From Caldilineaceae bacterium (GTDB taxonomy: Bacteria > Chloroflexota > Anaerolineae > Caldilineales > Caldilineaceae): a DNA stretch of 64,000 bases. The notes under the pieces were generated by a model, which did no database searches, was not told where the DNA came from, and saw nothing but the letters and a program-made list of their open reading frames with translations. Positions 1 to 64,000 of this stretch are shown here, piece after piece. The stretch's first letter is position 1. Each line of letters opens with the position of its first letter. The stretch lies in NCBI GenBank assembly GCA_034428435.1, contig DAOUHY010000265.1, forward strand, positions 16,408-80,407, given 5' to 3'. The position numbers were made by a program, and so were the translations under genes.

Positions 1-183
1 GTAGGGCCGAAGTTTTTTCTTGAGCAGCCGACCGCTTTGCTCCAGTACGAGCTCAAACTCCTTTACGCAGGCCTCACGGTATATTTCGTACATCACATCG
101 CCGGCCTCATACCGCCCATGGCCGTCCCATGCGGTCTTTAGCGTTTGTATACAGTGCCTGATGTACTCCGTGCTGATGGCCAT
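1..183 (-). CDS. Nucleotidyltransferase substrate-binding (HEPN-type, HI0074-like) protein, N-terminal part only; ORF runs off the left edge
   Basis: ATG at 183-181 opens a minus-strand frame with no stop down to position 1. It is absent from the supplied track because it is open-ended. Translation: MAISTEYIRHCIQTLKTAWDGHGRYEAGDVMYEIYREACVKEFELVLEQSGRLLKKKLRPY. The Y/R-E-A-x-V-K-x-FE-x-x-x-E segment matches my recollection of the NTase_sub_bind/HI0074 family. The region is locally AT-richer. Confidence 0.5.
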   Translation of the reverse strand, partial: MAISTEYIRHCIQTLKTAWDGHGRYEAGDVMYEIYREACVKEFELVLEQSGRLLKKKLRPY

Positions 184-307
184 GTATTTCTCCCAAGCAT
201 GAACGAACTTTGCTGTTGGGGTAGATTCTCACCAAGAACTCCCTCGGATCACCATTTGCGCAGAGCCACATCAGTTTAAAAGATTTCACCTGACACGTGC
301 GATTTAT

Positions 308-772
308 TTACTGACAGTTCCACTGAACATCCAGATAGCTGCGTAGAATCACAGCAGCGGCGACAGCGTCCTGCCCGGCCGAGTGTGACCCTTCTGCGGC
401 GATCCACTCGTCTGCGGCAAAGCTGCTGAGGCGTTCATCCCAGAATACCAGGGGTACCTCGGCGCCGCGGATGTTACGTAGGGCACGCGTGAAGCGCGCT
501 GCCCAGTTGCGGATTTTGCGCGCTTGCGGGCCTTCGCTGCCATCCATGTTGTAGGGCAGCCCGCAGACGACCAGGACGGCCTCCTCTTCTGCGTAGATTT
601 TGGCGAGGGCGTCGAAGTCTGCGCGGCGGTTACGGCGGTGCAGCGTATGGAGTGGGCGCACGGTGAGGCGCAGTGGATCGCAAGTGGCGACACCGATCCG
701 GGCATCGCCAACGTCCAGGGCGATGATCTTGCCCGGTGGCGTTGAAGGTCGGGGGAGGGTGGGTTGGGTCAT
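308..772 (-). CDS. ruvX: Holliday junction resolvase-like / pre-16S rRNA nuclease YqgF (RuvX)
   Basis: 154 aa. The N-terminal IIALDVGDARIGVA motif is typical of YqgF. The gene sits near alaS, which is a conserved neighbourhood. Confidence 0.9.
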   Translation of the reverse strand: MTQPTLPRPSTPPGKIIALDVGDARIGVATCDPLRLTVRPLHTLHRRNRRADFDALAKIYAEEEAVLVVCGLPYNMDGSEGPQARKIRNWAARFTRALRNIRGAEVPLVFWDERLSSFAADEWIAAEGSHSAGQDAVAAAVILRSYLDVQWNCQ

Positions 773-785
773 CGGTAAGAGGAGA

Positions 786-2387
786 CTACTGCCCGCTGCG
801 TGCAGCCTCGCTCAATTCGACGCGCACCTGGATGCGACTGGCGATCTGGGGGAGTGTGGCGAACCAAGCGGGGTCCTGGTAGAACTCCGGCGCTCTGGCC
901 AGCAACCAGTCTTCCTGCAGTCTGCTGGCTGCCTCCTCGGTATTCAGACCGGTTACGGCGCGGCTGACGGCTCTCACGTCGATAGGGATGACGTAGTTTC
1001 CGCGTGCGGTCATGGCGTAGCGCAGTGTACGGCCGGTTACGACCGTATTGGGTTCGACGGTGAAACCTATCGATTCCGCCACGAGTTGGCCGCGTTCGGG
1101 CACTTCGCTGCGCAGGGCCACCATGGCGGCCTCTTCGGATTCTGACCGGTTAATCACGCTTCCCTGGATCAGGACTCGCAGGGTGAGGTTGAGCTCGTCT
1201 GCAGGCTCATCGTTGAACTGGTCGAAGAATTGGGCAGTAATCCAGGTCAGGATGGTATCTTCGGGCATCCATTCATCCGTGCCCAGTTCCACCGACAGTC
1301 TCTCATGGGCGACTTCGCGGATACTGCTGTAGACCTGGTCAAGAAGCCTGTCCCTGTCCTCTTGGGTGACGAGACGCACGCGGGCATTGGCCCCGCCTGC
1401 GGTGGCCTCCGGATTGGTTACACGGACACGGGTGCGGAGACCGCCGGCGACTGTGGTGATCCTGTTGCTGGGTACATTGCCGAGGATGCCCGGTTCAGTC
1501 GCTTCGATTTCGACTTCGGCCTGCGTGCCTAACGGGCCGGCGATTTCAAGATCTTCGAGGATGCGGAAGTCGACGTCGTCTCCGGTGCTGGTGGAGACGA
1601 TCGTACCGGCCGGGATGCGCACCGTCCCGTTGGTCTGGTTGGTAAAGACCACCTTGCCTGTGGCCAGATCCACTTCAGACCACCCAGCACCGGTCGTGGA
1701 AACGGTGCCGGTTGCTTCAACAGTCGTCTCGATCAGGCGGGCCGACAGCAGCCCTTGCTCCAGGTCGGAGACTTCGAGTTGCGGATCGGCTGTCAGAATT
1801 ACGGTCGTTTCAAGTGCACGCTGGCCGGGTACTAGCGTGACCGTGGCCGCGGGCAGCACGTAGTATACGAACACGCTCAGAAATGTGACCAGGAAGAGGC
1901 CCACAAGCAGGTATCCTACGAGCTGCAGCCAGAGCGGGGTGGCGGCGTGATATCGCCTGGTAGCGCGAATACGGCGGCGGCGTATTCGGTCAAGGCTGGG
2001 ACGCGCATGCAGGCTTGGATCGATCGAGCCGTTGCTTTTGCGCCAGTGAGGGGGCTCCGGGAGCCATGCGCCGGTCCGGTTAGACTGGATTTGCGGAGTG
2101 ACGCCGTGTGTACGCCATCGGCGCCAGCGCGCGGCGGCTTCGCTGCCAAATACGGGGATGCCCAAGCGTTTGGCGTTCTGACGAATGGTGGGATCGCGGG
2201 TAACCAGCGCCAAGTCCTGGCCGAGGCGTTGGGACTGACGTTGCAGTAAACGCAGCCGCGGCAGGCTTTTTAACTGCGCGCAGCCGCTGGGCAGGACGAC
2301 GGCCACCGCGCCGCGGCCTATGCGCGCCAGCTGCTGGCGCAAGACTTCGATTCGAATGTCGTGTTCTACGGTCAGAATCTCTGCCAC
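786..2387 (-). CDS. Membrane-anchored protein of unknown function with a baseplate J (gp47)-like beta-rich ectodomain
   Basis: 533 aa with a GTG start. It has a roughly 90-aa cytoplasmic N-domain and one TM helix (LWLQLVGYLLVGLFLVTFLSVFVYYVL). The C-terminal region contains IPAGTIVSTSTGDDVDFRILEDLEI...GILGNVPSNRITTV...VTNPEATAGG, which resembles Baseplate_J from memory. Confidence 0.7.
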   Translation of the reverse strand: MAEILTVEHDIRIEVLRQQLARIGRGAVAVVLPSGCAQLKSLPRLRLLQRQSQRLGQDLALVTRDPTIRQNAKRLGIPVFGSEAAARWRRWRTHGVTPQIQSNRTGAWLPEPPHWRKSNGSIDPSLHARPSLDRIRRRRIRATRRYHAATPLWLQLVGYLLVGLFLVTFLSVFVYYVLPAATVTLVPGQRALETTVILTADPQLEVSDLEQGLLSARLIETTVEATGTVSTTGAGWSEVDLATGKVVFTNQTNGTVRIPAGTIVSTSTGDDVDFRILEDLEIAGPLGTQAEVEIEATEPGILGNVPSNRITTVAGGLRTRVRVTNPEATAGGANARVRLVTQEDRDRLLDQVYSSIREVAHERLSVELGTDEWMPEDTILTWITAQFFDQFNDEPADELNLTLRVLIQGSVINRSESEEAAMVALRSEVPERGQLVAESIGFTVEPNTVVTGRTLRYAMTARGNYVIPIDVRAVSRAVTGLNTEEAASRLQEDWLLARAPEFYQDPAWFATLPQIASRIQVRVELSEAARSGQ

Positions 2388-2448
2388 AGGAATGACCCGG
2401 CCCTGGAATCAGGTTTGAAGAAGTTGGCAGGCGCTACCTACGCTCCTC

Positions 2449-5148
<2,700 letters not shown>

Positions 5149-5423
5149 CGGACGCCTCGCTTGGTTCGGACAGACAAAAAACGCAGTTTTGAGGACAGGA
5201 GTCAATCCCATGCCTCCAGACGTACAGACTGCTGCCGATTTTAGCAAATTCGAGGCCGATTGGGGAAACCGCGCAGGGGTCGGCTTTGAGTTCATTCCTT
5301 CCTCATCTTGGCGATGAAGCCGGTCCGCGCTAATAATGGCCACAGGTGGCGCCGAAGTCGGCATTTGCCACCATTTGCATGTACTGAAGTCGTACAGTTG
5401 TCATTCGGGTCGGACATTGAAGC

Positions 5424-6410
5424 ATGCCTGCCATTTCGGTACGCGAACTGCGTAAGACATTTCAATTGAAGCGCAAGGCAGCAGGTCTGCGGGGGAGTTT
5501 GCGCGCGCTGTGGCGGCCGACATACGAGTCGATCGAGGCGGTGCGCGGGCTTTCGTTCGAGATGGAGGATGGGGAGCTGCTGGGCTTCATCGGACCCAAT
5601 GGCGCGGGCAAGTCGACGACTATCAAGATTCTGACCGGCATATTGCATCCAAGCGGCGGCGAAGCGGAGGTATTGGGCCATGTGCCGTGGCAGGAACGGC
5701 AGGCGCTTGCCTTTCAGATCGGCTCGGTCTTCGGTCAGCGTCCTCAGCTTTGGTATCACCTGCCGGCAGTGGATACATTTTACCTGTTCGGCAAGATCTA
5801 TGAGCTCGACGACAGGTCGCTAAGGCAGCGGATCTCGTTTCTGGCGGAGGCCTTTGAGATCGAGGAGCTGCTGGAGACGCCGGTGCGAAAACTGTCGCTG
5901 GGCCAACGGATGCGCTGCGAAGTTGCGGCCTCATTACTGCATAAGCCGCGCGTTCTACTGTTGGATGAGCCGTCGATCGGACTCGACGTGGTGGCCAAGC
6001 AGAGGCTGCGCTTGACGATTCAGCGCATGAATGAACTTGAAGGCGTGGGCGTATTGCTGACGAGCCACGATGCCGGTGACATCGAGACGCTGTGCAGGCG
6101 CGTGATCATCGTCAATCACGGCGAGATCGTCTATCGCGACAAGGTGTCGTCGCTAAAGCGGCGCTATCTGACGGTAAAGACTGTCGACGTGCGCTATAAC
6201 GAGCAGTTGGCCGCGGATTTCAGCCTGCCGGGCGTGGAGATGGTCAAGGTGGGGCGGTACGGGGCCAAGATGCGCTTTGATACGCGAGTTACGCCGGTGG
6301 AGCCGGTGATCAGCGGCCTGGCGGCCGCGGGCAGCCTGGCTGACGTAACGGTTTCAGAGCCGTCACTTGAGGATGTGATCAGCGCAATTTACGCGCGTAC
6401 GGAGGCTTAA
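5424..6410 (+). CDS. ABC transporter ATP-binding protein (ABC-2 type module)
   Basis: Walker A GPNGAGKST, signature LSLGQRMR and Walker B LLLDEPSIGLD. It is followed directly by two permease genes. Confidence 0.93.
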   Translation: MPAISVRELRKTFQLKRKAAGLRGSLRALWRPTYESIEAVRGLSFEMEDGELLGFIGPNGAGKSTTIKILTGILHPSGGEAEVLGHVPWQERQALAFQIGSVFGQRPQLWYHLPAVDTFYLFGKIYELDDRSLRQRISFLAEAFEIEELLETPVRKLSLGQRMRCEVAASLLHKPRVLLLDEPSIGLDVVAKQRLRLTIQRMNELEGVGVLLTSHDAGDIETLCRRVIIVNHGEIVYRDKVSSLKRRYLTVKTVDVRYNEQLAADFSLPGVEMVKVGRYGAKMRFDTRVTPVEPVISGLAAAGSLADVTVSEPSLEDVISAIYARTEA

Positions 6411-6412
6411 AA

Positions 6413-7267
6413 GTGCGCATTAAGGAGGCAAGCGCCCTGACTGGCGAGGGTCGCGTTCGTGAACATTCGGCAGCGGCCGTGGCCGGCAAATACTGGGCCG
6501 TGTTTCGCACGCAGTTGCTGAACAGCCTTGCCTACCCGATCGACTTGCTGGGGCGAAGCCTGCTGATCGTCCTCTTCATGTGGATCTTCATGAACCTGTG
6601 GCGGATTACGTACGGCGCGATGGGCGCGAACTCAATTGCCGGGCTAACGTTGGCGGACACGATGTGGTACCTGATGATGGCGGAGGCGGTCATGTTGAGC
6701 AAGCATGACCTGTCAGAGACATTCTCTGAGCAGGTGAAGGACGGCAGCGTCGCCTATCTGCTGAACAAGCCGTTCAATTTCATCTACTATCACTTCGCCG
6801 CCGGGCTGGGCGACAGCGTTCTGGCCTTTGGCGGTAACCTCTTAATTGGCAGCGCAGTGGTCTGGCTGATGGTAGGCCCGCCGCCGGGGATAGCGGGCTG
6901 GGTATTCGCGGGTGCGGCTGTGGTCCTTTCCTGGCTGCTGGACTTCTGCTTTTCGGCGCTGATCGGCCTGAGTGCGTTTGTTGTCGAGGAAACAAATGCC
7001 TTCCGCTGGATCTACCAGAAGTTCCTGCTGCTGCTGGGCGGGGTGCTGATTCCGCTTGATTTCTTCCCGGCCTGGTTGCAGACGATTTCGCTCAATTTGC
7101 CGTTCGCCTGGATCATATACGGGCCGGCGCGTCTGTTCGTCGAACCGAGCCTGGCGCGGCTGGGGCACGTCTTCCTGCAGCAGTGCATCTGGCTGGCTGT
7201 TGTCGGCGGCATCGTTTGGGTGATTTACAGAAGGGCGGTGGCGCGGCTGGTGATAAACGGGGGTTGA
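6413..7267 (+). CDS. ABC-2 family transporter permease
   Basis: 284 aa multi-pass membrane protein. The GTG start is 2 nt after the ATPase stop. Hydrophobic helices run throughout. Confidence 0.8.
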   Translation: MRIKEASALTGEGRVREHSAAAVAGKYWAVFRTQLLNSLAYPIDLLGRSLLIVLFMWIFMNLWRITYGAMGANSIAGLTLADTMWYLMMAEAVMLSKHDLSETFSEQVKDGSVAYLLNKPFNFIYYHFAAGLGDSVLAFGGNLLIGSAVVWLMVGPPPGIAGWVFAGAAVVLSWLLDFCFSALIGLSAFVVEETNAFRWIYQKFLLLLGGVLIPLDFFPAWLQTISLNLPFAWIIYGPARLFVEPSLARLGHVFLQQCIWLAVVGGIVWVIYRRAVARLVINGG

Positions 7268-7270
7268 GCC

Positions 7271-8068
7271 ATGGGCCGGCAGTCCGCATTTGTTCTGGCT
7301 TTGTGGAAGACGAATCTTCTGAGCGCGATGGAGTACCGTGTCTCATTCCTGACGCAGGTGTTTGGAATGATGCTCAACAACGCCATCTATTTCGTCTTCT
7401 GGATCATATTTTTTGCCCGCTTCGAAGAGATAAACGGTTGGGATCTGGTCGACATGCTGTTCCTGTTCGGCGTCGTCGCGACCGGTTTCGGAGCCGGTAC
7501 ATACCTGTTCGGAAATGCGGTGCGACTGTCGTCGCTGATCGCCAACGGCCAGATGGACTACTATCTGTCGCTGCCGCGTCCCGTACTCCTGCATGCACTG
7601 GCCAGCAGCAGCAACGCGTCATCTGCGGGAGACTTCACGTACGGACTGTTCAGCTTTGGCGCCGCAATCTACTTCTCCGGTTCGTTCGGGGGCTTGATGT
7701 TACTGCGCTTTACGCTGGGCTGCCTGGCGTCAATAGTTGTACTCATCTCCTTTCTGGTCCTGGTACAGAGCCTGACTTTCTGGATTGGCAATACAAGCCT
7801 GCTGACGAGGCACGCGTTCAATGCGATTGTTACCTTTTCTCTCTATCCGATCACTCTCTTCGACGGCACGGCCAAGCTGCTGCTGTTTACGCTGATTCCG
7901 GCGGCCTTCATCGGGGCACTGCCGGCAGAGTTTGTGCGCAGTTTTGATCTGTTGCAGCTGGCCCAGATCTGCGCCGGCGGCGCGGTCTTTCTGTTGCTGT
8001 CGGTCTTCGTCTTCTACCGCGGCTTGCGCCGTTACGAGAGCGGCAGCGCGATCCAGGTGCGGATGTAG
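7271..8068 (+). CDS. ABC-2 family transporter permease (second subunit)
   Basis: 265 aa multi-pass membrane protein. The ATG is 3 nt after the previous stop. It is a paralogous architecture to 6413-7267. Confidence 0.8.
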   Translation: MGRQSAFVLALWKTNLLSAMEYRVSFLTQVFGMMLNNAIYFVFWIIFFARFEEINGWDLVDMLFLFGVVATGFGAGTYLFGNAVRLSSLIANGQMDYYLSLPRPVLLHALASSSNASSAGDFTYGLFSFGAAIYFSGSFGGLMLLRFTLGCLASIVVLISFLVLVQSLTFWIGNTSLLTRHAFNAIVTFSLYPITLFDGTAKLLLFTLIPAAFIGALPAEFVRSFDLLQLAQICAGGAVFLLLSVFVFYRGLRRYESGSAIQVRM

Positions 8069-8196
8069 GTTGCGCTCCTCGCATTCGCTTCCAGTTCAAT
8101 TGTCGACTTTTCGCCAGAATTGAAGGGCGAACAGCCATCTCATTGGACCTGCATCGGATAGAGGTCGGGGGGATTGGGGACAGATCGCTTTTTGGG

Positions 8197-8632
8197 GGTG
8201 CATCGCTGATTTGGAGTGGGAACAGTCAGGCGGGGAATCGGTGCCAGCGGTGGCGGGGGAATCGTTTACAGGCTTTTGGAGAAACGCAGGGCAGGCACGA
8301 GGGTGAGGAGAGAGTGGAGAGGAGCGAGGAGAGAGTGCCGCAGTGTAGTCTGCGGGGGACTGGCGGGACGTGGTTTGGCTGGACACTTTCGATTTGGCAC
8401 TCGTTACGAATAGCGACACCAGGTCGGCGAGGCATGTTGTAGGAGAGGGGGCGTTGCGGGGGCGGAGCCCCCGCACAAGGGAGGGCCGACTAGGCCCGAC
8501 CGCCCAGAAATGCAGTGGTCAGTAGTCAGTGGTCAGAGACGGCGCTCTGGCTGCCTCAGATTTGATCGCGGAGCGGCCATGGTTAGGTCTCTGCCAGAGG
8601 ATTGCGTTAGCTCACCCCCATTTTGGGATGCA
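8197..8632 (+). mobile_element. MITE-like non-autonomous element, copy A
   Basis: Imperfect terminal inverted repeats: 5' GGTGCATCGCTGATTTGG and 3' CCCCATTTTGGGATGCA. It is flanked by the identical 11-mer CGCTTTTTGGG at 8186-8196 and 8633-8643. It shares a 73-nt core (8434-8506) and most of its other sequence with copies at 36616-37079 and 61042-61499. No credible ORF. Confidence 0.7.
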
Positions 8633-8650
8633 CGCTTTTTGGGCAACCGT

Positions 8651-8679
8651 TTGCTCACGTCCCCCGATTGTGATAGCAT
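8651..8679 (+). promoter_or_regulatory. Predicted sigma70-like promoter (TTGCTC-17-TAGCAT)
   Basis: Hexamers at 8651-8656 and 8674-8679 with a 17-nt spacer. The -35 box starts after an 18-nt gap from the MITE copy A end, upstream of the zinc-ribbon/M42 genes. Pattern match only. Confidence 0.3.
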
Positions 8680-8720
8680 GAGCCAGACCAATTTCGACCC
8701 AATTGACACGGGGAAGCCGT

Positions 8721-8933
8721 ATGTCCGACTGCACCGAATGCGGAACCTGGAATCCCGACGATAAGGAAGTTTGCTGGCGCTGCCAGGCCGTATTGCCGAG
8801 ACCGGTGGAGAACAAGCCGAAGCGCCGCCTGATGATACTGGGCATGCCGGTCTGGGTGTGGATTGTGGTTGGGTTGATCTTTGTCCTTCCTCTCTTTGGC
8901 CAGTGCGCGCAGCTTGGAGTCCCCGCCGGATAG
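8721..8933 (+). CDS. Small zinc-ribbon membrane protein
   Basis: MSDCTECGTWNPDDKEVCWRC (CxxC...CxxC) followed by one TM helix (LMILGMPVWVWIVVGLIFVLPLF). GGGGAAG lies upstream of the ATG at 8721. The TAG stop overlaps the next gene's GTG (TAGTG). Confidence 0.55.
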   Translation: MSDCTECGTWNPDDKEVCWRCQAVLPRPVENKPKRRLMILGMPVWVWIVVGLIFVLPLFGQCAQLGVPAG

Positions 8934-10015
8934 TGAACAGCGACGATAAGTCTTCGGAATCGGACAGCTTTTCTCTGTTAAAGGAGTTGAGCGAGACGCC
9001 TGGCGTCAGCGGCCAGGAAGACCGGATTCGCGCGCGTGTCAGCGACCATCTGGCCCTGCTGGTTGATGAACTGCACACAGACACTCTCGGTAATCTGACT
9101 GGTCTTAAGCGCGGTAGCGATTCGTCCGGCAGGCGGGTGATGGTGGCGGCGCACATGGATGAGATCGGCCTGATCGTTACCCGATTGGAGGAGGGCTTTG
9201 TGCGCTTTGCGCCGGTTGGCGGCGTAGACCTGGGGGCATTGCCGGCTCAGGAGGTAACGGTTCACGGCCGCTCTGATCTGCCGGGGCTGATCGCCAGCCG
9301 GCCGCCCCACGTTCTCTCCCAGGAGGAGCGGGGAAAACCTTTTGCCCAAGCTGATCTTTTCATAGACGTCGGTCTGGCCGCGGACAGGCTGGCAGAGTTC
9401 GTCTCCGTTGGGGATTTCATTTCCGTCCGCCAAAGTGCAGACAGGTTGGGTAACGGGCAGGCTACCGGCAAAGCCTTCGACAATCGCGTGTCGGTTGTCG
9501 TTCTGCTGCAGGCGCTGCGCATTCTGCAGGGACGCAGCCACGCTTGGGACATTTTCGCCGTGGTCACGGTGCAGGAGGAGATCGGTCTGCGCGGGGCCAA
9601 GACGGCCGCTTTTCGGGTAGCGCCGGATGTGGGGATCGCTCTCGACGTGACCTACGCGGAGCAGCCGGGCGCGACCCCTGAAGAGTCGCTTGCGATGGGA
9701 AGCGGACCGGCCATTGGGCTGGGGCCGAACCTGCATCCCGTTTTAAGAAAGCTGCTCGTCGACACGGCCGAGCGCGACGAGATTCCCTATACGAACGAGG
9801 TTCTGCCTGGAAATTCAGGGACCGACGCCTGGGCGATGCAGGTCTCGCAGTCCGGCATTCCTACTGCGCTGATTTCGGTACCGATCCGCAACATGCACAC
9901 GCCTGCGGAAACGGTCGCGCTCAAGGACATTGAACGGAGCGCGCGGCTGCTGGCTGAGACTATCTGCGAACTACCGGACGACCTGAACGCTCTGGCGCTC
10001 GACGGCGAGGCTTAG
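8933..10015 (+). CDS. M42 family metallopeptidase (FrvX/TET-like aminopeptidase), paralog 1
   Basis: LLKELSETPGVSGQEDRIR, AAHMDEIGLIV and VQEEIGLRGA. The track ORF starts at 8771, but family alignment and overlap with the upstream gene favour the GTG at 8933. Confidence 0.88.
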   Translation: MNSDDKSSESDSFSLLKELSETPGVSGQEDRIRARVSDHLALLVDELHTDTLGNLTGLKRGSDSSGRRVMVAAHMDEIGLIVTRLEEGFVRFAPVGGVDLGALPAQEVTVHGRSDLPGLIASRPPHVLSQEERGKPFAQADLFIDVGLAADRLAEFVSVGDFISVRQSADRLGNGQATGKAFDNRVSVVVLLQALRILQGRSHAWDIFAVVTVQEEIGLRGAKTAAFRVAPDVGIALDVTYAEQPGATPEESLAMGSGPAIGLGPNLHPVLRKLLVDTAERDEIPYTNEVLPGNSGTDAWAMQVSQSGIPTALISVPIRNMHTPAETVALKDIERSARLLAETICELPDDLNALALDGEA

Positions 10016-10068
10016 CCACCGAGGGCATCGGACGCCGGCGCGTATTGACGCACGCAAGATTTTTTGCC

Positions 10069-11091
10069 ATGAATGAACTGCTCGAGAAACTGTCCAAGGC
10101 CCGCGGGGTGGCGGGACATGAAGGCGAGGTGCGGGCCATTCTGCGGGAGGCGCTTGCCCCGCACGTGGAGGCGTTGACGGTCGACTCGATCGGCAACCTG
10201 ATTGTCCGCAAAGGAGGATCGGGCGACAGTAGAAAACACCGGGTGATGCTCGCCGCGCATATGGACGAAGTGGGCGGGATGGTTATGCGCGCCAATGCGG
10301 ACGGCACGGTGAAGTTTCGCAGCGTCGGCGGCCTGGATCCGCGCATTCTGCCGGGTAAAAGGGTTCGGATTGGGGCGCAGTCGGTGCCCGGGGTGATCAT
10401 GCGTGCGCCACATGCGGCGCGTTCGGGGAAGCGCGTGGCGCCGATTTCCGATCTACTGATCGACACGGGCGGCGCAGGTGGTATCGAGCCGGGCGACATG
10501 ATTACATTTGAGAGCGAGTATGAGGAGTACGGACGACTCTTGAAGGGCAAAGCATTTGACGACCGGGTAGGCTGCTATGTGCTGGCCGAGCTGATGAAGG
10601 GCGATTACGAATGCGAGCTCGTCGGGGTCTTCACCGTACAGGAAGAGATTGGCTTGCGCGGCGCGGGTGTGGCTGCGTACGCGGTCGAGCCGGACGTCGC
10701 GGTAGCGCTTGAAGGCACTGTAGCGGACGACCTGCCCAAGCAGCAAGACGTCAGTCCGACGACCGAACTGGGGAAGGGTCCGTCGATTTCGGTGATGGAC
10801 CGGAGCGCACATGCGGACCGGCGGCTTGTCCGCATTCTGACGGAGACCGCGACCGCCCACGACATTCCGTGGCAATTCAAGCAGCCCGGCGTCGGGGGAA
10901 CGGACGTGGGTACTATTCACCTGGCGCGCGAAGGCGTGCCCGCGGTGGCCGTTGCCGTGCCCTGCCGCTATATACACACTCCTGCAGCGCTGATGGACCC
11001 GGCGGACGTGAAGAATGCGATTGAACTGATGAGCAGAGCGCTATCCGGACCCTTGGGGCGGCCGTTGGAGGCCGAGCGGAGTGAAGCATGA
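10069..11091 (+). CDS. M42 family metallopeptidase, paralog 2
   Basis: MNELLEKLSKARGVAGHEGEVR, AAHMDEVGGMV and FTVQEEIGLRGA. The ATG at 10069 is preferred over the TTG at 10045. Confidence 0.9.
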   Translation: MNELLEKLSKARGVAGHEGEVRAILREALAPHVEALTVDSIGNLIVRKGGSGDSRKHRVMLAAHMDEVGGMVMRANADGTVKFRSVGGLDPRILPGKRVRIGAQSVPGVIMRAPHAARSGKRVAPISDLLIDTGGAGGIEPGDMITFESEYEEYGRLLKGKAFDDRVGCYVLAELMKGDYECELVGVFTVQEEIGLRGAGVAAYAVEPDVAVALEGTVADDLPKQQDVSPTTELGKGPSISVMDRSAHADRRLVRILTETATAHDIPWQFKQPGVGGTDVGTIHLAREGVPAVAVAVPCRYIHTPAALMDPADVKNAIELMSRALSGPLGRPLEAERSEA

Positions 11092-12089
11092 GAGCTTTGA
11101 TTGAGGAACTGTGCGGTGTCTTCGGCCCGAGCGGGCAGGAGGAACGGATCCGGGAGGTGATCAGCGGCCAACTGGACGGGCTGGTCGATGAGATGCGGAC
11201 GGACAGGCTCGGCAACCTGATCGGGGTGAAACGTCCGACCGTCAGCAGTGAAGGCGGCAAGCGGATCATGCTGGCTGCACACATGGACGAGATCGGTGTG
11301 ATGGTGACGCACGTTGACGCGCAGGGGTTCTGCCGCTTCACCACCATCGGAGGCGTGCTGATGAACTCCCTTATCGGCAGCCGCGTCCAATTTGCCAATG
11401 GCGTGGAAGGCGCGTTCGGGATGGAGGGCTCGCCGCTGGCGCGCGAACGGCCGACGCCGCAGAAGCTATTTCTGGACGTGGGGGCAGACTCGAAGGAAAA
11501 TGCGCGGGTTCAGGTTGGCGATACGGCCGTTTTTCGCAGTAGCTTCGGCGAGGTAGGGGACAGGTTGTTCGCTGCCAATTTGGATGACCGGATCGGGTGC
11601 GCGGTGCTTATCCAGACGCTGCGGGAGCTTGAGAGCTCCCCGCACGAAATCCTGGCCGTTTTCACGGTCCAGGAGGAAGTGGGTGTGCGCGGGGCCACGA
11701 CCGCGGGCTACGGACTGGAGCCGGAGATCATTCTTGCCATCGATGTTACGGCCACCGGTGACTTTCCGCAGGCGACGCCAATGGAGGTGGCGCTGGGGAA
11801 AGGCGCGGCAATCAAGGTCATGGACCGGCGCATGATTGCCCATCCAAAGGTACGCGGCTGGCTGGAAGACACAGCGCAGGCATTCGACATCCCTTACCAA
11901 TTGGAAGTGCTGGAGTTTGGCTCGACCGACGCCGCGGCAGTACAGGTCAGCCGCGCCGGCGTCCCCGCGGGGACGGTTTCCATTCCCTGCCGTTACGTTC
12001 ACTCCCCCTCGCAAGTAGCCGACTACAATGACGCGCTCGGCGCGGTACGCCTGCTGGTGAACGCGCTCAGCGGAGAGTATCCCTCGTAG
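11088..12089 (+). CDS. M42 family metallopeptidase, paralog 3
   Basis: LCGVFGPSGQEERIR, AAHMDEIGVMV and FTVQEEVGVRGA. The ATGA start/stop overlaps paralog 2. Confidence 0.9.
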   Translation: MRALIEELCGVFGPSGQEERIREVISGQLDGLVDEMRTDRLGNLIGVKRPTVSSEGGKRIMLAAHMDEIGVMVTHVDAQGFCRFTTIGGVLMNSLIGSRVQFANGVEGAFGMEGSPLARERPTPQKLFLDVGADSKENARVQVGDTAVFRSSFGEVGDRLFAANLDDRIGCAVLIQTLRELESSPHEILAVFTVQEEVGVRGATTAGYGLEPEIILAIDVTATGDFPQATPMEVALGKGAAIKVMDRRMIAHPKVRGWLEDTAQAFDIPYQLEVLEFGSTDAAAVQVSRAGVPAGTVSIPCRYVHSPSQVADYNDALGAVRLLVNALSGEYPS

Positions 12090-12147
12090 TCAGCATTTCG
12101 TTATCGCAAATCGAAAATCGCAGGGCGAGCCACAGATTCGGGCAGCT

Positions 12148-13251
12148 ATGCACAAACAGATTGCAGACCGTCTGACTGCCTGGCAGGCTCATCAGTTGCG
12201 GGACCTGCCATGGCGCAGGGACCCTGCCGGCGCGCGTGATGCGTACGCAGTCTGGGTCAGCGAGGTCATGGCTCAGCAGACGCGGCTGTCTGTTGTCGTG
12301 GACTATTTCAACCGCTGGATGGAGCGGTTCCCGACTCTGGAGACGCTGGCACGCGCAGACCAGCAGGAGGTCCTGAAACTGTGGGAGGGGCTGGGCTACT
12401 ACAGCAGGGCAAGGAATCTACACAGAGCTGCGCGGATTATTGCCGCTGAGTTTGGCGGTCAGTTGCCGCGGACACGGGCCGAACTGCTGTCGCTGCCCGG
12501 TATTGGCGAATATACAGCGGGCGCGATTCTCAGTTTGGCCTTCGGGCAGCACGAACCGGTTCTCGACGGAAACGCAAAACGGGTAATCAGCCGTTTGTGG
12601 GATGTTGACGCGAGGATCGAACTCCGTTCGACTGAGAGCCAGCTTTGGGGGCTTTCACGGAAGATGGTTGAGGCTGCGTCTGCGCCCGGCGCCATGAACG
12701 AAGGGTTGATGGAGTTGGGGGCAATTGTGTGCAGACGCCGCAATCCCCTCTGCGACTGCTGTCCAGTGCAGTCCTTTTGTTTGGCTCACAGGCGCGGCGT
12801 ACAGGAGGAGAGGCCGGTGCGCGCCCCGGTTCAGAAAGTCCCCCATGTTGAGTTCGCGGCCGCGATAATCTGGGAAGATGTGCCTGGTCAGTCACGAATG
12901 CTGATCAGTCAACGCCCTGAGAGGGGTCTTCTCGGCGGGCTCTGGTCCTTTCCCAACGGGGCAAGAGAGGCTGACGACGAGGACCTTCAGGCGTGTGTGA
13001 GGCGTGCTGTATGCGAAAGTCTGGGCGTGGCGGTACGTGTTGGGGAGAGGGCGGCTACAGTGGAGCACGCGTTTACCCATTTCCGCATGACTCTTACGGC
13101 CTTCCACGCGCGAATCACTGCGGGAGAGCCCCAGGCTGTTGGCGTAGCCGACTGGTGCTGGACCTCGCTGGACGAGATTGAAGAGTTCCCCTCTCCCGTT
13201 CCGGATCGCAAGATTATCGCCGCTTTGCGCGACTTTGCGGAAAGCGCCTAA
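12148..13251 (+). CDS. mutY: A/G-specific adenine DNA glycosylase
   Basis: VSEVMAQQTRLSVVVDYF (HhH-GPD), 4Fe-4S cluster loop CRRRNPLCDCCPVQSFC, and a C-terminal NUDIX-like domain. Confidence 0.93.
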   Translation: MHKQIADRLTAWQAHQLRDLPWRRDPAGARDAYAVWVSEVMAQQTRLSVVVDYFNRWMERFPTLETLARADQQEVLKLWEGLGYYSRARNLHRAARIIAAEFGGQLPRTRAELLSLPGIGEYTAGAILSLAFGQHEPVLDGNAKRVISRLWDVDARIELRSTESQLWGLSRKMVEAASAPGAMNEGLMELGAIVCRRRNPLCDCCPVQSFCLAHRRGVQEERPVRAPVQKVPHVEFAAAIIWEDVPGQSRMLISQRPERGLLGGLWSFPNGAREADDEDLQACVRRAVCESLGVAVRVGERAATVEHAFTHFRMTLTAFHARITAGEPQAVGVADWCWTSLDEIEEFPSPVPDRKIIAALRDFAESA

Positions 13252-13598
13252 GCGCACACAAAGACTAAGGTAGTTCCTCTCTCGTTCGATTCTCAGGGTG
13301 AATCGCAGGTTGTTTTGCGGACGGCTTCGCAGTTGACGGGGCCCACTGGCGCTCACACTCGTTGCAGAGCCGACCGCATCCCCGCTCTACGCAGCAGGGG
13401 CAATGAAGGCAGTTTCTGCCGCTTCGTAGCTGCAAGAGGAGGCGCGGTTGGACCTCTTTGGACGACGTCAGGGTTGACTCTTGCTTGCTTGTGAACAGGG
13501 TGGAAGCAGGGTTTATGACGCACAGACAGCGTTGGGCCCTGGTTGCGGGCGTGATTCCCAGCATTGAAGCCGCTGCCTGCCGAGGACCGGGTGTATGA

Positions 13599-15101
<1,503 letters not shown>

Positions 15102-15235
15102 CGCGTTAATGGGTACTGTCCCGTCCTATATCAGAGCACTGCCGGGGCCGCAATTTTTGAAACTTGCGGCCGCCGGTTTCCGGGATAGGCAGCCAATCGA
15201 AGCATATGTGCGGCCGCCCGATCCTAGTGTCTAGG

Positions 15236-16015
15236 CTATTTGTCATTATTGCCGGCTGCCTCTTCAGGAGCAGGCTCAGTGCCGTTTTCGCTAGGCACGT
15301 TGACCTGGCCGTCTACGACGGAGACGATGTCACTGCTGTCGCCGAGGACCTCGTCCACGATGCCGAAGTCGCGGGCTTCGATGGCGTTCATCCAGCGGTC
15401 GCGCTGAAAGATTTCTTCGATCTCCTGCCAAGGGTGACCGGTCTGTTGACCCACGATATGAAAGAGCTGGGTCTGAAGGCGTTCCTGCTCTCTCAAGGCG
15501 ATGCGCACATCCTCGGTGTAGCCCTGTGCGCCGCCGCCGGCGGGATGCATGTGGATGGTGGCATGGGGCAGAGCATAGCGTTTGCCCTTTGTGCCGGAGC
15601 AGAGCAGGACAGTGCCCATGCTGGCGGTAACGCCGACGGCGAAGGTATGAATCGGGGTCTGAATCATCTTCATCGTGTCATAGATGGCCAGGCCGGCGTA
15701 GATGAGGCCGCCTGGGCAGTGAATAAACATCTGGATCGGTTGATTGGGGTCTTCCGAATTCAGGTAGAGCAGCTGAGCAACGATCAGATTGGCAACCTGA
15801 TCGGAAAGGGGCATACCGAGAAAGATGATGCGCTCCTTCAGAAGGAGGCTGTAGATGTCGTAGGCGCGTTCACCGCGACCCGTGCTCTCGATTACCATCG
15901 GGACTATGTTCGTCGGGGAAAGGCTGCCGGGCAGACCCGGCCAGTCGTTCGATTGGGCTTGATTGTGTGGCTGCGACCCGTGGGCCGAGATCTTGTCTTC
16001 AAAAGGATTGAACAT
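15236..16015 (-). CDS. clpP: ATP-dependent Clp protease proteolytic subunit
   Basis: [19 protein letters not shown], catalytic Ser context TASMGTVLL and His context HATIHMHP. There are short N- and C-terminal extensions. GGGGAG is the RBS. Confidence 0.96.
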
Positions 16016-16180
16016 CGGGAGCTCCCCTTTTCGGCTGATGGTTGCGACGTGGACGGATCCTCAGTTCAGCCGGTGGTGTTGCCAACCGACCGTATGGAAC
16101 AGTGCGCATTGTAATGGTTGCATGCGACGAGAAATGTAGTGTCCGCTCTATTCTGCATTAGACTTTCGTTTGCGAGGTTC

Positions 16181-17671
16181 TCAGGCGTCGGCGGACTCTT
16201 CGGTTGCCGCCTCAGGCGCGGCCGCCTCATCGCCTGGCTCGGATTCAGCTGCGGTCTCTGTTTGCGCGGAGGCTTCGGCGTCAGACTGCTCATCCTCCTG
16301 AGAATCACTCTCGCCGGCTTCGGGTTCGGGGATATCTTCGCCGCGGGCGATCGCCATGAGCAGGTTGACCGATTTTTCGCGGAGAATTTCACTTTCAATG
16401 AGTGGGCGGCTGTGTTCGGCCCGCATCATTTCGAGCATGTCGTCGCGTGCCTTTACCGCTTCCTCGTCAGCGTCTTCCGGTAGCGGGGCGGCCACATCGC
16501 CGATGTGTGCCTCGAACTCTTCTTCGCTGACAGACAGCTTTTCGCAGGATGAGAGCTCTACCAAGGCCAACTCGATCTGCAGCGACTTTTCGGCGTCTTC
16601 GCGCAGCGATTCGCGATAGTCTTCAATGGTCTGGCCGGACATCTCCAGATACTGCTCCATTCCCTGCAAACCCATCTGGCGGATGCGCATATCGAAATTG
16701 CGCACGAGGCGGTCGATCTCGAGGTCGACGGCGATGGGTGGATAGGCGAGGTCGCTGATGTCTACCAGTTCCTGCAGTACTTTCTGGGTATGCTCGGCTT
16801 CCGCTTGTTGCGCGGCCTCTTGCAACGCGTTCTCACGAAGGTCGTCGAGCAGGTCTGCGGCGGTCTCAAAATCGGGGCCGAAATTCTGCGCGATCTCGTC
16901 TGTCAGTTCAGCCGGTGTTTCGAAGGCCTGTGTCTTGTGGACTTTCACCGAAAAAAGGACGGTACTGCCGGCGTACATGCTGGGACTATCTTCGGGCCAA
17001 GCGATCTCAAAACTCTTTTCTTCGCCCGGGGACAGTCCCACCAGCTCCTCATCCAGACCGGCCGGTTCCATTGGGTTTTCCTGGTCCGGGGTTACATCCC
17101 AGTCTTCTTCATCGAAGACGACGGTATCGGTTTCGTCGCCATTGTCATCCAAGGCAACGCCTTTCAGGTCGATCGTCATCAGGTCGCCGTACTGGCTGGG
17201 ACGGTCGGCCTCAACGTAATCGGCATTCTGTTCGAGGATGGCTTGGACGCGCTCCTGAATCTGTTCTTCGTCAGCCTCGACCTCCTCTTCTTCTACGCGC
17301 AAGCCGCGGTAGTCGCCCAGGCTTACCTCTGGGGGAAGGGGTATGGTGAGGTGAAAGCGGACCTCTTGCTCCATGTCAACGTTGTCAAGAGTTCCCATGA
17401 AGTAGGGTTCCAAGCCTTCCTGTTCGATGGCCTCCTTGTAGACCTCCTGCCCCAATTCGTCGACAAACTCGTTGACGATCGCTTCTCGACCTACGAATTG
17501 AAGCAAGATATGAAAGGGCACGCGTCCCTTGCGGAAGCCGGGAATGCGCACCTGTTGAGCGATTTTGCGTGCAGCCTTTCGCATTTCCCGGTCGATGCGC
17601 TCCTCAGCGACTTCGATTGTCATTGCGAGCTGGCGGCTGTCCATTGGTTCTGTGGTAACGGTCAAAGTCAT
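16181..17671 (-). CDS. tig: Trigger factor
   Basis: Ribosome-binding signature IPGFRKGRVP, an acidic C-terminal tail, and the conserved tig-clpP-clpX order. Confidence 0.95.
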   Translation of the reverse strand: MTLTVTTEPMDSRQLAMTIEVAEERIDREMRKAARKIAQQVRIPGFRKGRVPFHILLQFVGREAIVNEFVDELGQEVYKEAIEQEGLEPYFMGTLDNVDMEQEVRFHLTIPLPPEVSLGDYRGLRVEEEEVEADEEQIQERVQAILEQNADYVEADRPSQYGDLMTIDLKGVALDDNGDETDTVVFDEEDWDVTPDQENPMEPAGLDEELVGLSPGEEKSFEIAWPEDSPSMYAGSTVLFSVKVHKTQAFETPAELTDEIAQNFGPDFETAADLLDDLRENALQEAAQQAEAEHTQKVLQELVDISDLAYPPIAVDLEIDRLVRNFDMRIRQMGLQGMEQYLEMSGQTIEDYRESLREDAEKSLQIELALVELSSCEKLSVSEEEFEAHIGDVAAPLPEDADEEAVKARDDMLEMMRAEHSRPLIESEILREKSVNLLMAIARGEDIPEPEAGESDSQEDEQSDAEASAQTETAAESEPGDEAAAPEAATEESADA

Positions 17672-17708
17672 CGTACCTTGCCTCTCATTGAATCTTGATA
17701 GCAGAAGC

Positions 17709-18239
17709 TTAAAGGGCGTCGCCGCCCAGTGTAAGAATGGTCATAAGCGGTCCGGCGGCGTAATGTTCCTTCTTCGCCCATACGCCGTATGTGTATAGGG
17801 CTGCGAGCGTGGCGGTGTAGGCGAGCACGCCGGCAGGCCCGTGTTCAGGGAAGAAGGAGACTGATATTATCACGCACAGAAAGAGATTGGAGAACAGCAA
17901 AAAGGTGGAGACAGATCTTGTACAGCGTCCCAACTTCGGCACGTCTACCAAGGCGAAGCCGCGCCACTTTCCGGGAAAGAGATCGAATGCCAAGTGAAGC
18001 GCCACGCCTGCCGCAAAGCCGGTGACGAGCCAGCCGGTCCATTCAACGGATGTAAAGGCCCACCCGGCCCATAGCAGGGCGGGCATCAGGAAGCTGTGGG
18101 TGACGATTGACCTGTGGCGAAGGCGGAAGATGCTGAACCGGTCGATGTCCGGAAAAAGGGTTCCCAGCCATGCTCCGAAAGCGAAGCAAGCAAAGCCTAT
18201 CGCAACTGTCAGCAGGTCAGGGCCGGCGAAGTCGAGCAC
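17709..18239 (-). CDS. Membrane-bound metal-dependent hydrolase, YdjM-like (DUF457)
   Basis: FPDIDRFS...HRSIVTHSF motif plus 4-5 TM helices. The assignment is from recalled family motifs. Confidence 0.55.
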   Translation of the reverse strand: MLDFAGPDLLTVAIGFACFAFGAWLGTLFPDIDRFSIFRLRHRSIVTHSFLMPALLWAGWAFTSVEWTGWLVTGFAAGVALHLAFDLFPGKWRGFALVDVPKLGRCTRSVSTFLLFSNLFLCVIISVSFFPEHGPAGVLAYTATLAALYTYGVWAKKEHYAAGPLMTILTLGGDAL

Positions 18240-18446
18240 GTGGAACGTCCGCTGTTATCAATGGGCGTCCGATATCCAACTGCGCGGGGAGACATGCTGG
18301 ACCCGCGCGGGATGCTACTGAATTCTGGATCGCCACCTTTCAGTATAGCACACGAAAGAGTCGACGACACAAAACGAGCAGGTTTTTTATGTGTTAACGT
18401 AGGTGAAAGTCACGGGGGTTGAACAGAGCGGTGAGGCAGGTCTGAG

Positions 18447-20519
18447 TCAAGTCCGTTTGAAGGCCCGCTCCAGTTCACCGGCGCTCAGCTTCAGCATAGT
18501 GGGCCGCCCGTGAGGGCAGGTGCGGGGGGCCCGACATCTTTCTAATTGGCGCACCAACTCCTTCATCTCGATGTCGCTCAGGATCTGGCCCGCCTTGATC
18601 GACGCCCGCTTGCACACCATTTTCACCAGGCGCGCCTCCAGCTCCTCCCCCACCAGGTCCCGGCTCTCTGCCAGGCCCTGCACTATCTCATCGAGGGCGC
18701 GTTCAGAGTCCTGGTTTGAAAGGATACCGGGTACGGAGCGCACGAGGAAGGTATCGCCGCCGAAATGTTCGGCGTCAAAGCCGATGGCGTTGAGGGCGTG
18801 CAGGTGTTGCGCCACCAGACCGGCGCGTGAATCGCCGACATGGAGAGTGATCGGAGTCAACAGGCCTTGTCGAGCCACACCGCCCGCTGCGCCGCGATTT
18901 TGGCGCTGGGCCATGAATTTCTCGTACAGAATCCGTTCGTGGGCGGCGTGCTGATCAATCAGATAGAGCCCCTCCGGTCCTTCGGCGACAACGTAGGTTG
19001 CGCCGGCCTGGCCCACTACGCGAAGGGGCGGGAGCGCTTGCTCATCGGGATGCGGGGACGCGTCCGGTCCGGCGGCAGCCGGAGGGTGTGAATCGGCAGG
19101 CGGCTTGTTCGGCGCGTCCAGAGGTGGGTCCACGACAGGATGGTCAACGGGAGGAAGCTCGAAAGGCATTGCTGGTTGCCTGCCGACGCCGGCGTTGAGA
19201 ATCGCGTGGCGACGGGCAGACCAACCGGACTGTTGGAGGTGATCCTGATCTTGTGGTGCACTGTCTGCGGAAGGCCAGCTTGCATGTGCCTCGGCCGGTC
19301 GACCACCCTCTTGGTCCAGCCCCACGGTTGGCACACCGGCGCTGTCGATAACCGCGCGGCGCACGGTGCCTTGGACAGCACTGAAGACTTTTTTGGGATC
19401 GACGAAACGCACCTCTGTCTTGCGCGGGTGCACGTTGACGTCGACCTCTGAAGGATCCAGGTCGACAAAGAGTACCGCCATCGGAAAACGCCCGACGGGT
19501 AGCAAGGTATGATACGCCTGTACGACGGCGTGGGTGAGGCTGCGATCTTCGACGTAGCGCCTGTTGATGAACAGGTTGATCTGGGCGCGAGTGGGGCGGG
19601 TGAGGGTCAGGGAACTGACGTAGCCACTTACGAGCACCGCCCGGGGATAAGCAGATGATGCGCGGCCCGTTTGGCGAGGCAGTATATGGCCGGCAACAGG
19701 TGGAGAGACTGGAGCGGGGCCACCGGCCGCGTCAGGCATGAAATCGATTTCGTCCTCTTGCGGCGGCCGTTCCGGCTGGGAAGGGGTGTCAGCCTCGTCA
19801 GAAACGGTGGCACCCGCATGGCGGGCACCAGATTCTGGGCGCGAACGGCCAACGCCTATCATCTGCTGGACATTTTCGCGCCCGTAAATTTTGGCCAATA
19901 CATCGTGAATGCGACCGGTGCCCTCGGTGAAGAAGGAGAGCTTACCATCGCTGACGAATCTGAAACGGCAGTCCGGGTAGGCTAATGCATAGCGCTGGAC
20001 GATGGCGGCGATGTTGCCAGACTCGGTTGCCGGACGCCGCAGGAATTTGCGTCTGGCCGGTGTGTTGAAAAAGATGTTTTCGACGGTGACGACTGTGCCG
20101 GCGGGCAGTCCGGCGGGCTGGTCGCGGGTGACTTTTCCGCCTTCGATGCGCAGCTCCGCGCCTGACTCGTCACCGCAGCGGCGGCTCTTGAGAGTCATTT
20201 GGCTGACTGCAGCGATGCTGTAGAGGGCTTCGCCGCGAAAGCCGAATGAGGTTATGCAGTCGAGGTCTGCGGCGCTGCCCAGCTTGCTGGTAGCGTGTCG
20301 CTGCGCGGCCAGGGGCAGTTCGGCGGCGGGTATGCCATGCCCGTCGTCGGTCACCTGCAGGAGGCGCTGCCCCCCTTCTCTGATTTCGATCTGAACCTCG
20401 GTCGCGCCGGCGTCGAGGCTGTTCTCGATCAGCTCTTTGGCGACATTGGCAGGGCGTTCAACCACTTCACCGGCGGCGATTTTGGCGGCGACATCCTGGG
20501 AAAGCAACTGAATGGCCAT
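18447..20519 (-). CDS. mutL: DNA mismatch repair endonuclease MutL
   Basis: AAGEVVERPANVAKELIENSLDAGA (GHKL ATPase) and the C-terminal endonuclease motif DQHAAHERILYE. Confidence 0.95.
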   Translation of the reverse strand: MAIQLLSQDVAAKIAAGEVVERPANVAKELIENSLDAGATEVQIEIREGGQRLLQVTDDGHGIPAAELPLAAQRHATSKLGSAADLDCITSFGFRGEALYSIAAVSQMTLKSRRCGDESGAELRIEGGKVTRDQPAGLPAGTVVTVENIFFNTPARRKFLRRPATESGNIAAIVQRYALAYPDCRFRFVSDGKLSFFTEGTGRIHDVLAKIYGRENVQQMIGVGRSRPESGARHAGATVSDEADTPSQPERPPQEDEIDFMPDAAGGPAPVSPPVAGHILPRQTGRASSAYPRAVLVSGYVSSLTLTRPTRAQINLFINRRYVEDRSLTHAVVQAYHTLLPVGRFPMAVLFVDLDPSEVDVNVHPRKTEVRFVDPKKVFSAVQGTVRRAVIDSAGVPTVGLDQEGGRPAEAHASWPSADSAPQDQDHLQQSGWSARRHAILNAGVGRQPAMPFELPPVDHPVVDPPLDAPNKPPADSHPPAAAGPDASPHPDEQALPPLRVVGQAGATYVVAEGPEGLYLIDQHAAHERILYEKFMAQRQNRGAAGGVARQGLLTPITLHVGDSRAGLVAQHLHALNAIGFDAEHFGGDTFLVRSVPGILSNQDSERALDEIVQGLAESRDLVGEELEARLVKMVCKRASIKAGQILSDIEMKELVRQLERCRAPRTCPHGRPTMLKLSAGELERAFKRT

Positions 20520-20618
20520 AGTGGGGTAAGTATACCATTTATGCGCGCGATCGTTCCCCGCGCAGGGCCTCTCGATGGCGCCGGAGAGACTCTAATCTGA
20601 TAATGAAGTTCTGGAAGA

Positions 20619-22316
20619 CTACTCTGGTGCGACTTCTGGTTGACTGTGAGGAGCACTTTCGCGGACTGTGTTCACGAAGAGATGTTCTTGGCCAGCTACA
20701 TCGACAATGAGTACGGCGACGGTGCAAGCCGGCGAGGCGTTGCTCGGCCGCCCTCCGCCATCGCCGGAAGGAGCAAAGGAGTAGACACCTGAGACAAGAA
20801 CGTTTTTGCCCGCAGGTGCATCAACCAGCGCCGCCCGAAGGGAGATGCCGTCATAATCCGAATCGATTAGCACGGCCCGCACCTGTGCACGCCAGTCGCG
20901 AGGCAACGACACCTTTGCCTTTCCGGCCAAAATGGCCACTTGCGGGCTGTGAAACTTATCGATTCGAACTGTCAGCAGGCCTTCCGCCCGCTCACACTGG
21001 ATCTGTGCACCGGATGTCGAGGTGGTTACAGATTGGTGATGGCCGTCCTTGGCGGAGTCGCCAACGCAAACACGAAGTATGCGATATCCGCTATCGGCAC
21101 CAGAGCCATGAGCACCGGATCCATGCCTCGCATTGGCGCTACCGGCACCGACTGCTTGGTCAGAAGCCGGGGAGGAAGGGCGCCGGCTCAGGCGACAGGC
21201 GGTTGTACGCACGGCGCGCCAAGAGCTGTCGCAGCCGATCCAGTCACGGCCCAGCTTGCGGGCGACTGCCAGCGTGGTGCCGGAGCCGGCGAAGGGATCG
21301 AGAATCAGATCTCCGGGGCGGCTGGCAGTTTCAAGGATTCGCTGAAGCAGCCTCTCAGTCTTCTGGGTTGGGTAGTTTTCGTCCTCCCCGGGAACGGTTC
21401 CAAGTCCGGGGACATCGTCCCAGAGATTGTCGACCGGTCGCGTGAGAAGGTAGCGGTTGGGGCCGCTCTTCTTGAGGTAGTATTTTACGCCGATGTTTCC
21501 GCCCTTGGAGGCAAAAACTCTCTGCGCGTCTTCGTCGACGAGGACCTCGCCGCCGTACGGGGCGTAGAGTCGCCCTTCTTCGAAGAGGGCCTTCAGTCGC
21601 TCGAAGCTATATGTACCGGGGTCCGATGTGCGGAAGAAGCCGAGCTTGTCACGCATGTACTGCGACGCAGCGGCTTCCTCGGTGAGAACGAGTTCGCGTT
21701 TAGGGGCATTCCATGGGGGACGCCCGCGGGGCGTGCTGCGAAAGATGTGAATGGCCTGGGCACTGTGGGGAAAGTAACGGGCGTGGACTTTGGCCCCGCG
21801 CATTGTCTGACTACGCCAGAAAACCGTATTGAGATGCGACTCGGAGCCGAAAATCTCTTCCAGCAGAAGAAGTAGATGTGCCTGCATGCGGTGATCGCAG
21901 TGCAGCCAGAGGGTACCGTCCTCGTGCAAGAGCTCGCGCAGGAGGAGAAGGCGGCCGGCCAGAAACTGGAGGTATCCTTCCGGTTGCCAAACATCGTCGT
22001 ATGCGGCGGCTTCGCCCAGGGTGGCCTGCCCCCTCCCACGCAAACGAATGCGGCTAGTGTATGTGCGGTTCGAGCTATATGGTGGATCCAGGTAAACCAG
22101 ACCAACGCGGCCGCGATAGCCCTGGGCCAGCAGCCAGGAGAGTGCATCGAAGTTGTCGCCATACAGGAGGAGACCCTCTTTGCCGCCGTTTCGCTGTGCG
22201 TAGCTTTCCAGCTGACGCGCACGGGGCCTGGAGGGTACGGACGTCAGCCGCTTGCCAGGCCACGTCAGGCTGATCTGACCCACTTTGCGATTTGGCGGTG
22301 GGGTCTCGGCTGTCAT
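20619..22316 (-). CDS. Site-specific DNA methyltransferase (N6-adenine/N4-cytosine, beta-class motif order) with extra C-terminal domain
   Basis: The catalytic VYLDPPYSSN motif precedes the AdoMet motif ILDPFAGSGTTLAVA. YPTQKTERLL is typical of the N6_N4_Mtase/Mod-like family. About 180 aa of the C-terminus has no motif I recognise. Confidence 0.88.
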   Translation of the reverse strand: MTAETPPPNRKVGQISLTWPGKRLTSVPSRPRARQLESYAQRNGGKEGLLLYGDNFDALSWLLAQGYRGRVGLVYLDPPYSSNRTYTSRIRLRGRGQATLGEAAAYDDVWQPEGYLQFLAGRLLLLRELLHEDGTLWLHCDHRMQAHLLLLLEEIFGSESHLNTVFWRSQTMRGAKVHARYFPHSAQAIHIFRSTPRGRPPWNAPKRELVLTEEAAASQYMRDKLGFFRTSDPGTYSFERLKALFEEGRLYAPYGGEVLVDEDAQRVFASKGGNIGVKYYLKKSGPNRYLLTRPVDNLWDDVPGLGTVPGEDENYPTQKTERLLQRILETASRPGDLILDPFAGSGTTLAVARKLGRDWIGCDSSWRAVRTTACRLSRRPSSPASDQAVGAGSANARHGSGAHGSGADSGYRILRVCVGDSAKDGHHQSVTTSTSGAQIQCERAEGLLTVRIDKFHSPQVAILAGKAKVSLPRDWRAQVRAVLIDSDYDGISLRAALVDAPAGKNVLVSGVYSFAPSGDGGGRPSNASPACTVAVLIVDVAGQEHLFVNTVRESAPHSQPEVAPE

Positions 22317-22420
22317 GGCGTTCGTGAGGTCCAGTTATCGTTGTGCCGGTCGAAAATGGATCGGGGCAATCCGATAAGGTCGGGGCCAACATTGGCTGCG
22401 CCGGACAAGACCCGGCGTCC

Positions 22421-22460
22421 AATCGAAAGACCCGGCAGCCTGTTTGCTTGCTGCCGGGTC
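22421..22460 (-). terminator. Putative intrinsic terminator after the molybdoenzyme/CysO-like operon
   Basis: 11-bp stem GACCCGGCAGC (22429-22439) / GCTGCCGGGTC (22450-22460). On the minus strand it is followed by TTTCGATT, which is an imperfect U-tract. Confidence 0.4.
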
Positions 22461-22606
22461 TCTGGCTTTGAATTCGTTTGGCCACTGCCAGGCGTTTCCT
22501 GGCAGGCCAAGCAGACGGACGGGCACCTACTTTGGGCTGTACAGGTCTTCCGAGGGCGCATCGGCATCGCGGCGGTCGGAAGACGCAGGATCCCCGAAGG
22601 GGCAGT

Positions 22607-22885
22607 TCAGATCCGGTCAGTATTGCCGCCGGTCATCGCGGGAACGAAATGCACTTCGCTGTCCGGCCCCACGGCTGCGCGCAGGCCGCGATTCTGGACG
22701 GCGCCGTCGACGGCGACGGTCCAGCCGGGGCGGATGCGTCCTTCGTCGATGATGCGTTCAGCAACGCCCGGGAATTGTACCTCCAGGGCTGCGACCAACT
22801 CGCGCACCGATTCGCCCTCGGCCTCGACGATCTGCTGGCCGTTGGTAAGCGAGCGCATCAACGGCGGAATCCAGACTTTGGCCAC
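22607..22885 (-). CDS. CysO/MoaD/ThiS-family ubiquitin-like sulfur carrier with C-terminal extension beyond GG
   Basis: VWIPPLMRSLTNGQQIVEAEGESVRELV...DSEVHFVPAMTGG followed by NTDRI. The GTG start is 2 nt after the upstream stop. Confidence 0.8.
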   Translation of the reverse strand: MAKVWIPPLMRSLTNGQQIVEAEGESVRELVAALEVQFPGVAERIIDEGRIRPGWTVAVDGAVQNRGLRAAVGPDSEVHFVPAMTGGNTDRI

Positions 22886-22887
22886 GC

Positions 22888-25209
22888 TCAGTCGTCTCCC
22901 GGAACCAGTTCAGCTGCCTCAGCCTCCTTGGCCCACATGGCTTCAAGGAGATTGGCGGGGGAGATCGGGAGCTTGTCCATGCGCACGCCGGTGGCCTGGT
23001 AGACCGCGTTGGCGACTGCGCCGGCAGGCGGCACGATGTTGACTTCACCCACGCCGCGTACTCCATAGGGGTGAGCGGGATGGGGGACCTCGACCATGAT
23101 TGTATCGATCATTGGCAGGTCCAGGGACGTTGGCATACGGTAGTCGAGCAGACTGGCGTTGAGAAGGTGGCCCTCGTCGTCGTAGATGTACTCTTCATTG
23201 ATAGCCCAGCCGATGCCCTGTGCGACACCTCCCTGCATCTGTCCTTCGACATAGGAGGGATGGATTGCCTTCCCAACGTCCTGGGCAATCGTGTAGCGCA
23301 GAATCGTGATCTTGCCCGTATCGGGATCGACTTCAATGTCGACGCACTGCGTGGAGAATCCTGGGCCGAAGTCCTGCGGATGGACCGTGGAACTGGCCAT
23401 CAGGGGCTCTTCGCGCTGGACGAGACCGGCGGCCTCGGCGAAGGCGACGCTCTCGCTGCCGGCGCTGAATGTACCCTCTTCGTAGCTCACGTCACCGGCT
23501 GCGACTTCCCACTGGTCGGCGAGGCGGCTCTTCATTTCTTTCAGGAGCTGCCGGCCAAGGTTGTAGGCGGCCAGACCGGTTGCGAAGGTGGTACGGCTGC
23601 CGCCGGTAACGTCGTTGTAGGAGACCGTATCGGTATCCACAACACGGGCCTTCACCTGCTCATATTCGATATCCATGGCTTCGGCCAGCTGCATGGCTAT
23701 CGAGGCTCGGGTACCGCCGATGTCGGTGGAGGCTTCGTTAAGGTTTACCGTGCCGTCGGGGTTAAGGACAGCGGTTGCGCTGGACTGGCCGCCCCAGTTG
23801 TTCCAGTAGCCGGAAGCGATGCCGCGGCCGCGGTACTTGCCTTCAAGCGGAGACTGGTAGTGTTCCGAGTCACGGATGGCTTCCACAGTCTCAATTTGGC
23901 CGATGCGGGCGTACTGCAGGCCGTCCGGCCGGCGGTCGTTCTCTTTGGCGCCGTTGAGGATGCGGAATTCGGCGGGGTCCATGTCCAACTTCTCGGCCAG
24001 CTCATCGACGACGCTCTCAACCGCAAAAGCAACGTTTGTGCCTCCGGGTGCGCGATAGGCTGCGCTACGGGGCCGGTTCACGACGATGTCGTATCCGTCC
24101 ACCTGAAGGTTGTCAATGGCGTAGGGGGCCAAGCTCACGTTGGCGGCCGCGCCGACGGGTGAGCCGGGATAGGCGCCGGCCTCGTAATAGAGTTCGGCGA
24201 GGGCAGCGGAGATTTTGCCGTCTGTATCGACGCCAATCTTCACGCGGATATTGGAGCCTGAGGTGGGCCCGGTCGCGGCCAGGACGTCGGCACGACTCAT
24301 CACGATTTTTACAGGTTCAAAGCCGGCCTTTTGGGAGAGTATTACGGCGACGGGCTCGACATAGACGTTGATTTTGCCGCCGAAGCCGCCCCCGATTTCG
24401 GTGGGGACCACTTTGAGTCGTGAGACCGGAACTTTCAGGATCTCACAGACCTGGCCGCGCACTGCGAAGGAGCCCTGCGTGCTGGTCCAGATTATGATCT
24501 GGCCGTCGGCGCTGTACAGGGCGGTGGCGGCGTGCGGTTCGATGTAACCCTGATGGACCGTTTCGGTGCGGTAGGTGCGGTCGACAACCAGATGAGCGCC
24601 GGCAAAACCGGCATCGAGGTCGCCGCGCTGGTGGCTGAAGACTGAGGCCAGGTTGGTCTGCTCGGTGCCGACTTCACCCATGGAATCGGTGCGCAGCGTC
24701 TCCAGTAGGATAGGCGCATCGTCGGCGAGGGCGTCGTCAACGGTCATCACCGGGGGCAGCAGCTCGTAGTCGACTTCGATCAATCCGGCGGCCTCTTCGG
24801 CGATATGTGGGGAGGTTGCGGCCACAGCCGCCACAGCATGGCCGTGGTACAGGACCTTCTCACTTGCCAGGACGTTATCGCTCAGGTATTTCAGGTTGAT
24901 GGCGCCTTCGCCCAGGTCTTCGACCTTGTCTTCGGCCTCAGGCAGGTCGGCGGCGGTGACGACGGCGCGTACACCGGGCAGGGCTTCGGCCTTGCTCGTG
25001 TCGATGGATCGGATGTGGGCATGGGCGTGCGGACTGCGCAGGACGAAGCCGTGCAGCAGCCCGGTCATCTGCACATCAGCGGCGTAGACGGCTCGGCCTG
25101 TGACTTTGTCCACGCCGTCCGGCCTTACAGGGCGGGTGCCGATGACCTTGTAGCCGTTCTGACCGTTAGCGGCCAGTGTACCAGTTCCATTCTGTTTCGT
25201 ACCGGCCAT
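22888..25209 (-). CDS. Xanthine dehydrogenase family molybdopterin-binding large subunit (aldehyde oxidase/CoxL-like; not a form I CODH)
   Basis: 773 aa. The active-site loop AAYRAPGG lacks the AYXCSFR signature of form I CO dehydrogenases. It sits with the FAD and 2Fe-2S subunit genes. Confidence 0.92.
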   Translation of the reverse strand: MAGTKQNGTGTLAANGQNGYKVIGTRPVRPDGVDKVTGRAVYAADVQMTGLLHGFVLRSPHAHAHIRSIDTSKAEALPGVRAVVTAADLPEAEDKVEDLGEGAINLKYLSDNVLASEKVLYHGHAVAAVAATSPHIAEEAAGLIEVDYELLPPVMTVDDALADDAPILLETLRTDSMGEVGTEQTNLASVFSHQRGDLDAGFAGAHLVVDRTYRTETVHQGYIEPHAATALYSADGQIIIWTSTQGSFAVRGQVCEILKVPVSRLKVVPTEIGGGFGGKINVYVEPVAVILSQKAGFEPVKIVMSRADVLAATGPTSGSNIRVKIGVDTDGKISAALAELYYEAGAYPGSPVGAAANVSLAPYAIDNLQVDGYDIVVNRPRSAAYRAPGGTNVAFAVESVVDELAEKLDMDPAEFRILNGAKENDRRPDGLQYARIGQIETVEAIRDSEHYQSPLEGKYRGRGIASGYWNNWGGQSSATAVLNPDGTVNLNEASTDIGGTRASIAMQLAEAMDIEYEQVKARVVDTDTVSYNDVTGGSRTTFATGLAAYNLGRQLLKEMKSRLADQWEVAAGDVSYEEGTFSAGSESVAFAEAAGLVQREEPLMASSTVHPQDFGPGFSTQCVDIEVDPDTGKITILRYTIAQDVGKAIHPSYVEGQMQGGVAQGIGWAINEEYIYDDEGHLLNASLLDYRMPTSLDLPMIDTIMVEVPHPAHPYGVRGVGEVNIVPPAGAVANAVYQATGVRMDKLPISPANLLEAMWAKEAEAAELVPGDD

Positions 25210-25227
25210 TTGATATCCTCCTCGGTC

Positions 25228-25701
25228 CTACGCGTCGTTTTCGGCCACGTCCAACACGGCTCGCACGATCTTGTCATAGCCAGTGCAGCGGCAGAGATTG
25301 CCAGCCAGCCAGAGGCGAACATCGTATTCATTGGGAGCGGGATTGTCATCGAGGAGCGCCTTGGCAGAGACGATGAATCCCGGCGTGCAAATTCCGCACT
25401 GCAAAGAGGCGTGCTCCAGGAACTTCTGCTGCAGTGGATGCAGAACGCCGTCTTCTGCGATGCCTTCGATAGTCACGACCGAGCGGCCTTCAATTTCCGG
25501 CGCCAGCACGAGACAGGAGTTTACGAGAACGCCGTCCAGGATCACGTTACAGGCGCCGCAGTTGCCGTTACCGCAACCCTCTTTGCTGCCGATCAACCCC
25601 AGATTGTCCCTTAGCGCCTCCAGTAACGTCTGGCGAGGCTCACAAAGGAAGACAGTTTCTTCGCCATTTAGTGTAGTTTCTACTGCGATTCTTTTAGCCA
25701 T
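25228..25701 (-). CDS. (2Fe-2S)-binding small subunit of the xanthine dehydrogenase family enzyme
   Basis: CGNGNCGACNV and CGICTPGF cluster motifs. 157 aa. Confidence 0.95.
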   Translation of the reverse strand: MAKRIAVETTLNGEETVFLCEPRQTLLEALRDNLGLIGSKEGCGNGNCGACNVILDGVLVNSCLVLAPEIEGRSVVTIEGIAEDGVLHPLQQKFLEHASLQCGICTPGFIVSAKALLDDNPAPNEYDVRLWLAGNLCRCTGYDKIVRAVLDVAENDA

Positions 25702-26605
25702 GTCCGTTCAGTCTCCCCAATTCGTCGACGGTCTTGGTGCCTCGTGCCCGGTCAATTGCGATCCTCAGCGCGCGTTGTGTCAGAACAGCTGACAGGTGTT
25801 TGCGCTGAGGAATCGTTCCACGCATGTCACTGATCGGTTTAGCCGCCTCCCTGGCCAGATCGGCGGCTTTGGCCAGAGTCTCTTCGGAGACCGGTTGACC
25901 GGCCAGTGCATCGCCTGCCTCCTGCACAAAGAGCGGCGTAGGGGCGACAGCGCCCAGTGCCACGCGCGCAGACTGGATAGTACTCTTGTCATCGCTCAGG
26001 ACCACAGAGGCGCCGGCGCCGACGACAGCAATGTCCATTTCGTTGCGCGGGATAAAACGCAGATAGGCTGCGCCGAAGTTTGCGGGCGGTGCAGGAAATT
26101 CAAGTGCGACCAGGAACTCGCCGTTTTCGAGAACGTTGCGGCCAGGGCCTGTGCAGAAATCTTCGGCTGGGACTGAGCGGCGGCCGTTGGGGCCGGCAAT
26201 ATGACAGGTGACGCTGTGGGCAATGAGATTGGGAATCGAATCTGCGGCTGGAGAGGAGTTACAGAGATTACCGCCTATGCTGGCGCGTCCCTGAATCTGC
26301 GTGCCGCCTATCAGGTGCGTAGAATCGATCAGGGCCGGATAGGCATCGCGGATTGCCTGATTGGCGTTGATTGACTGGCACGCTACCGAAGCGCCCAGGG
26401 TCAGGCCATCGTCACTGATAGAAATCGCCATCAGCTCGGGGATTCGCTTCACGTCGACGACAGTGTCCAGTGCAAGGCGCCCTTCCTGAAGCTGAGCAAT
26501 CAGGTCCGTACCCCCGCTCAGCGGTCGGGCCCTTCCGCCCCCGGCCGCCAGGGCCGAGACAGCCTCGTCCACACTAGTTGGTGCTACAAAATCAAATGCT
26601 TGCAA
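25694..26605 (-). CDS. FAD-binding medium subunit of the xanthine dehydrogenase family enzyme
   Basis: GGTDLIAQL motif, 303 aa. TTG start with a GAGGAGG RBS 7 nt upstream. It overlaps the small-subunit gene by 8 nt. Confidence 0.92.
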   Translation of the reverse strand: MQAFDFVAPTSVDEAVSALAAGGGRARPLSGGTDLIAQLQEGRLALDTVVDVKRIPELMAISISDDGLTLGASVACQSINANQAIRDAYPALIDSTHLIGGTQIQGRASIGGNLCNSSPAADSIPNLIAHSVTCHIAGPNGRRSVPAEDFCTGPGRNVLENGEFLVALEFPAPPANFGAAYLRFIPRNEMDIAVVGAGASVVLSDDKSTIQSARVALGAVAPTPLFVQEAGDALAGQPVSEETLAKAADLAREAAKPISDMRGTIPQRKHLSAVLTQRALRIAIDRARGTKTVDELGRLNGHG

Positions 26606-26869
26606 AGAACTACCTCCTCGATGGGTTCGGGTGTTGGAAACTCTATGCGCAGAGTACTAATCGAAGTCCGCTGTGGGCTACGAGGAAATCGGAAAATCAC
26701 AAGGAGCCTACTCCGGTTCAGTTATACCATAAGTTCAATTGAGACAAAAACGGCCAGGCTTGATTTTGACGCAGATTCGGATCGGTTCTATTGCCCTGAG
26801 TGGGGTATGATACCGCCGACCGGTTTGTCGGCAACCGCGCCAGTTTGCGATTCGGGATAGTCTGACCGG

Positions 26870-29482
26870 ATGAAACTGCTCTATCTTGCCCTAGCCTACT
26901 TCCTGGGCCTAGCCGCGGGACAGATTCTTTGGAACCAGGGTTGGTTTGGATGCGGCACCGGCGACCACTATTGGATCGGCGCCCTGGCCTTTGCTTCCCT
27001 TTGTATTTTGATGGACGTCATCGGCTTCGGCCGCGCCGGAGAGCCTCTGCGCTGGCCGGCTGAAGCTGGCTTTTCTCCGCCACGCAGAACCCCCTCAACC
27101 TGGTTCGCCGGCGGGATCGTTCTTGCCGGCATTTGCGGATTCTTGCGCCTCGGTTCACTCCCGCCCCAGCCTTGCCCCGGGCCATCCGATCTGGCCTACT
27201 TCAACCTGGACAGCAGAGAGAATGTCAGCCGGCTGACAACCGTGGATGGCTATGTGGCGAGCTATCCGATACTTAGGGATGGACGGCAGCGGCTGGACAT
27301 CGAAGTGGAATCTCTTGAGGTCGAAGGTGAACGGAAAAAGGCCAGCGGGAGGCTTCGACTTCAGACGGACTCCGATTACCGCTTCCGCTTCGGCGAGAGT
27401 TTGAAGGTTAGAGGCCAGTTGACGGAGCCACCGATCCTGGAGGACTTTGATTACGGGGCATACCTGGCGCGCAAACAGATTCACAGCCTGATGTTACAGC
27501 CGCACGTCGAACCACAGCCGGGGATGCTGCGCGGGGGCGCCCTGCTGCAATTCGTCTATGGGATGCGCGATCGTGGGGAGAGGCTTCTGAACCGCTTGCT
27601 GCCGGAGCCGTACGCGGCGCTGGCCAGCGGAATGCTCTTGGGCATTGAAGCCGGCATACCCAGCGACCTGTACGAAAAGTTCAACCTCACTGGGACCAGC
27701 CACGTTATTGTAATCAGCGGCAGCAATGTGGCGCTCATCACCGGTGCGCTGATGGCTATGGGCATTTGGCTGTTTGGGCGACGCGGTGCAGTGTGGCCGA
27801 CCCTGGCCGGGCTTGCCCTGTACACGCTTCTTGTGGGCGGCGACGCGGCGGTCATGCGGGCGGCCCTGATGGGGGGCATGTTTGTCGTGGCGACGGTGCT
27901 TGGTCGTCAGAGCACGGCACTGGCAGGCCTGGCTGCGGCGTGCTTGCTTATGACACTGTGGAATCCGCTCATGCTCTGGGACGTGGGCTTTCAGCTAAGC
28001 AGTGCGGCCACACTCGGCCTGATTTTGATGGGCCCCGCCCTTACGGAAAGCTTCACATTATTTTGGAAAAAGGCGGCAGGCGGTATACGGCGGCGGCCCT
28101 TGTCTGACAGACCCGAGGCGGACTTTCTCAGGCCGAATACAGTCGGAGACCTGTTACGTGATGGACTGCTGATGACAGTTGCAGCCAGCATTACAACCTT
28201 TCCGTTGATCGTGTACTACTTCGGTCGTCTCAGCTTGATCAGTTTGCTCTCGAATCTTCTGATTGCACCTGTACAGCCCGGGATCTTGATTTTCGGCGCC
28301 ATGGCCTTGGTCGTTGGACTTTCAGGCCTGGAGCAGGCGGCACAGTATTTGCTGTTTGTACCCTACGCGAGTTTATGGTGGACGACGATGATCGTGAACT
28401 GGAGCGCGAGTTTTCAATTTGCCAGTGTGAAGGTCAACTGGTTTGGAGGCGGTGCGCTGGCTCTCACCTACGCCGCCATTCTTGGACTGTTCTGGCGTAA
28501 GCCGATGTGGGCCTATCTTCGCCTATTTTGGAGCAGGGCCGTCCGCACGACACACCGGCATCGCGGTGATACTTGGACCGGCAAGAAGCTAGCTGGGCTT
28601 GTCATCGCGATGCCGACCTGGACTTTCGGCGCATTGTCCGCGGTCGCGGGAATGCTGTGGTGGATCGCCTTGACGCAGCCGGACGGCCAGCTTCACGTGC
28701 ATTTCCTTGACGTTGGGCAGGGGGACGGCATTTTCATCCAGACGCCGAGCGGACGCCAATTGTTGATCGATGGAGGTGACGACAGCCAGCAGCTTTTTGC
28801 GGAACTGGGCGCGGTGATGCCGTTTTGGGACCGGGAGATCGATTACGCGGTCGTGACCCACCCCGACTGGGACCATATAGGCGGCCAGACAGACCTGCCT
28901 GCACGTTTCAGGATCGGTCAGGCGGCTGTCAGCGAGAACACACGAGACAATGAAGATGCCCGGCTCTGGCTTACGGCATTCGGTGCAGCCGATGTGCCGG
29001 TGACAGGCCTTCGGCAGGGAGGCTGGCTGGATCTCGGTGACGGCGTTGCATTGTGGGTGCTCTGGCCGCCGCCCGAAGCGAAACTGAAGGGCCTAGACGC
29101 AGGTGATAAGAACGAGCGGTCGCTGGTCCTTAAGCTGGTATACGGTGAGTTCACAGTTCTGCTAACGGGCGATGCCGGTGAGCCCAGCGAGGAGCGGCTG
29201 CTGCACGGGGGGCAGCCGCTTGCCGCGCACGTGCTCAAGGTAGGACATCACGGGAGCGAGCACAGTAGCAGCAGGGGCTTTGTCGAGGCGGTAGGCCCTA
29301 GTGTAGCGGTAATTCAGGTGGGTGCTGAGAACCTATACGGTCACCCTGACCCTGAAGTATTGGAGATACTGGACGGACGACTGATTCTTCGCAACGACCG
29401 GGAGGGGCGTATCCACATTTGGAGCGACGGGAAGCTGATGTGGATCGAGACGGAGGAGGAAGTTGATACAGAACAATTCTAA
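26870..29482 (+). CDS. comEC: DNA internalization-related competence protein ComEC/Rec2
   Basis: Competence-domain TGTSHVIVISGSNVALI, many TM helices, and a C-terminal metallo-beta-lactamase domain HFLDVGQGDGIFIQ...VGHHGSEHS. Confidence 0.93.
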   Translation: MKLLYLALAYFLGLAAGQILWNQGWFGCGTGDHYWIGALAFASLCILMDVIGFGRAGEPLRWPAEAGFSPPRRTPSTWFAGGIVLAGICGFLRLGSLPPQPCPGPSDLAYFNLDSRENVSRLTTVDGYVASYPILRDGRQRLDIEVESLEVEGERKKASGRLRLQTDSDYRFRFGESLKVRGQLTEPPILEDFDYGAYLARKQIHSLMLQPHVEPQPGMLRGGALLQFVYGMRDRGERLLNRLLPEPYAALASGMLLGIEAGIPSDLYEKFNLTGTSHVIVISGSNVALITGALMAMGIWLFGRRGAVWPTLAGLALYTLLVGGDAAVMRAALMGGMFVVATVLGRQSTALAGLAAACLLMTLWNPLMLWDVGFQLSSAATLGLILMGPALTESFTLFWKKAAGGIRRRPLSDRPEADFLRPNTVGDLLRDGLLMTVAASITTFPLIVYYFGRLSLISLLSNLLIAPVQPGILIFGAMALVVGLSGLEQAAQYLLFVPYASLWWTTMIVNWSASFQFASVKVNWFGGGALALTYAAILGLFWRKPMWAYLRLFWSRAVRTTHRHRGDTWTGKKLAGLVIAMPTWTFGALSAVAGMLWWIALTQPDGQLHVHFLDVGQGDGIFIQTPSGRQLLIDGGDDSQQLFAELGAVMPFWDREIDYAVVTHPDWDHIGGQTDLPARFRIGQAAVSENTRDNEDARLWLTAFGAADVPVTGLRQGGWLDLGDGVALWVLWPPPEAKLKGLDAGDKNERSLVLKLVYGEFTVLLTGDAGEPSEERLLHGGQPLAAHVLKVGHHGSEHSSSRGFVEAVGPSVAVIQVGAENLYGHPDPEVLEILDGRLILRNDREGRIHIWSDGKLMWIETEEEVDTEQF

Positions 29483-29590
29483 CGTAGAGGCAAGACAGCG
29501 ACCTTGTGAATGTACGGACAGTGAAGGACAGCCGGACATCAAGTTCGCATTGCCTGCGTTGTTCGCTATGTATGCTGTCCCTGCACGCGG

Positions 29591-30085
29591 TCAGGCATCA
29601 AGAGCGTCGTCTGACCTGGCGAGGTAGAGAAGCGTGATTCCAAAGACGACGATCAAACGAAATGCTGACTGACTCCCGTTCCAGACATCGGATTGCCACA
29701 TCAGGAACCACTCACCGCCGATGGTGATAAAACCTGTAAACCAGAGGATGATTCCCAAAGTCAAGCCTGCGACTGCAATGCCTTTGGCCTGATTGAAGTC
29801 CTGGACTTGATGTCTGGCGCGGAGAAGCCTCGCTCCCCCCCACCAGCAGAGCAAGGCAGTTGCAGTCTCAACGAGGATAATAATCCAGTAGAGCAGGTGG
29901 TGGAAGGCGGACGAGTTGATCGCCCGCCACATTCCCTGGTTGTCGGGGAAGGTTGTATCCATTGTGAGGACGTGAACCACAAACCAGAAGTTCGAATCGT
30001 AGTCGGTAAGGTTGTTGAACACTACAAGCGAGGTATTCAACGCGATGGCCCAGACAAGGGCTATTTTCGAGTATCTTGTGAGCAT
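29591..30085 (-). CDS. Small integral membrane protein (DUF2165-like)
   Basis: Four TM helices. The start MLTRYSKIAL at 30085 has a GGAGGAG RBS. The upstream part of the track ORF (to 30196) looks non-coding. Confidence 0.65.
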   Translation of the reverse strand: MLTRYSKIALVWAIALNTSLVVFNNLTDYDSNFWFVVHVLTMDTTFPDNQGMWRAINSSAFHHLLYWIIILVETATALLCWWGGARLLRARHQVQDFNQAKGIAVAGLTLGIILWFTGFITIGGEWFLMWQSDVWNGSQSAFRLIVVFGITLLYLARSDDALDA

Positions 30086-30449
30086 TTCTCCTCCAGACCT
30101 GTGCAAATCAGTGAGAGTCGCCCCCGCGCCTGATCCCGGAGTGGGAAAATGGGTATAGGACTGCAAGGGACTCAGTCCGGGCGTAGGTTTGGGCAAATGC
30201 CAAATCGAAACCGAGGGCGTTTACCCCTACCGGCGAGTAAGCGGGGCCAGAAAACTCATTGCCTATTTTGCGTAAGCGGGATCTCGTTGAAGTTTCGAGA
30301 GGATGTATTGCGTGGGGGGAGCAACTGCGAAAAGACTGCCGAAGCCTGTAATCCTGCCTGGTGAGGCTCTGGATCAACTGGAACCCGTGTCTACGATCTC
30401 CGATACCCTGCTCGGTGAGGGCGCGGAGAACAAGGGGCCTATATTTGTC

Positions 30450-32255
30450 CTACGACCACATCTTCGCCATCACCTGCGGGCGATTCAGGTAGCCGACCAG
30501 GTCTGTCGGGGCATCCAGGATCAGGTCGGCGTTGCTGAAGTTCTGCGTTGCCCCCATGCCGCAAAGGAGACCTACCTGCACAGCCCCGACTGCTTCGCCT
30601 ACGCGCAACTGCAGTTCGGTATCGCCGACAACGAGACATGCCTCGGCTGGCAGATTCAACACTTCCAGAACCTTCAGGATTCCCTCACTGTTGGGGGAGG
30701 GCTTGCGAAGGTCGTCTCTGGTGACGACGGCGTCAAACAGGTTGTCGGGCAGTTCGGCGTGTTGGAAGAAGGCGTCCAACTCCTGTCGTGAACGGGACGT
30801 GATCAGCGCCACCTTGTACTGTTGCCGGAGTTCCATCAGCAATTCGGGCACGCCGTCGCGAAGAGTCTGCGTCTCGGACGGGGGGAAACCGCGCACGCGT
30901 TGCATTCGGTTTGTCAACCGGCTGGCGTCGTCGTGCAGCCTGAGCCAGGTGAGAAGGTTAATGATTACTATAGAAGGCCCTTCCATCCAAGCCATAAAGC
31001 GGCGGAAGAACTGTTCGCGCCTGTCGCTGGGCCAGAGTCGCTCCAACCGGTCAAAGCGTTGGGCAAGTTCTGTTGCCAGTGACCAGTCGAGATGGGTGAG
31101 GGTGCCGTCGAGGTCAAAGACGATACCTTCGATCCAATGTCCGCCGATCAGACCAGGGATCTGAATTTCGTTTTGCCGCTGCAAGGACTCGAATGGCTCC
31201 AGATCGCGCAGCTTGCGGAAGACATATCCCAGGAGGGCGCGGACGCTGGCGATAGTCGGGGTGATCAGGAGTACGCCCAAGAATCCGAAAACCAGCGCGG
31301 CACTGATGATACCGGTAAAGGTGACTGCGGGATGGAGGCGGACACGGCGCCCCACCAGCCGTGGGATAAGGTATACGCTTTCGACCTGGGTGATGATAAC
31401 GTACAGGATCAAGACGATGATGGCGAAAGGAATATTGCCAATTGGGAGCCAGGTGGGACCCTGCATGAGGGCGACAAGCGTGCCGATTGCGCCGCTGATT
31501 CCAGGGCCGATGGTGGGTAAAAACTCAAGGATTCCGGCGAGCAGAGCCAGCGCTGCAGCATTGGGAAGGCCGACGATGGACATGATGATCCAGGTCATGA
31601 ATCCGACCACAAGGCCCAGTACCAGTTGCCCGCGTAGGAAGGCCATCCAGATTTCGCCGAGTTCCTGCGTCATGCGCAGGACATCATCGCGGTACTCTGA
31701 GGGCAAAGCGTTCATCACCATGCGCTGCAACTTAATAATGTCTTTGAGCAACCAGAAGCCCAACACAAGAACGTAGATGGTGGTCAGGACTCCCGTTGTA
31801 AAGGTGGCGGCCAAGCCGAGGACACCGGTACCGGCCTGCGACAGTATGTTTTGAATGACGGTACCCAGTTGCAGCAGAAGATCGTCAATGTTGAAACTGA
31901 ATCCGAAGAAGGGCAGGAAGGGTCCGGGGGCGGCCGACTGCATGTCGGTGACCATGGTTTCGAGCAGGACGAGAAGAGATTCGACTGATGAGACCACGCG
32001 GGGCACCATGATGATAGGCCCGATGATCAGTAAGAGGATAACCAGCAGGTAAACTGCAACGATTGAGGTGGCCCGGCTCCAGCCAGTGCGCTGCTGCACC
32101 CAACTCACTGGTTGGTACAGTACAAAGGTGAGCAGGAATGCGATGATCGTCGGCTGAATCATCACGCGGAAGGCGTAGAGGAGTAGCACGGCCAATAGGC
32201 CGAGAAGCGCCGATACCACTATCTTCGTGGTTGTACTCCACCGATTCGTATTCAT
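30450..32255 (-). CDS. Fusion protein: AI-2E family (PerM/UPF0118) transporter + HAD-superfamily phosphatase
   Basis: The N-terminal roughly 360 aa is multi-pass membrane with AI-2E-like topology. The C-terminal part has HAD motif I IVFDLDGTLT, and ALITSRSR...VVGDTELQL. Confidence 0.8.
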   Translation of the reverse strand: MNTNRWSTTTKIVVSALLGLLAVLLLYAFRVMIQPTIIAFLLTFVLYQPVSWVQQRTGWSRATSIVAVYLLVILLLIIGPIIMVPRVVSSVESLLVLLETMVTDMQSAAPGPFLPFFGFSFNIDDLLLQLGTVIQNILSQAGTGVLGLAATFTTGVLTTIYVLVLGFWLLKDIIKLQRMVMNALPSEYRDDVLRMTQELGEIWMAFLRGQLVLGLVVGFMTWIIMSIVGLPNAAALALLAGILEFLPTIGPGISGAIGTLVALMQGPTWLPIGNIPFAIIVLILYVIITQVESVYLIPRLVGRRVRLHPAVTFTGIISAALVFGFLGVLLITPTIASVRALLGYVFRKLRDLEPFESLQRQNEIQIPGLIGGHWIEGIVFDLDGTLTHLDWSLATELAQRFDRLERLWPSDRREQFFRRFMAWMEGPSIVIINLLTWLRLHDDASRLTNRMQRVRGFPPSETQTLRDGVPELLMELRQQYKVALITSRSRQELDAFFQHAELPDNLFDAVVTRDDLRKPSPNSEGILKVLEVLNLPAEACLVVGDTELQLRVGEAVGAVQVGLLCGMGATQNFSNADLILDAPTDLVGYLNRPQVMAKMWS

Positions 32256-32340
32256 AATGCTAAGAGATGCAGACGGGTAGACCTCAGGAGCCGCTTGCTG
32301 CTCCGCTTCTGGCAGCGAGACTCTCGTCTTGCAGTTCAGA

Positions 32341-33108
32341 TTATCGGAAAATGGTAAATCTCGTCAATGGCCAGTAACGCACCCAAATGCGGCCCCTGAT
32401 GTAGTCGCGGTGAACGGGGCCAAAGGAGCGGCTGTCGTTGCTATTGACGCGGTTGTCGCCCAGTACGAAGAATGCGTCTTCGGCCAGCGTAACGGGGCCG
32501 TAATTGGAACGGAAAGTCACAAGGCCGGGAGCCAGCCGACCGTCTTCTGCAGCGGGGAGGTCCTGGATTCCGAGCTGAATGGCTTCCCGGTCCGGAGAAG
32601 CCACTTCACGACCGTCGACCAGAAGGCGTCCCTGCTGAATCTCGACCGTCTGTCCCGGGAGACCCACGACGCGCTTGATAATCAGTGCCGGTGACCCGGG
32701 CATATCCAGGACGATAATTTCGTTGTGGCGCGGGGCATGGAAATGGTAACTTAACTTTTCCATGATCAGCCGCTCTTCCGGCAGAAGGTTGGGCTGCATA
32801 CTTTGCCCGCGCACGATGGTTGCCTGGGCCAAGAAGAGATGTATGAACGCTGCCAGAAAGATGGCAGGGAAGACGATCTGTGCGAAGTCCTTGAGCGCGG
32901 AAAAGATGGATGCGGCCGTGGAGACGTTTTGCGAATCAGGGAGGGACTGCCCGGCCGCCGGACCGTCAGAGCCGGTGGATGGAAAGAGCCGGGCAGCGCC
33001 AACATGCTGCGGGTGATCCGCAGGAGGAGCGGCTGCCTGCCTTTCATCCGCAAGCAGCGCGCTGCGAGGGCTGGTTTGCTCCTCCTGATTTCGATTCGAC
33101 ATCTTCAT
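32341..33108 (-). CDS. lepB: Signal peptidase I
   Basis: Catalytic Ser box RGQSMQPNL and the VLGDNRVNSNDSR box. There is an N-terminal TM anchor. Confidence 0.92.
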   Translation of the reverse strand: MKMSNRNQEEQTSPRSALLADERQAAAPPADHPQHVGAARLFPSTGSDGPAAGQSLPDSQNVSTAASIFSALKDFAQIVFPAIFLAAFIHLFLAQATIVRGQSMQPNLLPEERLIMEKLSYHFHAPRHNEIIVLDMPGSPALIIKRVVGLPGQTVEIQQGRLLVDGREVASPDREAIQLGIQDLPAAEDGRLAPGLVTFRSNYGPVTLAEDAFFVLGDNRVNSNDSRSFGPVHRDYIRGRIWVRYWPLTRFTIFR

Positions 33109-33154
33109 CGATCGAATGAACCTACTAAGGGACTCACTGGCGGGCCGCCACCTC

Positions 33155-35410
33155 TCATCTGCGCGGACGGCCCCCGTTTCTCATACTGCGGTCGCGGTCG
33201 CGGTCGCGGTCGCGGCGTCCACCTCTGTCGCGGTCGCGGCCGCCGCCGCGGCGCCCACCGCGGTCGCGGTCACGAGCTTCCTCTGCACTCCAACCTTCCA
33301 ATACAGCTTGCCGGCTCAACCGAATTTTGCCTGCGGGATCGATGTCGATCACCATGGTTGTGAGTTCATCGCCGACGTTGGCGATTTCTTCCACGTTATT
33401 GACCCGGTAGTCGGCCAACTGACTGATGTGTACCAACCCGTCCACGCCGGGCAGCAGGTTGACAAATGCACCGTAGGCTTCGACTCTCACCACCTGTCCG
33501 GTGTAGATTTTGCCTATTTCGACCTCTTCGGTCAGAGATTCGATTTCGCGGCGGGCCTCTTCGGCAGCGAGACCGTTAAGGCCGGAGATAAACACCGAGC
33601 CGTCGTCGTCGATATCGATTTTAACCTCGTATCGTTCCTGCAGGGCTCGAACTGTCTTGCCGCCCGGGCCGATGATCTTGCCGATCTTCTCCGGGTCGAC
33701 GCTCACTGTCAGGATACGCGGCGCGTAGGGGCTTAGCTCCTCACGGGATTCGGGGAGAACCTCCAGCATCTTTTGCATTATGTGAAGGCGCCCCTGGCGG
33801 GCCTGCTCCAGCGCGATGCGCAGGATCTCGAAGTCCAGTCCTTTGATCTTGAGATCCATTTGCAAGGCAGTGATGCCATGACTGCTGCCGGCGACTTTGA
33901 AGTCCATGTCGCCGAGATGATCTTCGACGCCCTGGATATCGGACAACACCACGTAGTCCCCGGAGTCCTGGTCCTGCACCAAGCCCATTGCAATGCCGGA
34001 AACAGGGGCATCGATTGGGACGCCAGCGTCCATGAGCGCCAGCGTGCTTCCGCAGACTGAGCCCATGCTGGTCGAACCGTTACTGCTGACAGCCTCGCTC
34101 ACCAAGCGCAGGGTGTAGGGGAAATCTTCAGGAATAACGGTCTGCAGGGCACGTTCGGCGAGGGCGCCATGACCGATTTCGCGGCGTTTTGGACCCCTCA
34201 TGGGATAGGCTTCGCCGGTCGAATAGGGTGGGAAGTTGTAGTGATGGATATAGCGTTTTTCTTCTTCCGGCTGCAATGTGTAGAGGCGCTGGGCATCGCC
34301 CGGCGTGCCAAGTGTAGCAATTGTCAGGACGTGCGTTTCGCCGCGCATAAAGAAGCCGCTGCCGTGGACACGGGGAATGTTCCCCACCTGAACCCGGATC
34401 GGTCGTACGGTCTGGGGGTCGCGGCCATCGGGTCGGACGCTCTCGTCCAGGATGCGTCTGCGAACTGCGTCCTTGTAGAGGTTGTCCAACGTGTCGTCCA
34501 CGTCTCCGGCTTCGACCTCTCCTGTTCCGATCGGTTCGGACAGGGCCTCCATGGTTTCGTCGCGGATCGCGGCGAGGCGGGACTTGCGTTCGTCACGGTC
34601 CGTTGTCCCGGCCACGGCTGTCGCGACTTTGTCACGCGCCAGCTGGTTCACCTGTTCGACAGTGTGATCGGCAGCTATGAAGACGGGATAGTCGGTATGT
34701 TTTTCTTTGCCGACGTCTGCCTGCATCTGCTGAATCGTCTGAATCGCCGGCTGCATCGATTCATAGGCCAAACGCAGCCCATCCAGCATGATATCTTCCG
34801 GGAGCTCGTTTGCGCCGGCTTCCACCATCAGGATATTGTCGGCCGTACCGGCAACCTGCAGGCCGAGAGTGCTCAACTGCATATCGGAAGCTGTCGGGTT
34901 GACAACAAACTCGCCGTCAACATAGGCGACTGAAGCTGCGCCAACGGGCCCATCCCAAGGAATGTCGCTGATTGACAGGGCAGCTGAAGCTGAGATGATC
35001 GCCAGTGGGTCGATCAGGTGCTCGTTGTCAGAACTGAGCGCGGTGAGGATGATTTGAACTTCGTTGCGCATACCCTTTGGGAAGAGCGGGCGCAGGGGCC
35101 GGTCCACCAGGCGGCAGAGGAGGATCGCCTGTTCGCTAGGCCGGCCTTCACGGCGGAAGAGGTTGCCAGGAATACGTCCGGCGGCGTAGAGTTTTTCTTC
35201 AAAATCGACGGTTAAGGGAAAGAAGCCGATTCCCGGCCTCACGCCTCTATCCATCGTGGCAGTGGCGAGGATTACCGTGTCGCCGCACCTGACGGTGACG
35301 GCGCCGCCTGCCTGCTGGGCAAGGATACCCGTCTCGATACTAAGCTCTTTGTCGCCCAAAGTCGTCGTATAGGTTTGGGCGCCTTCAAACAATCTGAATT
35401 GGTCCATCAT
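33155..35410 (-). CDS. pnp: Polyribonucleotide nucleotidyltransferase (PNPase) with Arg/Asp/Gly-rich C-terminal tail
   Basis: [10 protein letters not shown] domain [16 protein letters not shown]1 domain [18 protein letters not shown], and tail [29 protein letters not shown]. Confidence 0.97.
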
Positions 35411-35462
35411 TTTTCACCTCGAAGTGAATATTGCGCCGCTCTGCGCAAAGGTAGAGCGGGCA

Positions 35463-35523
35463 GGTGGGGCCACCGGTTCGTGCTGGTACCAGAACCGGCA
35501 ACGCATCCGACGTTGCCGCCACC
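35463..35523 (-). promoter_or_regulatory. Structured element in the pnp leader (two adjacent hairpins enclosed by GGTGG/CCACC)
   Basis: CCGGTTC (35473-79)/GAACCGG (35492-98), CAACG (35499-503)/CGTTG (35511-15), with outer GGTGG (35463-67)/CCACC (35519-23). It lies 53-110 nt upstream of the pnp ATG. Confidence 0.3.
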
Positions 35524-35937
35524 CGCATACGAATTCGCTGTTCTGAATAGCAGGCGGTGCTACTCGCTGTTCATCATCGCAACGAAATCTCTGAGCATTG
35601 TTTCGAGGTGCGGAACTGGAGGACGGAACGAAGCGATCGATCGCGAGCGCGAAGGGCTCTATCAACGATGGCTTCGGTCCATTCTCCAATGCCGGACCTC
35701 GGAGGCAGAATCTGCCTGTTACAATGCGCTGAGCACGGTGTGCATCTGCGAGCGGCTGGTGGCAGTATTTCTTTTTCGATCTGTCGCGCCGTCGAGCACG
35801 ACCTAGGTATAGATCTGCCGGGGGCAGGGCACGGCCTACTGCGTAGAGGCTAAGGGGCCGTGACTTGAGAAGGCACCCGGCGAGAGCATCCATGACCGAT
35901 AGGCGAAGGTATTTGCAGCCCGCTCTATCGGTGCCAA

Positions 35938-36207
35938 TTATCGCCGTAGACCAAGCCTCTGAATCAGCTGGCGATAGCGGTTCACATCCTTTCTGGCCAG
36001 GTATGCCAAATGGCGGCGGCGTTGACCGACCAACTTCAACAGGCCACGACGCGACCCTTCATCATGCTTGTGCGCCTTCAAGTGGTCGGTCAGGGCATTG
36101 ATGCGCGTGGTAAGGAGGGCGACCTGCACCTCCGGGGATCCGGTGTCCTGGTCGAAAGTCCGGTATTCCTCAATGATCTTTGTCTTTTCGTCCGTCGAAA
36201 TACTCAT
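35938..36207 (-). CDS. rpsO: 30S ribosomal protein S15
   Basis: 89 aa: [49 protein letters not shown]. The track ORF (to 36336) over-extends; the ATG is at 36207. Confidence 0.97.
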
Positions 36208-36615
36208 GTGGTACTCCTGAACTCCTTTCCTTTTGGACCAGAGAATCCCGAATGCGCTGTCCAATTGTAACCATTCTCTGGAGGGCCGCCTGTTGCGTTG
36301 AGAGAGCCAAATCATCGCTGGAATACCTTGGCGCATGATCCAGCCGGTACTGAATCAGTTTAGCACATGAGCAGACGACTCCCAAACTTTCGCCGTCATG
36401 TCACTATACGTAGAACCTCGTTATGGGGTCGCGTCAGGGCCTTGAGAATCCGAAGTCGCAACAGAATGCTGGGTAGATTCCGGGTGCAGAGACATGGCTC
36501 AACAGTTATCCAAGGTTCTTTTTCGGACGCGGATTCAAGAGATTGACTGGATGGGAATACGACTGGGAGACCACGGCAAGGCGCCAGGAGAATTGACGGG
36601 GCATTGCCGTGGTGT

Positions 36616-37079
36616 AAGGTGCATCCCTGATTTGGGGAGGGAACGGCCTGGCGGGGAATCAGTGCCAGCGGCGGCTGGCGTTGTATAGCGTCTTTGGGCG
36701 AGACGCAGTGCAGGCGCCGGGCCCGGCCGTACGGTGGCGTCCGTCAGTTGGGGAGGGTGCGAGGGCAGGCACATGGCCGGCACCTACGGGGATCTGATGG
36801 GACTGGCGGGACGTGGTCGGGCTGGACACCTTCGATTAGGCACCTGTTACGAACATCGACACCAGGTCGACCAGGGATGTTGTAGGAGAGGGGGCGTTGC
36901 GGGGGCGGAGCCCCCGCACAAGGGAGGGCCGACTAGGCCCGACCGCCCAAAGGCGAGGAGAGAGGGGAGAGGAGTGAGGAGAGAGACGCCGTTTCTTTTG
37001 CCTCAGAGTTGATCGCGGGGTGGCAATGGTTGGTCTGCCGCCAAAAGTATACGAGTGTTCGCCCCTATTTTGGGATGCA
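36616..37079 (+). mobile_element. MITE-like non-autonomous element, copy B
   Basis: Same family as 8197-8632. Ends are AAGGTGCATCCCTGATTTGGGG and CCCCTATTTTGGGATGCA. It is flanked by GCCGTGGTGT at 36606-36615 and 37080-37089. The 73-nt core at 36877-36949 is identical to copy A. Confidence 0.7.
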
Positions 37080-37096
37080 GCCGTGGTGTCGACCTC

Positions 37097-37125
37097 TTGA
37101 AAACAGAATTGGCTGCCCTTATAAT
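37097..37125 (+). promoter_or_regulatory. Predicted sigma70-like promoter (TTGAAA-17-TATAAT)
   Basis: Hexamers at 37097-37102 and 37120-37125. The -35 box starts after a 17-nt gap from the MITE copy B end, about 210 nt upstream of queG. Pattern match only. Confidence 0.4.
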
Positions 37126-37336
37126 GGGCCTGACTTGCTGAACGGTTACTCTGCCTACTTCAAGAGTGCAAGCGGAATCACATTCTCTAACAGTTGTGCC
37201 GGCACTGGCTCTCATGCATCAGGACGGAGTCAGATTGAGGCCGGCTGGGTAGAGAGATGCCGAGCCAAGAGTTGGGTTTGCGCGCCGTTTGATTGGCGTG
37301 AACGGAGAAGACATTCATTGACTGTGTTCCAAAAAG

Positions 37337-38740
37337 GTGTCCATGAGGTCTGACCACAGCTTAACCGCATTGTTAAAGTCCGAAGCGGGACGCTTAGGTT
37401 TCGACTTCTGTCGAATCGTCAAGGTGGATGAAGCGGCGCATGCGGAGTTTTTTGTCCGCTGGCTCGGGCTGGGCCGGGCCGGGGAAATGGCGTACCTGGC
37501 TCGAAATCTACAGAAAAGGCGTAATCCGGCCCTGCTGGCCGAGGAGGGCCCGCCCTTTCGATCGCTTGTCGTGCTGGGCGTTGACTATCATCGCTTCGAT
37601 CTGGCGCCGGAGGTTTTGAGCGACAGGTCGCGCGGCATCATCGCCCGCTATGCCTGGGGGGAGGACTATCACGAGATAATTCGTCCGCTGCTGTATGAAC
37701 TGGATGGCTGGTTGCGAGTCCGGACAGGCCGCTCGACTTTGGGGAAAGGGCTGGTTGATACAGGTCCGGTACTGGAAAGGGACTGGGCGCAACAGGCCGG
37801 CATAGGCTTTACCGGAAAAAACTGCTGTACGATTCACCCAGCGAGGGGAAGCTGGGTCTTTCTGGCAACGCTCCTGGTGCCGGAGGCGCTGGCCAGCGAC
37901 CCGCCTGTGGAAGCGGTTCGCTCGGCAGACTTGAGTGTGGAGGAGACACTTGCGGGCCTACCGGCCGGGGGCGATTACGGGGCGTGGCAGCTGCAAGAGA
38001 ACAGCTGCGTGCCGCCTGTGAATCGTGAGAGCAGTGCTCTCGAATTCGAGGCGGATGCGCGTGCGTCTTCGCCGGTCACTTGCGGTCACTGTACACGATG
38101 CCTGGATGCCTGCCCCACCGATGCCTTTGCAGGCCCGTTTCACCTGGATCCCCAGCGCTGTATATCCTACTGGACGATTGAATCGCGCCAGCCGATTCCG
38201 CGACCGCTGCGGGGCATGTTCGGTAACCGGATTTTCGGGTGCGACATCTGCCAGGAGGTATGTCCCTGGAATCAACGGCTAGCAGAGAGGACGCCTCTGC
38301 TGAAAGGGCTGGAGGCTCAACAGGCGCGCGTCGCGCCGCCGCTGCTGGAGGGTTTCGATCGACGCCTGCCTTACTGGCTTGAGCCTGGCGCTTTCGCCGA
38401 GCGTTGGCGGCGGTCGCCGCTTAAGCGGGCAAAGCGGGCAGGGATGCTGCGCAATGTCTGCATTGCCCTCGGAAACTGGGGCGACACGGCGGCCTTTGCA
38501 GGATTGGAAGCAGCTGCGGCCGACGAATCGGCGCTGGCGCGAGGACACGCGGCCTGGGGGCTGGGTGAACTGCTGCGCCGGCACAACGATGCTCGGGCCG
38601 CGTCCTGTCTTGAATCCCAGCTTGCCGACGAAGCAGATTCGTGGGTAAGGGAGGAGATTGCCATCGCGCTCGGGCGCGGGAATGAAACTTTAGCCGCGAG
38701 CAGGCGTAGAGATGAATATAGCCGAACTGCCGGACACTGA
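37337..38740 (+). CDS. queG: tRNA epoxyqueuosine(34) reductase QueG with C-terminal HEAT-like repeats
   Basis: GIGFTGKNCCTIHPARGSWVFLATLL, and ferredoxin motifs CGHCTRCLDACPTDA and CDICQEVCPWN. The start is the GTG at 37337 or the ATG at 37343. Confidence 0.92.
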   Translation: MSMRSDHSLTALLKSEAGRLGFDFCRIVKVDEAAHAEFFVRWLGLGRAGEMAYLARNLQKRRNPALLAEEGPPFRSLVVLGVDYHRFDLAPEVLSDRSRGIIARYAWGEDYHEIIRPLLYELDGWLRVRTGRSTLGKGLVDTGPVLERDWAQQAGIGFTGKNCCTIHPARGSWVFLATLLVPEALASDPPVEAVRSADLSVEETLAGLPAGGDYGAWQLQENSCVPPVNRESSALEFEADARASSPVTCGHCTRCLDACPTDAFAGPFHLDPQRCISYWTIESRQPIPRPLRGMFGNRIFGCDICQEVCPWNQRLAERTPLLKGLEAQQARVAPPLLEGFDRRLPYWLEPGAFAERWRRSPLKRAKRAGMLRNVCIALGNWGDTAAFAGLEAAAADESALARGHAAWGLGELLRRHNDARAASCLESQLADEADSWVREEIAIALGRGNETLAASRRRDEYSRTAGH

Positions 38741-38781
38741 GTTGCTTTGCATCGCTGTGTCTTCGACAAAGGAGAGCACTT

Positions 38782-39747
38782 ATGGATATTGGACGAGCAC
38801 TGACTTACTTTTCGGAGGACGAACGCTGGGTCGAGAAGACGGCCATCGGCACGGGGTTGCTTCTGATCAGTTCATTGCTCCTCGTGGCGTTGATTGGCGT
38901 TCTTGGCTACTTTATTCTGTTCGGATACCTGGTGCGTCTGCTGCAGAACGTACGAGACGACACGCATCCTGTTCTGCCTGAGTGGGATCGGTGGGGTGAC
39001 GATTTGGTACGCGGGGTGAAGTTGGCCTGCGTCTATGTAGTGTGGGCTCTGCCAATCCTTTTGGTATCCGTTCCTATGTTCATCATCGGAGTGGTCGTCT
39101 CGGAAAACTTTCAGTACGTGGACGAAGACGTTGGAATGATATTCATCCTGTGTTCCCTCTGTTTGCAGTTTCTGGTTGGCATGGCTTTCCTCGTGTTCCA
39201 GCCCGGATTCACGATTGCCTTTGCCAGAAACGAAACGATCAGCGAAGGACTTCAGGTTTCCGAGATCTGGGACTGGACCCGCGACAATATAGGCAATGTT
39301 GCGATCGTCGCGATTCTCACGGTGATTGCCAGCATGATCATTACGACGGTCGGCAGTATTGTGGGACTGATTCTGTGTGTAATCGGCGCTGTCGTGACTG
39401 TGCCCCTGTCGCAGCTGATCATTTACTACTTCCAGAGTCACCTGTACGGTCAACTGGCGCGAGTTACCGGAGAGGGAACAGGGATGAGCCACATCGGGGC
39501 AATGCCGGATGTGGATCTTGACGCCGGCTGGACAGGTGAGCCTGTCGAAGAAAGCGAAGTGTCAGCCGAGATCGTCCCGCCGGAAGTGTTCGACCCACAA
39601 GCAGAGCCAGAGCCGCCGGTAGATCCTGAAATAGCGGTTGAACAGGAAGCGCCAGAAGAGTCAGAGGAGCCAGACGAAGAGATTCAATCCGAGGAGGATG
39701 GGCGGCCTGAAGAGGATGAACCGCCTTCGGAGCCGAAAGGCCAGTAG
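38782..39747 (+). CDS. DUF4013-like membrane protein with acidic Pro/Glu-rich tail
   Basis: MDIGRALTYFSEDERWVEKTAIG...PVLPEWDRWGDDLVRGVKL, several TM helices and an AGGAG RBS. The family assignment is from memory. Confidence 0.75.
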   Translation: MDIGRALTYFSEDERWVEKTAIGTGLLLISSLLLVALIGVLGYFILFGYLVRLLQNVRDDTHPVLPEWDRWGDDLVRGVKLACVYVVWALPILLVSVPMFIIGVVVSENFQYVDEDVGMIFILCSLCLQFLVGMAFLVFQPGFTIAFARNETISEGLQVSEIWDWTRDNIGNVAIVAILTVIASMIITTVGSIVGLILCVIGAVVTVPLSQLIIYYFQSHLYGQLARVTGEGTGMSHIGAMPDVDLDAGWTGEPVEESEVSAEIVPPEVFDPQAEPEPPVDPEIAVEQEAPEESEEPDEEIQSEEDGRPEEDEPPSEPKGQ

Positions 39748-39786
39748 GTGCAGTAACACCCGGGGCAGAGCATCAGGTCCAGATTC

Positions 39787-39832
39787 AAAAAGCCCGTGCG
39801 AGACATTACAGTTTCACACGGGCTTTGTTTTG
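39787..39832. terminator. Bidirectional intrinsic terminator
   Basis: AAAAA-AGCCCGTG (39791-98)...CACGGGCT (39817-24)-TTGTTTTG. It lies between the convergent DUF4013 gene (+) and pdxT (-). Confidence 0.7.
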
Positions 39833-39939
39833 CAGTACACAGTTGCCGGCGACTGAAGGGGGGCATAGGATAGGCACCGATACGCCTCCTGGGATATGCC
39901 GGCTGTCAGTCTTCCCCCTCCGTGGCATTGTTCTCCCTG

Positions 39940-40566
39940 CTAGGGGGAACACGAACGGAATTCGTTAACGATCTGCACGAAATAGCGGTGCCAGCGCAGG
40001 TCGTCGGTTAGCTCGGGGTGAAAGGCCGTTGCCAGAATCGGTCCTTTGCGAACGGCCGCGATCACCGGCTCGGCTTCGTGGCCAAGGGAGGCAACGGTGG
40101 CCAGAGTCTCAACATTTTCGGCGACAGCGGTAATGGCGGGCGCGCGGATGAAGACTGCGTGAAACGGGGTATCTCCCAACGCGGGCACGTCGAGGTCGGC
40201 CTCGAAGCTGTCGACCTGGCGGCCGAAGTAGTTGCGATTGACGGTTACGTCCAGACCGCCGATCAGGGCCTGGCCGCCCAGTTTCTGGCCGGTTGCTTGC
40301 TCCGCCAGCAGAATCATCCCGGCGCAGGTACCCCAAGTGGGCCGCCCACTGTGAACCCATCGGCGCAGCGGCTCAACCAAGCCCCATCGCTCGGCCACCA
40401 GGCCCATACTGGTGCTCTCTCCCCCAGGAATAATCAATCCGTCCAAATGGTCCAGCTCTTTCGCCAGCCGGACTTCCGCGGCCTCGACGTTGAGGCGGTG
40501 CAGCATGGCGATATGTTCACGGAAGGCGCCTTGGAGCGCGAGTACTCCAAAACGAGCTTCGCTCAT
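39940..40566 (-). CDS. pdxT: Pyridoxal 5'-phosphate synthase glutaminase subunit
   Basis: [12 protein letters not shown] and the catalytic Cys context GTCAGMILL. Confidence 0.95.
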
Positions 40567-40792
40567 GTCAAGCTTCTCAGGAGGTTCATTTGGGACGTCC
40601 TTGCGGCGATCGTGATTGAGAGTGGTGGAGGTCCCCAGAAGGACCTGGCGCTAAGAGAAAAGTGATGGAGGAACCTGCATACTAGGACTCACGTTCCTCT
40701 CAGCAGAGGAAGGCACCGAACGCGGTGGCAAGAGTAAGGGAAACTCCTGCCACCGCTACTCATGGAATTGGTGACTTTGGGCGTCGCGCCCG

Positions 40793-41710
<918 letters not shown>

Positions 41711-41965
41711 GGGTCTGTGCCTCCTTTGATGCCACAACGGGTCAGTATTTTTTCTTGCTGCGCGATGAGGGTAAACGCCGCGTAAGGGTCCTGTTCGACC
41801 TCTTGCGCTTGATATTGAATTCTGTTATTGTAGTCAAAGGCCCCCTAAATTTCCAACTTCGCAAAAGCAGCGATCCCGGTCTCAAGGACTGCTCTAAAAT
41901 TCGTTGAAATGGCCCGGTCGATTAAGGTGTCAGTTGGGCAACGTTTACAACTGAGGTCGGCCTAC

Positions 41966-41979
41966 TATTGTGCACAATA
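41966..41979. promoter_or_regulatory. Perfect 14-bp palindrome TATTGTGCACAATA, candidate operator
   Basis: It reads identically on both strands. It lies in the pdxS/amt divergent intergenic region, 141 nt upstream of the amt ATG. Confidence 0.3.
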
Positions 41980-42119
41980 ACCATAGGAATTCCGGCCGTG
42001 CTTCGGCGATGATTGGTTGGTAGCCAAGGGGGTTCCCGCCCGGGGCCCTCTTAGTCAATTCAACCCCACAACAGGTTTACGGACAGCAGGGATTGCCTGC
42101 AACAGGAGGAAATGGGTAT

Positions 42120-43328
42120 ATGGATGGCATCAACTCTGGAGATACTGCCTGGATCATCGTCGCCACCGCCCTGGTGCTGATGATGACGCCGGCGCTCGGT
42201 TTTTTCTACGGCGGAATGGTTCGCCGAAAGAATATCCTCTCCACTCTCAACCTCAGTTTCATAACGATCGGCCTCATTAGCATTCAGTGGGTCATTATTG
42301 GATATACCCTGGCCTTCGGCACCAGTGTCGCCGGGTTGGTTGGCGGACTCGACTACATTGGACTGTCAAATGTCGGAGTTGAGGCGCTGGAAGGGCTGTC
42401 CATTCCCCACCTGCTGTTTGCGGCGTTCCAGATGACATTTGCCATAATCACACCCGCACTGATATCGGGGACGTTCGTGGAACGTATTCGCTTCAAAGTG
42501 TACCTGGTTTTCGCGGTCCTGTGGGCAACGCTGGTCTACGATCCGGTCTGCCATTGGGCCTGGGGCGGCGGCATCTTTGCGCGTTGGGGTGCGCTTGACT
42601 TTGCCGGCGGAACGGTTGTCCACATTACGGCCGGTTTCTCGGCGCTGGCGTTTGCAATGGCCATTCGTAAGCGCAAAGGGTTCGGGCAGGTGGCGATTGA
42701 GCCGCACAATATCGCGTTCACCGTTTTGGGGGCGGGTCTGCTGTGGGTCGGCTGGTTTGGCTTCAACGGAGGCAGCGCCCTTGCGGCCGACGGGCTAGCG
42801 GTACAGGCCCTGGTGAACACGAATACGGCGGCGGCAGCGGCGGCGGTAGTCTGGATGTTCCTGTCCTGGCGTGACAACAAGCCCAGCGTACTTGGGATCG
42901 TGACGGGAGCCGTTGTGGGCCTGGTGGCGATCACGCCCGCGGCCGGTTTCGTTACACCTATGGCGGCGCTCCTGATCGGCGCGATTGCGGCGCCCGTAAG
43001 TTACTACAGCATCGACCTCCGCGAAAAGCGAGGCCTGGACGAGAGTCTGGACGTATGGGCTTGTCACGGGATGGCGGGTACCTGGGGTGCGCTGGCAACC
43101 GGTCTGTTCGCGACGGCGGCCGTCGGCGGAACTGACGGCCTCTTCTACGGCAACCCCACGCAATTCGGCATTCAGTTGATGACAGTAATTGTGACTATCA
43201 TCTACTCGTACACTATTACGTTCATTCTGACCAAGATCCTGGATGCGGTTTGGGGCCTGGCAGTTACCGAGCAGGAAGAGGAGATTGGACTGGACATCAG
43301 CGAGCATGGCGAACGCGCCTATGCGTGA
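42120..43328 (+). CDS. amt: Ammonium transporter
   Basis: DTAWIIVATALVLMMTPALGFFYGGM and DFAGGTVVHITAG. AGGAGGA lies 9 nt upstream of the ATG at 42120. Confidence 0.95.
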   Translation: MDGINSGDTAWIIVATALVLMMTPALGFFYGGMVRRKNILSTLNLSFITIGLISIQWVIIGYTLAFGTSVAGLVGGLDYIGLSNVGVEALEGLSIPHLLFAAFQMTFAIITPALISGTFVERIRFKVYLVFAVLWATLVYDPVCHWAWGGGIFARWGALDFAGGTVVHITAGFSALAFAMAIRKRKGFGQVAIEPHNIAFTVLGAGLLWVGWFGFNGGSALAADGLAVQALVNTNTAAAAAAVVWMFLSWRDNKPSVLGIVTGAVVGLVAITPAAGFVTPMAALLIGAIAAPVSYYSIDLREKRGLDESLDVWACHGMAGTWGALATGLFATAAVGGTDGLFYGNPTQFGIQLMTVIVTIIYSYTITFILTKILDAVWGLAVTEQEEEIGLDISEHGERAYA

Positions 43329-43476
43329 CTAGCGAGGCATGGTGGCGAAGGTTCGTACTTTGAGGAAGTTGAAGATTCTGAAGAAGTTGAAGATATCGAA
43401 GGCAGCGAGAACGGCGAGAAAAGTGAGGTCAGCGAAAGTAGTGAACGGGAGGACGCCTAACCTCCTTCTTGCTAAG

Positions 43477-43502
43477 GGGTCGTGCGACTAGCCGCACGAC
43501 CC
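43477..43502 (+). promoter_or_regulatory. GC-rich stem-loop between amt and the PII genes
   Basis: 10-bp stem GGGTCGTGCG / CGCACGACCC with loop ACTAGC. There is no following U-tract, so it is not a canonical terminator. Confidence 0.4.
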
Positions 43503-43549
43503 AACTCAAAATGCGGAAGGCTCCTCTTCCGATGGAGAGGAGATGAGCA

Positions 43550-43993
43550 ATGCTCAAGAAGGTTGAGGCCTATATTCGGCTCGAAAAGCTGACTGAGGTC
43601 AGGTCAGCACTGGTGGAGATCGGCGTTCCTGCAATCGATACGGTTGAAGTGCAGGGCCATGGTAGACAGACCGGCATCAAGTTGGCCGGACGACACAGCA
43701 GCTACACCGTCGACACTTTACCGCGTCTCCGACTAACGGTAGTCGTAAGTGAGGACGACGTTGCCCGTATCGTAGAGACGATCAGAGAGACTGCGGCTAC
43801 GGGGATGCAGGGCGACGGCGCCATTTATATCTGTCCTGTGGAAAACATCGTCCGGGTCAGCACTGGGGAGCAAGGCGCCGACGTTCTGGTCTATGAAGGA
43901 GATATCGACATCCAAGGAATGCTCTCGCCGCCCCCTGATCTAAGCGATTTCTTTGCCTTCTATCTGGAGAGGAAGTACAGAATAGAGGAGTGA
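43550..43993 (+). CDS. P-II family nitrogen regulator-like protein with atypical T-loop and C-terminal extension
   Basis: MLKKVEAYIRLEKL...VEVQGHGRQTGIKLAGRHSSYTVDTLPR...TGMQGDGAIYICPVE. There are 30+ aa beyond the PII core. GGAGAGGAG is the RBS. Confidence 0.88.
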   Translation: MLKKVEAYIRLEKLTEVRSALVEIGVPAIDTVEVQGHGRQTGIKLAGRHSSYTVDTLPRLRLTVVVSEDDVARIVETIRETAATGMQGDGAIYICPVENIVRVSTGEQGADVLVYEGDIDIQGMLSPPPDLSDFFAFYLERKYRIEE

Positions 43994-44054
43994 AAGGGGC
44001 TCTCTACCTTCCCCCAGGTCAGCGGAGCTTCTTCTGACACACAGGAGCAAAGCT

Positions 44055-44447
44055 GTGTTCAAAAAGATCGAAGCGTACATCCGAAATGAGAAGCTGGACA
44101 GCGTCAGGCTGGCTCTGATTGAGATTGGTGTCCCCGCTATCGATACTGTCGAAGTCCAGGGGCACGGCCGTCAGAGCGGAATCAAACTTACGGGACGGCA
44201 CAGCACCTACGTCGTCGACACTTTGCCGCGTATTCAGATGAATCTCGTTGTAGGTGAGGACGAGGTTGACCGGGTGGTGGAGACCATACAGAGGACGGCG
44301 GCAACCGGCACCCAGGGTGACGGCGCCATTTTCATATGTCCGGTGGAAACCATCCTCCGTATCAGCACGGGAGAGGAAGGCGACGACGCGCTCGTCTATG
44401 AGGGCGAAATTGATATCTCCGAACATCGGGTCGATCGAGATGGGTAG
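44055..44447 (+). CDS. P-II family nitrogen regulator-like protein, second paralog
   Basis: GTG start with an AGGAG RBS. VFKKIEAYIRNEKL...VEVQGHGRQSGIKLTGRHSTYVVDTLPR...TGTQGDGAIFICPVE. Confidence 0.88.
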   Translation: MFKKIEAYIRNEKLDSVRLALIEIGVPAIDTVEVQGHGRQSGIKLTGRHSTYVVDTLPRIQMNLVVGEDEVDRVVETIQRTAATGTQGDGAIFICPVETILRISTGEEGDDALVYEGEIDISEHRVDRDG

Positions 44448-44541
44448 ACTTTTCTCTCGCTAGCGGATCTTGCAGATCCAGTCGTCGAGAGGACCCCTGT
44501 TTACCCTACTGCAAGCAGTTACTCCCAAGAGCACACCTGAT

Positions 44542-44574
44542 GGCGGGCGGCGAGTGCCGTCCGCCTTTATCGTT
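44542..44574 (+). terminator. Putative intrinsic terminator after the PII pair
   Basis: GGCGGGCGGC-GAGT-GCCGTCCGCC (10 bp with one G-U) followed by TTTATCGTT. The T-tract overlaps the stop of the convergent permease gene. Confidence 0.5.
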
Positions 44575-45424
44575 CATTGAGCGGGTTGCGCCTCTCCCAG
44601 TAACGCACAAACAGAGACAGTCCTATGGTCATCACGAGATAAAGAAATGCGACGACGTTGTACGTTTCGAAAAAACGGAACGTGCTGGTGGCATAGAGCC
44701 TGCCCAACTGGGTGATGTCCTGTACGCCTAGAACTGACACAAGCGCCGAGTCTTTGAGCATGGCGATAAAGTCGTTGCCAAGCGGCGGCATCACGCGCCG
44801 AACGGCCTGGGGCAGGATCACATAGCGCATGGCCTGGCCCCTACTCATGCCAAGGCTGAGCGCCGCCTCCATCTGTCCCCTTTCCACGCTCTCGATTCCT
44901 GCCCGAAAGATCTCAGCGATGAAGGCGCTGTAGCCGATTACGAGCGCAAGGATTGCGCGGCTGGTAAAGGAGAGCTGGCGAATGCTGAACTCGGCTAGCG
45001 GCGTTCCGAAGAGGCCCAGACCGAGCCCCTGCAAGGCGGTTCCCGCCCAATTGAACAGATCCACAAGGCCCGGGGCCCCCACAAAGGCGATGTAGAAGAG
45101 AATCACCAGCATGGGCACGCCGCGGATAATCTCTACGTAGAAGGAAGCAGCTTCATAGATCGGGCGATTGCGGGAGACGCGGGCCAAGCCAAAGGCCAGA
45201 CCGACCATAAGGGCCAGACCAAAAGAAATCAGGCAGACGTACAGGGTCACGCCCACACCTTTGGACACGGCGTTAAAGATCAGATTGTAGTCTGCGTCGG
45301 CCAAGAGGCTCCAGAGGAGCAGCACTCCCAGGAGCAGCGCTAGCAGGAGCCAGTAGGGAAGGCGCGCGAAATAGTCGGCCGGAGAGCGCCGGGGACGGCC
45401 TTGAGGAGAGTCAGCTGCTGCCAC
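44567..45424 (-). CDS. Amino acid ABC transporter permease (His/Glu/Gln/Arg/opine family)
   Basis: EAA-loop region [22 protein letters not shown] and [17 protein letters not shown]. Confidence 0.93.
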
Positions 45425-45502
45425 GTGTACAGAGAGGTGTAAGAGTTCGAGCGCAGAGAGCAGGGTACATCGTCAACAGGTCTCCCTGCGCTCGAAACTG
45501 CA

Positions 45503-47143
45503 TCAGTTCGGATCGTACAGGAAGAACCACTTTACATTCAGGTACTCGTTATAGCCGTCGGCCTTCATGGTCTGAATGGCTGCGTTGAAGGGTGCGGTCC
45601 ACGTGCTGCCGGGCGTGAAGATCAGGCCGAACTCTTCGGTCGCCAGTGCCTCGCCCACGATCTTGAGCGCTTCCGGGTTGGCGCCGATATAGCCGCGGCC
45701 GGATGCAGCATCGACCAACACCATATCTACATCTCCGGCGATCAGGGCCTGGACAGATGCTCCAAAGCTATCGAGCAGTTGAATGCGGGGGTTGGCCTCG
45801 TCGCCGTCCAGAATGTCGTACACGGCAGTGTAGAAGCCGGTCGTGCCGGCCTGCGCCCCGATCAGCAGTGACCCGTCCTCAGCGAATGCTTGCGGCGTAT
45901 CGAAGCGGTCCTCATCGGCGCGCACCAGCATAAACTGCTGGCTGGTCATATAGGCGTCGGAGAAGTCGACAACTTCAGCGCGTTCAGCCGTGATCGTGAT
46001 GCCGTCCATGCCGACGTCGAACTGTCCTTCGGCAACGGCCTGGATCATCGCTTCCCATGAGGTGACCTGCCAGTCGACAACACAGTTGAGGCGGCGGCAG
46101 ATCTCGTTGACCGCATCATATTCCCAGCCGACGGCTTCGCCGCTGCCCGGGTCGATGAAGTTGAGCGGAATGAAGTCGTTGCCCGTAACGGCAACGATTT
46201 CCGCGCCGCCCATGTCGGGCAGGCTGTCGTAGATGTCGGCGGCATTGGGATCGGTGAGGAAGAACCAGCGAGTATTCAGGTAGTCCAGGTAGCCGTCGTC
46301 CTTCATGGTGGCTAAGGCGGCGTTAAAGGGCGCGGTCCAGGTGCTGCCGGGCGTGAAGATAAAGCCGAACTCCTCGGTCGCCAGTGCTCCGCCCACGATC
46401 TTGAGCTTTTCCGGGTTGGCGCCGATATAGCCGCGGCCGGACGCAGCGTCAACCAGCACCATGTCGACGTCGCCGGCGATCAACGCCTGCACAGATGCGC
46501 CAAAGTTGTCCAACAGCTGGATGCGGGGGTTCGCTTCGTCGCCATCCAGAATGTCGTATACGGCGGTGTAGAAGCCGGTCGTACCGGCTTGGGCACCGAT
46601 CAGCAGCGACGCATCTGCGGCGAACGCGTCCGCCGTGTCGAATCGCTCTTCGTCGGCGCGGACAAGCATGAACTGCTGGCTGGTCATGTATGCGTCGGAG
46701 AAGTCCACCACCTCGGCGCGTTCAGCCGTTATCGTGATGCCGTCCATGCCGACGTCAAACTGGCCTTCGGCCACCGCTTGTATCATCGCCTCCCAAGAGG
46801 TGACCTGCCAGTCGACAACGCAGTTGAGGCGGCGGCAGATCTCGTTGACGGCGTCATATTCCCAGCCGACGGCTTCGCCGCTGGCCGGGTCGATGAAGTT
46901 AAGCGGAATGTAGTCGTTGCCCGTAACAGCAACGATCTCCGCGCCGTCCATATCAGGGAGGCTGTCGTAGACAACGTTTTTCATGCCGGCGGGGGCGGGG
47001 GAACCGGCGGCAGAGTCCTGCGACTGGGACCCGGCCTCACTTTCCATCGCTGCGGGCGCGCCAGGGACACAGGCGCCCAAGGCAAGCGCCAGCAGCAGGA
47101 AGATAGGCAAGGGGCGTAATATCACCGCGAATATCTTATTCAT
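45503..47143 (-). CDS. Amino acid ABC transporter substrate-binding lipoprotein with two tandem near-identical binding domains
   Basis: Lipobox LALALGAC. Residues 59-300 and 305-546 are the same SBP_bac_3-like domain repeated, with about 20 differences in 242 positions by hand count. Confidence 0.93.
   Translation of the reverse strand: MNKIFAVILRPLPIFLLLALALGACVPGAPAAMESEAGSQSQDSAAGSPAPAGMKNVVYDSLPDMDGAEIVAVTGNDYIPLNFIDPASGEAVGWEYDAVNEICRRLNCVVDWQVTSWEAMIQAVAEGQFDVGMDGITITAERAEVVDFSDAYMTSQQFMLVRADEERFDTADAFAADASLLIGAQAGTTGFYTAVYDILDGDEANPRIQLLDNFGASVQALIAGDVDMVLVDAASGRGYIGANPEKLKIVGGALATEEFGFIFTPGSTWTAPFNAALATMKDDGYLDYLNTRWFFLTDPNAADIYDSLPDMGGAEIVAVTGNDFIPLNFIDPGSGEAVGWEYDAVNEICRRLNCVVDWQVTSWEAMIQAVAEGQFDVGMDGITITAERAEVVDFSDAYMTSQQFMLVRADEDRFDTPQAFAEDGSLLIGAQAGTTGFYTAVYDILDGDEANPRIQLLDSFGASVQALIAGDVDMVLVDAASGRGYIGANPEALKIVGEALATEEFGLIFTPGSTWTAPFNAAIQTMKADGYNEYLNVKWFFLYDPN
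45506..46231 (-). repeat. Intragenic direct repeat, unit 2 (second binding domain)
   Basis: See unit 1. Confidence 0.9.
46244..46969 (-). repeat. Intragenic direct repeat, unit 1 (first binding domain)
   Basis: It aligns colinearly with 45506-46231 at a 738-nt period. Many of the nucleotide differences are synonymous. Confidence 0.9.
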
Positions 47144-47218
47144 CGTTGCTCCGTTCCAGGTTATTCACCTATTGGATTGATATGCATATTGCCGTCTTCC
47201 GAGTTTCAATGTCGTGTT

Positions 47219-48100
47219 TCAGACCGGCATCTGCCGCTTGGTGTGGGCGCGGCCGATTCGGGCCGTCTCCGGGTTATGGCCGCCGATCACGCGCACGCCG
47301 GCATCGATCCTTTGGAGGACATTCTCTGGGTTTGCGGGCTGGAGGAAGGCGACGCCGTTGGCCGCGCACGCCGCCTGCACGCGATCGCTTGCCTCCTGCA
47401 TTTCCGGTGGGAAAGTCGGAGGGCGCCGGCGATAGCCCAGGGAGATGCTCAGATCGCCCGGCCCCATTTCCGCGAATCCGATTCCGGGGACAGCGAGGAT
47501 TTCTTCGATGCGAGGCAAGGCGGCGGCCGACTCGATTTTGAGACCCAGCAACAGTTCGCCCTCCGGGTTGAGGGGCCAAGGGTCAGCTTTGTCGAGATAG
47601 TCTGCATAGTCGAGCCCCCAGGTTGCGGATGCGGTCGGCTCGGAGCCTACGCCGCGGCGCCCGGGCTGCAGCCCGTCGCCCACGCCAATACGATTGATAG
47701 GATAGCGGCAGCCTTCGACGAAGGCGGCGACCGCTTCAGGTGTCTCGGCCTGACAGAGCAGAATGCCATGAACGCCGCGGGCCAGAATCTGGCGGAACTG
47801 CCAGGCGTTGTAGCGCACGATGTCGGCCGAGGTGCCTTCAACCGGCGCCTCGACGATCACTGTGGGTGTACGGTGCCCGCTGGCGGTAGGCCCTCCTTCA
47901 ACCATCCCTTGCATGTAGCTTTCCAGGCCCCCCAAATTGAAGGCGCCGTGCTCCATGCCAACGTTGATGTAGTCGGACCAGATGGCGGCATCGGTGCGGC
48001 CTTGTTCGCGGGTAAGAACGTGGCCGGTGTGCCCGCCACTGTAGTAGATAGGCTGGCCCTGGTCCAGCAGTTCGATTGCCCGATTGACTCGGTTGGCCAT
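47219..48100 (-). CDS. HpcH/HpaI aldolase / citrate lyase beta-like family protein
   Basis: GLKIESAAALPRIEEILAVPGIGFAEMGPGDLS and GILLCQAETPEAV. 293 aa. Confidence 0.8.
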   Translation of the reverse strand: MANRVNRAIELLDQGQPIYYSGGHTGHVLTREQGRTDAAIWSDYINVGMEHGAFNLGGLESYMQGMVEGGPTASGHRTPTVIVEAPVEGTSADIVRYNAWQFRQILARGVHGILLCQAETPEAVAAFVEGCRYPINRIGVGDGLQPGRRGVGSEPTASATWGLDYADYLDKADPWPLNPEGELLLGLKIESAAALPRIEEILAVPGIGFAEMGPGDLSISLGYRRRPPTFPPEMQEASDRVQAACAANGVAFLQPANPENVLQRIDAGVRVIGGHNPETARIGRAHTKRQMPV

Positions 48101-48261
48101 TTGTTATCCCCTGTGCGAGTTGGCGTGTGAAGGCTTCTTAAAGTACGTAACCTGCGTCTGACACCGTTGCGCTTCGCGCGCGGCGCGAGTGAAAGAGACG
48201 CGCTCTACTTATTTTGTTTGGGAAGTGCGACAAAAGGGTGGCTTTTCAGAGCGACTTGCTG

Positions 48262-48912
48262 TCAGCCGGTTCCGTTGTCACGGCACTCCACATTGAGCCA
48301 TCCTGAGCGGAAAGGTTGGGCGGAGTCCGTTTCCGGGTCAAAGCGATGGCGCCAGATGCAGCCGTTGTCGTTGCCCAAGAGATGGAGTGACACAGACGTG
48401 TCCGGGCTGGTTGTGCGCACGCGATGGATGTCGTTTTCCGGCAACAGTTCGTAGAAGTCGCCTGGGCGCAGCATTTGGCGCACCGAAAGGGTCAATTTCG
48501 CGTGGGATTCAGTGCGGCCGTCGTCCTGACGGGTAAAGACCTCTTCTTCCTGCTCGCCCTTATAGAGACCCACAAGCCCCCAGGCCAGATGGTCATGCAC
48601 GGGAGTCTGGGCGCCCGGTGGTACAACCAGGGCTGAAAAGGCCAAGCCGCCTTCGCCGGCCCGATAGAGCAGCCACATGCCGATGCCGCCTCCCATGCCG
48701 CTCTCAGCGGATGGCTGCTGGAACTTTTGCGGCAGCCATGTTTGGTCGGCCAACAGTTCCACGAATTCGGGACGGACGGCAGCGACGATCTTGCGCGGGT
48801 CCGATTCGCGGGCACGCGTTGTGTTTACCGCACTGATAAATTGCCGCATGTGTGTATTGTCAAGCAGCCATTCGTCGGCGTGGGGAGCAGATGGCGGTGT
48901 CAAAGTCTGCAC
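48262..48912 (-). CDS. Cupin, cysteine dioxygenase type I / 3-mercaptopropionate dioxygenase-like
   Basis: PGAQTPVHDHLAWGLVGLYKGEQEE, ENDIHRV and SLHLLGNDNG. The GTG at 48912 with a GAGGAG RBS is preferred over the track start at 48987. Confidence 0.65.
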   Translation of the reverse strand: MQTLTPPSAPHADEWLLDNTHMRQFISAVNTTRARESDPRKIVAAVRPEFVELLADQTWLPQKFQQPSAESGMGGGIGMWLLYRAGEGGLAFSALVVPPGAQTPVHDHLAWGLVGLYKGEQEEEVFTRQDDGRTESHAKLTLSVRQMLRPGDFYELLPENDIHRVRTTSPDTSVSLHLLGNDNGCIWRHRFDPETDSAQPFRSGWLNVECRDNGTG

Positions 48913-49002
48913 GTGGATTTCTCCTCGAACTGCATCTGATGGAAATGGAGAAACATTGAAAGAGTCAATAGCAATGCGAGTTAACAAACTGACCTTAGTT
49001 GA

Positions 49003-49380
49003 TCATTTTGTTGTTTCGCTTGAATCGCCTTCGAGAGGTTGAAGTGACTGAGGTACAGGAGACAGGAGTTGTGATGAACAGGGTTCTTTTCTGCTGTAAA
49101 CGAAAACTCCGGCCAAAAGGGCGAGGCCTCCCGCCCCTATTATGCTGCCGGCTATTGGTGAACCGAGAAAGGAGGCAATAAGTCCCCCGATAAGCCCGAC
49201 AAGCGCAAGGACAAAACCGAAGAGTTGCCCCCGCTTCAGTATTTCCTGATTGCTCAGTATGAATTCTTTGTTGATGGTTAGTACGGCTTTTTCGACCTCA
49301 TGATCATGTGACTGTTGTCGCTCGAATAATTCAACAAAACGCCGGGGAAACTCCGGGTCAAGCTCTGCATATTCTTTCAT
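49003..49380 (-). CDS. DUF2335-like membrane protein
   Basis: MKEYAELDPEFPRRFVELFERQQSHDHEVEK followed by two Gly-rich TM helices. It lies in an AT-richer stretch. Confidence 0.65.
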   Translation of the reverse strand: MKEYAELDPEFPRRFVELFERQQSHDHEVEKAVLTINKEFILSNQEILKRGQLFGFVLALVGLIGGLIASFLGSPIAGSIIGAGGLALLAGVFVYSRKEPCSSQLLSPVPQSLQPLEGDSSETTK

Positions 49381-49545
49381 AAGGGCCGGCGGAGGAATCG
49401 GCCCGGAGAATAGAGAAGCAGAGACTGAACTCCGAAGTTCCGAACTTTTTTCATTATCTTAGGTGTCTGCTATAGAGACTGCGTCGTCATCCGGAGTAGT
49501 GGCAGGGGGATTGTCCATTAAGCCAACTTTTTGCGATAAAGGAAC

Positions 49546-49776
49546 TTACTCCTTGGCCGAAACAAATGCTCTTGACCAGGTTTGAGCGACTCTATTGCCG
49601 GTTTCAGCAATAGAGCCGACCTTGCTTCGCCCTACTGTGGGCGTTGCACCAGGCATTAGGACGGCAACTGAGCCAACCCCAAGGACAAAAGAATGAAGCC
49701 TTGTCCTTCTTGAGTTATCAAGTTCATCAAAGTGGTGGGCACCTAGTGAACCAGCCTTGTTTCTCAACTGTGGCAT
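49546..49776 (-). CDS. Hypothetical small protein
   Basis: An ORF with a purine-rich sequence before the ATG at 49776. I recognise no motif and the composition is only weakly protein-like. Confidence 0.25.
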   Translation of the reverse strand: MPQLRNKAGSLGAHHFDELDNSRRTRLHSFVLGVGSVAVLMPGATPTVGRSKVGSIAETGNRVAQTWSRAFVSAKE

Positions 49777-49938
49777 ATCTCCTCTCCGTCCGGACGAAAC
49801 TGGCACACAATAGCTTTGTCACCCTCAGTTCGATTCCGTCTCACCGTAGCGGTACTATAGCATCAGGTCTGTAAGGATCCTATCAGTTGCACTGCTGCTG
49901 GGGCGCTTTTCCAGCCGCTGCCTCAATTGCCGCCATGC

Positions 49939-50862
49939 TCAAACTGGGTTCTCTTCGGTGGCGTGTTTAGTGGCGAACTGAGCAAAGTAGAAGAACTCCG
50001 TCGGCTCCAGGTCGGTGCGATCACCCAGGTAACGCCGCTTCTGCTCCTCGGGGGGCATCATCTCTACCTCTGTGTAGCCATGCCGGGCCATCATGTCGCT
50101 CAACGACTGCGGCGTAAAGTCGGTCAGCATGGGCTCACCTCGGCGCGCCACGAATCCTTCCATCTTTTCGCAGAGCGTTCGCCACTCCTGAGTCATCATG
50201 TGTTTGGCGATTTTAAAATCGAAGACGATACGGCTCCCCGGTGCAGATTTTTGGGCAACCCGGTCGAGGGTATCCCGAATTGCCTCCGGCGTCAGGTAAT
50301 AGGTTACGCCGAGCCAGGAGTAGAACGCCGGTTGTTGAGAGTTGAAGCCCGCTTTTTCCATTTCCTCATCCAACCGGTCGACCTCAAAGTCGACTGGTAC
50401 AAAGGTGAGATTGTCAGGAATGCTCCCGTTTGCCTTCAGAATGCGCTGCCTTTTTACCTCCTGCGTAGCCGGGTGGTCCACTTCGAAGACGCGCACTTTG
50501 TCGGCCAGATCTTTGCGGCGCAGGGCGAAAGTATCGTGGCCGGCACCGAGAATCACATACTGTTCAGTGCCTGATTCGACTGCCTCAACCAGCTGGTCCT
50601 CCGTATAGCGGGAACGCAGAACAACTGCAGGATAGACGGGGCGGTAGACGCCCAGGATCACATCGCCGACAAGCCATTTGAGCGGCCTGTATTTTGCGAC
50701 CGCATGCCAGAAGGGTGTCAGCATTTGCATTGCGAAAGTATCTTCAAAGATGTGCGGCGGGTCGTGCCAGCGCAGGTGCACGGCGCGGATGGTCGCGACC
50801 AGAACGGCTGTCTTGCTCGTGTCTTTTGAGCGGCTGCGAGGTGTATTTTCCGAGTTAGTCAT
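49939..50862 (-). CDS. Class I SAM-dependent methyltransferase (TIGR00027/Leu carboxyl methyltransferase-like)
   Basis: TAVLVATIRAVH, VILGAGHDTF, FEVDHPATQ and YSWLGVTYYL. Confidence 0.85.
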   Translation of the reverse strand: MTNSENTPRSRSKDTSKTAVLVATIRAVHLRWHDPPHIFEDTFAMQMLTPFWHAVAKYRPLKWLVGDVILGVYRPVYPAVVLRSRYTEDQLVEAVESGTEQYVILGAGHDTFALRRKDLADKVRVFEVDHPATQEVKRQRILKANGSIPDNLTFVPVDFEVDRLDEEMEKAGFNSQQPAFYSWLGVTYYLTPEAIRDTLDRVAQKSAPGSRIVFDFKIAKHMMTQEWRTLCEKMEGFVARRGEPMLTDFTPQSLSDMMARHGYTEVEMMPPEEQKRRYLGDRTDLEPTEFFYFAQFATKHATEENPV

Positions 50863-51099
50863 GGTTTGATATCTCCGTGGCTGAGCGGCCTCGGCGGCAG
50901 TAGTTCAGTACCTTTTGGGCGAGAGCTGATCAGATTTCCATCCCTCGGGGCGGAATGGTATCAGGAGATAGTTTCATAGTAACATACAGGTCGTGCTGGT
51001 TTCAAACCATAGCAGATTTTGAAGTGTTGCCGGGAACAGGGGTCTTGTCTTCGAATGAGCCTTTTATTCGGGGGCGACCTATCGCGAGGAGAGCGATCG

Positions 51100-52122
51100 A
51101 TGAACAACATTCCGCAGAGGGGAGTTGGTAGTACAGGGACATCAGTGACCGAGTTTGGGCTGGGAACGGCGCCTCTAGGTGACCTGTTCGAGGTGCTTGA
51201 AGAAGGTGCGGCGCAGGGTGTATTGCAGACGGCCTGGGATGTCGGCGTGCGGTTCTTTGATACGTCGCCATTCTACGGCAATGGCAAGAGCGAACACCGC
51301 GTCGGCCACTTCCTGCGACAGAAACCACGGGACGAGTACGTACTCTCCACCAAAGTTGGGCGTGTGTTCCGGCCGGCGCACGATCTTGCCACTTTCGATC
51401 CCGGCCCTTTCATCGGGGCGCTGCCGTTTGAATTCAGCGTCGATTACAGCTACGACGGCATCATGCGTTCTTACGAAGACAGCCTGCAGCGGCTCAGCCT
51501 ACCCAATGTGGATCTGCTGGTGATTCACGACCTGGACTTTTACTTCTACGAAACCGAGGCCCGCGTAAACGCGTATCTCAATCAACTGTTTACGAGCGGA
51601 TGGCGTGCTCTTGACGAGCTGCGCAGCCACGGTCTGATAAAGGGGGTGGGCGCGGGCATAAACGAGTTGGGGATGATTCCACGCTTTCTCGATCTTGTCG
51701 AGCTTGACTTCTTTCTGGTCGCCTACGGCTATAACTTGCTGACGCAGGAGATGTTGGAGGAGGAGTTCCCCCTTTGCGAGCAGAGGGGAATCAGTGTCGT
51801 AATCGGGGCGGTGTTCGCTTCGGGGATTCTGGCAACCGGCGCGGTGCCGGGCGCCATGTACTTCTACGCACCTGCCTCACAGGCGATGATGGAGAGGACG
51901 GAACGGATCGAGCAGGTATGCCAGCGACACCAGACGCCGCTGCCCTGCGCTGCGTTGCAGTTTTTGCTGGCCAACCCGGTCGTGTCTGCCATCATTCCCG
52001 GCGCGGTCGAAGCAGCACATGTACAAGCGAACTACAGCCTGCTTCAGAGGCCAATCCCGGCGGATTTGTGGAAGGAACTGAAAGCCGAGGGGCTACTCAG
52101 GGAGGATGCTCCCACTCCCTAA
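51100..52122 (+). CDS. Aldo/keto reductase
   Basis: GLGTAPLG, FDTSPFYGNGKSE and VIHDLD. The ATG at 51100 with a GAGGAG RBS is preferred over the track start at 51019. Confidence 0.9.
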   Translation: MNNIPQRGVGSTGTSVTEFGLGTAPLGDLFEVLEEGAAQGVLQTAWDVGVRFFDTSPFYGNGKSEHRVGHFLRQKPRDEYVLSTKVGRVFRPAHDLATFDPGPFIGALPFEFSVDYSYDGIMRSYEDSLQRLSLPNVDLLVIHDLDFYFYETEARVNAYLNQLFTSGWRALDELRSHGLIKGVGAGINELGMIPRFLDLVELDFFLVAYGYNLLTQEMLEEEFPLCEQRGISVVIGAVFASGILATGAVPGAMYFYAPASQAMMERTERIEQVCQRHQTPLPCAALQFLLANPVVSAIIPGAVEAAHVQANYSLLQRPIPADLWKELKAEGLLREDAPTP

Positions 52123-52126
52123 GCGT

Positions 52127-53632
52127 CTAGGGAACAACGGAAAGCAGCTGGACGGAGGCGTTGCTCACCCATTCAAGTACCGCGCTGGGATAGACGCCGA
52201 TCCAGAGCGTGGCGAGAGTACAGATCAGGAGACTGGTCTGTAAAGCCATTGGGACATCGAGAGTCTCGCCTTCACCTTCGCTGGTAAAGAACATCTCCCT
52301 AACTACGCGCAGATAGTAGAAGGCAGCAATGCCGGCATTGATCATACCAATTCCGGCCAGCCAGAAGTACTGACGCTGGATGGCGGCGCCGAAGACATAA
52401 AACTTGCCGAAGAAGCCGCCTGTGAGGGGAATCCCGGTCAGACTGAGCAGGAAGATGGTAAACATTACAGCCAGCCAGGGCGCTCGATTTATAAGACCAC
52501 GGTAGGCGCTGATATGCGTGCTGTCGACCGTCTCCTCCAGCGCCATGACCACGAGAAATGCGCCGACGTTGGTAAACAGATAGGCGAAGAGATAGAGCAG
52601 GACGCCGTTGAGGCCATCCATCGCACTGGGCGAAGAGGAAGTTACGGCAACCAACCCCATCAGGATGTAGCCGGCCTGGGCCACGGAACTGTATGCGATC
52701 ATGCGCTTGACGCTGTTCTGTCGCAGCGCGGCGAGATTGCCCATCGTCATGGTGATGATGCTGAAAGCAGCTAGGACAGGCACCCAGTTAACTTCGAATG
52801 AGGCCATAGCTACGATGAAGAAACGGGCCAGCACCGCGAAGGCCGCGGCCTTTGAGGCGGTGGACAGATAGGTGGCGACAGGCGTGGGTGAGCCGTCGTA
52901 AGTGTCGGGAGCCCACTGGTAGAAGGGCGCCAAACTCGCCTTAAATCCCAATCCAGCCAGAATCAGGAGCATCGCCGGCAGGGCGGCAAATGCCAAGCCG
53001 CTTACATCCGCGGAATCGCCCATCAGCCGGGAGAATTCGGAGGCGATGTCGTGAATGTAGAGGGAACCTGTTGCTCCGTAGAGCAGGCTGATGCCGTACA
53101 GCATTACGGCAGAGGCGATCGACCCGTAGAGGAAGTACTTGAGTCCGGCCTCGTTGCTGCGCCTGTTCTCGCGCAGGAAACCGGCCAGCATGTAGCTGGT
53201 TATCGAAAGGAATTCGATGGCGAGATAGACCAAGACCAGGTTGTTTGCGCTGACGGCAATGCTCATGGCTAGGCTGACCATCAGGAAGAAGGTCCAGAAC
53301 TCACCCTGATTGCCGGAACGGCGGTTCATATAGCGGCCACCGGCGATGGTGGTCAGGATCATGCCGGAGAAGATGGTGACCTTGATGAAGCTGCCGAAGT
53401 TGTCGATCGTCATCATCGAGTAAGCGATCTTCGGTCCTGCTTCCGGATCCGAGATATCAAGTTGAAATACGACGGCAACCAGGGCAGCGGTAAGAAACAG
53501 GGCCGACAACGCCATGTAGCTCAGCCCCGATTTTTTGCCCACGCCGGGATCGTAGGCCAAGTCCAGGCAGAAGATAAACAGGCCGCCGACGAGAAGTATG
53601 ATTTCGGGTGCGATATATCCTAAGTCGCCCAC
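52127..53632 (-). CDS. nuoN: NADH-quinone oxidoreductase subunit N
   Basis: YQWAPDTYDGSPTPV. 14-TM antiporter-like subunit, last gene of the cluster. Confidence 0.94.
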   Translation of the reverse strand: MGDLGYIAPEIILLVGGLFIFCLDLAYDPGVGKKSGLSYMALSALFLTAALVAVVFQLDISDPEAGPKIAYSMMTIDNFGSFIKVTIFSGMILTTIAGGRYMNRRSGNQGEFWTFFLMVSLAMSIAVSANNLVLVYLAIEFLSITSYMLAGFLRENRRSNEAGLKYFLYGSIASAVMLYGISLLYGATGSLYIHDIASEFSRLMGDSADVSGLAFAALPAMLLILAGLGFKASLAPFYQWAPDTYDGSPTPVATYLSTASKAAAFAVLARFFIVAMASFEVNWVPVLAAFSIITMTMGNLAALRQNSVKRMIAYSSVAQAGYILMGLVAVTSSSPSAMDGLNGVLLYLFAYLFTNVGAFLVVMALEETVDSTHISAYRGLINRAPWLAVMFTIFLLSLTGIPLTGGFFGKFYVFGAAIQRQYFWLAGIGMINAGIAAFYYLRVVREMFFTSEGEGETLDVPMALQTSLLICTLATLWIGVYPSAVLEWVSNASVQLLSVVP

Positions 53633-53725
53633 AAATTGCTCTCCATGTGACAGTTCCGGTTGTCGCCGATCTGCTGCCGCAGGGTCAAGCCGACGCTGGC
53701 AGCAAACGCCCGGTCACTGCAGTGT

Positions 53726-55324
53726 TCAGACGAGGTTTTGTACAAAGGCCAGGAGCTCCCGGGCCGACTGATTAAAGTATTTCACCAGTGGCGTCGGGTA
53801 GATTCCGATCAGGAACATCGCCGCGATCAGCGGCCACATTGTCACCTTCTCAAACCCAACCATGTCGGTTGGGCCGTCGGCGTGTTCGCCTTGCACCGTA
53901 GTCCAGTGCGAAAGTTTGCTCGGGTCGTACTCGCCAAGGAAGACACTCTGGATTATGCGATAGAGAATGTAGACGGCGGTGATTACGATGCCGATCGTGC
54001 CGAAGGCGGCCCAGTAGGGCATGATGGCAAAGGCACCGCGGAAGGTGAACAGCTCCGCCCAGAAACCGGCCAAACCGGGAAGCCCCAGACTGGCGAAGGC
54101 GGCCGTCAGCATCAGGCCGTAAAAGTGCGGCGTCTTGGTCGCCAGCCCGCCGAACCTCGACAGGTCGCGTGAATGCGCGCGTTCGTAGATGATGCCGACG
54201 AGGAAGAACAGGGCTCCGGTGATGATGCCGTGGTTGAACATCTGGAGTGCGGCACCGTTTAACGCCATTGCTGCGCTGTCCTGAATGGCCTGTGGGCTGA
54301 GGCCGAAGCGGTTGACCGCGCTCGCGAGGGCGTCGGGGGTCATCACTGCGGCCGCGGCGCCAATCCCCAGCATCACGTAGCCCATGTGACTGACGGAGCT
54401 GTATGCGATCAAGCGCTTGAGGTCGGTCTGGGCCACGCAGACGAATGCGCCGTATACGATAGCGATGGCTCCCAGGCCCACAATCCAGGTTGCCCAGTAG
54501 ACGGAGGCCTCGGGGAAGCTGGGCAACATGATGCGCAGCATACCGTAGGCACCCAACTTCAGCAGGACGCCGGCCAGAATGACGGAGCCGGCGGTCGGCG
54601 CCTCGGTATGGGCGTCGGGAAGCCAGGTGTGGAAGGGGAAGCTGGGCACTTTGAAGGCAAAGCCCAGGAAGAAGCCCCAGAACGCCAAGCTGGCGAGTGT
54701 CAGGTTGCCGGCGAAGGGCTTGGCTGCAGCCGCTTCAACGATGTCGAAGGTGCCTGTTGCGAAGTAGACGCCCAGAATCGCCAGCAGCATCGCCACTGAG
54801 CCCACCAAGGTATAGATAAAGAACTTGGTGGCGGCGTACCCGCGATTCTCGCCGCCCCAGATACCGATGAGAAAATACATCGGCACCAGGCTGATCTCCC
54901 AAAAGACGTAGAAGAGGACGTAGTCCAGGGCCAGGAATACGCCGATCATGCTGAATTCCAGCAGGTGCATCAGGAAGAAGTATTCCTTGACACGTTCGTT
55001 GATAACGCCGGCGCTGTAGTACAGACTCAGTGTGCTAAGCAGCGCAGTGAGGAAGATCAGCGGGACGCTCAGCCCATCGACGCCCAGGTGGTAGCCGGCG
55101 TTGAGCTGCGGAATCCACTTGGCGACCTGCTCAAACTGCATACCTCCCGTGTCGGAGTCGTACTCAAACAGGAGATAGATGCTCAGGCCAAGGGGGAGCA
55201 GACTAGCCCAGATCGAGCCTTTCTTGATCAGGCTGTCGCTGCTGCCAAGTAATATGACCAGGAGCGCTGCCACCAGCGGCCAAAAGAGCAGTATTGTCAG
55301 GACAATTGAATCAAGTGAATCCAT
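53726..55324 (-). CDS. nuoM: NADH-quinone oxidoreductase subunit M
   Basis: HTWLPDAHTEAPTAGS. 532 aa. Confidence 0.95.
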   Translation of the reverse strand: MDSLDSIVLTILLFWPLVAALLVILLGSSDSLIKKGSIWASLLPLGLSIYLLFEYDSDTGGMQFEQVAKWIPQLNAGYHLGVDGLSVPLIFLTALLSTLSLYYSAGVINERVKEYFFLMHLLEFSMIGVFLALDYVLFYVFWEISLVPMYFLIGIWGGENRGYAATKFFIYTLVGSVAMLLAILGVYFATGTFDIVEAAAAKPFAGNLTLASLAFWGFFLGFAFKVPSFPFHTWLPDAHTEAPTAGSVILAGVLLKLGAYGMLRIMLPSFPEASVYWATWIVGLGAIAIVYGAFVCVAQTDLKRLIAYSSVSHMGYVMLGIGAAAAVMTPDALASAVNRFGLSPQAIQDSAAMALNGAALQMFNHGIITGALFFLVGIIYERAHSRDLSRFGGLATKTPHFYGLMLTAAFASLGLPGLAGFWAELFTFRGAFAIMPYWAAFGTIGIVITAVYILYRIIQSVFLGEYDPSKLSHWTTVQGEHADGPTDMVGFEKVTMWPLIAAMFLIGIYPTPLVKYFNQSARELLAFVQNLV

Positions 55325-55417
55325 GAAGCCGTCTCCAAGCAGAGTTTAGGTTAAGGCCAAACAGGCCAGTCAGATACGCTGCCGTTCGAAAGGATGTACT
55401 CGAAGCGGCGCCGCTCC

Positions 55418-57640
55418 TTACACCAGGGTAAGTATCATGGGAAGCACGTTCAGGAATAGCCATACGGCCAGGATCAACATACCGAAAAGCAGATATGTCT
55501 GCACGCGGCCGTCCTGCAACAGGCGGGCAATGTGGCCGGCCTGATCGGAGATCCAGCCGACGCCGTCCACGAAACCGTCAACGACGAATCTGTCGAAGGC
55601 AGCAGAGAGATCGCCGATCCGGATGGCTATCCGACCAACCCCGTTGACGAACCAGTCGATAATCCAATCGCGGTCGAACAGGGCCAGGAACCGGCTCAAC
55701 CACATTGTGAAGATCACGATCGTGCCATTGTACAACTCGTCTATCCAGTACTTGCGATGCCACATCCACCAGATCGGACCGAGGAACCGGGCGACGGGAT
55801 CCGTCTGGCCTTCCTTCAGGCCCTGACCGTAGACCAGGTAGCCGGCTCCGAGGCCGCCGAGCGCGACCACGATCGATACAGCCAACGGTACAAAGTTGAA
55901 ATCCGGATGATGCGGGTACAGGTGCATGTACTTCATGTAAGGTTCAAGGAAGTGCCCGATCCAGTTGGGAACGATGGCGCCCAGAACCGGGAATGCATCG
56001 GGAATGCCGAACCAGCCGCCGGCGATGGCGAAGACGCTGATCAGAATCAGTGGCGTCGTCATGCTGGCGACGCTCTCCGGGGCGTGCGAGGCTCCCTCCG
56101 TGCGCGCCCGGCCCAGGAAGGTCAGACCGATCTGACGCATGGTGTAGAAGGCGGTCAGGAAGGCAGCCAGGGCCAGCGTCCAGAAGACCCACTGATGGTT
56201 GCCGTCCCAGGCAAAGGCCAGGATCTCATCCTTGGACCAGAAGCCTGCGGTGACCAGGGGGAAGCCAGAGAGGGCCAGCCCACCAATAATGAAGGTCCAT
56301 CCTGTTCGGGGCATTCTCGACAGCAGGCCACCCATGTTGCGCATATCCTGCGCATCTTCGGTATCGAGCACGCCGTCGGCGCGGCGGACGATATGTTCAG
56401 CGTGGCTATCGCCATGGTCGTCGTGGGCGTGTTCATGTGCGTGATGGTAGCCGTGTTCCACGCCGTGAATCACGCTGCCCGAACCGAGGAACAGGAGAGC
56501 CTTGAAGAAGGCGTGGGTCAACAGGTGGAAGAGCGCGGCCACATATGCCCCCATGCCGATGGCGGCCACCATGTACCCCAACTGAGAGATCGTGGAGTAT
56601 GCCAGCACCCGCTTGATGTCCCACTGGGCCACGGCAATTGTGGCCGCGAACAGGGCGGTAAAGGCGCCGATGAAGGCGACGAACTGCAGCGTGCCGGCGG
56701 AGACTTCGGGAGAAAAATTGTAGATCGGGAACATCCGAACCAGCAGGAAGACACCGGCTGACACCATCGTCGCAGCATGGATCATGGCGCTGACAGGTGT
56801 GGGCCCTTCCATGGCATCAGGCAACCAGATGTGGAGCGGGAACTGGGCACTCTTGCCAATGGCGCCACAGAAGATGAGCACACCGATGAGCGAAATCCAG
56901 TGCACTTCGCCGAAGAGGGGAATGTTGACCAGTGAATGGGCGAGCTGATCCAGATTTGCTGCGGTGAAGAGCTCGCTGAAGCGAAGGCTACTCGGCTCGC
57001 TGCGGACGTACAGCAGAATCAGGCCGATCATGAGCAGGGCATCGCCGATACGGGTGGTGATGAACGCTTTCACCGCAGCTGCCCGTGCCGAAGCCTTCTC
57101 GTACCAGAAACCGATCAAGAGGTAGCTGCACAGCCCCATCACTTCCCAGAAGACAAAGAACTGGAGCAGATTGTTGGCGACGACCAGCCCGAGCATGCCA
57201 GTCGCGAACAGACAGATGTAGGCCATGAAGCGGCTGTAGCGGGGGTCTTTGCCCTGTGCGTAGGCGGTCGGGTACTGTTCTGCACTGAGATGGTGGGGGA
57301 AACTCATGTAGCCGCTGGAGTAGATAAAGATCATCAACACCAGGAAGGGCACCATGAAGAGCATCAGGGCATTGGCCGGATCCACCGCGTAGCCAATGAC
57401 GAACTCCGTTGCGCCTGTGGGAATAGCGTATATCGCCTCGTCAACCGGATGCTCGCCGAAATGATCACTGAAGAATGAGGCAAAGGCGATCCCCCAGCCC
57501 AGTATGCAGCTGATAAGAGCCGAGCCGATCGCGGTCAGTGCACTGCCCCGCTTGTTTTTGTTCAGAAAGAGCAGGATCGCCAGGAATGCCAGGAAAGGGG
57601 GAATCGGCACAACCCAGGTGACGCTGAATAGTCCTTCCAT
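55418..57640 (-). CDS. nuoL: NADH-quinone oxidoreductase subunit L (long form, 740 aa)
   Basis: [14 protein letters not shown], with a C-terminal lateral-helix region. Confidence 0.95.
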
Positions 57641-57709
57641 AAAAGAGCCTCAGGTAAGAATGGAAACCGGACGGTCTTCCGTAATCAGTTCAGAGTAGCA
57701 ATGCCAAGC

Positions 57710-58087
57710 CTATAACGTCGCCTGACGTCGAATCAGATTGGCGAACAGATACCCGGCAAGGAGACCGGCAAATGCCAGCACGAACAGCCACAGATCGTTA
57801 GGTACTCCGGCCGTCGAGCCGATGCCTGCAAACAGGACCGCCCCGGCAAGGGAGATGATGAGTCGAAACGATTGCGCTTTTTTGTGATGGCGGGCCTTCT
57901 CCAACAGCTGTGCTGCGTCGCCGTAATCCGGCTTATGTCTAACGATCTCTTTAAGTGCATAGACGGCACCCGTATAGTTGCCGTCCTCCATCTTTTCCTG
58001 TGCGAGCTGATAGAGAAAGCTGCACTGTTCTTCAAGTGTTCCCGTCAGCTGCTTCTTGGCCACCTGGTTCCGGTTGTCTCCGCACAC
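57710..58087 (-). CDS. Hypothetical membrane protein inserted between nuoK and nuoL (helical TPR-like head + two TM helices)
   Basis: NYTGAVYALKEIVRHKPDYGDAAQLLEKA followed by LIISLAGAVLFAGIG and LWLFVLAFAGLLAGYLFANLI. The start is uncertain: GTG at 58087, an internal GTG, or ATG. Confidence 0.5.
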   Translation of the reverse strand: MCGDNRNQVAKKQLTGTLEEQCSFLYQLAQEKMEDGNYTGAVYALKEIVRHKPDYGDAAQLLEKARHHKKAQSFRLIISLAGAVLFAGIGSTAGVPNDLWLFVLAFAGLLAGYLFANLIRRQATL

Positions 58088-58126
58088 GACGCCGACGACG
58101 GCGCCATTCTACCCGTTCAGGGTGAC

Positions 58127-58441
58127 TCACCCTGCAAGTATGTCCAACTCGTCAACATCGATAGTGCGCCGCTCTCGGTAGACAGCGATGATAAGCGCCA
58201 GGCCCACGGCGGCCTCGGCTGCTGCGAGGCCGATGATCAACACCGCGAAGACCTGCCCGGTCAGGTCCTCCATAGGACCGACACCATGACGCCAAAAAGC
58301 CACCAGGTTGATGTTGGCAGCGTTGAGCATCAGTTCGATGCCCATGAGCATGGCAATTGCGTTGCGCCGCGCAAGCGCGCCGTACAGGCCGCACGAAAAC
58401 AGGAAAGCGGCGAGCATCAGATACCAGCTGAGCGGAACCAT
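58127..58441 (-). CDS. nuoK: NADH-quinone oxidoreductase subunit K
   Basis: [20 protein letters not shown]. 104 aa. Confidence 0.95.
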
Positions 58442-58519
58442 AGATCAACCCCAAACAGATGCAGTGGCAAGAAACCGGTCATGTTTCAATGCAGGAACCG
58501 ATTTCGTTGAGCAGGAGAC

Positions 58520-59050
58520 CTAGCGATCGCGCGCCAACAGGACGGCACCGACCAAAGCCACAAGCAGCAGCAGCCCCAGAACTTCAAAGGCAATTACGTA
58601 GGTCGTTACGAACTCTCTTCCCAGCGCGCCAATCAGGGCTTCGTCGGCAACGACTTCTTCGCCAGCGGCCGGCCACGGCGTTGCCCGTGCAAAGGCAAGC
58701 AGTGCGACAAAAAAGAGAAAAGCAAACAGTGACGACTTTCCCCACTGATTGTTTAAAGGAGAGGTGCTTCCGTACATCATGCTGCGCGTGAGCATGATGG
58801 CAAACGCGATCAACATAGCGATCGCGCCGACGTACACAAGTATCTGGCTGACCGCCAGAAATTCGGCTTCCAGAAAGACGTAGACTCCGGCGACGCCGAA
58901 GAAAGTCAGCGTCAGGGCCAAAGCGCTGTGAAAGAGGTTGCGGCTGATGACAACGGCCAGACCGGCCACGGCTGTGAGCAAAGCCACCTGGATGAACACG
59001 AACTGTTCAGATGTTGGAATCGGTACCTCAATGCCCAGCGGTAACTGCAT
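58520..59050 (-). CDS. nuoJ: NADH-quinone oxidoreductase subunit J
   Basis: RNLFHSALALTLTFFGVAGVY...QILVYVGAIAMLIAFAIML. The ATG at 59050 is preferred; the GTG at 59119 is possible. Confidence 0.88.
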   Translation of the reverse strand: MQLPLGIEVPIPTSEQFVFIQVALLTAVAGLAVVISRNLFHSALALTLTFFGVAGVYVFLEAEFLAVSQILVYVGAIAMLIAFAIMLTRSMMYGSTSPLNNQWGKSSLFAFLFFVALLAFARATPWPAAGEEVVADEALIGALGREFVTTYVIAFEVLGLLLLVALVGAVLLARDR

Positions 59051-59148
59051 GGGTATCCCTGCCTTCGTGGTGGGAAATGACTTGACGAATGTCAGTGCCC
59101 CAGAACTGTGGCGAAGCACTGTTCTTTCTGAATCTCGTCAGAAAAGAC

Positions 59149-60390
<1,242 letters not shown>

Positions 60391-60475
60391 AGCTCTTCCT
60401 CCAAACAGGCAGCTGAGAAATTAAGGCCGTTGGGGTCCGCAATCTGAAAAGAAAAGGGCGGCATGAAGACCGGGC

Positions 60476-60832
60476 CTACTGCCACTCCAGGGCGCCCTTG
60501 CGCCAGTCGTACATGAGTCCAATCACGAGCAGGAGAACAAAGAAGATTGTCGCGAACACTGCAAACATTTCCAATTGCTGGTATGCAACCGCAATTGGAA
60601 AAAGGAACAGGGCTTCAACATCGAACACGACGAAGACCAACCCAATCAGGTAGTACTGAGCTCGGAATTGCACCCAAGTCTCGCCAATGGTTTCGACGCC
60701 GCTCTCGTATATATCGTTCTTGATCTCATCGGGCCGGCGGGGACCAAGGAAGTTGCCCAGCACAATGGCGGCGAGAGGCAAAACGACCGCCAAGCCGGAC
60801 ATAACCAGTATGAAGAAATATTGACTGAGCAT
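60476..60832 (-). CDS. nuoA: NADH-quinone oxidoreductase subunit A (copy 1)
   Basis: 118 aa from MLSQYFFILV. YESGVETIG, FDVEALFLFP and C-terminal YDWRKGALEW. The track ORF over-extends to 60922. Confidence 0.9.
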   Translation of the reverse strand: MLSQYFFILVMSGLAVVLPLAAIVLGNFLGPRRPDEIKNDIYESGVETIGETWVQFRAQYYLIGLVFVVFDVEALFLFPIAVAYQQLEMFAVFATIFFVLLLVIGLMYDWRKGALEWQ

Positions 60833-61041
60833 TGCCGAAAATCCGTTTGTGTGGAATTTAACAAACTCCCGCGAAAGTATAGCATAGCGATTTCTGATAG
60901 CGAAAGTTCGTACCCTTCGCAAACGCGTTCAAAGTGGAGGCGATGACTACATATTCGAGGGATTCGATAGGATAGGGGCGGGGCTGCTGAAAAGATCCTT
61001 CGATGCGACCCGTCAGCATGCTTGTTGAAGTCAATCGATAC

Positions 61042-61499
61042 GGGTGCATCCCAGATTTGGGGTGGGAACAGTCTGGCAGGGAATCAGTGCCAGCGGTGGC
61101 CGGGGTTGTTTGCCGTCTTTGGGCGAGGCGCAGTGCAGGCGCCAGCCCTGGCCGTACGATGGCGTCCGTCAGTTGGGGCGGGTGCGAGGGCAGGCACCTA
61201 CGGGGAATTGATAGGGACGGCGGAACGTGGTCTGGCGAAGCCCGGTCGAACAGGCACTTATCGCCAATGTCGACACCCGGTCGATAAGGCATGTTGTAGG
61301 AGAGGGGGCGTTGCGGGGGCGGAGCCCCCGCACAAGGGAGGGCCGAATAGGCCCGACCGCCCAGAACTGCAGCAGTTAGTAGTCAGTAGTTAGTGGTCAG
61401 AGACGGCGCTCATTCTGGCGGAAACTGGAATGGGAACTGACCATGGGTTGGGTGCCTCCAGAGATATACGAAAGTTCGCCCCAATATTGGGATGCAGAC
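61042..61499 (+). mobile_element. MITE-like non-autonomous element, copy C
   Basis: Same family. The 5' end is GGGTGCATCCCAGATTTGGGG and the 3' end is CCCCAATATTGGGATGCA(GAC). It is flanked by ATCGATAC at 61034-61041 and 61500-61507. The core at 61291-61363 differs from A and B at one loop position. Confidence 0.65.
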
Positions 61500-61516
61500 A
61501 TCGATACCGACGGGCT

Positions 61517-61546
61517 TTGACAGGAGATTTTGGTTCGTGCTAGAAT
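61517..61546 (+). promoter_or_regulatory. Predicted sigma70-like promoter (TTGACA-18-TAGAAT)
   Basis: Hexamers at 61517-61522 and 61541-61546. The -35 box starts after a 17-nt gap from the MITE copy C end, about 70 nt upstream of the plus-strand nuoA. Confidence 0.45.
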
Positions 61547-61617
61547 GAATGCGTTCGTGGAAAATTGCACGAACAGTTCCCCGAGCCTTTCAGTTACGCT
61601 GAAAAGGAATAACAGGG

Positions 61618-61974
61618 ATGGCAAGCGACTATCTGCCACTTCTCATACTGATCCTGCTGGCGGCCGGATTCGGCGTAATTGCCATAGGTCTGCCTTCACT
61701 GTTAGGTCCACGAGAGCGCAACAGTCAGAAGTTGGAGCCATACGAATCGGGGATCATCCCCTTTGCCGACGCCCGTCGACGATTCCCGGTGAAATACTAT
61801 CTGGTTGCCATGCTCTTTCTGATCTTCGACATCGAAGTAATCTTCCTCTACCCGTGGGCGGCCGTCTTGAGAGACCTTCGCCTGTTTGCCCTATTGGCGA
61901 TGATTCCCTTTTTCATTGTACTCGTGGTAGGTTTCCTCTATGAATGGAAGAAGGGCGCTCTCGATTGGGACTAG
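61618..61974 (+). CDS. nuoA: NADH-quinone oxidoreductase subunit A (copy 2)
   Basis: YESGIIPF, FDIEVIFLYPW and YEWKKGALDW. It is only distantly similar to copy 1. Confidence 0.92.
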   Translation: MASDYLPLLILILLAAGFGVIAIGLPSLLGPRERNSQKLEPYESGIIPFADARRRFPVKYYLVAMLFLIFDIEVIFLYPWAAVLRDLRLFALLAMIPFFIVLVVGFLYEWKKGALDWD

Positions 61975-62123
61975 TGACCGAGGGATGTGGCCGCTGCGTA
62001 CAGCTCTTACCAGGGTATTGACAACTTACTATTGTAGACGGAAGCTGGAAGGCCGAGAGAGCAGGAAGCCAGCAGCTGCCGCGTCTGACCGGGCTGCATT
62101 GCGGTAAGTGCAAAGGAACGGAC

Positions 62124-62651
62124 ATGGGTTTAGAAGAAAAGGTTCCTGAAGGCATTCTAACGACGTCAGTGGACAGCGTGATAAATTGGGGAAGGGCCAA
62201 TAGCACGTGGCCGCTGCTCTTCGGGCTGGCCTGTTGCGCGATGGAAATGATCGCCACAGGCACGGCGCGCCACGACATTGCCCGGTACGGGTCGTAGCTC
62301 TTCCGGGCCAGCCCGCGGCAAGCCGATCTCATGATTGTCTCGGGTCGCGTCAGCAACAAGATGGCGCCGGTGATTAAACGCATTTACGATCAGATGCTGG
62401 CCCCCAAGTGGGTAATTGCCATGGGAATCTGCGCCAGTGCGGGCGGGCCGTTCAACAACTATGCAATCATCCAGGGCGTGGACAAGATAATTCCCGTCGA
62501 CGTATATGTGCCAGGCTGCCCGCCCCGGCCCGAGTCACTGCTCTACGCAATGGATCTGCTGCGTGCGAAACAGCGGCGCGAATCGGTTGGGGAATGGCGC
62601 AAGGTCGAGGAGCCGTTAGCAGTTGACGAGATTATGCCGTTGGGTGTTTGA
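62124..62651 (+). pseudogene. nuoB: NADH-quinone oxidoreductase subunit B interrupted by an in-frame TAG (62295-62297)
   Basis: The ATG at 62124 (AAGGA RBS) gives [57 protein letters not shown][22 protein letters not shown]...VPGCPPRPE. The stop replaces the Glu of the conserved FG(S/A)E motif. The track only shows the distal ORF 62331-62651. Confidence 0.8.
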
Positions 62652-62726
62652 CCCACCAGTCCTTCAGAGTGCACACGGTCCAGTTTACTTCCGGGCCGAC
62701 AGGTAGAATTGAGAGCGAGTTGAGAG

Positions 62727-64000
62727 ATGCCACTTGATGTAGCCCCGGTTGTTCGCTCATACGAGACCCAGCGAACGCTGAATCCACCGGGTATTCCCGC
62801 GCTGGCGCCGATGCCAACCGGAGAAACCGACGATACACGGCGGATTTGCGAACAGTTTGGGGAGGATATCGTTGCGGCCGGCCTGCACAACGGCAATCAG
62901 GTGGTATTGGTTGAGCCGGGGCAACTGAAGACGCTCGCCACGTTTTTGCGGGATGAACCTGATCTCCAGTATGAAACTCTGATAGATGTAACCAGCGTGG
63001 ACCGGTCCCGTCTACCTCTGGACGGCGAGGCACGCTTTCAGACGGTCTACCAGTTTCGCTCCTATTCCCGCGACCAGCACCTGACGGTCATTGCCGACTG
63101 TGGAACTGATCCGGGCGACAACGGCGAGATTCCGCACATTGACAGTTTGACCGGCGTGTACCGCGGGGCGGAGTGGCCGGAACGGGAAGTGTACGATCTG
63201 ATGGGTATCCGCTTCGACGGCCATCCGGATCTGCGGCGGATCCTCATGCCCAAGAATTGGCCCAACCACCCGCTGCAAAAGCAGGCGCCGCTAGGCGGGG
63301 AAGAGGTGCCCTTTACTTTCACGTGGGATGATCCTGAGTTTGAAACGCTTGGCTCCCAGATATTGCCGGCGGAAAGCACGGTTCCCGACCTGCCGCCGGG
63401 GATGAGCCGCCAGAACATGGTCATCAACATGGGGCCGCACCACCCCAGCACGCACGGCGTTCTTCGCCTGGTCGTGGAGATGGACGGCGAGCGCATCGTG
63501 AGCATTGACCCGGACCTGGGCTTTCTCCATTCCGGTTTCGAAAAGACGGGGGAAAACAAGCGCTATAAGGACTTTGTCTATTATACCGACCGGATGGACT
63601 ACCTGTCCGCGATGTCGAACAATCTGGGCTACTGCCTGACGATCGAGCATATGCTGGGGCTGGAGATTCCCGAGCGGGCCCAGGTGATCCGCGTGATCAT
63701 GGCGGAGATGCAAAGAATCGCCTCTCACCTGTTCTGGCTGGCGACGCACGTCCTGGATGTATCGGGCACCGGCATGAGCCTCCTGATGTACGCAACGCGC
63801 GAGCGGGAACGAATCCTGGACCTATTCGAGATGGCCTGTGGGGCCAGGCTTACAGTGAGCTATATTCGTATCGGCGGCGTTTGGCAGGATCTGCCGGACG
63901 CTTTTGTCTCTGAGCTGAAGGATTTCCTGCGGGTGATGCCGCAGAAGATCAGCGAGTACGAGGCGATGGTTACCGAGGCGCCGCTGTGGCAGGAGCGCCT
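62727..64000 (+). CDS. nuoCD: Fused NADH-quinone oxidoreductase subunit C/D (partial, continues past window end)
   Basis: A single open frame runs from the ATG at 62727 to the window end, so it is not in the track. The NuoC part has GAEWPEREVYDLMGIRFDGHPDLRRILMP. There is no stop, then the NuoD part has NMGPHHPSTHGVLRLVVEMDGE...DRMDY. Confidence 0.88.
   Translation, partial: MPLDVAPVVRSYETQRTLNPPGIPALAPMPTGETDDTRRICEQFGEDIVAAGLHNGNQVVLVEPGQLKTLATFLRDEPDLQYETLIDVTSVDRSRLPLDGEARFQTVYQFRSYSRDQHLTVIADCGTDPGDNGEIPHIDSLTGVYRGAEWPEREVYDLMGIRFDGHPDLRRILMPKNWPNHPLQKQAPLGGEEVPFTFTWDDPEFETLGSQILPAESTVPDLPPGMSRQNMVINMGPHHPSTHGVLRLVVEMDGERIVSIDPDLGFLHSGFEKTGENKRYKDFVYYTDRMDYLSAMSNNLGYCLTIEHMLGLEIPERAQVIRVIMAEMQRIASHLFWLATHVLDVSGTGMSLLMYATRERERILDLFEMACGARLTVSYIRIGGVWQDLPDAFVSELKDFLRVMPQKISEYEAMVTEAPLWQER

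Follow-up and report, generated by a model that had tools for sequence, protein, structure and literature searches.

A high-copy repeat of Caldilineaceae with ISKra4-family termini is very probably a promoter-targeted MITE

Introduction

Bacterial MITEs are short, non-coding elements that are present in multiple copies in intergenic regions. They carry terminal inverted repeats, are flanked by a target duplication and are mobilised in trans. Examples are Correia/NEMIS in Neisseria, Nezha in cyanobacteria and the modular BOX elements of pneumococci. A further type of intergenic repeat, STRR, is found in cyanobacteria and consists of heptamer tandem repeats with a variable copy number.

The prokaryotic Mutator-like DDE transposases were defined by Guerillot et al. 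(2014, PMC3942029), with the ISKra4 group as p-MULT 4. Members of this group include ISKra2, ISKra4, ISKra5, ISKra6, ISAcce1 and ISCasp2 (PMC3942029). The published inverted repeats (IRs) are 18–39 bp long with a terminal C, the direct repeats measure 8–9 bp and the ends given in the supplementary table include ...ATGCACCC for ISAcce1 and ...CGCACCC for ISCasp2 (PMC3942029). Insertion 13–17 bp upstream of sigmaA promoters was reported for TnGBS/ISLre2 elements and for 13 insertion sequences (ISs) of the ISKra4 group, and insertion took place on either side when the two IRs were 83–100% complementary (PMC3942029). The same paper cites Brochet et al. (2009) for the transposition of TnGBS 15–17 bp upstream of sigmaA promoters. 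Promoter targeting characterises the ISKra4 group and was not found for IS256; Guerillot et al. proposed that promoters are recognised by contact with the transcription machinery (PMC3942029). A transposase signature located between domains N1 and N2 is, according to the same source, linked to promoter targeting (PMC3942029).

The window analysed here is a stretch of 64,000 nucleotides from a Caldilineaceae bacterium. It harbours three copies of an element of ~440–470 bp, which we take, with a probability of about 90%, to be a non-coding, non-autonomous MITE that bears the ends of an ISKra4-family IS, is mobilised in trans and is targeted to promoters. MITE derivatives of the ISKra4 group are not mentioned in PMC3942029, and literature searches found neither such a MITE nor a description of these Caldilineaceae repeats.

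Copies in the window and their boundaries

The three copies, designated A, B and C, are located on the same strand and range from 439 to 466 bp in length. They can be aligned over their full length with a mean column identity of 81%, and an internal stretch of ~75 nt is invariant save for one position of the three-way alignment. A 22-mer from the core of the element occurs three times in the window, compared to 0 occurrences in 100 shuffles. The following features were assigned.

8189 to 8196, strand not applicable: left 8-bp target-site duplication of copy A, TTTTTGGG
8197 to 8635, forward strand: copy A of the putative MITE; the termini fit the family consensus and the IS ends
8197 to 8219, forward strand: 5' terminal inverted repeat of copy A, GGTGCATCGCTGATTTGGAGTGG, counterpart of the IS right end (IRR)
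8303 to 8337, in copy A: purine-rich heptamer-like tract, (GAGGAGN)n
8447 to 8505, forward strand: conserved two-hairpin core, GGGGGCGTTGCGGGGGCGGAGCCCCCGCACAAGGGAGGGCCGACTAGGCCCGACCGCCC, with other copies at 36890 to 36948 and 61304 to 61362
8513 to 8536, forward strand: heptamer tandem array just 3' of the core, (CAGTGGT/CAGTAGT)n
8611 to 8635, forward strand: 3' terminal inverted repeat of copy A, CTCACCCCCATTTTGGGATGCACGC, counterpart of the transposase-proximal IS left end (IRL)
8636 to 8643, strand not applicable: right 8-bp target-site duplication of copy A, TTTTTGGG
36617 to 37082, forward strand: copy B of the putative MITE, with degenerate end nucleotides (AGG..., ...GCC)
36609 to 36616 and 37083 to 37090: duplication of copy B, GTGGTGTA and GTGGTGTC, identical at 7/8 positions, GTGGTGT(A/C)
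61042 to 61499, forward strand: copy C of the putative MITE, in which the terminal CCC is GAC
61034 to 61041 and 61500 to 61507: duplication of copy C, ATCGATAC, perfect over 8 bp

The start of copy A is ambiguous by 1 nt (8196 or 8197), because a run of G is present at this position. At its 3' end, the terminal CCC has degenerated to CGC (...GCACGC). The initial annotation had described an element at 8197–8632 that is bracketed by an 11-bp duplication. The exact 11-mer CGCTTTTTGGG is indeed found at 8186–8196 and at 8633–8643, and the sequence that it encloses begins with GGTGCATCGCTGATTTGGAGTGGG and terminates with CTCACCCCCATTTTGGGATGCA, the two ends being inverted. The start and the inverted termini were thus retained, but judging from the family-wide ends the 3' end lies 3 nt further, at 8635, and the duplication is 8 bp long. 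The 11-mer is best read as the 8-bp duplication TTTTTGGG plus the degenerate terminal CGC, which happens to match the upstream flank by chance. The upstream CGC is strain-specific at this site; TGC was observed in loci L110 and L106, whose neighbouring proteins are 99% and 96% identical. Both additional copies that had been placed at 36616–37079 and 61042–61499 in the same orientation are real, with the bounds of copy B corrected to 36617–37082.

None of the open reading frames (ORFs) that overlap the three copies had a match to Pfam families, and tblastn with an ISKra4-type transposase found nothing in the 64-kb window. Together with the independent copies at many unrelated loci presented below, these results agree with the earlier description, in which the element is non-coding and non-autonomous, has inverted ends and lies in a window that is free of a transposase.

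Ends, duplications and distribution of the family

Related loci in Caldilineaceae MAGs, >100 in number, served to fix the ends of the element. Across independent loci, the true ends are GGGTGCATCCC...GGGATGCACCC, directly flanked by an 8-bp direct repeat. The terminal inverted repeats GGGTGCATCCCnnnnTTGGGG / CCCCnAnnTnGGGATGCACCC are present in the window and at dozens of loci. They are ~24 bp in length and end with ...GCACCC, the final C of which persists in the window copies despite their degeneration (CGC, GCC and GAC).

The sequence of the 8-bp duplication varies from locus to locus, e.g. TGTCAAAC in L056, GCGCATAG in L074, TTCCCGGA in L063 and ATCGATAC at copy C. All eight positions match in L056, L063, L074 and window copy C, and seven of eight match in L008, L035, L036, L067, L078 and window copy B. 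An 8/8 or 7/8 duplication was obtained for ~10 of ~20 independent elements, compared to a maximum of 4/8 in a shifted control. The duplication is imperfect or absent in about half of the elements checked.

A scan for exact occurrences of the core 22-mer, which took one genome per species, yielded >104 stretches among the matches listed. All of the listed matches belong to Caldilineaceae MAGs, several of them sponge-derived, and many of the short-read contigs end exactly inside the repeat. About 50 loci of the same MITE family were found among those fetched from several Caldilineaceae MAGs, in addition to the density of three copies in 64 kb. The ABC-2 permease adjoining copy A is 98–99% identical to proteins of Caldilineaceae bacteria. 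Searches of a plasmid collection and by distant BLAST gave nothing that matches the element. Based on this distribution, the element appears to be a high-copy repeat of the Caldilineaceae lineage.

Two other types of repeat were considered and rejected. A retroelement with variable 8–11-bp repeats and filler sequence does not fit, since the duplication is constant at 8 bp family-wide and the apparent filler corresponds to degenerate termini. A REP/RAYT-like element is opposed by the inverted ends and the duplications; the GTAG tetranucleotide before the core is found in some copies only and is not conserved.

Spacing to predicted promoters

Promoters were called from sequence only, with a threshold for promoter-like matches of at least 8/12 positions in the -35 and -10 boxes. 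A sigma-70-type promoter that reads outward and whose -35 box starts 14–17 nt from the element was found at 24 of 68 non-redundant element ends. The spacing is 15 nt at 12 ends and 16 nt at 10 ends, which amounts to 22 of the 24 promoter-bearing ends. With shuffled flanks, such cases averaged 0.85 and never exceeded 4, compared to the observed 24. A second MITE family of the same genomes, F2, which is described below, was used as control and showed no promoter association (0/37 ends with a promoter at that spacing). Full-length copies of the IS display the same promoter spacing as the MITE. About two thirds of the ends lack a promoter at the canonical spacing. The promoter is faced by the IRL-type end in 18/42 cases and by the IRR-type end in 6/26 cases, which is a trend only. 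The promoter-proximal insertion rule had not been part of the initial annotation, and neither had the conserved internal core.

The predicted promoters adjoining the window copies are as follows.

8651 to 8679, forward strand: putative sigma-70-type promoter TTGCTC-17-TAGCAT with a TG extended -10, 15 nt past the end of copy A
37097 to 37125, forward strand: promoter-like TTGAAA-17-TATAAT (11/12), 14 nt beyond copy B, upstream of a queG-like gene
61517 to 61546, forward strand: promoter-like TTGACA-18-TAGAAT with TG (11/12), 17 nt beyond copy C, upstream of nuoA

The genes behind the promoter at copy A are a small Zn-ribbon ORF and an M42 peptidase cluster. With 7/12 positions plus TG, this promoter is a weak consensus match that the promoter tool scored below its threshold, yet it is conserved in orthologous loci. 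The sites adjoining copies B and C were confirmed by the promoter tool, and the promoter-like site at copy C is 100% conserved in 7 relatives. The -35 box follows the element, which is therefore not part of the downstream transcript. The possibility that it is part of a conserved 5' UTR, which had been named earlier as an alternative, is thereby excluded.

History of the insertion sites

Site C is located between two divergent nuoA genes and is filled in 10/10 contigs encoding an identical NuoA, with an intergenic nucleotide identity of 83–97% among relatives. The left duplication was mutated independently in some lineages (ATCGATAT); the right duplication and the promoter are invariant. This pattern looks like the signature of a single old insertion.

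Site A is filled in relatives with protein identities of 99, 96 and 88%, and the 88% relative carries a structurally different variant of 356 bp. Only truncated remnants are present in L107 and L108 (~92%) and in L133 (91%). The duplication at this site matches within a lineage and differs between lineages (TTTTTGGG, ATTTTGGG and TTTCGCGG). When compared with a single old insertion, the simplest reading of these data would be repeated independent insertion at the sole position that the promoter rule permits. The order found in L140, promoter-TCGTGCGG-IS-TCGTGCGG-106-nt mini-MITE-TTCGTGCG, means that one target 8-mer was used twice, and hence that repeated insertion at one position does happen.

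No clean empty site was found among the relatives' contigs examined at sites A and C. The case for mobility is therefore based on the duplications at many loci and not on presence/absence polymorphism. The triple duplication in L140 and the lineage-specific, internally matching duplications at site A lend indirect support to such a polymorphism. The window copies themselves are apparently old: decay has altered their outermost nucleotides, and copies A and C also occur in related genomes.

The spacing could also result from selection after insertion instead of targeting by the transposase, for instance if only those MITE copies survive that leave the promoter intact or whose end activates it. 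MAGs reveal retained copies only and never fresh insertions, and intergenic space is limited in these genomes. The ends without a promoter at the canonical spacing also speak for such a process. Nevertheless, we regard it as improbable. The sharpness of the spacing at 15 or 16 nt, the result of 0/37 for F2 in the same genomes, the identical spacing of the full-length IS copies and the target 8-mer struck twice in L140 all argue against it, and the rule has already been described for this transposase group as well as TnGBS (PMC3942029). Transposase targeting of promoter-proximal sites is thus the reading that we follow below.

The conserved core

The core of ~60 nt (GGGGGCGTTGCGGGGGCGGAGCCCCCGCACAAGGGAGGGCCGAnTAGGCCCGACCGCCC) comprises two GC-rich hairpins and is nearly invariant across the collected copies. 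Folded as RNA, it has a free energy of -41.9 kcal/mol with z = -4.0, and the consensus fold pairs the two ends of the element. The heptamers 3' of the core vary in type and number family-wide, with CAGTGGT, CAGGGGY or GAGGAGN as the repeated unit. MITE family F2 features the same core, the heptamers and part of the 3' body, combined with the unrelated termini GGTAACTACTAAGCCAT...ATGGCTTAGTAGTTGC.

Hairpin pairing is preserved in the core variants. At the apex of hairpin 1, the pair is switched between C-G and G-C in 10/30 variants, a switch between G-C and C-G occurs in hairpin 2 in 2/30 and a G-U pair is formed in 9/30, on the strand shown. In a formal analysis of covariation, 2/20 pairs change on both sides, a weak signal in a sequence that hardly varies. 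The covariation appears compatible with the hairpins. In the orthologues of site C, the core is 98–100% identical, compared to values of ~0.87–0.90 for the flank and ~0.6–0.8 for the remaining MITE, which suggests that the core is either under selection or homogenised among copies.

The near-invariance, the sharing by two families with unrelated termini and the constancy amid ~15–40% drift lead us to a tentative proposal, which we think has more chance of being wrong than right: purifying selection may act on the core and the adjoining heptamer array, which would then form a functional module of structured RNA or DNA and not inert filler. They could serve as a protein-binding site, as an insulator or terminator, or as a module that enhances transposition. 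If the core is functional, the MITE would be a vehicle that brings a regulatory cassette to approximately position -50 of housekeeping promoters across Caldilineaceae.

A known ribozyme or riboswitch was rejected as an identity of the core. By eye, its junctions are unlike those of hammerhead or twister, and Rfam 15 gave no match at the gathering score in the whole window. At E values up to 10, the region 8100–8750 produced only two chance-level eukaryotic matches to Rfam.

The entire element might be a structured ncRNA gene or a cis-regulatory leader, with the inverted termini as closing helix and the flanking repeats as incidental. The two-hairpin core with its few compensatory and G-U changes, the low folding energy, the pairing of the ends in the consensus fold and the near identity of the core in orthologous copies that otherwise drift would all be in line with this. 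We consider it highly unlikely, given that the 8-bp duplications are locus-specific and that an IS with a transposase gene has the same ends. The location upstream of the -35 box, hence outside the downstream transcript, the presence of elements in both orientations relative to the adjacent promoter and the missing Rfam match in the window also speak against an RNA, as does the result that no internal promoter-like or terminator-like sites were found in the elements.

The autonomous partner

Metagenome contigs were scanned with the terminus pattern, which returned 15 loci. Two of these contain both termini at a spacing of 1453 and 1461 bp (L122:3830–5282 and L130:493–1953, respectively), and in both an ISKra4-family transposase is encoded on one strand (NCBIfam NF033572, with scores above the curated cutoff and E values of 3e-65 and 5e-68). 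Its coding sequence is divided between ORFs of 139–150 and 317–318 aa, with the break at a T5C6 run. ORF2 alone scores 221–230 bits for NF033572, compared to a cutoff of 205. Homologues of the transposase number 848 at E <1e-40 and mostly have a called length of 317 aa; among them is an annotated protein of Caldilineaceae bacterium SB0661_bin_32. Five more IS copies were fetched (L136–L140), four of which have both ends in the fetched stretch (1449–1453 bp). The size of the IS thus ranges from 1449 to 1461 bp (L122, L130 and L136–L140). Its duplication is a perfect 8 bp in L140 and matches at 7/8 positions in L136. A longer autonomous element with the same termini, the search for which had been suggested along with the initial annotation, was hence found.

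With the MITE in its window orientation, its 3' end is the counterpart of the IS left end, the one beside the transposase gene, and the two match at 25/26 nt (96%) in copy A. For the right end of the IS, 22/23 nt agree with the 5' end of copy C. The inverted repeats of the IS are complementary to each other at 22/25 positions. Sequence common to IS and MITE is limited to the terminal 23–28 nt, the MITE interior being unrelated to the IS, which means that the MITE is not a simple deletion derivative of this IS. The transposase-bearing partner was encountered only in metagenome contigs, via the scan with the terminus pattern. An autonomous element was detected neither in 104 Caldilineaceae genome loci by terminus spacing nor in ~830 kb of sampled sequence by tblastn. 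We conclude that the 1.45-kb ISKra4-family IS is likely the autonomous partner of the MITE.

Mobilisation by another family that duplicates 8 bp (IS256, ISL3, IS1595 or IS6), with ISKra4-like ends that are coincidental or were captured secondarily, would agree with the unrelated MITE interior and with the lack of an ISKra4-type transposase in the window and the sampled genome loci, but is scarcely credible, as each end agrees with the IS at 96% over 23–26 nt, the terminal ...GCACCC is common to published ISKra4-group elements and promoter targeting is typical of the ISKra4 group and was not found for IS256 (PMC3942029).

Proposed mechanism and significance

The interpretation as a MITE of the ISKra4 group is well supported by the observed termini, duplications, spread over multiple loci and promoter spacing, by the IS with the same ends and an ISKra4 transposase, and by the published properties of the family. 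In the proposed mechanism, IS copies elsewhere in the genome would produce the ISKra4-type Mutator-like DDE transposase, which would bind the ends of the MITE and move it in trans. Integration would duplicate 8 bp of the target and would be directed to a position 14–17 bp upstream of the -35 box of the housekeeping sigma factor, with either end toward the promoter. In the window, copy A would have inserted before the promoter of the Zn-ribbon ORF and the M42 peptidase, copy B before that of queG and copy C before that of nuoA. We infer the mobilisation in trans, the transposition chemistry and the mode of promoter recognition.

With this element, the Mutator-like ISKra4 group would gain a high-copy MITE family. 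The rule of insertion ~15 bp before the -35 box would then also cover a non-autonomous element in sponge- and environment-associated Caldilineaceae. Promoter targeting, repeats of 8–9 bp and ...GCACCC termini are already published for the ISKra4 group, and no new mechanism is presented here. On the practical side, the repeats break short-read assemblies. They also mark likely promoters with single-nucleotide precision and could serve as an annotation aid for uncultured Chloroflexota. Each copy parts a promoter from its native upstream DNA and may therefore alter regulation. In the conserved core, the family offers a concrete candidate for a novel structured element.

Comparison with known systems

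The heptamers 3' of the core (CAGTGGT, CAGGGGY and GAGGAGN) resemble cyanobacterial STRR in being tandem repeats of variable number. They differ from STRR in phylum and in heptamer sequence and are embedded in MITEs beside a hairpin core. With BOX elements, the family has in common a modular interior with a variable number of sub-repeats. Two characteristics make it distinguishable from bacterial MITEs in general. It shows promoter-proximal targeting, which would be inherited from its transposase, and its interior is not derived from the IS, but is shared with a second MITE family of unrelated termini.

TnGBS/ISLre2 elements are similar in their insertion 15–17 bp upstream of sigmaA promoters and in their repeats of 8–9 bp. 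However, they belong to another transposase clade, and the transposase of our IS scores 70–80 bits on the ISLre2 profile, which is below the cutoff of 200. In addition, these autonomous or conjugative elements insert in a single orientation, with IRR on the promoter side, unlike the element described here.

The ISKra4 group is the closest described system. In contrast to its described members, the element in the window has no transposase and has only the terminal 23–28 nt in common with the IS, and the transposase of the full-length partner is split into two ORFs at the T5C6 run. The likenesses concern the ends (...GCACCC in the group and ...GGGATGCACCC in our family), the IRs of ~24 bp with a terminal C, the 8-bp repeat and the insertion 14–17 bp upstream of a predicted -35 box with either end toward the promoter. 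The transposase of the full-length partner belongs to the ISKra4 family (NF033572). Taken together, the defining features of the ISKra4 group that were compared here, namely the IRs, the direct repeats, the spacing to predicted promoters and, for the full-length partner only, the transposase, are present in the Caldilineaceae family.

A second MITE family and the conserved core

Besides the element of the window, we observed a second MITE family (F2) of about 410 bp with the termini GGTAACTACTAAGCCAT...ATGGCTTAGTAGTTGC. Copies were found at L026:4572-4980, in L092, L080, L054, L024 and L070, and in further loci; no copy was seen in the window. A promoter at fixed distance was found beside none of the 37 F2 ends. 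The conserved core and the heptamer arrays are found in both families, as is a portion of the 3' body. An F2-like 3' terminus sits just inside the 3' end of the window family, suggesting that one of the two families was derived from the other.

Core and arrays are located as follows:
8447-8505, 36890-36948 and 61304-61362: two-hairpin core (also in loci L141-L147, the orthologous copies at the nuoA site)
8513-8536, 8303-8337, 36955-36986 and 61370-61400: heptamer tandem arrays (also in loci L064, L098, L023 and L050)

Among the orthologous copies at the nuoA site, core identity is 98-100%, compared to 60-85% for the adjoining MITE sequence, and is as high as that of the adjacent promoter. The heptamer arrays vary in both type and copy number. 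The types are (CAGTGGT)n, (CAGGGGY)n and (GAGGAGN)n, and in L064 the first of these reaches at least 8 units. The purine-rich type is present in copies A and B, at differing positions inside the element. The (CAGGGGY)n array features four G4 tracts and could fold into a G-quadruplex.

In relatives with a truncated copy A, the 5' half of the MITE is replaced by GGGGAACTGCA units (L133:3299-3345 and L107:4799-4830), which follow the permease stop codon directly in a run and grade into GGGG-type heptamers.

Neighbouring genes

60476-60832, minus strand: nuoA-like gene (118 aa)
61618-61974, plus strand: nuoA-like gene (118 aa)
8703-8933: small conserved ORF (70-76 aa), CxxC...CxxC zinc-ribbon and hydrophobic tail
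33155-35410, minus strand: polynucleotide phosphorylase gene

The nuoA-like genes are divergent, each being the first of a separate nuo gene set, and copy C lies in the intergenic region between them. The zinc-ribbon ORF, located immediately 3' of the promoter beside copy A, yielded only weak Pfam zinc-ribbon matches (E 0.003). It is followed by three paralogous M42 peptidase genes, with repeat family D6 at 9548, 10615 and 11646. GTCGCG-rich tandem repeats at 33170-33274 encode the Arg/Asp/Gly-rich C-terminal tail (RDRDRGGRR...) of the polynucleotide phosphorylase.

Insertion sequence copies and their transposase

L140:1028-2607: IS and mini-MITE in tandem
L036:2742-2841 and L095:3155-3254: mini-elements of about 100 nt resembling that of L140
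L122:4782-5201 and 3860-4813, minus strand: transposase ORFs

The target 8-mer occurs three times in L140, in the order TCGTGCGG-IS-TCGTGCGG-106-nt mini-MITE-TTCGTGCG; the same target was hit by two successive insertions. A promoter reads outward 16 nt beyond the left IS end. In one sample, the identical 8-mer GCTGGTCC forms the right IS flank in L137 and the left IS flank in L138, suggesting that two IS copies recombined with each other, which would account for the IS copies that have no matching duplication.

All fetched IS copies (L122, L130, L136-L140) encode the ISKra4-type transposase in two overlapping ORFs. Comparison with fused homologues (448-451 aa) mapped the +1 frame change to a T5C6 run (GGGTTTTTCCCCCCTGG), at which programmed slippage, rather than decay, may be responsible. 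Most database homologues are likewise split and were called as 317 aa.

Follow-up and report, generated by a model that had tools for sequence, protein, structure and literature searches.

A gene-less repeat family lying upstream of promoters in Caldilineaceae: a probable promoter-seeking MITE moved by an ISKra4-group transposase

In prokaryotes, insertion 15-17 bases upstream of the -35 box of sigma-A promoters has been described for the Mutator-like elements TnGBS and ISLre2 (p-MULT 3) and for part of the ISKra4 group (p-MULT 4); the legend of Figure 2 in the same study gives a distance of 13-17 bp, counted from the junction with the inverted repeat (Guerillot et al. 2014, PMC3942029). Prokaryotic Mutator-like elements generate duplications of 8 or 9 bp, possess inverted repeats of 18-39 bp that end in C and, where these repeats are near-symmetric, are found with promoters on either side; the promoter-targeting ISs include ISKra2, ISKra4, ISKra5 and ISKra6, the host phyla of p-MULT 4 include Chloroflexi, and IS256 insertions display no promoter enrichment (PMC3942029). 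Bacterial MITEs, such as QMITE2 of Coxiella and MITEAba12, are elements of under 500-800 bp with terminal inverted repeats and flanking direct repeats, devoid of a transposase and present in many intergenic copies (PMC10969869, PMC11602168). The repeat described here, copy B, belongs to a family that shares all these traits of MITEs (size, inverted repeats, a duplication of fixed length and dispersed, mostly intergenic copies), and its predicted transcript, like theirs, would fold stably with the ends paired. Unlike bacterial MITEs in general, which are typically AT-rich, the family is GC-rich (~60-65%) and its members stand at a fixed distance from promoters. Copy B is probably a non-autonomous, promoter-seeking MITE of a family seen so far only in Caldilineaceae and moved in trans by a transposase of the ISKra4 group. 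This family has not been described before, while the kind of element is known; in the literature searched, no report was found of MITEs in Caldilineaceae or of a parent/derivative link between ISKra4 and a MITE.

The window (the whole stretch of 64 kb that was analysed) harbors three of these repeats, copies A, B and C, which measure ~440-470 bp and share 73-78% pairwise identity. Copy B is located in the divergent spacer bracketed by rpsO (35938-36207, minus strand), itself preceded by pnp, and queG (37337-38740, plus strand). Including its outer triplets AGG and GCC (GGG and CCC in the consensus), it is 466 bp long and spans 36617-37082 on the plus strand, from a left terminal inverted repeat AGGTGCATCCCTGATTTGGGGAG (36617-36639, plus strand; consensus GGGTGCATCCCAGATTTGGGGTG) to a right one CGCCCCTATTTTGGGATGCAGCC (37060-37082, plus strand). 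These repeats are ~22 bp long and imperfect, with GGGTGCATCCC as the family start: the inverted termini TGCATCCCTGATTTGGGG (36620-36637) and CCCCTATTTTGGGATGCA (37062-37079) extend over 18 nt and are 78% complementary, and the inverted repeats of A, B and C together range from 18 to 23 nt with 71-83% complementarity, also imperfect. A terminal inverted repeat consensus is common to 29 aligned copies. Copy A (8197-8635, plus strand) and copy C (61042-61499, plus strand) share with B not only the termini, as the preliminary description had recognized, but also most of the interior. Copy A is bordered by the duplication TTTTTGGG (8189-8196 and 8636-8643) and copy C by a perfect 8-bp duplication ATCGATAC (61034-61041 and 61500-61507) that stands 3 nt away from TGCA on either side. 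None of the open reading frames of copy B (63-92 aa) has a Pfam match, and in the alignment reading frames are broken by indels among the element copies; copy B has no coding capacity. The original reading is thus upheld: the element is mobile and non-coding, has inverted repeats and is flanked by a target-site duplication.

The exact ends of the element and the length of its duplication had been drawn differently. The 10-nt repeat GCCGTGGTGT that the preliminary description had reported is present, in the register of that description, at 36606-36615 and 37080-37089, around an element of ~460 bp. In the family-wide register, the target-site duplications of copy B read GTGGTGTA on the left (36609-36616) and GTGGTGTC on the right (37083-37090), with 7 of 8 positions identical. 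This register was applied to 38 elements bounded by TGCATCCC...GGGATGCA, all from fetched related Caldilineaceae loci, each scored for the flank 8-mer and a 3-nt outer triplet at each end. The two flanking 8-mers are identical at 8/8 positions in seven elements, at 7/8 in seven and at 6/8 in two; 16/38 real elements thereby reach at least 6/8, compared with 0.5% in 5000 trials in which the left flank of one element was joined at random to the right flank of another, so that coincidence, already judged very unlikely, is indeed an unlikely origin of the repeats. A survey of this sort had been named as the test that could overturn the initial reading, and it establishes flanking repeats as a general property of the family. 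The duplication measures 8 bp in ~14 elements and 9 bp in ~7 further ones, and the shared anatomy runs from an 8-9-bp duplication through GGG, TGCATCCC...GGGATGCA and CCC to the second copy of the duplication. The true family termini are GGG-TGCA...TGCA-CCC. Consequently, the true ends of copy B lie ~3 bases beyond TGCA on each side, an extra G-rich or C-rich triplet standing outside the TGCA at which the element had been taken to end; the proposed duplication length of 10-11 bp gives way to a family value of 8 bp, sometimes 9.

The alternative that the duplication truly spans 10-11 bp and that the element ends at TGCA would require a long-duplication enzyme, for instance of the IS4 or IS231 groups, known from ISfinder for duplications of 10-13 bp. 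Four cases have this appearance: copy B with its perfect 10-nt repeat, copy A with an 11-nt flanking repeat CGCTTTTTGGG, one L020 element surrounded by TCC-ATCAA[T/C]AT, and the tandem pair of locus L098, around which CCCAGTGGGGT is present three times; TGCA is, moreover, more conserved than the outer triplets. In each of the four, the long appearance arises from a right triplet equal to the bases upstream of the left duplication, and the copy A and L098 repeats fall outside the 16 well-duplicated elements. Long-looking repeats are slightly in excess of chance, an excess that is unexplained. Within the 16 elements scoring at least 6/8, however, the match extends into the outer triplet in only two, whereas in 14 of them the outer triplet matches the opposite flank at 0-1 of 3 positions. 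GCC, the right triplet of copy B, is also the trinucleotide that precedes its left duplication; in L097, its closest relative at the same site, the right junction reads TGCA-CCC-GTGGCGTC, and, given this CCC in place of the GCC of copy B, the "10-bp" repeat of copy B probably owes 2-3 of its bases to chance. The right triplet of copy A, CGC, is likewise common to its subfamily at unrelated loci, L074, L034 and L084 all ending in TGCACGC. As ISKra4-group ISs, in the published end sequences compared below, start with GGGTGC, the outer GGG and CCC belong to the element and GGG is a genuine terminus. With a mode of 8-9 bp instead of 10-13-bp duplications family-wide, an origin from an IS4- or IS231-type enzyme is very unlikely. 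The expectation that duplication length would be informative about the transposase family holds, provided that it is taken together with end sequence and target site: 10-11 bp would have pointed to the IS4/IS231 type, while the anatomy as revised here favors the Mutator-like ISKra4 group.

The target site provides the second line of evidence. A sigma-70-like queG promoter, TTGAAA-17-TATAAT, occupies 37097-37125 on the plus strand, 14 nt past the end of copy B, and its box is kept in relatives. Copy C is accompanied by the promoter TTGACA-18-TAGAAT (61517-61546), 17 nt from the element end; for copy A, nothing stronger than a weak promoter-like site (7/12) is present, 15 nt from its end. The promoters beside B and C were recovered by a promoter-scanning tool after they had been spotted by eye. 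Applied under its own rule to the 66-nt outward flank of 97 element ends, this tool returned 20 outward sigma-70-like hits, corresponding to ~16 independent loci after corresponding loci were merged between genomes, and all of them are located 14-18 nt from the end. Measured from the outer triplet to the -35 hexamer, the distance is 14 nt in three hits, 15 nt in 12, 16 nt in three, and 17 and 18 nt in one each; there is no promoter-like hit at any other distance in the 66-nt flanks of the 97 ends, and none on the opposite strand. By chance, 0.09 hits would be expected at these five positions (background 1.9e-4 per nt per strand). The promoter-adjacent end is the left one in eight cases and the right one in 12. 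Members of the family thus sit with one end 14-18 nt upstream of a sigma-70-type -35 box, while ~80% of all element ends are without a strong promoter at the expected distance.

Could such a distribution result from selection instead of targeting, the MITE being moved by another family with 8-9-bp duplications, such as IS256, IS1595, ISL3 or IS1? Several IS families make duplications of this length, and the cognate transposase of the elements was not found. A survival bias towards intergenic positions is also common for MITEs (PMC10969869). However, selection would not yield a peak 5 nt wide at 14-18 nt with nothing else in 66 nt, and the IS256 insertions already mentioned lack promoter enrichment; together with the end sequences considered below, this leaves such an origin unlikely.

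The family thus conforms to the ISKra4 group in its 8-9-bp duplications, in insertion ~15 nt upstream of a sigma-A-type -35 box and in the occurrence of promoters by either end when the inverted repeats are near-symmetric, and p-MULT 4 occurs in Chloroflexi. ISKra2, ISKra4, ISKra5 and ISKra6 come from Ktedonobacter (Chloroflexi). TnGBS and ISLre2 (p-MULT 3) share the 8-9-bp duplications and an oriented insertion 15-17 bp upstream of -35 boxes; unlike those of the MITE, their inverted repeats are strongly asymmetric and restrict insertion to a single orientation. The termini discriminate further. Among the entries of Table S1 of PMC3942029 compared here, the ISKra4-group elements start with GGGTGCAT (ISAcce1), GGGTGCAG (ISBeg3), GGGTGCGA and GGGTGCGG (ISCasp2 and ISCasp3) and GGGCGTAG (ISAcas3), ISAzba1-group elements with GGAG... 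or GAGAG..., ISLre2 with GTCCGTGTCAA or GATCGTGTCAA, and one IS256-family entry with GGGACTG. The consensus obtained in this analysis for the Caldilineaceae MITE, GGGTGCATCCC...GGGATGCACCC, is of the GGGTGC(A/G) type with a terminal C, copy B itself having AGG...GCC, and its first 8 nt are identical to those of ISAcce1. By comparison with these same entries, GGGTGCA fits the ISKra4 group and not the ends of IS256, ISLre2/TnGBS or ISAzba1, which also speaks against a transposase from another 8-9-bp family. In those portions of Table S1, the fractions of promoter-positive junctions are 4/20, 3/13 and 1/2, similar to the 20/97 observed for the MITE, and four ISKra4-group entries have a duplication of 9 bp, as against the modal 8 bp of the MITE. 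The MITE differs from the ISKra4 group in being 0.1-0.5 kb long and without a transposase gene, as compared with 1.4-3.7 kb, and in carrying a conserved structured passenger module.

An autonomous parent was sought in several ways. Across ~0.8 Mb of related loci, the search turned up no GGGTGCATCCCAGATTTGGGG-type inverted repeats with a transposase gene between them, and neither a metagenome scan nor the hits of a protein search contained a transposase with the MITE ends. Inverted-repeat-like pairs 0.65-4.5 kb apart in the fetched loci included no convincing pair, tblastn with ISKra4 N-terminal fragments on the related loci returned nothing, and a transposase profile search gave short cyanobacterial fragments only. 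Individual candidates were set aside: a 4.8-kb pair in L053 encloses ordinary genes and a separate mini element of ~100 bp; the extra 1.8-kb segment of L093 holds an ATPase gene; the L098 spacer does contain an IS, but one of the DDE_Tnp_1 (IS5-like) kind, unrelated and with different ends; and the recurrent neighbouring protein families are transporters and oxidoreductases. Since no transposase with these ends was found, the ISKra4 link is drawn from three independent features (end sequence, duplication length and target site), which together make an ISKra4-group transposase most likely the enzyme that mobilises the MITE.

In this mechanism, the ISKra4 group of prokaryotic Mutator-like elements would supply a DDE transposase that acts in trans by binding the inverted repeats; it would cut the target DNA with a stagger of 8-9 nt, always at the same distance upstream of a promoter, and repair of the gaps would leave the duplication. 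The target would be set by the promoter and not by sequence, so that the same site would stay open to repeated insertion. Such a promoter-set target would account for the tandem arrays in which one duplication occurs three times, found in L020, L092 and L098, as well as for the occupancy of the rpsO-queG spacer in several genomes.

The QueG protein of the window is 94% identical to its closest database protein, and the rpsO-queG spacer is occupied by elements in L097 (QueG 94%), L098 (85%) and L099 (81%). The flank in L097 is ~97% identical to that of copy B, and the L098 spacer contains two tandem elements together with the IS5-like insertion. In L101 (QueG 72%), a 428-bp spacer has back-to-back promoters and no element but is too diverged for base-by-base alignment; a clean empty site was not found among the locus pairs. 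Copy B was first read as a single ancient insertion, a reading weakened by promoter-targeted insertion and by the identity of its left arm, which is ~90% to copies at unrelated loci and ~85% to the same-site copy of L099. A simple shared origin is also disfavored by the conservation of the element, which far exceeds that of neutral sites: third codon positions of queG are 65% identical, and the non-element spacer of the relatives cannot be aligned. With the promoter dictating the target, elements may instead have inserted at one position repeatedly and independently, which is a reasonable alternative. In addition, the segment that follows the core differs wholesale between copy B and L097 despite their ~97% identical flanks, and L075 and L021, with 97.8% identical flanks and the same duplication, carry different heptamer types. 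Interior segments therefore appear to be exchanged between copies by recombination.

The interior of copy B contains a near-invariant, GC-rich core of 60 nt (36890-36949, plus strand; 90.5 bits with the covariance model), in which a single loop base is all that varies among A, B and C, whereas the arms differ by 22-27%. As plus-strand RNA, this core is predicted to adopt a three-way junction composed of two hairpins and an outer closing stem (-46.8 kcal/mol, z = -4.2), while the minus strand is predicted to fold less stably (-38.5 kcal/mol, z = -2.4). The covariance model retrieved 108 copies of the core in 804 kb, of which 50 are identical 60-mers with few intermediates, a sample that is biased because the loci had been fetched with an exact core 32-mer; core copies reached through the inverted repeat or synteny have 0-5% change or a partial deletion. 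Covariation within the core is weak, with double changes at two pairs of hairpin 1, and several G-U pairs fit the plus-strand RNA; for the regions beyond the core, RNAalifold detected no supported covariation among 29 copies. By eye only, a possible stem can be seen in the right arm, CTCTGG/CCAGAG in A and CTTTTG/CAAAAG in B. At the gathering threshold, Rfam had no match in the whole window, permissive searching yielded only chance-level matches in copy B, and ARAGORN detected no tRNA or tmRNA. A small peptide encoded in the core behind a Shine-Dalgarno-like AGGAG was considered and rejected, since variants replace AGGAG and yet keep the stem.

Directly after the core, each copy has an array of 3-5 heptamers whose unit type varies between copies. 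The array of copy B, GAGGAGA/GAGGGGA/GAGGAGT/GAGGAGA, occupies 36955-36986 on the plus strand and is of the GAGGAGA type, while A and C have CAGTGGT/CAGTAGT and other copies CAGGGGT or CAGTTTT. The cyanobacterial STRR are one example of heptamer repeats. Intergenic ones of filamentous bacteria include TAACTGA (PMC4679880) and the G-quadruplex GGGNATC (PMC4692102); these too form arrays of 3-5 units in intergenic regions upstream of genes and come in several unit types, some G-rich. The arrays of the copy B family differ in lying inside a transposon and beside a conserved core, and in their units (CAGTGGT, GAGGAGA, CAGGGGT, CAGTTTT).

Core and heptamers also occur in a second repeat family without these inverted repeats, and 31 of the 45 cores assessed by crude ORF calling share the orientation of the downstream gene (31 vs 14). 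These two observations, along with the swapping of interior modules between copies, would suit a resident structured intergenic element (an sRNA gene or a REP/BIME-like repeat) that spread by recombination and whose flanking repeats are incidental. Such an origin is nevertheless highly improbable: flank duplications lie far above the null, three unrelated interiors carry the same ends, these ends stand at a fixed distance from promoters, and no Rfam family matches. With copy B regarded as a promoter-seeking MITE, the core and its hypervariable heptamer array might conceivably constitute a functional cassette instead of inert passenger DNA, acting in cis as RNA or DNA or else moving as a small unit of its own, which the MITE would have carried to the upstream side of numerous promoters and spread as a portable regulatory module among sponge-associated Caldilineaceae, a proposal that is speculative and somewhat doubtful.

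In species-representative genomes, the core 32-mer is found in at least 96 stretches from at least seven Caldilineaceae assemblies; the matches listed are all from Caldilineaceae (Chloroflexota) MAGs, several of which have sponge-type bin names, and the window itself overlaps no fetched locus. Many of these matches abut the end of a contig, a pattern that a repeat of high copy number would produce, and the genes that adjoin the copies are ordinary metabolic and transport genes. The same termini with 8-9-bp duplications delimit shorter families, one of ~100 bp (L053, 3155-3256; L020, 2742-2833; and L108) and one of ~160 bp (twice in L092); several short families with the same ends are what would be expected if one transposase serves several non-autonomous families. 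In the plasmid collection, BLAST of copy B gave short chance matches only, in Streptomyces, and in viral contigs a 17-mer of the inverted repeat gave two chance matches, in AT-rich giant-virus contigs. A 20-mer of the inverted repeat retrieved only seven metagenome stretches, of which L107, inside a thioredoxin-like gene, and L111 were examined as element ends and rejected.

Upstream targeting of promoters is known for a few autonomous Mutator-like elements, namely TnGBS, ISLre2 and some ISKra4-group ISs; here, gene-less derivatives with the same precise placement are encountered in Caldilineaceae. For the annotation of these genomes, this supplies a rule, as an element end marks a promoter ~15 nt off, and the repeat accounts for breaks in the short-read assemblies of these symbionts. 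One site may be filled in separate lineages by independent events, which makes a shared insertion a poor phylogenetic marker in these genomes. It is the conserved passenger module that most deserves further attention: if the core is functional, the family would represent a natural system that places a regulatory cassette beside many promoters.

The conserved core of the MITE, a GC-rich segment of 60 nt with the sequence GGGGGCGTTGCGGGGGCGGAGCCCCCGCACAAGGGAGGGCCGA(A/C)TAGGCCCGACCGCCCA, lies at 36890-36949 in copy B, 8447-8506 in copy A and 61304-61363 in copy C; outside the window it is found in the loci L002, L014, L016, L022, L025, L027 and L029, among others. In a sample biased by the retrieval of loci through an exact core 32-mer, 50 of the 108 core copies detected are identical, and these are spread over several genomes. 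This core is shared by a second repeat family, one without the TGCATCCC inverted repeats. The core is adjoined by tandem heptamer arrays (window 36955-36986, 8513-8536, 61370-61400 and 8302-8338) built from several unit types, including GAGGAGA, CAGTGGT, CAGTAGT, CAGGGGT and CAGTTTT. These arrays are not alike even at the same locus of near-identical genomes (pairs L021/L075 and L014/L081). With the CAGTAGT and TAGTGGT types, each of the three reading frames acquires stop codons; G-quadruplex formation is possible for the CAGGGGT type.

Two more miniature families, of ~100 bp (L053 3155-3256, L020 2742-2833 and L108 1178-1289) and ~160 bp (L092 7541-7704 and 7709-7872), share the MITE ends GGGTGCATCCC around unrelated interiors; they are flanked by duplications of 8-9 bp, with promoter-like sites 15-16 nt from the elements. 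At L098 1986-3726, L020 2733-3317 and L092 7530-7890, two or three elements stand in tandem, separated by one duplication that is present three times, an arrangement consistent with repeated insertion into a single, promoter-defined position.

Within the window, three paralogous genes encoding ~330-410 aa lie side by side directly 3' of copy A (ORFs 8771-12089); they were found both as a DNA repeat of 64-71% identity (segments 9548-9627, 10615-10694 and 11646-11725) and as a protein cluster. The 3' end of pnp (33155-33260, minus strand) encodes an unusual Arg/Asp/Gly-rich C-terminal tail of polynucleotide phosphorylase. In the rpsO-queG spacer of one relative (L098 2300-3320), a MITE copy is interrupted by an unrelated IS encoding a DDE_Tnp_1 transposase of 301 aa, with inverted repeats GGGCCTTATGCTAGTT and a short, TAGTA-like duplication. 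Another relative (L102 2300-2480) carries a different tandem repeat there, whose units resemble GCGTTTACGA; where the left end of the MITE would fall, it has a degenerate sequence that is inverted-repeat-like. In a more distant relative (L100 2700-3000), a core-bearing repeat lies 3' of the promoter-like box of queG, a position that would place the core within the leader transcript of queG.

What the first reader, a model, noticed from the sequence alone, without database searches (positions are those of the whole stretch)
36877..36949. Invariant 73-nt GC-rich double-hairpin core inside otherwise diverged copies
The 73-mer ATGTTGTAGGAGAGGGGGCGTTGCGGGGGCGGAGCCCCCGCACAAGGGAGGGCCGACTAGGCCCGACCGCCCA is identical in copies A (8434-8506) and B. 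Copy C (61291-61363) differs at a single position, which falls in a hairpin loop (GACTA to GAATA). The rest of the element shows many substitutions and indels. The core folds on paper as a Y-shape:
- outer helix GGGCG/CGCCC
- hairpin 1, TGCGGGGGC-GGA-GCCCCCGCA (9 bp)
- hairpin 2, GGGCC-GACTA-GGCCC.

It starts with GTAG followed by a GC-rich palindrome. From memory, that resembles REP sequences recognised by RAYT-type transposases. Such differential conservation implies selection or gene conversion on a functional site, either a protein-binding site or a structured RNA.
Basis: partly seen in the sequence, partly recalled or inferred. Interest (0 to 1): 0.65.

Follow-up and report, generated by a model that had tools for sequence, protein, structure and literature searches.

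The report
Invariant hairpin cassette inside a MITE
The invariant 73-mer is the centre of a roughly 460-bp miniature transposon that fills Caldilineaceae genomes, and its 59-nt double-hairpin part stays almost unchanged across copies, species and element types while the rest of the element drifts, so it is probably functional but is not a classical REP.

Summary
The 73-mer is identical at 8434-8506 and 36877-36949 and differs by one loop base at 61291-61363.

It belongs to a 440-500-bp non-autonomous transposon (MITE-like). The ends are imperfect terminal inverted repeats, GGGTGCATCCC...GGGATGCACCC, flanked by 8-bp target-site duplications. I found at least 88 loci in seven Caldilineaceae MAG assemblies.

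The constrained unit is 59 nt (36891-36949), a foldable three-way junction.
- In 37 near-full-length paralogues it shows 0.76% mismatch per site, against 12-24% for the rest of the element.
- In nine orthologues of the rpsO-queG insertion, fetched without reference to the core, 2 of 59 columns vary, against 25% in the body and 16% in the unique flank.
- At least three different element backbones carry it almost unchanged.

The 14-nt head with GTAG is not conserved. The core never occurs on its own. Rfam gives nothing, and covariation cannot be assessed because the stems never vary. REP/RAYT membership is therefore not supported.

Two unexpected properties of the carrier:
- Its orientation follows the local GC-skew sign in 79 of 83 loci, independent of gene direction.
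- Its ends lie about 18 nt from sigma-70-type -35 hexamers.

Best reading: a sequence- and structure-specific cis signal, probably read as single-stranded DNA. How it works is inferred, not shown.

The parts
36891..36949 (+). Copy B, the 59-nt constrained cassette (Y-module): outer helix GGGCG/CGCCC, hairpin 1 TGCGGGGGC-GGA-GCCCCCGCA, hairpin 2 GGGCC-GACTA-GGCCC extended by GG/CC across a GA/GA internal loop
   Evidence: Folds. Only 2 of 59 columns vary among 9 orthologues. 17 of 20 pairs never vary in 40 copies.
36877..36890 (+). Copy B, the 14-nt head ATGTTGTAGGAGAG, which contains GTAG. It is specific to one subfamily and is not constrained.
   Evidence: 13 of 16 columns vary among orthologues. 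Absent from the L094/L089 subfamily.
36616..37079 (+). Copy B, the whole MITE-like element from inverted repeat to inverted repeat (TGCATCCCTGATTTGGGG ... CCCCTATTTTGGGATGCA), in the rpsO-queG intergenic region
   Evidence: Inverted repeat I1 36620-36637 / 37062-37079. nhmmer hit 36573-37143. Flanking genes.
36606..36615 (.). Copy B, left copy of the target-site duplication (GCCGTGGTGT; the 8-bp core is GTGGTGT[A/C])
   Evidence: Direct repeat D2, 100% identical to 37080-37089.
37080..37089 (.). Copy B, right copy of the target-site duplication
36763..36787 (-). Degenerate GTAG-type REP-like hairpin in the element body (GTAGGTGCCGGCCATGTGCCTGCCC), on the opposite strand to the core
36950..36990 (+). 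Copy B, hypervariable 7-nt-periodic tract directly after the cassette. It is purine-rich GGAGAGA-type here and GGTCAGT-type in copies A and C.
   Evidence: Together with the 3' arm, 78% of columns vary among orthologues.
37097..37125 (+). Host sigma-70-like promoter (TTGAAA-17-TATAAT, 11/12) starting 18 nt after the end of copy B, upstream of queG
   Evidence: The spacing is general across copies.
8197..8632 (+). Copy A, the whole element, between an ABC-2 permease gene and an M42 peptidase gene. The 73-mer is 8434-8506 and the cassette is 8448-8506.
   Evidence: Inverted repeat 8198-8218 / 8613-8633 and flanking direct repeat CGCTTTTTGGG at 8186-8196 / 8633-8643. Also.
61042..61499 (+). Copy C, the whole element, between nuoA (minus strand) and a plus-strand ORF. 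The 73-mer is 61291-61363 and the cassette is 61305-61363. The target-site duplication ATCGATAC lies at 61034-61041 and 61500-61507.
   Evidence: Inverted repeat 61045-61062 / 61479-61496. Duplication read. Also.
61517..61546 (+). Host sigma-70-like promoter (TTGACA-18-TAGAAT, 11/12) starting 21 nt after the GCA end of copy C

Best explanation
WHAT IT IS (well supported). The 73-mer is the centre of a 440-500-bp non-autonomous DNA transposon (a MITE-like element) found here only in Caldilineaceae (Chloroflexota). The element has imperfect terminal inverted repeats (GGGTGCATCCCAGATTTGGGG... / ...CCCCATTTTGGGATGCACCC) and 8-bp target-site duplications. It usually lies with one end about 18 nt from a sigma-70-type -35 hexamer. 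Almost every copy has its G-rich strand on the locally G-rich DNA strand, which I take as the replication-defined strand. Inside it, a 59-nt cassette that can fold into a three-way junction is held nearly invariant, while the DNA immediately on both sides is the most variable part of the element.

HOW IT WORKS (inferred). The cassette is a cis-acting recognition site in which both sequence and fold matter: stems and junction bases are fixed and the loops are free. I think it is most likely read as folded single-stranded DNA on one replication strand. It would then be the asymmetric signal that ties these otherwise nearly symmetric elements to the replication fork, for mobilisation, for orientation, or for exchange between copies. 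It would be kept by purifying selection, reinforced by conversion between copies that begins or ends in it. It is not a REP.
For: Terminal inverted repeats.

Target-site duplications: 12 of 30 full copies have at least 6 of 8 identical flanking 8-mers, against 0.58 expected.

Conservation among paralogues: the 53 core bases not used as the search seed show 0.76% mismatch per site, against 11.6% and 24.5% in the 5' and 3' body. Private changes per column are 0.13 against 0.62-0.82.

Conservation among orthologues:
- In the three clean species pairs the non-seed core differs at 5 of 158 sites (tallied from three rows; its all-pair pooled rate is higher because of contig-end assembly errors). The body differs at 8-24%. 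Third codon positions of neighbouring genes differ at 12-24%, and first and second positions at 1-5%.
- In the series anchored on ribosomal protein S15, fetched without reference to the core, 2 of 59 cassette columns vary, against 58/233 in the body (P=1e-4) and 42/270 in the unique flank (P=0.01).

The cassette is carried almost unchanged by three backbones. No copy occurs outside these elements.

Tolerated variants are concentrated in the loops: GAATA/GACTA/GACCA/GCCTA, and GGA/GAA/GCA.

Strand polarity: 79 loci agree with the local GC-skew sign and 4 disagree (P=4e-19), and no locus carries copies on both strands. On a 5.58-Mb contig the orientation switches twice, about half a chromosome apart. 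Polarity is independent of gene direction: 45.8% of coding bases are on the element's strand, the flank configurations are 20 versus 19, and the skew is positive for genes on both strands.

Exchange between copies with breakpoints at the cassette: orthologues carry different head, microsatellite and 3'-arm types in all four combinations.

Orientation bias of insertion-sequence families relative to replication is an established phenomenon (PMC3971601).
Against: No cognate transposase with these inverted repeats was found. The two insertion sequences met in the loci (IS982-like and IS66-family) have unrelated ends.

The DDE-type transposons I know of with inverted repeats and target-site duplications (my own knowledge) do not use an internal hairpin or a single-stranded intermediate, and a cis signal needed only for mobility would not by itself be preserved in old, fixed copies.

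Replication direction is inferred from GC skew alone; no origin was mapped.

Both strands fold about equally well, so the fold does not say which strand acts.

Some copies have decayed or deleted cassettes (L076, L006:3474-3607, L042/L052, L093), so not every copy is constrained.

No empty site was recovered.

The orthologue pairs came from loci chosen for an intact 19-mer seed.
Confidence: 0.45

Rival explanations
1. Host-level double-stranded DNA site. The two perfect palindromes (TGCGGGGGC-N3-GCCCCCGCA and GGGCC-N5-GGCCC) are operators for a dimeric DNA-binding protein (a regulator or nucleoid protein). The transposon has carried them to the upstream regions of many promoters, and each copy is kept by host selection. 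The strand polarity would then be a separate property of the insertion mechanism.
For: Constraint in place is as strong as at first and second codon positions. The spacer or loop bases vary while the half-sites do not. The elements lie just upstream of promoters, and convergent gene flanks are rare (3 of 71).
Against: All 59 bases are fixed, including the junction bases between the palindromes, which is much longer than a usual operator. Distance and orientation relative to the promoter are not fixed: either end can face it, so the cassette lies roughly 150-330 bp away (my estimate from element geometry). This reading does not explain the polarity.
Confidence: 0.2
2. Concerted evolution without function. 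The cassette is simply the longest perfectly identical tract shared by more than 100 copies. Ectopic gene conversion, possibly triggered by breaks or stalls at the hairpins, keeps re-homogenising it while the diverged body escapes.
For: Orthologous copies are mosaics with exchange points at the cassette, and all four head-by-microsatellite combinations occur. Body divergence between orthologues does not track third-codon-position divergence. The flanks of the cassette are hypervariable.
Against: The boundaries of invariance are sharp and coincide exactly with the foot of the outer helix. Conversion tracts would be expected to blur them and to homogenise neighbouring DNA, yet the neighbours are the most variable part (81% and 78% variable columns). 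Loop positions still vary freely within the tract. Backbones that are otherwise only 65-70% alike or unalignable keep the same cassette.
Confidence: 0.15
3. Structured RNA. The cassette is the functional core of a small RNA, an RNA-stability or processing element, or a small ribozyme or aptamer built on a three-way junction. It would be transcribed by read-through or from a non-canonical promoter.
For: The RNA fold is very stable (-41.9 kcal/mol, z -4.0). Invariant junction bases with variable terminal loops, and a tandem GA/GA internal loop, are typical of RNA motifs (my knowledge). One subfamily has a C-to-T change that gives G.U on the plus strand only. Co-orientation with replication is also expected of heavily transcribed units.
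Against: No Rfam family matches, even at E<=10. No sigma-70-like promoter is conserved inside the element on either strand. Orientation relative to neighbouring genes is random (20 versus 19), so read-through would give sense RNA only half the time. There is no terminator-like tail. There is no covariation.
Confidence: 0.12
4. REP/REPIN-type substrate of a RAYT (Y1 HUH transposase). The GTAG head plus the GC-rich palindrome would be recognised as single-stranded DNA at the fork.
For: GTAG lies upstream of a GC-rich palindromic structure in the window copies. Polarity relative to replication is expected of HUH enzymes acting on single-stranded DNA (PMC6006769). A true GTAG hairpin family (GTAGGGGC-NNN-C-CTTGT-G-NNN-GCCC, with compensatory stem variants) exists in the same genomes and is also fully polarised (53 of 53). 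GTAG repeats have been reported in Chloroflexi (PMC3733652).
Against: The defining features were tested and not met. GTAG is not 0-2 nt from a stem of at least 7 bp. The head is lost in 6 of 9 orthologues and in a whole subfamily while the cassette stays intact. No solo or paired units exist. The carrier has inverted repeats and 8-bp duplications. The core's GTAG is on the opposite strand to the genuine REP-like family. No Y1 transposase was seen in 770 kb, though that is only weak evidence.
Confidence: 0.07

Closest known systems
Bacterial MITEs (Correia/NEMIS of Neisseria, ERIC, RUP, Nezha)
   Same: Non-coding, high copy number, terminal inverted repeats, fixed-length target-site duplication, intergenic and promoter-proximal location, able to fold. 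The definition used is from PMC3733652.
   Different: Larger: 440-500 bp against the usual 70-300 bp. It has an internal cassette more conserved than its own terminal inverted repeats, near-total strand polarity relative to GC skew, and a fixed distance to -35 hexamers. No autonomous partner has been identified.
REP / REPIN elements mobilised by RAYTs
   Same: GC-rich palindromes present in more than 100 copies, a GTAG motif nearby, a dominant master sequence, and a likely single-stranded mode of action.
   Different: The cassette is a branched 59-nt structure, never solo or in inverted pairs, and always embedded at one position of an element with inverted repeats and target duplications. GTAG is wrongly placed and dispensable.
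IS200/IS605 family and derived palindrome-associated elements (PATEs)
   Same: Orientation tied to the replication fork, and dependence on DNA hairpins read in single-stranded DNA (PMC6006769; PMC3971601).
   Different: Those elements have no terminal inverted repeats and make no target duplication. Their hairpins are subterminal, not central.
ISL3 and IS66 families (DDE transposons with 8-bp target duplications)
   Same: 8-bp duplication (from my own knowledge of these families). ISL3 shows a consistent orientation bias relative to replication (PMC3971601).
   Different: The IS66-family element met in the loci has GTAA-type ends unrelated to GGGTGCATCCC. No ISL3 transposase was seen. Any link is a lead only.
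Single-strand initiation / primosome assembly sites (phiX174-type PAS, plasmid ssi signals)
   Same: Roughly 60-70-nt multi-hairpin signals that act only as single-stranded DNA of one strand and only in one orientation relative to the fork (from my own knowledge).
   Different: There is no sequence similarity and no functional evidence here. This is a model for how the cassette could work, not a membership claim.

Membership tests
MITE (non-autonomous transposon with terminal inverted repeats) | Terminal inverted repeats | tested here: met
   18-21-nt arms in all three window copies. Conserved in 40 aligned copies. The terminal 12 nt are identical at both ends.
MITE (non-autonomous transposon with terminal inverted repeats) | Target-site duplication of fixed length | tested here: met
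   8 bp. 12 of 30 copies have at least 6 of 8 matches, against 0.58 expected from shuffled pairing. Window examples.
MITE (non-autonomous transposon with terminal inverted repeats) | Small, non-coding, many dispersed copies | tested here: met
   392-502 bp between the landmarks in TIR-to-TIR copies; the 482-483 bp values for window copy A come from a mislocated landmark. At least 88 loci in seven MAG assemblies. The invariance shows no synonymous-site pattern, so it is not coding.
MITE (non-autonomous transposon with terminal inverted repeats) | A cognate autonomous element with the same ends | tested here: inconclusive
   None in the 770 kb held or among the metagenome hits. The IS982-like and IS66-family elements found have different ends. 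The complete genomes could not be scanned.
MITE (non-autonomous transposon with terminal inverted repeats) | Presence/absence polymorphism (empty sites) | tested here: inconclusive
   All 10 loci anchored on S15 are filled. For the ABC2-anchored relative L106 only the intergenic length matches the window; the element itself was not checked there.
REP / REPIN (RAYT-associated) | GTAG or GTGG 0-2 nt 5' of the hairpin (PMC6006769) | tested here: not met
   GTAG lies 4 nt from the outer helix and 13 nt from hairpin 1. It is lost in 6 of 9 orthologues and in the L094 subfamily.
REP / REPIN (RAYT-associated) | Simple hairpin with a fully paired basal stem of 7-20 nt and a loop of 2-5 nt; unit length 20-40 nt | tested here: not met
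   The cassette is a branched 59-nt three-way junction with a 5-6-bp basal helix.
REP / REPIN (RAYT-associated) | Dispersed as independent units or inverted pairs | tested here: not met
   All 98 core hits lie inside the larger element. No solo hairpin 1 was found.
REP / REPIN (RAYT-associated) | A RAYT gene flanked by the repeats | tested here: inconclusive
   tblastn with an IS200 TnpA sequence recalled from memory found nothing in 770 kb. A single-copy gene would probably be missed in that sample.
IS200/IS605-derived palindrome-associated element | No inverted repeats, no target duplication, subterminal hairpins | tested here: not met
   Inverted repeats and 8-bp duplications are present and the hairpins are central.
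Any curated RNA family (Rfam 15) | Covariance-model match | tested here: not met
   No hit at gathering score in 64 kb. At E<=10 only chance matches appear, 12-17 bits against thresholds of 45-100. No tRNA or tmRNA.
Intrinsic terminator | GC-rich hairpin followed by a T/U run | tested here: not met
   No terminator-like site at the core in copies A, B or C.

The most novel reading that the evidence does not exclude
The 59-nt cassette is a previously undescribed strand-specific nucleic-acid signal. It would be either a single-stranded-DNA three-way junction read at the replication fork (a priming, restart or transposase-loading site) or a new small catalytic or protein-binding RNA. A transposon that targets the zone just upstream of -35 hexamers and orients itself by replication direction would have spread it to over a hundred promoter-upstream sites per genome, and the host would now maintain it by selection at each site.
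Probability: 0.12. Interest if true: 0.85.

Novelty: new variant of a known kind. Interest (0 to 1): 0.6.

Why it matters
MITEs are usually treated as decaying junk whose only constrained parts are their ends. Here the reverse holds. An internal 59-nt foldable cassette is more conserved than the terminal inverted repeats. It evolves as slowly as first and second codon positions in copies that have sat at the same site since species diverged, and it is shared by otherwise unrelated backbones.

The carrier also has near-absolute orientation relative to the replication-linked strand and a fixed distance to promoter -35 boxes. Together these give a tractable natural system for three questions:
- how a transposon with inverted repeats and target duplications senses replication direction;
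- how a bacterial transposon targets promoters;
- whether mobile elements can spread a selected cis signal across a genome.

There is a practical point too. The element breaks short-read assemblies of these MAGs, because many contigs end inside the cassette.

Tried and rejected
- Known RNA families: Rfam at gathering score over the whole window and at E<=10 over copy B gave only chance hits. ARAGORN found no tRNA or tmRNA.
- Terminator or promoter inside the element: none conserved.
- Whole-element RNA structure: RNAalifold on 40 copies gave a covariation term of -0.69 kcal/mol and no convincing long-range helices.
- Covariation in the cassette: impossible to assess, since 17 of 20 pairs never vary.
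- Protein coding: the invariance has no synonymous-site pattern, and ORFs across the core are frame accidents.
- Solo cores or solo hairpin 1: none.
- Autonomous partner: a scan for the inverted repeat in the held loci found only a roughly 105-bp mini-element with the same ends. Multi-copy DNA in the loci turned out to be an IS982-like and an IS66-family element with unrelated ends.
- Metagenome scan with the 20-nt inverted repeat: 7 stretches, of which 4 were real copies (one diverged subfamily) and 3 were unrelated matches to the repeat alone or to short stretches.
- RAYT search by tblastn: nothing, but uninformative.
- Empty sites: none found; a NuoA look-up was not on record.
- Gene orientation as the cause of the polarity: rejected.
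- A regex meant to find flipped-loop variants only matched reverse complements of normal copies, so I discarded it.
- Literature searches for a described Caldilineaceae or Chloroflexi element of this kind found none.
Full report
1. THE OBSERVATION

A search for the 73-mer with up to three mismatches finds exactly three sites, all on the plus strand. Sites 8434-8506 and 36877-36949 are identical. Site 61291-61363 has one mismatch, GACTA to GAATA. No match occurs in 100 shuffles.

The DNA around the three sites is homologous but much less alike. Repeat blocks are 81-83% and 67-71% identical. A three-way alignment has 69% mean column identity with many indels, and the core stands out as an unbroken run of conserved columns.

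The proposed Y-shaped fold is the minimum-free-energy structure for RNA (-41.9 kcal/mol, z = -4.0). For single-stranded DNA the 59-mer gives -22.0 kcal/mol, z = -3.3. The complementary strand folds almost as well.

2. WHAT THE CORE SITS IN

The homologous region runs about 440-465 bp in the window: A about 8197-8632, B 36616-37079, C 61042-61499. Each copy begins TGCATCCC(A/T)GATTTGGGG and ends CCCC(N)AT(T/A)TTGGGATGCA, an 18-21-nt imperfect inverted repeat. Each is bracketed by a short direct repeat:
- CGCTTTTTGGG at 8186-8196 and 8633-8643;
- GCCGTGGTGT at 36606-36615 and 37080-37089;
- ATCGATAC on both sides of copy C.

All three copies are intergenic and on the plus strand. The window contains no tRNA genes and no Rfam family at gathering score. 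A permissive Rfam scan of copy B gives only chance matches.

3. THE FAMILY ELSEWHERE

Every stretch is in a Caldilineaceae MAG record. Seven assemblies are represented, two of them on multi-megabase contigs. Many short-read contigs end inside the core, often with poly-G/C assembly errors.

A profile built from the three window copies finds 111 hits in these loci plus the window. Full-length copies span profile positions about 42-518.

With the element boundaries set at GGG|TGCATCC...GGATGCA|CCC, 12 of 30 full copies have at least 6 of 8 identical flanking 8-mers. Shuffled pairing gives 0.58. Several further copies match after a 1-2-nt shift.

Inverted repeats, an 8-bp target duplication, small size, no coding pattern and high copy number together define a MITE-like non-autonomous transposon.

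I could not find its autonomous partner.
- A roughly 105-bp mini-element shares the same ends (L021:3155-3260).
- The only transposase genes met are an IS982-like element (L084:2930-3944) and an IS66-family element (L037/L061).
- Both have unrelated ends, and both lie in the heptad repeat tract of a MITE.

4. HOW CONSERVED THE CORE IS, AND WHICH PART

Paralogues. Among about 90 seeded copies the 73-mer is nearly invariant. The common variants are position 1 (A/G), the hairpin-2 loop (GAATA in most copies, also GACTA, GACCA, GCCTA), the hairpin-1 loop (GGA, GAA), and the last base.

The loci were chosen by a 19-nt seed, so the fair test uses the 53 core bases outside that seed. In 37 near-full-length copies these show 0.76% mismatch per site, against 11.6% in the 5' body and 24.5% in the 3' body. 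Private changes per column are 0.13 against 0.62-0.82. The 40-copy alignment shows the same by eye.

Orthologous pairs. Several insertions are shared between different species-level MAGs, with the same flanks. In the three clean pairs:
- the non-seed core differs at 5 of 158 sites (3.2%; my tally from three rows, whose pooled all-pair figure is inflated by contig-end errors), mostly in the hairpin-2 loop or the last bases;
- the element body differs at 8-24%;
- third codon positions of neighbouring genes differ at 12-24%, and first and second positions at 1-5%.
The body therefore evolves at about the neutral rate, and the core evolves like constrained codon positions.

An unbiased series. I fetched loci by exact identity of ribosomal protein S15, the gene next to copy B. 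All ten loci returned carry the element at the same site. Across nine alignable orthologues the proportion of variable columns is:

| Region | Variable columns |
|---|---|
| Unique left flank | 42/270 (16%) |
| 5' body | 58/233 (25%) |
| 14-nt head with GTAG | 13/16 (81%) |
| 59-nt cassette (36891-36949) | 2/59 (3%) |
| Heptad tract plus 3' arm | 82/105 (78%) |

Fisher tests give P = 1e-4 for cassette versus body and P = 0.01 for cassette versus flank.

The constrained unit is therefore the 59-nt Y-module. The GTAG head is not part of it.

Other backbones. A subfamily found through the inverted repeat in metagenomes has a very different body and no ATGTTGTAGGAGAG head. It keeps GGGGCGTTGCGGGGGCGCAGCCCCTGCACAAGGGAGGGCCGAAGGCCCGACCGCCCA, with one G.T-compatible stem change and altered loops (GGA to GCA; GAATA shortened to GAA).

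A third backbone (L054, L020, L075) has an unrelated 5' body of about 250 nt that is only about 65-70% alike among its members. It joins the same cassette at the same boundary, and the cassette is nearly invariant among its three members.

Limits of the constraint. The cassette never occurs outside these elements: all 98 core hits are inside them, and there is no solo hairpin 1. Some copies have decayed or deleted cassettes: L076, L006:3474-3607, the orthologous pair L042/L052, and L093. The constraint is therefore strong but not universal.

5. STRUCTURE: RNA OR DNA

Seventeen of the 20 predicted pairs never vary in 40 copies, and the covariation score is zero. The fold can be neither supported nor refuted this way. 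What can be said is that tolerated changes are concentrated in the two terminal loops, while stems and junction bases are fixed. RNAalifold finds no conserved structure for the whole element (covariation term -0.69 kcal/mol).

Four results argue against an RNA role:
- no Rfam match;
- no sigma-70-like promoter conserved inside the element on either strand;
- no terminator-like tail;
- no preferred orientation relative to neighbouring genes.

6. TWO UNEXPECTED PROPERTIES OF THE CARRIER

(a) Strand polarity.
- With the element masked, its strand agrees with the sign of the GC skew of its 8-kb locus in 79 loci and disagrees in 4. Five loci have |skew| below 0.02, and no locus has copies on both strands. 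The binomial P is 4e-19 (per-hit count 105 of 111).
- On the 5.58-Mb contig, copies are '+' from 0.02 to 1.76 Mb, '-' from 2.2 to 4.56 Mb, and '+' again from 4.79 Mb. These switches are about half a chromosome apart.
- The two positional exceptions still match their local skew. The second long contig behaves the same way.
- In the window all three copies are '+' and the cumulative skew rises throughout.
- Gene direction does not explain this. Only 45.8% of coding bases share the element's strand. The skew measured on the element's strand is positive for genes of both orientations (0.13 and 0.087). Elements followed by a co-oriented gene (20) are as common as the reverse arrangement (19).
- Orientation bias relative to replication is documented for several insertion-sequence families, including IS200/IS605, IS91, ISL3 and IS110, and has been argued to be set at insertion (PMC3971601).
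- Replication direction is inferred here from skew only.

(b) Position relative to promoters.
- I aligned flanks on the ...GGGATGCA end. A sigma-70-like promoter scoring at least 9 of 12 is present in 17 of 47 flanks at the 3' end and 10 of 46 at the 5' end. The -35 hexamer starts at offset 17-20 in all 17 of the 3'-end cases and in 8 of the 10 5'-end cases.
- In random 70-nt pieces of the same loci the frequency is 1.35%.
- In the window: TTGAAA-17-TATAAT at 37097-37125, TTGACA-18-TAGAAT at 61517-61546, and a weaker TTGCTC-17-TAGCAT after copy A that I read by eye.
- Convergent gene flanks are rare, 3 of 71.
- The duplicated 8 bp therefore lies just upstream of -35. A target preference for ...N7-TTGAC, with selection then removing insertions inside genes, would be enough to explain this. 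Recognition of RNA polymerase bound at the promoter is also possible.

7. EXCHANGE BETWEEN COPIES

The nine orthologues of copy B carry three head types, two heptad-tract types (GGAGAGA-like and GGTCAGT-like) and several 3'-arm types that match the arms of other loci. All four head-by-tract combinations occur. Recombination or ectopic conversion with breakpoints at or next to the cassette has therefore taken place. This may be a consequence of the cassette being the longest identical tract, or it may contribute to its uniformity.

8. THE REP QUESTION

The working definition of a REP requires GTAG/GTGG 0-2 nt 5' of a fully paired stem of 7-20 nt with a 2-5-nt loop (PMC6006769; PMC3733652). The core fails on four counts:
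- the position and persistence of GTAG;
- its branched architecture;
- the absence of independent dispersal;
- a carrier that makes target duplications.

A different sequence in these genomes does meet the definition: GTAGGGGC-NNN-C-CTTGT-G-NNN-GCCC, with compensatory stem variants (CAGG/CCTG, CACC/GGTG, CGCC/GGCG). It occurs singly, in tandem arrays of about 72 nt, and as a degenerate copy in the MITE body (window 36763-36787, minus strand). All 53 instances lie on the strand opposite to the local MITE plus strand. No Y1 transposase was seen in the 770 kb held, which is uninformative for a single-copy gene.

9. INTERPRETATION

Shown:
- the core is the central cassette of a MITE-like family;
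- the 59-nt cassette is constrained far more than the element body, its own terminal inverted repeats and the unique intergenic flanks;
- it is shared by several backbones;
- the carrier is polarised relative to GC skew and lies at a fixed distance from -35 boxes.

Inferred:
- Both sequence and fold are read, because stems and junction bases are fixed while loops are free.
- The acting form is more likely DNA than RNA, because polarity follows the replication-linked strand and not transcription.
- Since the terminal repeats are nearly symmetric, this asymmetric cassette is the best candidate for the feature that couples the element to the fork.

What remains unexplained is why old, fixed copies keep it. 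That needs either a benefit to the host at each locus (the operator or architectural-site rival) or continued homogenisation between copies (the concerted-evolution rival).

I put about 0.9 on the identity as a MITE core and about 0.35 on the single-stranded-DNA cis-signal mechanism. The combined confidence is 0.45.

10. NOVELTY AND SCORE

The kind of element, a MITE, is known. Three things are not described in the papers I could search:
- an internal cassette conserved like first and second codon positions across species and backbones;
- near-absolute replichore polarity;
- promoter-proximal spacing.

I rate it a new variant of a known kind, with interest 0.6.

Noticed in passing
window 37097-37125 and 61517-61546; loci L001-L088, flanks of element ends: Element ends lie at a fixed distance from sigma-70-like promoters. 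The -35 hexamer starts 17-20 nt beyond ...GGGATGCA, which is 3 nt of inverted repeat, the 8-bp target duplication and about 7 nt. A promoter scoring at least 9 of 12 is present in 36% of 3'-end flanks and 22% of 5'-end flanks, against 1.35% of random pieces. Either end can face the promoter.
   Followed up: yes
loci L001-L088; contigs CBDETM010000002.1 and OZ244818.1; whole window: Element orientation follows the local GC-skew sign in 79 of 83 loci (P=4e-19). On a 5.58-Mb contig it switches twice, about half a chromosome apart. It is independent of gene direction.
   Followed up: yes
window 36763-36787 (-); L019:4167-4556, L067:1602-2130, L036:2778-2943, L052:7343-7499, and others: A true GTAG-type REP-like hairpin family, GTAGGGGC-NNN-C-CTTGT-G-NNN-GCCC, with compensatory stem variants. 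It occurs singly, in tandem arrays of about 72 nt, and inside the MITE body. All 53 instances lie on the strand opposite to the local MITE plus strand.
   Followed up: partly
L021:3155-3260; also L006 from about 2742 and L077 from about 5435: A mini-element of about 105 bp with the same terminal inverted repeats but no cassette. In L006 and L077 it lies tail to tail against the 3' end of a full MITE.
   Followed up: partly
L021:4164-4212; L039 near 7878-7960: A sister inverted-repeat type (GTGCAGTCCAAAATGGGGGG) with a REP-like GTAG hairpin right next to it. This suggests a wider group of related elements with inverted-repeat ends.
   Followed up: no
L054:650-1110, L020:5100-5512, L075:6260-6597: A chimeric backbone. 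An unrelated 5' body of about 250 nt (65-70% alike, starting GGTAACTGCTAAG, which recalls the IS66-like end GTAACTACTAAGCC) is joined exactly at the 5' edge of a nearly invariant cassette, followed by the usual 3' arm.
   Followed up: partly
L084:2930-3944; L037:1-1483 with L061:1-987: Two unrelated insertion sequences have each inserted into the heptad repeat tract just after a cassette. One is IS982-like (DDE_Tnp_1). The other is IS66-family (DDE_Tnp_IS66, zf-IS66) with ends GTAACTACTAAGCC.
   Followed up: partly
window 36950-36990, 8507-8540, 61364-61400; alignment A2 columns 373-465: A hypervariable 7-nt-periodic tract lies directly 3' of the cassette. Its types include GGTCAGT, GGAGAGA, AGGGGCC/AGGGGTT and AGTTTTT. 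Repeat number and type differ even between orthologous copies.
   Followed up: partly
L003, L018, L019, L028, L030, L033, L047, L057, L060, L065, L076, L086 (contig ends): Many short-read contigs end inside the cassette, often with poly-G/poly-C errors. The element is a systematic assembly breakpoint in these MAGs, and such copies must be left out of divergence counts.
   Followed up: partly
window 45507-45806 and 46245-46544: Two 300-nt direct repeats, 82% identical and 738 nt apart, inside the 546-aa minus-strand ORF 45503-47143. This looks like an internal duplication in a protein gene.
   Followed up: no
whole window and loci: The GC skew is strong (about 0.09-0.13 on the element's strand) for genes on both strands. 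Slightly more coding sequence (54%) lies on the C-rich strand. In the window 31 of 51 called genes are on the minus strand although the skew is positive throughout.
   Followed up: no

Follow-up and report, generated by a model that had tools for sequence, protein, structure and literature searches.

The three repeats in the window (the whole 64,000-nt stretch of DNA analysed here) belong to one MITE that, with a probability of about 0.9 in our estimate, is moved in trans by a DDE transposase of the ISKra4 family (p-MULT 4, prokaryotic Mutator-like) and targeted to host promoters. Mobilisation by the transposase of autonomous insertion sequences (ISs) is indicated by the termini and the target specificity that they share with the MITE. 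The promoters are predicted ones that probably fire, as supported by their conservation and by the orientation of the genes beside them.

Three copies of one MITE in the window

The window repeats proved to be three copies of a MITE of 440-470 bp, which aligned with ~80% identity over ~440-470 nt and differed by indels that were not multiples of three (Table 1). The element has inverted ends (GGGTGCATCCC...GGGATGCACCC). Its 5' start is (G)GGTGCATCCC, and its 3' end is GGGATGCA followed by a 3-nt triplet, which is CCC in most genomic copies and another sequence in each window copy. A terminal CCC was present at 85-90% of MITE ends genome-wide. The features that define a MITE were all observed: small size, lack of coding capacity, multiple copies, inverted repeats, target duplication and termini common to an autonomous element. 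An Rfam scan of the window returned no family match, so the MITE does not correspond to any known RNA element.

The window's own genome is a Caldilineaceae MAG of 4.70 Mb in 477 contigs with 59.7% GC. It was found to contain hundreds of copies and fragments of the MITE, with more than 100 ends of each kind (right, R, and left, L). The GC-rich double-hairpin core of the element (window 36877-36949) also occurs at ~100 other places in this genome, detected as BLAST matches to positions 269-376 of copy B. Alone or within other repeats, this core is far commoner than the full element, and at 90-100% it is conserved much above the rest of the MITE.

In the 56 complete copies, the target duplication directly outside GGG...CCC had a mode of 8 bp, followed by 9 bp. 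An exact flanking repeat of at least 5 nt was kept in 30 of these copies, compared with 1/56 when the partners were shuffled. At copy B, the preliminary description had noted an exact 10-mer at 36606-36615 and 37080-37089. The duplicated octamer sits between the MITE terminus and the -35 box, with a further 7-8 nt to the -35 genome-wide. The distance of about 7 nt first proposed for the window copies was roughly reproduced, being 7 (A), 6 (B) and 9 (C) nt when measured.

Table 1. MITE copies, target duplications and predicted promoters in the window
Feature	Position	Strand	Details
MITE copy A	8196-8635	+	440 bp; left inverted repeat starts GGGTGCATCG; right end ...GGGATGCA then CGC
Target duplication of A, right copy	8636-8643	.	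TTTTTGGG; left copy 8189-8196; 11 bp if the CGC triplet is counted
Promoter A (predicted)	8651-8679	+	TTGCTC 8651-8656; 17-nt spacer; TAGCAT 8674-8679; TG 8671-8672; 10.2 bits
MITE copy B	36617-37082	+	466 bp; left inverted repeat AGGTGCATCCC; right end ...GGGATGCA then GCC
Target duplication of B, right copy	37083-37090	.	GTGGTGTC; left copy 36609-36616; 7/8 match
Promoter B (predicted)	37097-37125	+	TTGAAA 37097-37102; 17-nt spacer; TATAAT 37120-37125; 11/12 match; 19.7 bits
MITE copy C	61042-61499	+	458 bp; left inverted repeat GGGTGCATCCC; right end ...GGGATGCA (61496) then GAC
Target duplication of C, right copy	61500-61507	.	ATCGATAC; 8 bp; left copy 61034-61041
Promoter C (predicted)	61517-61546	+	TTGACA 61517-61522; 18-nt spacer; TAGAAT 61541-61546, preceded by TG-n; 11/12 match; 18.2 bits

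Predicted promoters beside the three copies

All three -35/-10 hexamer pairs that had been described next to the copies were found at their positions, with spacers of 17, 17 and 18 nt. Promoter A has a weak -35 and an extended -10 (TG-n-TAGCAT), was missed by a 9-of-12 consensus scan and is predicted to serve an M42-peptidase-like gene (ORF 8771-10015). Just 3' of it, an ATG at 8722 opens a Cys-rich (CxxC...CxxC) frame (window 8722-8850) which differs from the frame of the M42-peptidase ORF starting at 8771; the start of this gene is provisional. Predicted promoter B lies upstream of a gene for a QueG-like Fe-S reductase (37337-38740) and was the sole site found by the consensus scan in its region. 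A leader of ~205 nt (window 37132-37336) separates its predicted start from the QueG-like gene, and Rfam gave no family match for this leader. Predicted promoter C, upstream of nuoA (61618-61974), was the sole strong site in its region, where a 9-of-12 site was also located at 60858-60885. Copy C is flanked by two divergent nuoA paralogues, both matching Pfam Oxidored_q4 (60476-60922 on the minus strand and 61618-61974 on the plus strand), and this pairing suggests two complex I operons arranged head to head. No promoter was scored by log-odds at the left end of any of the three copies.

The gaps of 17-18 nt originally given between element end and -35 box had not been taken from equivalent points, because the end of copy C (61499) had been set 3 nt past ...GGGATGCA (61496), while the ends used for A and B stopped at GCA. 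Measured from the true terminus, which includes the 3-nt triplet (consensus CCC), the -35 box is 15 nt away in A, 14 nt in B and 17 nt in C.

Conservation of the promoters at occupied and empty sites

Each of the three window promoters was looked up in the remaining 35 genomes of the genus. Promoter B was kept in all 11 orthologous loci displayed, including the empty sites of two genomes (G022 and G043) in which a continuous intergenic region without the element aligns with the reconstructed empty site B. For promoter A, the weak -35, the TG-extended -10 and the spacing between them were kept in every one of the 29 relatives displayed, making 30 genomes when the window's own is included. About half of these relatives are without the element at this promoter and have the target octamer TTTTTGGG once. 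On this comparison promoter A is judged to be real despite its low score. Promoter C was likewise kept in all 29 relatives displayed, with an invariant -35 hexamer and a nearly invariant -10 region, and ~19 of the 29 are without the element there.

Other elements were observed at the same promoters. In one relative (G045), a full autonomous IS is present at the nuoA promoter that copy C occupies in the window. In another (G005), the -35 of promoter C is preceded at 14 nt by an IS-like terminus, as against 17 nt in the window, on a contig that ends within 100 nt. In three further genomes (G021, G015 and G041), promoter A or C is occupied by an element that resembles the MITE in its type of terminus but has no internal similarity to it. 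These elements, L141 (G021), L178 (G015) and L183 (G041), have termini of the form …CTGGACTGCAC and …GGTATGC, and their interiors resemble neither the MITE nor either IS. Several unrelated MITE families seem to use one transposase. The element at promoter A in G021 had been considered as an inverted copy of the same MITE; BLAST detected no internal similarity, and from its sequence it is regarded as a distinct element whose terminus is of the same type.

Genome-wide spacing between MITE ends and promoters

A total of 218 MITE ends with usable flanks (113 R and 105 L) were scored in the window's own genome. A promoter was called where the log-odds score reached at least 10 bits with the -35 starting 16-21 nt after GCA (six positions), equivalent to 13-18 nt past the terminus. 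Scores of at least 10 bits occur at 0.035% of random genome positions and at ~0.2% of other offsets of the MITE flanks. A strong sigma-70-type promoter was called at 97/218 ends (56/113 R and 41/105 L), most often with 15-16 nt to the -35. The number expected is ~3 in all from other offsets of the same flanks (~1.3 for R and ~1.6 for L) and ~0.5 from random genome positions. The distance bias that the preliminary description had proposed to check over the genomic copies is thus present, and the copies are not randomly placed relative to promoters. The hexamers by themselves gave a similar picture: TTGACA-like sequences (at least 5/6) peaked at offsets 18-19 after GCA and TATAAT-like sequences at 41-42, with about one such hexamer per position at other offsets.

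Among the 56 complete copies, a promoter was found at the R end only in 25, at the L end only in 20, at both ends in 1 and at neither in 10, so that 45/56 have a promoter at exactly one end. Overall, 82% of complete copies and 45% of MITE ends adjoin a promoter, the threshold used for the ISKra4 group being >20% at 13-17 bp. A co-oriented long ORF was present 3' of 69/87 promoter-facing ends versus 59/114 other ends (p=6e-5). Apart from the promoter boxes, no conserved position was detected in the flanks of the genome-wide ends, in agreement with the earlier statement that the flanks of the window copies share no other similarity. The common orientation of the window copies relative to their downstream genes did not extend to the genome, where either end faces the promoter at an R:L ratio of ~1:1 (Fisher p=0.13 for ends; binomial p=0.55 for complete copies). 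The same orientation of the three window copies is the luck of three.

The anchor analysis was restricted to strict, unambiguous promoters (n=56), of which few had spacers other than 17 nt (4 and 7). For spacers of 16, 17 and 18 nt, the -35 began on average 18.5, 18.4 and 18.6 nt after GCA (r=-0.13, p=0.34), while the distance to the -10 moved with the spacer (40.5, 41.4 and 42.6 nt). Since the -35 distance is constant while the -10 distance shifts, these data suggest that the landmark for insertion is the -35 element, or whatever binds there, rather than the -10 box. A negative correlation of the -35 distance with spacer length, obtained with PWM-best calls, was judged to be an artefact of ambiguous -35 assignment because it was gone with strict, unique promoter calls.

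Candidate autonomous partners of the ISKra4 family

Candidate partner ISs of ~1.45 kb with termini common to the MITE were found in Caldilineaceae genomes. Type 1 (1,458 bp) was found in complete genomes of the genus; G022 has 14 copies and G019 has 4, one of the latter scoring below the cut-off. Its termini are GGGTGCATCCCAGATTT... and ...TTTGGGATGCACCC, and it is flanked by 8-bp duplications. Type 2 (1,451 bp) was found in G050, G005 and G015. The termini of type 1 and the MITE are identical over 17 nt. For type 2, which also occurs at contig ends of the window's own genome, the right end is identical to that of the MITE over ~25 nt (TTCGCCCCAATATTGGGATGCACCC) and is end-specific, and the left end follows the CAGATTGGGG pattern. 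No internal similarity between the MITE and the ISs was detected.

The larger transposase frame, orfB (344 aa), scored 233.6 bits on NF033572 (ISKra4 family transposase; cut-off 205), and orfA (122 aa, zinc ribbon) matched the N-terminus of the same model (positions 13-101). Pfam found no domain in orfB. On the ISLre2 model NF033529, the next best and far behind, the partner transposase scored 79.9 bits, below the cut-off of 200, which places it outside ISLre2/TnGBS (p-MULT 3). In every IS copy examined, the transposase was split into two overlapping frames, the zinc-ribbon orfA and the catalytic orfB; examples are L021:1308-2655 (G019) and L125:1544-2871 on the minus strand (G050). The overlap falls at a G/T/C homopolymer, GGG-T7-C5 in type 2, which needs a -1 shift, and GGGGA-T5-C5 in type 1, which needs a +1 shift. 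As all multi-copy members share the two-frame layout, programmed frameshifting or transcriptional slippage is likely, and transposase activity would need one or the other because the protein is split in two frames.

The spacing of the ISs was determined for 38 distinct copies, drawn from a number of Caldilineaceae and Anaerolineae MAGs. In 31 of them (82%), a promoter scoring at least 10 bits was present at 15-16 nt; it adjoined only the right repeat in 16 copies, only the left repeat in 13 and both ends in two. The -35 was exactly 15 nt from the IS terminus in 25/33 promoters scored. Insertion with either side facing the promoter, as is known for the ISKra4 group with its near-symmetric repeats, was therefore observed for both the MITE (25 R and 20 L) and the ISs.

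In the window's own genome, neither an autonomous copy with both termini nor an intact transposase gene was assembled, and only contig-end fragments were found. The NF033572 profile search detected the last ~26 codons at four contig ends, and five more contig ends hold the ~129-nt ends of a second IS, of type 1. In at least nine contigs, the assembly stopped ~128 nt into one or other of two ISKra4-type ISs (C19:1-128, C300:1-128, C437:2-129, C149:9051-9177, and also C111, C267, C26, C257 and C121). The fragmentation of this genome into 477 contigs is due in large part to the ISs, and probably to the MITEs as well.

Comparison with known systems

Guerillot et al. 2014 (PMC3942029) showed that members of the ISKra4 group (p-MULT 4) and of TnGBS/ISLre2 (p-MULT 3) place themselves 13-17 bp upstream of a sigma-A promoter. 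According to the same study, such elements have 8-9 bp direct repeats and a terminal base C, and those of the ISKra4 group whose repeats are near-symmetric insert either way round (PMC3942029). Among the entries of its Table S1, ISAcce1 starts with GGGTGCA and ISCasp2 with GGGTGCG (PMC3942029). The ISKra4-group ISs (ISKra2/4/5/6, ISCasp2/3 and ISAcce1 among others) resemble the elements described here in their match to NF033572, their GGGTGCA... termini, their 8-9 bp repeats, their distance of 13-17 bp to a sigma-A -35 and their insertion in both orientations. The MITE repeats (GGGTGCATCCCnnATTnGGGG / ...GGGATGCACCC) agree with the 18-39 bp inverted repeats and conserved terminal C of the ISKra4 family, and so do its 8-9 bp duplications, those of the IS copies being 8 bp. 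All family-level features of ISKra4 that could be tested were found.

There are two differences. Unlike the known ISs, the window elements are non-coding MITEs of ~450 bp which far outnumber the ISs (>100 versus a handful), and the partner ISs have their transposase in two overlapping frames, a layout given for the ISMich2 group and not for the ISKra4 group (PMC3942029). The ISKra4 group, separate in phylogeny from ISMich2 and ISAzba1, has as its signature a transposase motif with a conserved Asp between domains N1 and N2 (Fig. 8 of PMC3942029). From the sequences compared, the assignment to ISKra4 holds at the level of the family, within which the elements may belong to the ISKra4 or to the ISMich2 group. 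A literature search found no publication on MITEs of the ISKra4 family.

TnGBS/ISLre2 elements are similar in having a Mutator-like DDE transposase and inserting 15-17 bp upstream of sigma-A promoters, but they are elements of Firmicutes with asymmetric repeats and, because of that asymmetry, insert in a single orientation. Classical MITEs (Correia/NEMIS, RUP, Nezha and ERIC) are also small, non-coding, high-copy elements with inverted repeats and target duplications that are moved in trans; they differ in not aiming at a fixed distance from a -35. The yeast element Ty3, with which an analogy is drawn in PMC3942029, integrates at Pol III start sites via TFIIIB and so also uses the transcription machinery or promoter as its landmark. 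Ty3 is a eukaryotic retrotransposon with an unrelated enzyme, and the likeness is an analogy only. Promoter specificity is already published for the ISKra4 group, and the present case is a well-documented new example of it, not a new principle.

Proposed mechanism and alternatives

We propose that the transposase, once bound to the nearly symmetric inverted repeats at the two ends, takes hold of target DNA at promoters of the housekeeping (sigma-A / sigma-70) type. A staggered cut would then generate the 8-9 bp duplication and leave the MITE terminus 15-16 bp upstream of the -35, with the duplicated octamer covering about -52 to -44. As the two ends are alike, either could face the promoter, and the landmark would appear to be the -35 element or the sigma factor bound to it, not the -10. 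Against a strict promoter rule, no promoter could be recognised on either side of 10/56 complete copies.

The preliminary description had allowed for either promoter-proximal target choice or the retention of insertions that supply an upstream regulatory module. Target choice was upheld by the spacing, the IS partner and the empty sites, and retention of a module was not needed to account for the data. If insertion were random and copies were retained only upstream of promoters, where the element would act as an upstream module (activator site, UP-like tract or insulator), one could understand why promoters A, B and C keep orthologous copies across several species and why the GC-rich hairpin core is so strongly conserved. 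We nevertheless consider this very unlikely, since selection would not yield a spacing precise to +/-1 nt, the promoter may be faced by either end, and neutral intergenic insertions should survive too, whereas a promoter adjoins 82% of complete copies. Also against the retention of a regulatory module, the autonomous IS, with a wholly different interior, has the same spacing, and unrelated elements with the same termini are found at the same sites. Target choice is favoured over selective retention because independent insertions hit the same promoters.

A further explanation would make the -35 and -10 boxes part of the element, as an outward-facing promoter at its ends. Outward promoters are common in insertion sequences and the boxes do lie at a fixed distance from the end, but the 8-bp target duplication separates the terminus from the -35, each locus has a sequence of its own between and around the boxes, and in each copy the promoter is at one end only. 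This explanation, to which we give hardly any weight, is refuted by the relatives whose empty sites keep the promoter without the element. The promoters are host sequence, as originally stated. That hexamers picked by eye matched by chance in three copies, which the weak boxes of copy A and the 3-nt shift of the end of copy C might have encouraged one to believe, is refuted by the 97/218 ends genome-wide versus ~3 expected, and its probability is close to nil.

The MITE might also have a function of its own. The hairpin of the MITE is strongly conserved and GC-rich, lies ~100-250 bp upstream of >100 housekeeping promoters and is kept at orthologous sites across species. It is conceivable, although we think it improbable, that the double hairpin has been co-opted as an insulator or terminator shielding the targeted promoters from read-through arriving from upstream or from divergent transcription.

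Implications

The large sample of MITE ends provides a small mechanistic hint, namely that the insertion distance is set by the -35 rather than by the -10. For Caldilineaceae genomics, these elements break short-read assemblies. The finding extends the published specificity of the ISKra4 group to MITE derivatives. With each insertion giving the place of a probable sigma-A promoter to the nearest nucleotide, the ~100 copies per genome amount to a free promoter map for an uncultured lineage of the Chloroflexota.

Follow-up and report, generated by a model that had tools for sequence, protein, structure and literature searches.

A probable ISKra4-type MITE at a complex I promoter in a Caldilineaceae bacterium

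The divergent complex I genes and the element between them

Two genes for NuoA face away from each other in the window, the 64,000-nucleotide stretch of a Caldilineaceae MAG analyzed here: nuoA1 at 60476–60832 on the minus strand and nuoA2 at 61618–61974 on the plus strand (both Pfam PF00507, E 2.6e-33 and 2.3e-37, respectively). The two proteins have 118 aa each and are only ~39% identical to each other. The minus-strand cluster runs nuoA1-H-J-K, a 125-aa ORF, and L-M-N, and thus encodes membrane-arm subunits alone; the genes downstream of nuoA1 match PF00146, PF00499, PF00420, and PF00361 (three times), and the ORF between nuoK and nuoL (57710–58087, minus strand) has no Pfam match. The nuoA2 operon is complete in a closed relative (G019), with the order nuoA-B-CD-EF-G-H-I-J-K-L-M-N and with nuoC/D and nuoE/F fused. 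An earlier note on this DNA spoke of two complex I operons, a description that is broadly correct, the nuoA2 operon being complete and the nuoA1 cluster only partial. In the window, nuoB of the complete operon carries an in-frame TAG at 62295–62297 (…ARYGS*LFRAS…), and the closed relative G019 has an uninterrupted orthologue of 175 aa that matches PF01058. The TAG may reflect a misassembly, a variant of this strain, or a pseudogene.

The nuoA2 gene is preceded by a promoter at 61517–61546 on the plus strand (TTGACA, an 18-nt spacer, and TAGAAT, with TG before the −10), which fits the consensus at 11 of 12 positions and is the sole strong match in a consensus scan of 60700–61750. It is invariant in 24 species of the same genus, with the ATG at 99–101 nt in all of them except G009 (104 nt). 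The likely nuoA1 promoter, read by eye at 60876–60904 on the minus strand (−35 TTCGCT, a 17-nt spacer, and an extended −10 TGCTATACT), scores below the threshold of the scan and lies ~137 nt outside the element described below. This predicted promoter is enclosed in a block next to nuoA1 (60833–60910) that is near-invariant in the 24 species. A direct repeat, GCGAAAGT at 60871–60878 and 60900–60907, 29 nt apart, brackets it and is conserved across the genus. In the nuoA2 leader, the inverted repeat GTTCGTG-N8-CACGAAC (61552–61575, plus strand), conserved in all same-genus species, is possibly an operator or an RNA hairpin. The motif TTCGTGC, invariant in the 24 species, overlaps the spacer and −10 of the nuoA2 promoter; this motif and the leader repeat, which together span 61533–61575, could be an operator.

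Between the two genes lies a 458-bp non-coding element, copy C (61042–61499), which, as read from the window sequence, begins with GGGTGCATCCC and ends with GGGATGCAGAC, its right end pointing toward the nuoA2 promoter. The earlier note had given these borders and the flanking repeat correctly, and had rightly located the element between the ATG of nuoA1 (60832, minus strand) and that of nuoA2 (61618, plus strand). Its position is not central: 209 nt separate it from the former ATG and 118 nt from the latter. The left terminal inverted repeat (TIR), GGGTGCATCCCAGATTTGGGG at 61042–61062, shows a conservation of 0.93–0.96 among family copies, and its first 17 nt are the left end of an ISKra4-type IS found in the MAG and in relatives. 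The right TIR, CGCCCCAATATTGGGATGCAGAC at 61479–61499, corresponds to the terminus that follows a transposase C-terminus at four contig ends of the MAG. In copy C, the left terminus GGGTGCATCCCAGATTTGGGG can pair with the right terminus CCCCAATATTGGGATGCAGAC at 16 of 21 positions; the family ends are well conserved, and the right end reads TGCAGAC in copy C for the family consensus TGCACCC. The element is flanked by ATCGATAC on the left (61034–61041) and by an exact partner on the right (ATCGATAC, 61500–61507), and these two copies, identical at 8 of 8 positions, form its target duplication (TSD).

Copy C is non-coding. The ORFs that overlap it extend beyond its borders, and indels of 11 and 14 nt, which break the reading frame, distinguish the orthologous copies of three species (G000, the MAG itself, G007, and G019). 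Copy C is a MITE: it is short, non-coding, and multi-copy, it has TIRs and a TSD, and its site is empty in relatives. A REP/BIME-type palindrome was considered and rejected. REP/BIME sequences are imperfect palindromes of ~35–40 nt without TIR or TSD, typically located at the 3' ends of genes; copy C is 458 bp long, has TIRs and a TSD, and belongs to elements found upstream of promoters.

Empty and filled sites in related species

The intergenic region differs in length among close relatives by the size of the insertion. Among database genomes, the nearest relatives are Caldilineaceae MAGs, for some of which the isolate names point to a sponge origin, and the divergent nuoA1/nuoA2 pair is present in all 24 same-genus species sampled. 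The site is empty in six species (G021, G022, G010, G008, G023, and G017), where the intergenic region measures 315–318 bp, compared to 785 bp in the window. In relatives without the element, the region is thus ~468 bp shorter instead of having the same spacing, so the insertion is real and does separate the two nuo control regions, as the earlier note had it. The four empty sites aligned in detail (G021, G010, G022, and G008) have just one 8-mer (ATCGGCAC or ATTGACAC); it lies 8 nt upstream of TTTGACA, as far from the −35 box as its counterpart in filled sites. The filled regions of G000, G007, and G019 are 781–794 bp long, with the 8-mer on both sides of an element of ~460 bp. The contigs of G002 and G018 break within the element, and their right junction is identical.

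It is extremely improbable that these 458 bp are a native regulatory sequence or a gene for a structured RNA. Such a reading would account for its stable and conserved internal structure and for the one small RNA contig that spans 61293–61372, but this contig could stem from any of hundreds of cores in any related genome. An Rfam scan of 60800–61700 in E-value mode returned chance-level matches alone (E 2–6), with no family that fits. Six species with empty sites, the single target copy in the four aligned in detail, the TSD, the TIRs, and ~290 dispersed copies all argue for a mobile element instead.

Other insertions were also found at the nuoA2 promoter within the genus. In G001, a member of a different subfamily is present with its TSD, ATTCGACA, shifted by 1 nt, and G004 and G005/G015 have other right ends, at 14–16 nt from the −35 box. 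Overall, 10 of 24 species have an element end 14–18 nt from the nuoA2 −35 box. These ends form no fewer than four different junctions, so insertion at this promoter took place at least four times independently within the genus. Conservation is poor in the spacer that separates the two promoter blocks, including in the species with an empty site. Sequences of other kinds occupy the region in three more species. In G003, an insertion of 4.8 kb that contains several ORFs separates nuoA1 from nuoA2 (L065, C1:4261700–4267400); a relationship to the MITE or the IS was rejected for it, as it lacks element ends and resembles neither the MITE nor the IS fragment. G024 and G012 (L057 and L054) contain a different element of ~430–510 bp with a diverged double-hairpin core, which lies in the spacer ~32 nt upstream of the −35 box and is without ISKra4-type ends.

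The element family, its promoter target, and its likely parent

Copy C belongs to a large family in this genome. A BLAST search of the MAG (4.7 Mb in 477 contigs) gave 289 matches to copy C, among which 41 are full length with 72–88% identity to it; shorter variants and many stand-alone central cores of ~70 nt also occur among the matches. Two further copies, A (8186–8643) and B, lie inside the window. Identity to the family consensus is 88% for copy C, 86% for copy B, and 73% for copy A. The junctions of 38 full-length copies were aligned, and their usual layout is an 8-bp TSD, GGGTGCA at the left end, TGCACCC at the right end, and the 8-bp TSD again. The two TSD copies agree at 8 of 8 positions in 19 of the 38 and at 7 of 8 in nine, and the offsets allow a length of 8–9 bp.

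Copy C has exactly this usual family layout with a perfect TSD. The earlier note regarded its flanking repeat as shorter and degenerate, with 8 of about 11 positions retained; 8 bp is the normal length for the family, and the repeat of copy C is intact. The reference length of ~11 bp rests on chance matches in copies A and B, so the TSD of copy C is normal rather than degenerate. The 11-bp repeat of copy A consists of the 8-bp TSD and a chance match between the last 3 nt of the element (CGC) and the nucleotides preceding the left TSD, and the 10-bp repeat of copy B likewise includes a chance match to its last 2 nt (GC). A TSD of 10–11 bp was rejected for the family, since these extra matches occur in A and B alone and are absent from other copies.

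The family is found at promoters throughout the genome. With element ends defined by BLAST, a sigma-70-like promoter starts 14–17 nt past one end in 23 of the 38 full-length copies, beyond the right end in 11 and beyond the left end in 13, one copy having promoters on both sides. Elsewhere in the 57-nt flanks of these 38 copies no promoter passes the threshold, and 15 of the copies have none that does so at all. A larger set of ends (67 right and 104 left) gave the same sharp peak at 14–17 nt. The distance from the end of copy C to TTGACA is 17 nt, at the upper edge of this genome-wide range. Copy C lies where it does because its family inserts at a fixed short distance upstream of −35 boxes, and it stands between two gene clusters only because the targeted nuoA2 promoter belongs to a divergent gene pair.

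The ends of the MITE are those of an ISKra4-type IS. The transposase model NCBIfam NF033572 has four short matches in the MAG (model positions 396–422, E 1e-5), all at contig ends, which correspond to the last 26–27 residues of an ISKra4 transposase. Each of them is followed by TTCGCCCCAATATTGGGATGCACCC, 25 nt identical to the right terminus of the MITE, and in two cases TTGTCG-N16-TATAAT or TTGACT-N17-TATAAT begins 15 nt past this terminus. The left end of the IS, GGGTGCATCCCAGATTTTTTGAGAGG, was found at three other contig ends. The contigs that end in the IS are C437, C19, C300, and C149 on the right side and C111, C121, and C257 on the left side. The genome therefore holds several near-identical IS copies that are missing from the assembly, and they are probably active. 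Because the transposase C-terminus and the left ends stand at contig ends, the autonomous IS is taken to be present in the genome and collapsed in the assembly, in which contig-end fragments alone were found and the complete parent IS is absent. Facing element ends 0.7–6 kb apart in the MAG were also examined as candidates for a complete IS, and all 11 of 11 pairs enclose ordinary genes and no transposase. Full-length transposases score above the curated NCBIfam cut-off (205 bits) in 8 of the 24 same-genus genomes, with up to 14 copies. Six IS copies inspected in relatives start with GGGTGCATCCCAGATTT or a one-base variant of it, and the IS measured in G019 is 1458 bp long with an 8-bp TSD.

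These properties place the family close to a described group of promoter-targeting transposons. The ISKra4 group corresponds to p-MULT 4 of the prokaryotic Mutator-like DDE transposases, with Chloroflexota among its listed hosts; its elements have inverted repeats of 18–39 bp with a terminal C and direct repeats of 8–9 bp, insert 13–17 bp upstream of sigma-A promoters, and do so in both orientations when their inverted repeats are near-perfect (Guérillot et al. 2014, PMC3942029). Our family has termini in common with the IS, an 8-bp TSD with 9 bp allowed, a right end of TGCACCC, and a corresponding promoter distance; both orientations and a Chloroflexota host are further points of agreement. 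The outer 17–25 nt of the MITE are those of the ISKra4-type IS of the same genome. In contrast to this IS, copy C is without a transposase and has only 458 bp compared to ~1.46 kb, and its interior is unrelated, consisting of a conserved 59-nt double hairpin and variable low-complexity modules.

Other known systems resemble copy C in part. Promoter-targeting ICEs and ISs of a different transposase clade also insert just upstream of sigma-A promoters and thereby spare genes; unlike copy C, they are much larger, autonomous, and usually inserted in one fixed orientation. Correia/NEMIS, RUP, ERIC, and Nezha elements are likewise short, non-coding, and multi-copy, with TIRs and a target duplication and with a transposase supplied in trans, although they derive from other IS families and have different target duplications (TA for Correia). 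A fixed distance to a −35 box is not known for classical bacterial MITEs. Some classical MITEs supply promoters, IHF sites, or RNase III sites, whereas no such feature is shown for copy C. In the literature on ISKra4-derived MITEs and on Caldilineaceae transposons, no description of such a MITE was found.

We consider it highly probable that copy C is an ISKra4-type MITE at the usual promoter target of its family. It would be a non-autonomous element moved in trans by the DDE transposase of the ISKra4 group (p-MULT 4) of the same genome. Like its parent family, it integrates at a fixed short distance upstream of a sigma-A −35 box and generates a duplication of 8–9 bp. Its target here was the promoter of nuoA2-N, the complete complex I operon, a promoter that faces away from nuoA1. 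The insertion added 466 bp between the control regions and left the core promoters and leaders untouched, and its effect would be near neutral.

Age of the insertion, regulation of complex I, and the conserved core

The insertion of copy C appears to be old, because it is common to the five closest species. In these genomes, the arms of copy C differ by 9–23% between G000, G007, and G019, and the unconstrained left flank differs by 7–15%, which fits one old common insertion. The two TSD copies carry separate mutations in G007 and in G019. The earlier note inferred that copy C is older than A or B, an argument that used the wrong TSD length and that the distribution of the copies contradicts. 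Copies A, B, and C occupy the same sites in G007, G019, G002, and G018; additionally, A is found in G022 and G010 and B in G010, species in which the C site is empty. There is no support for C as the oldest of the three copies, and if anything the reverse applies. As a caveat, the order of the species by flank identity changes from locus to locus, so that the species tree is blurred by recombination.

The copies in G000, G007, G019, G002, and G018 might instead be independent insertions or recombinational replacements at a hot spot with the same junction, which we regard as unlikely. The independent hits at the nuoA2 promoter in G001 (with the TSD shifted by 1 nt), G004, and G005/G015 are in keeping with such a hot spot, as are an identical junction in G018 with a right arm from a different subfamily and, at the copy A site, arms that diverge far more than their flanks. 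However, the divergence of the copy C arms is near that of the left flank, a 14-nt deletion inside the element is common to G019 and G002, and in G007 and G019 each of the two TSD copies has decayed on its own, which one old event would lead us to expect. A single old insertion is thus the reading we prefer for the C site.

Resident copies also seem to have changed after insertion. In G018 (L036, C603:1–282), the junction and TSD are the same as in the window and the flanks are 99% identical to it; the right arm of the element is of a different subfamily, which points to reinsertion or to recombination with another MITE copy. At the copy A site (8186–8643; orthologues L073, L075, and L083), the arms differ by 18–40% between species and the flanks by 2–13%. 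Elements at fixed sites therefore seem to turn over or swap modules faster than their surroundings.

The proposal that the insertion rewired the regulation of the two nuo clusters is unsupported by these sequences, because both core promoters lie outside the element and are predicted within blocks that are conserved with or without the insertion in the 24 species. The distance between the two −35 boxes rises from ~144 nt in the empty site to ~612 nt in the filled one, and from about position −52 outward the original sequence upstream of nuoA2 has given way to that of the insertion. An effect may arise through UP-element or activator sequences beyond −52. Since both core promoters and leaders are untouched, the effect of copy C on nuo expression is probably small. 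We infer that the insertion is tolerated and near neutral in its regulatory effect, because the core promoters are intact, the displaced spacer is unconserved, relatives carry the empty allele, and the same promoter was hit repeatedly.

Transcript data from a relative are compatible with the predicted nuoA2 promoter. Contigs from four metatranscriptome runs are ~93% identical to the window and so come from a relative; the runs hold only 5–7% of words, and the assemblies are unstranded with possible DNA carry-over. In three runs, a nuoA2-nuoB RNA contig of this relative ends (unstranded) at 61568–61574, 22–28 nt downstream of the −10, and in none of the four runs do the RNA contigs of this ~93% identical relative extend into the insertion site. 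These positions are contig ends and not transcription starts, and they agree weakly with the predicted promoter.

The interior of copy C contains a GC-rich double-hairpin core of 59 nt (61304–61362, plus strand) that is near-invariant, with 0–1 differences in 59 positions among G000, G007, and G019, whose arms drift as described above. It is predicted to fold into two hairpins within an outer stem (−41.9 kcal/mol, z −4.25). Conservation of the core among paralogues is 0.98–0.99, and it is likewise unchanged between species at the A and B sites. The hairpins of the core lack a T-run downstream and thus do not constitute a canonical terminator.

We judge it quite improbable that the insertion was kept for a changed nuo regulation, whether through uncoupled promoters, a lost activator or UP element, or an insulating hairpin. 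The wider separation of the −35 boxes, the persistence of the insertion across at least five species, the constancy of the 59-nt core at the C site while the arms drift, and its very stable folding on both strands would all suit such a role. Nevertheless, the poorly conserved spacer of empty-site species holds no obvious conserved upstream site, close relatives function with the empty site, and dozens of unrelated promoters have family members at this position upstream of their −35 box. Conservation of the core is just as high in A, in B, and across the genome, so it is not specific to nuo, and the missing T-run speaks against termination. A tolerated, near-neutral insertion remains the favored explanation for the C site.

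The constancy of the core at fixed sites is the one feature that neutral decay leaves unexplained. The core must be maintained either by selection or by gene conversion from the hundreds of other cores. Selection at resident copies, for example for a protein-binding site or for a transcriptional insulator that would shield the promoter from incoming transcription, is conceivable, though we hold it to be rather unlikely. If it were true, hundreds of promoters in these symbionts, including that of complex I, would carry a functional module delivered by a MITE.

As a single insertion, copy C matters little: it would be an ordinary landing of a promoter-targeting transposon, with no sign of a changed regulation of complex I. 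The family as a whole is more informative. With hundreds of copies, it provides a map of likely sigma-A promoters in uncultured Caldilineaceae, some of whose MAGs derive from sponges, and the promoter of the complete nuo operon is among those marked. Additionally, the filled alleles of the nuoA2 promoter (10 of 24 species, from at least four events) and the empty ones constitute a natural experiment on the effect of such insertions on expression.
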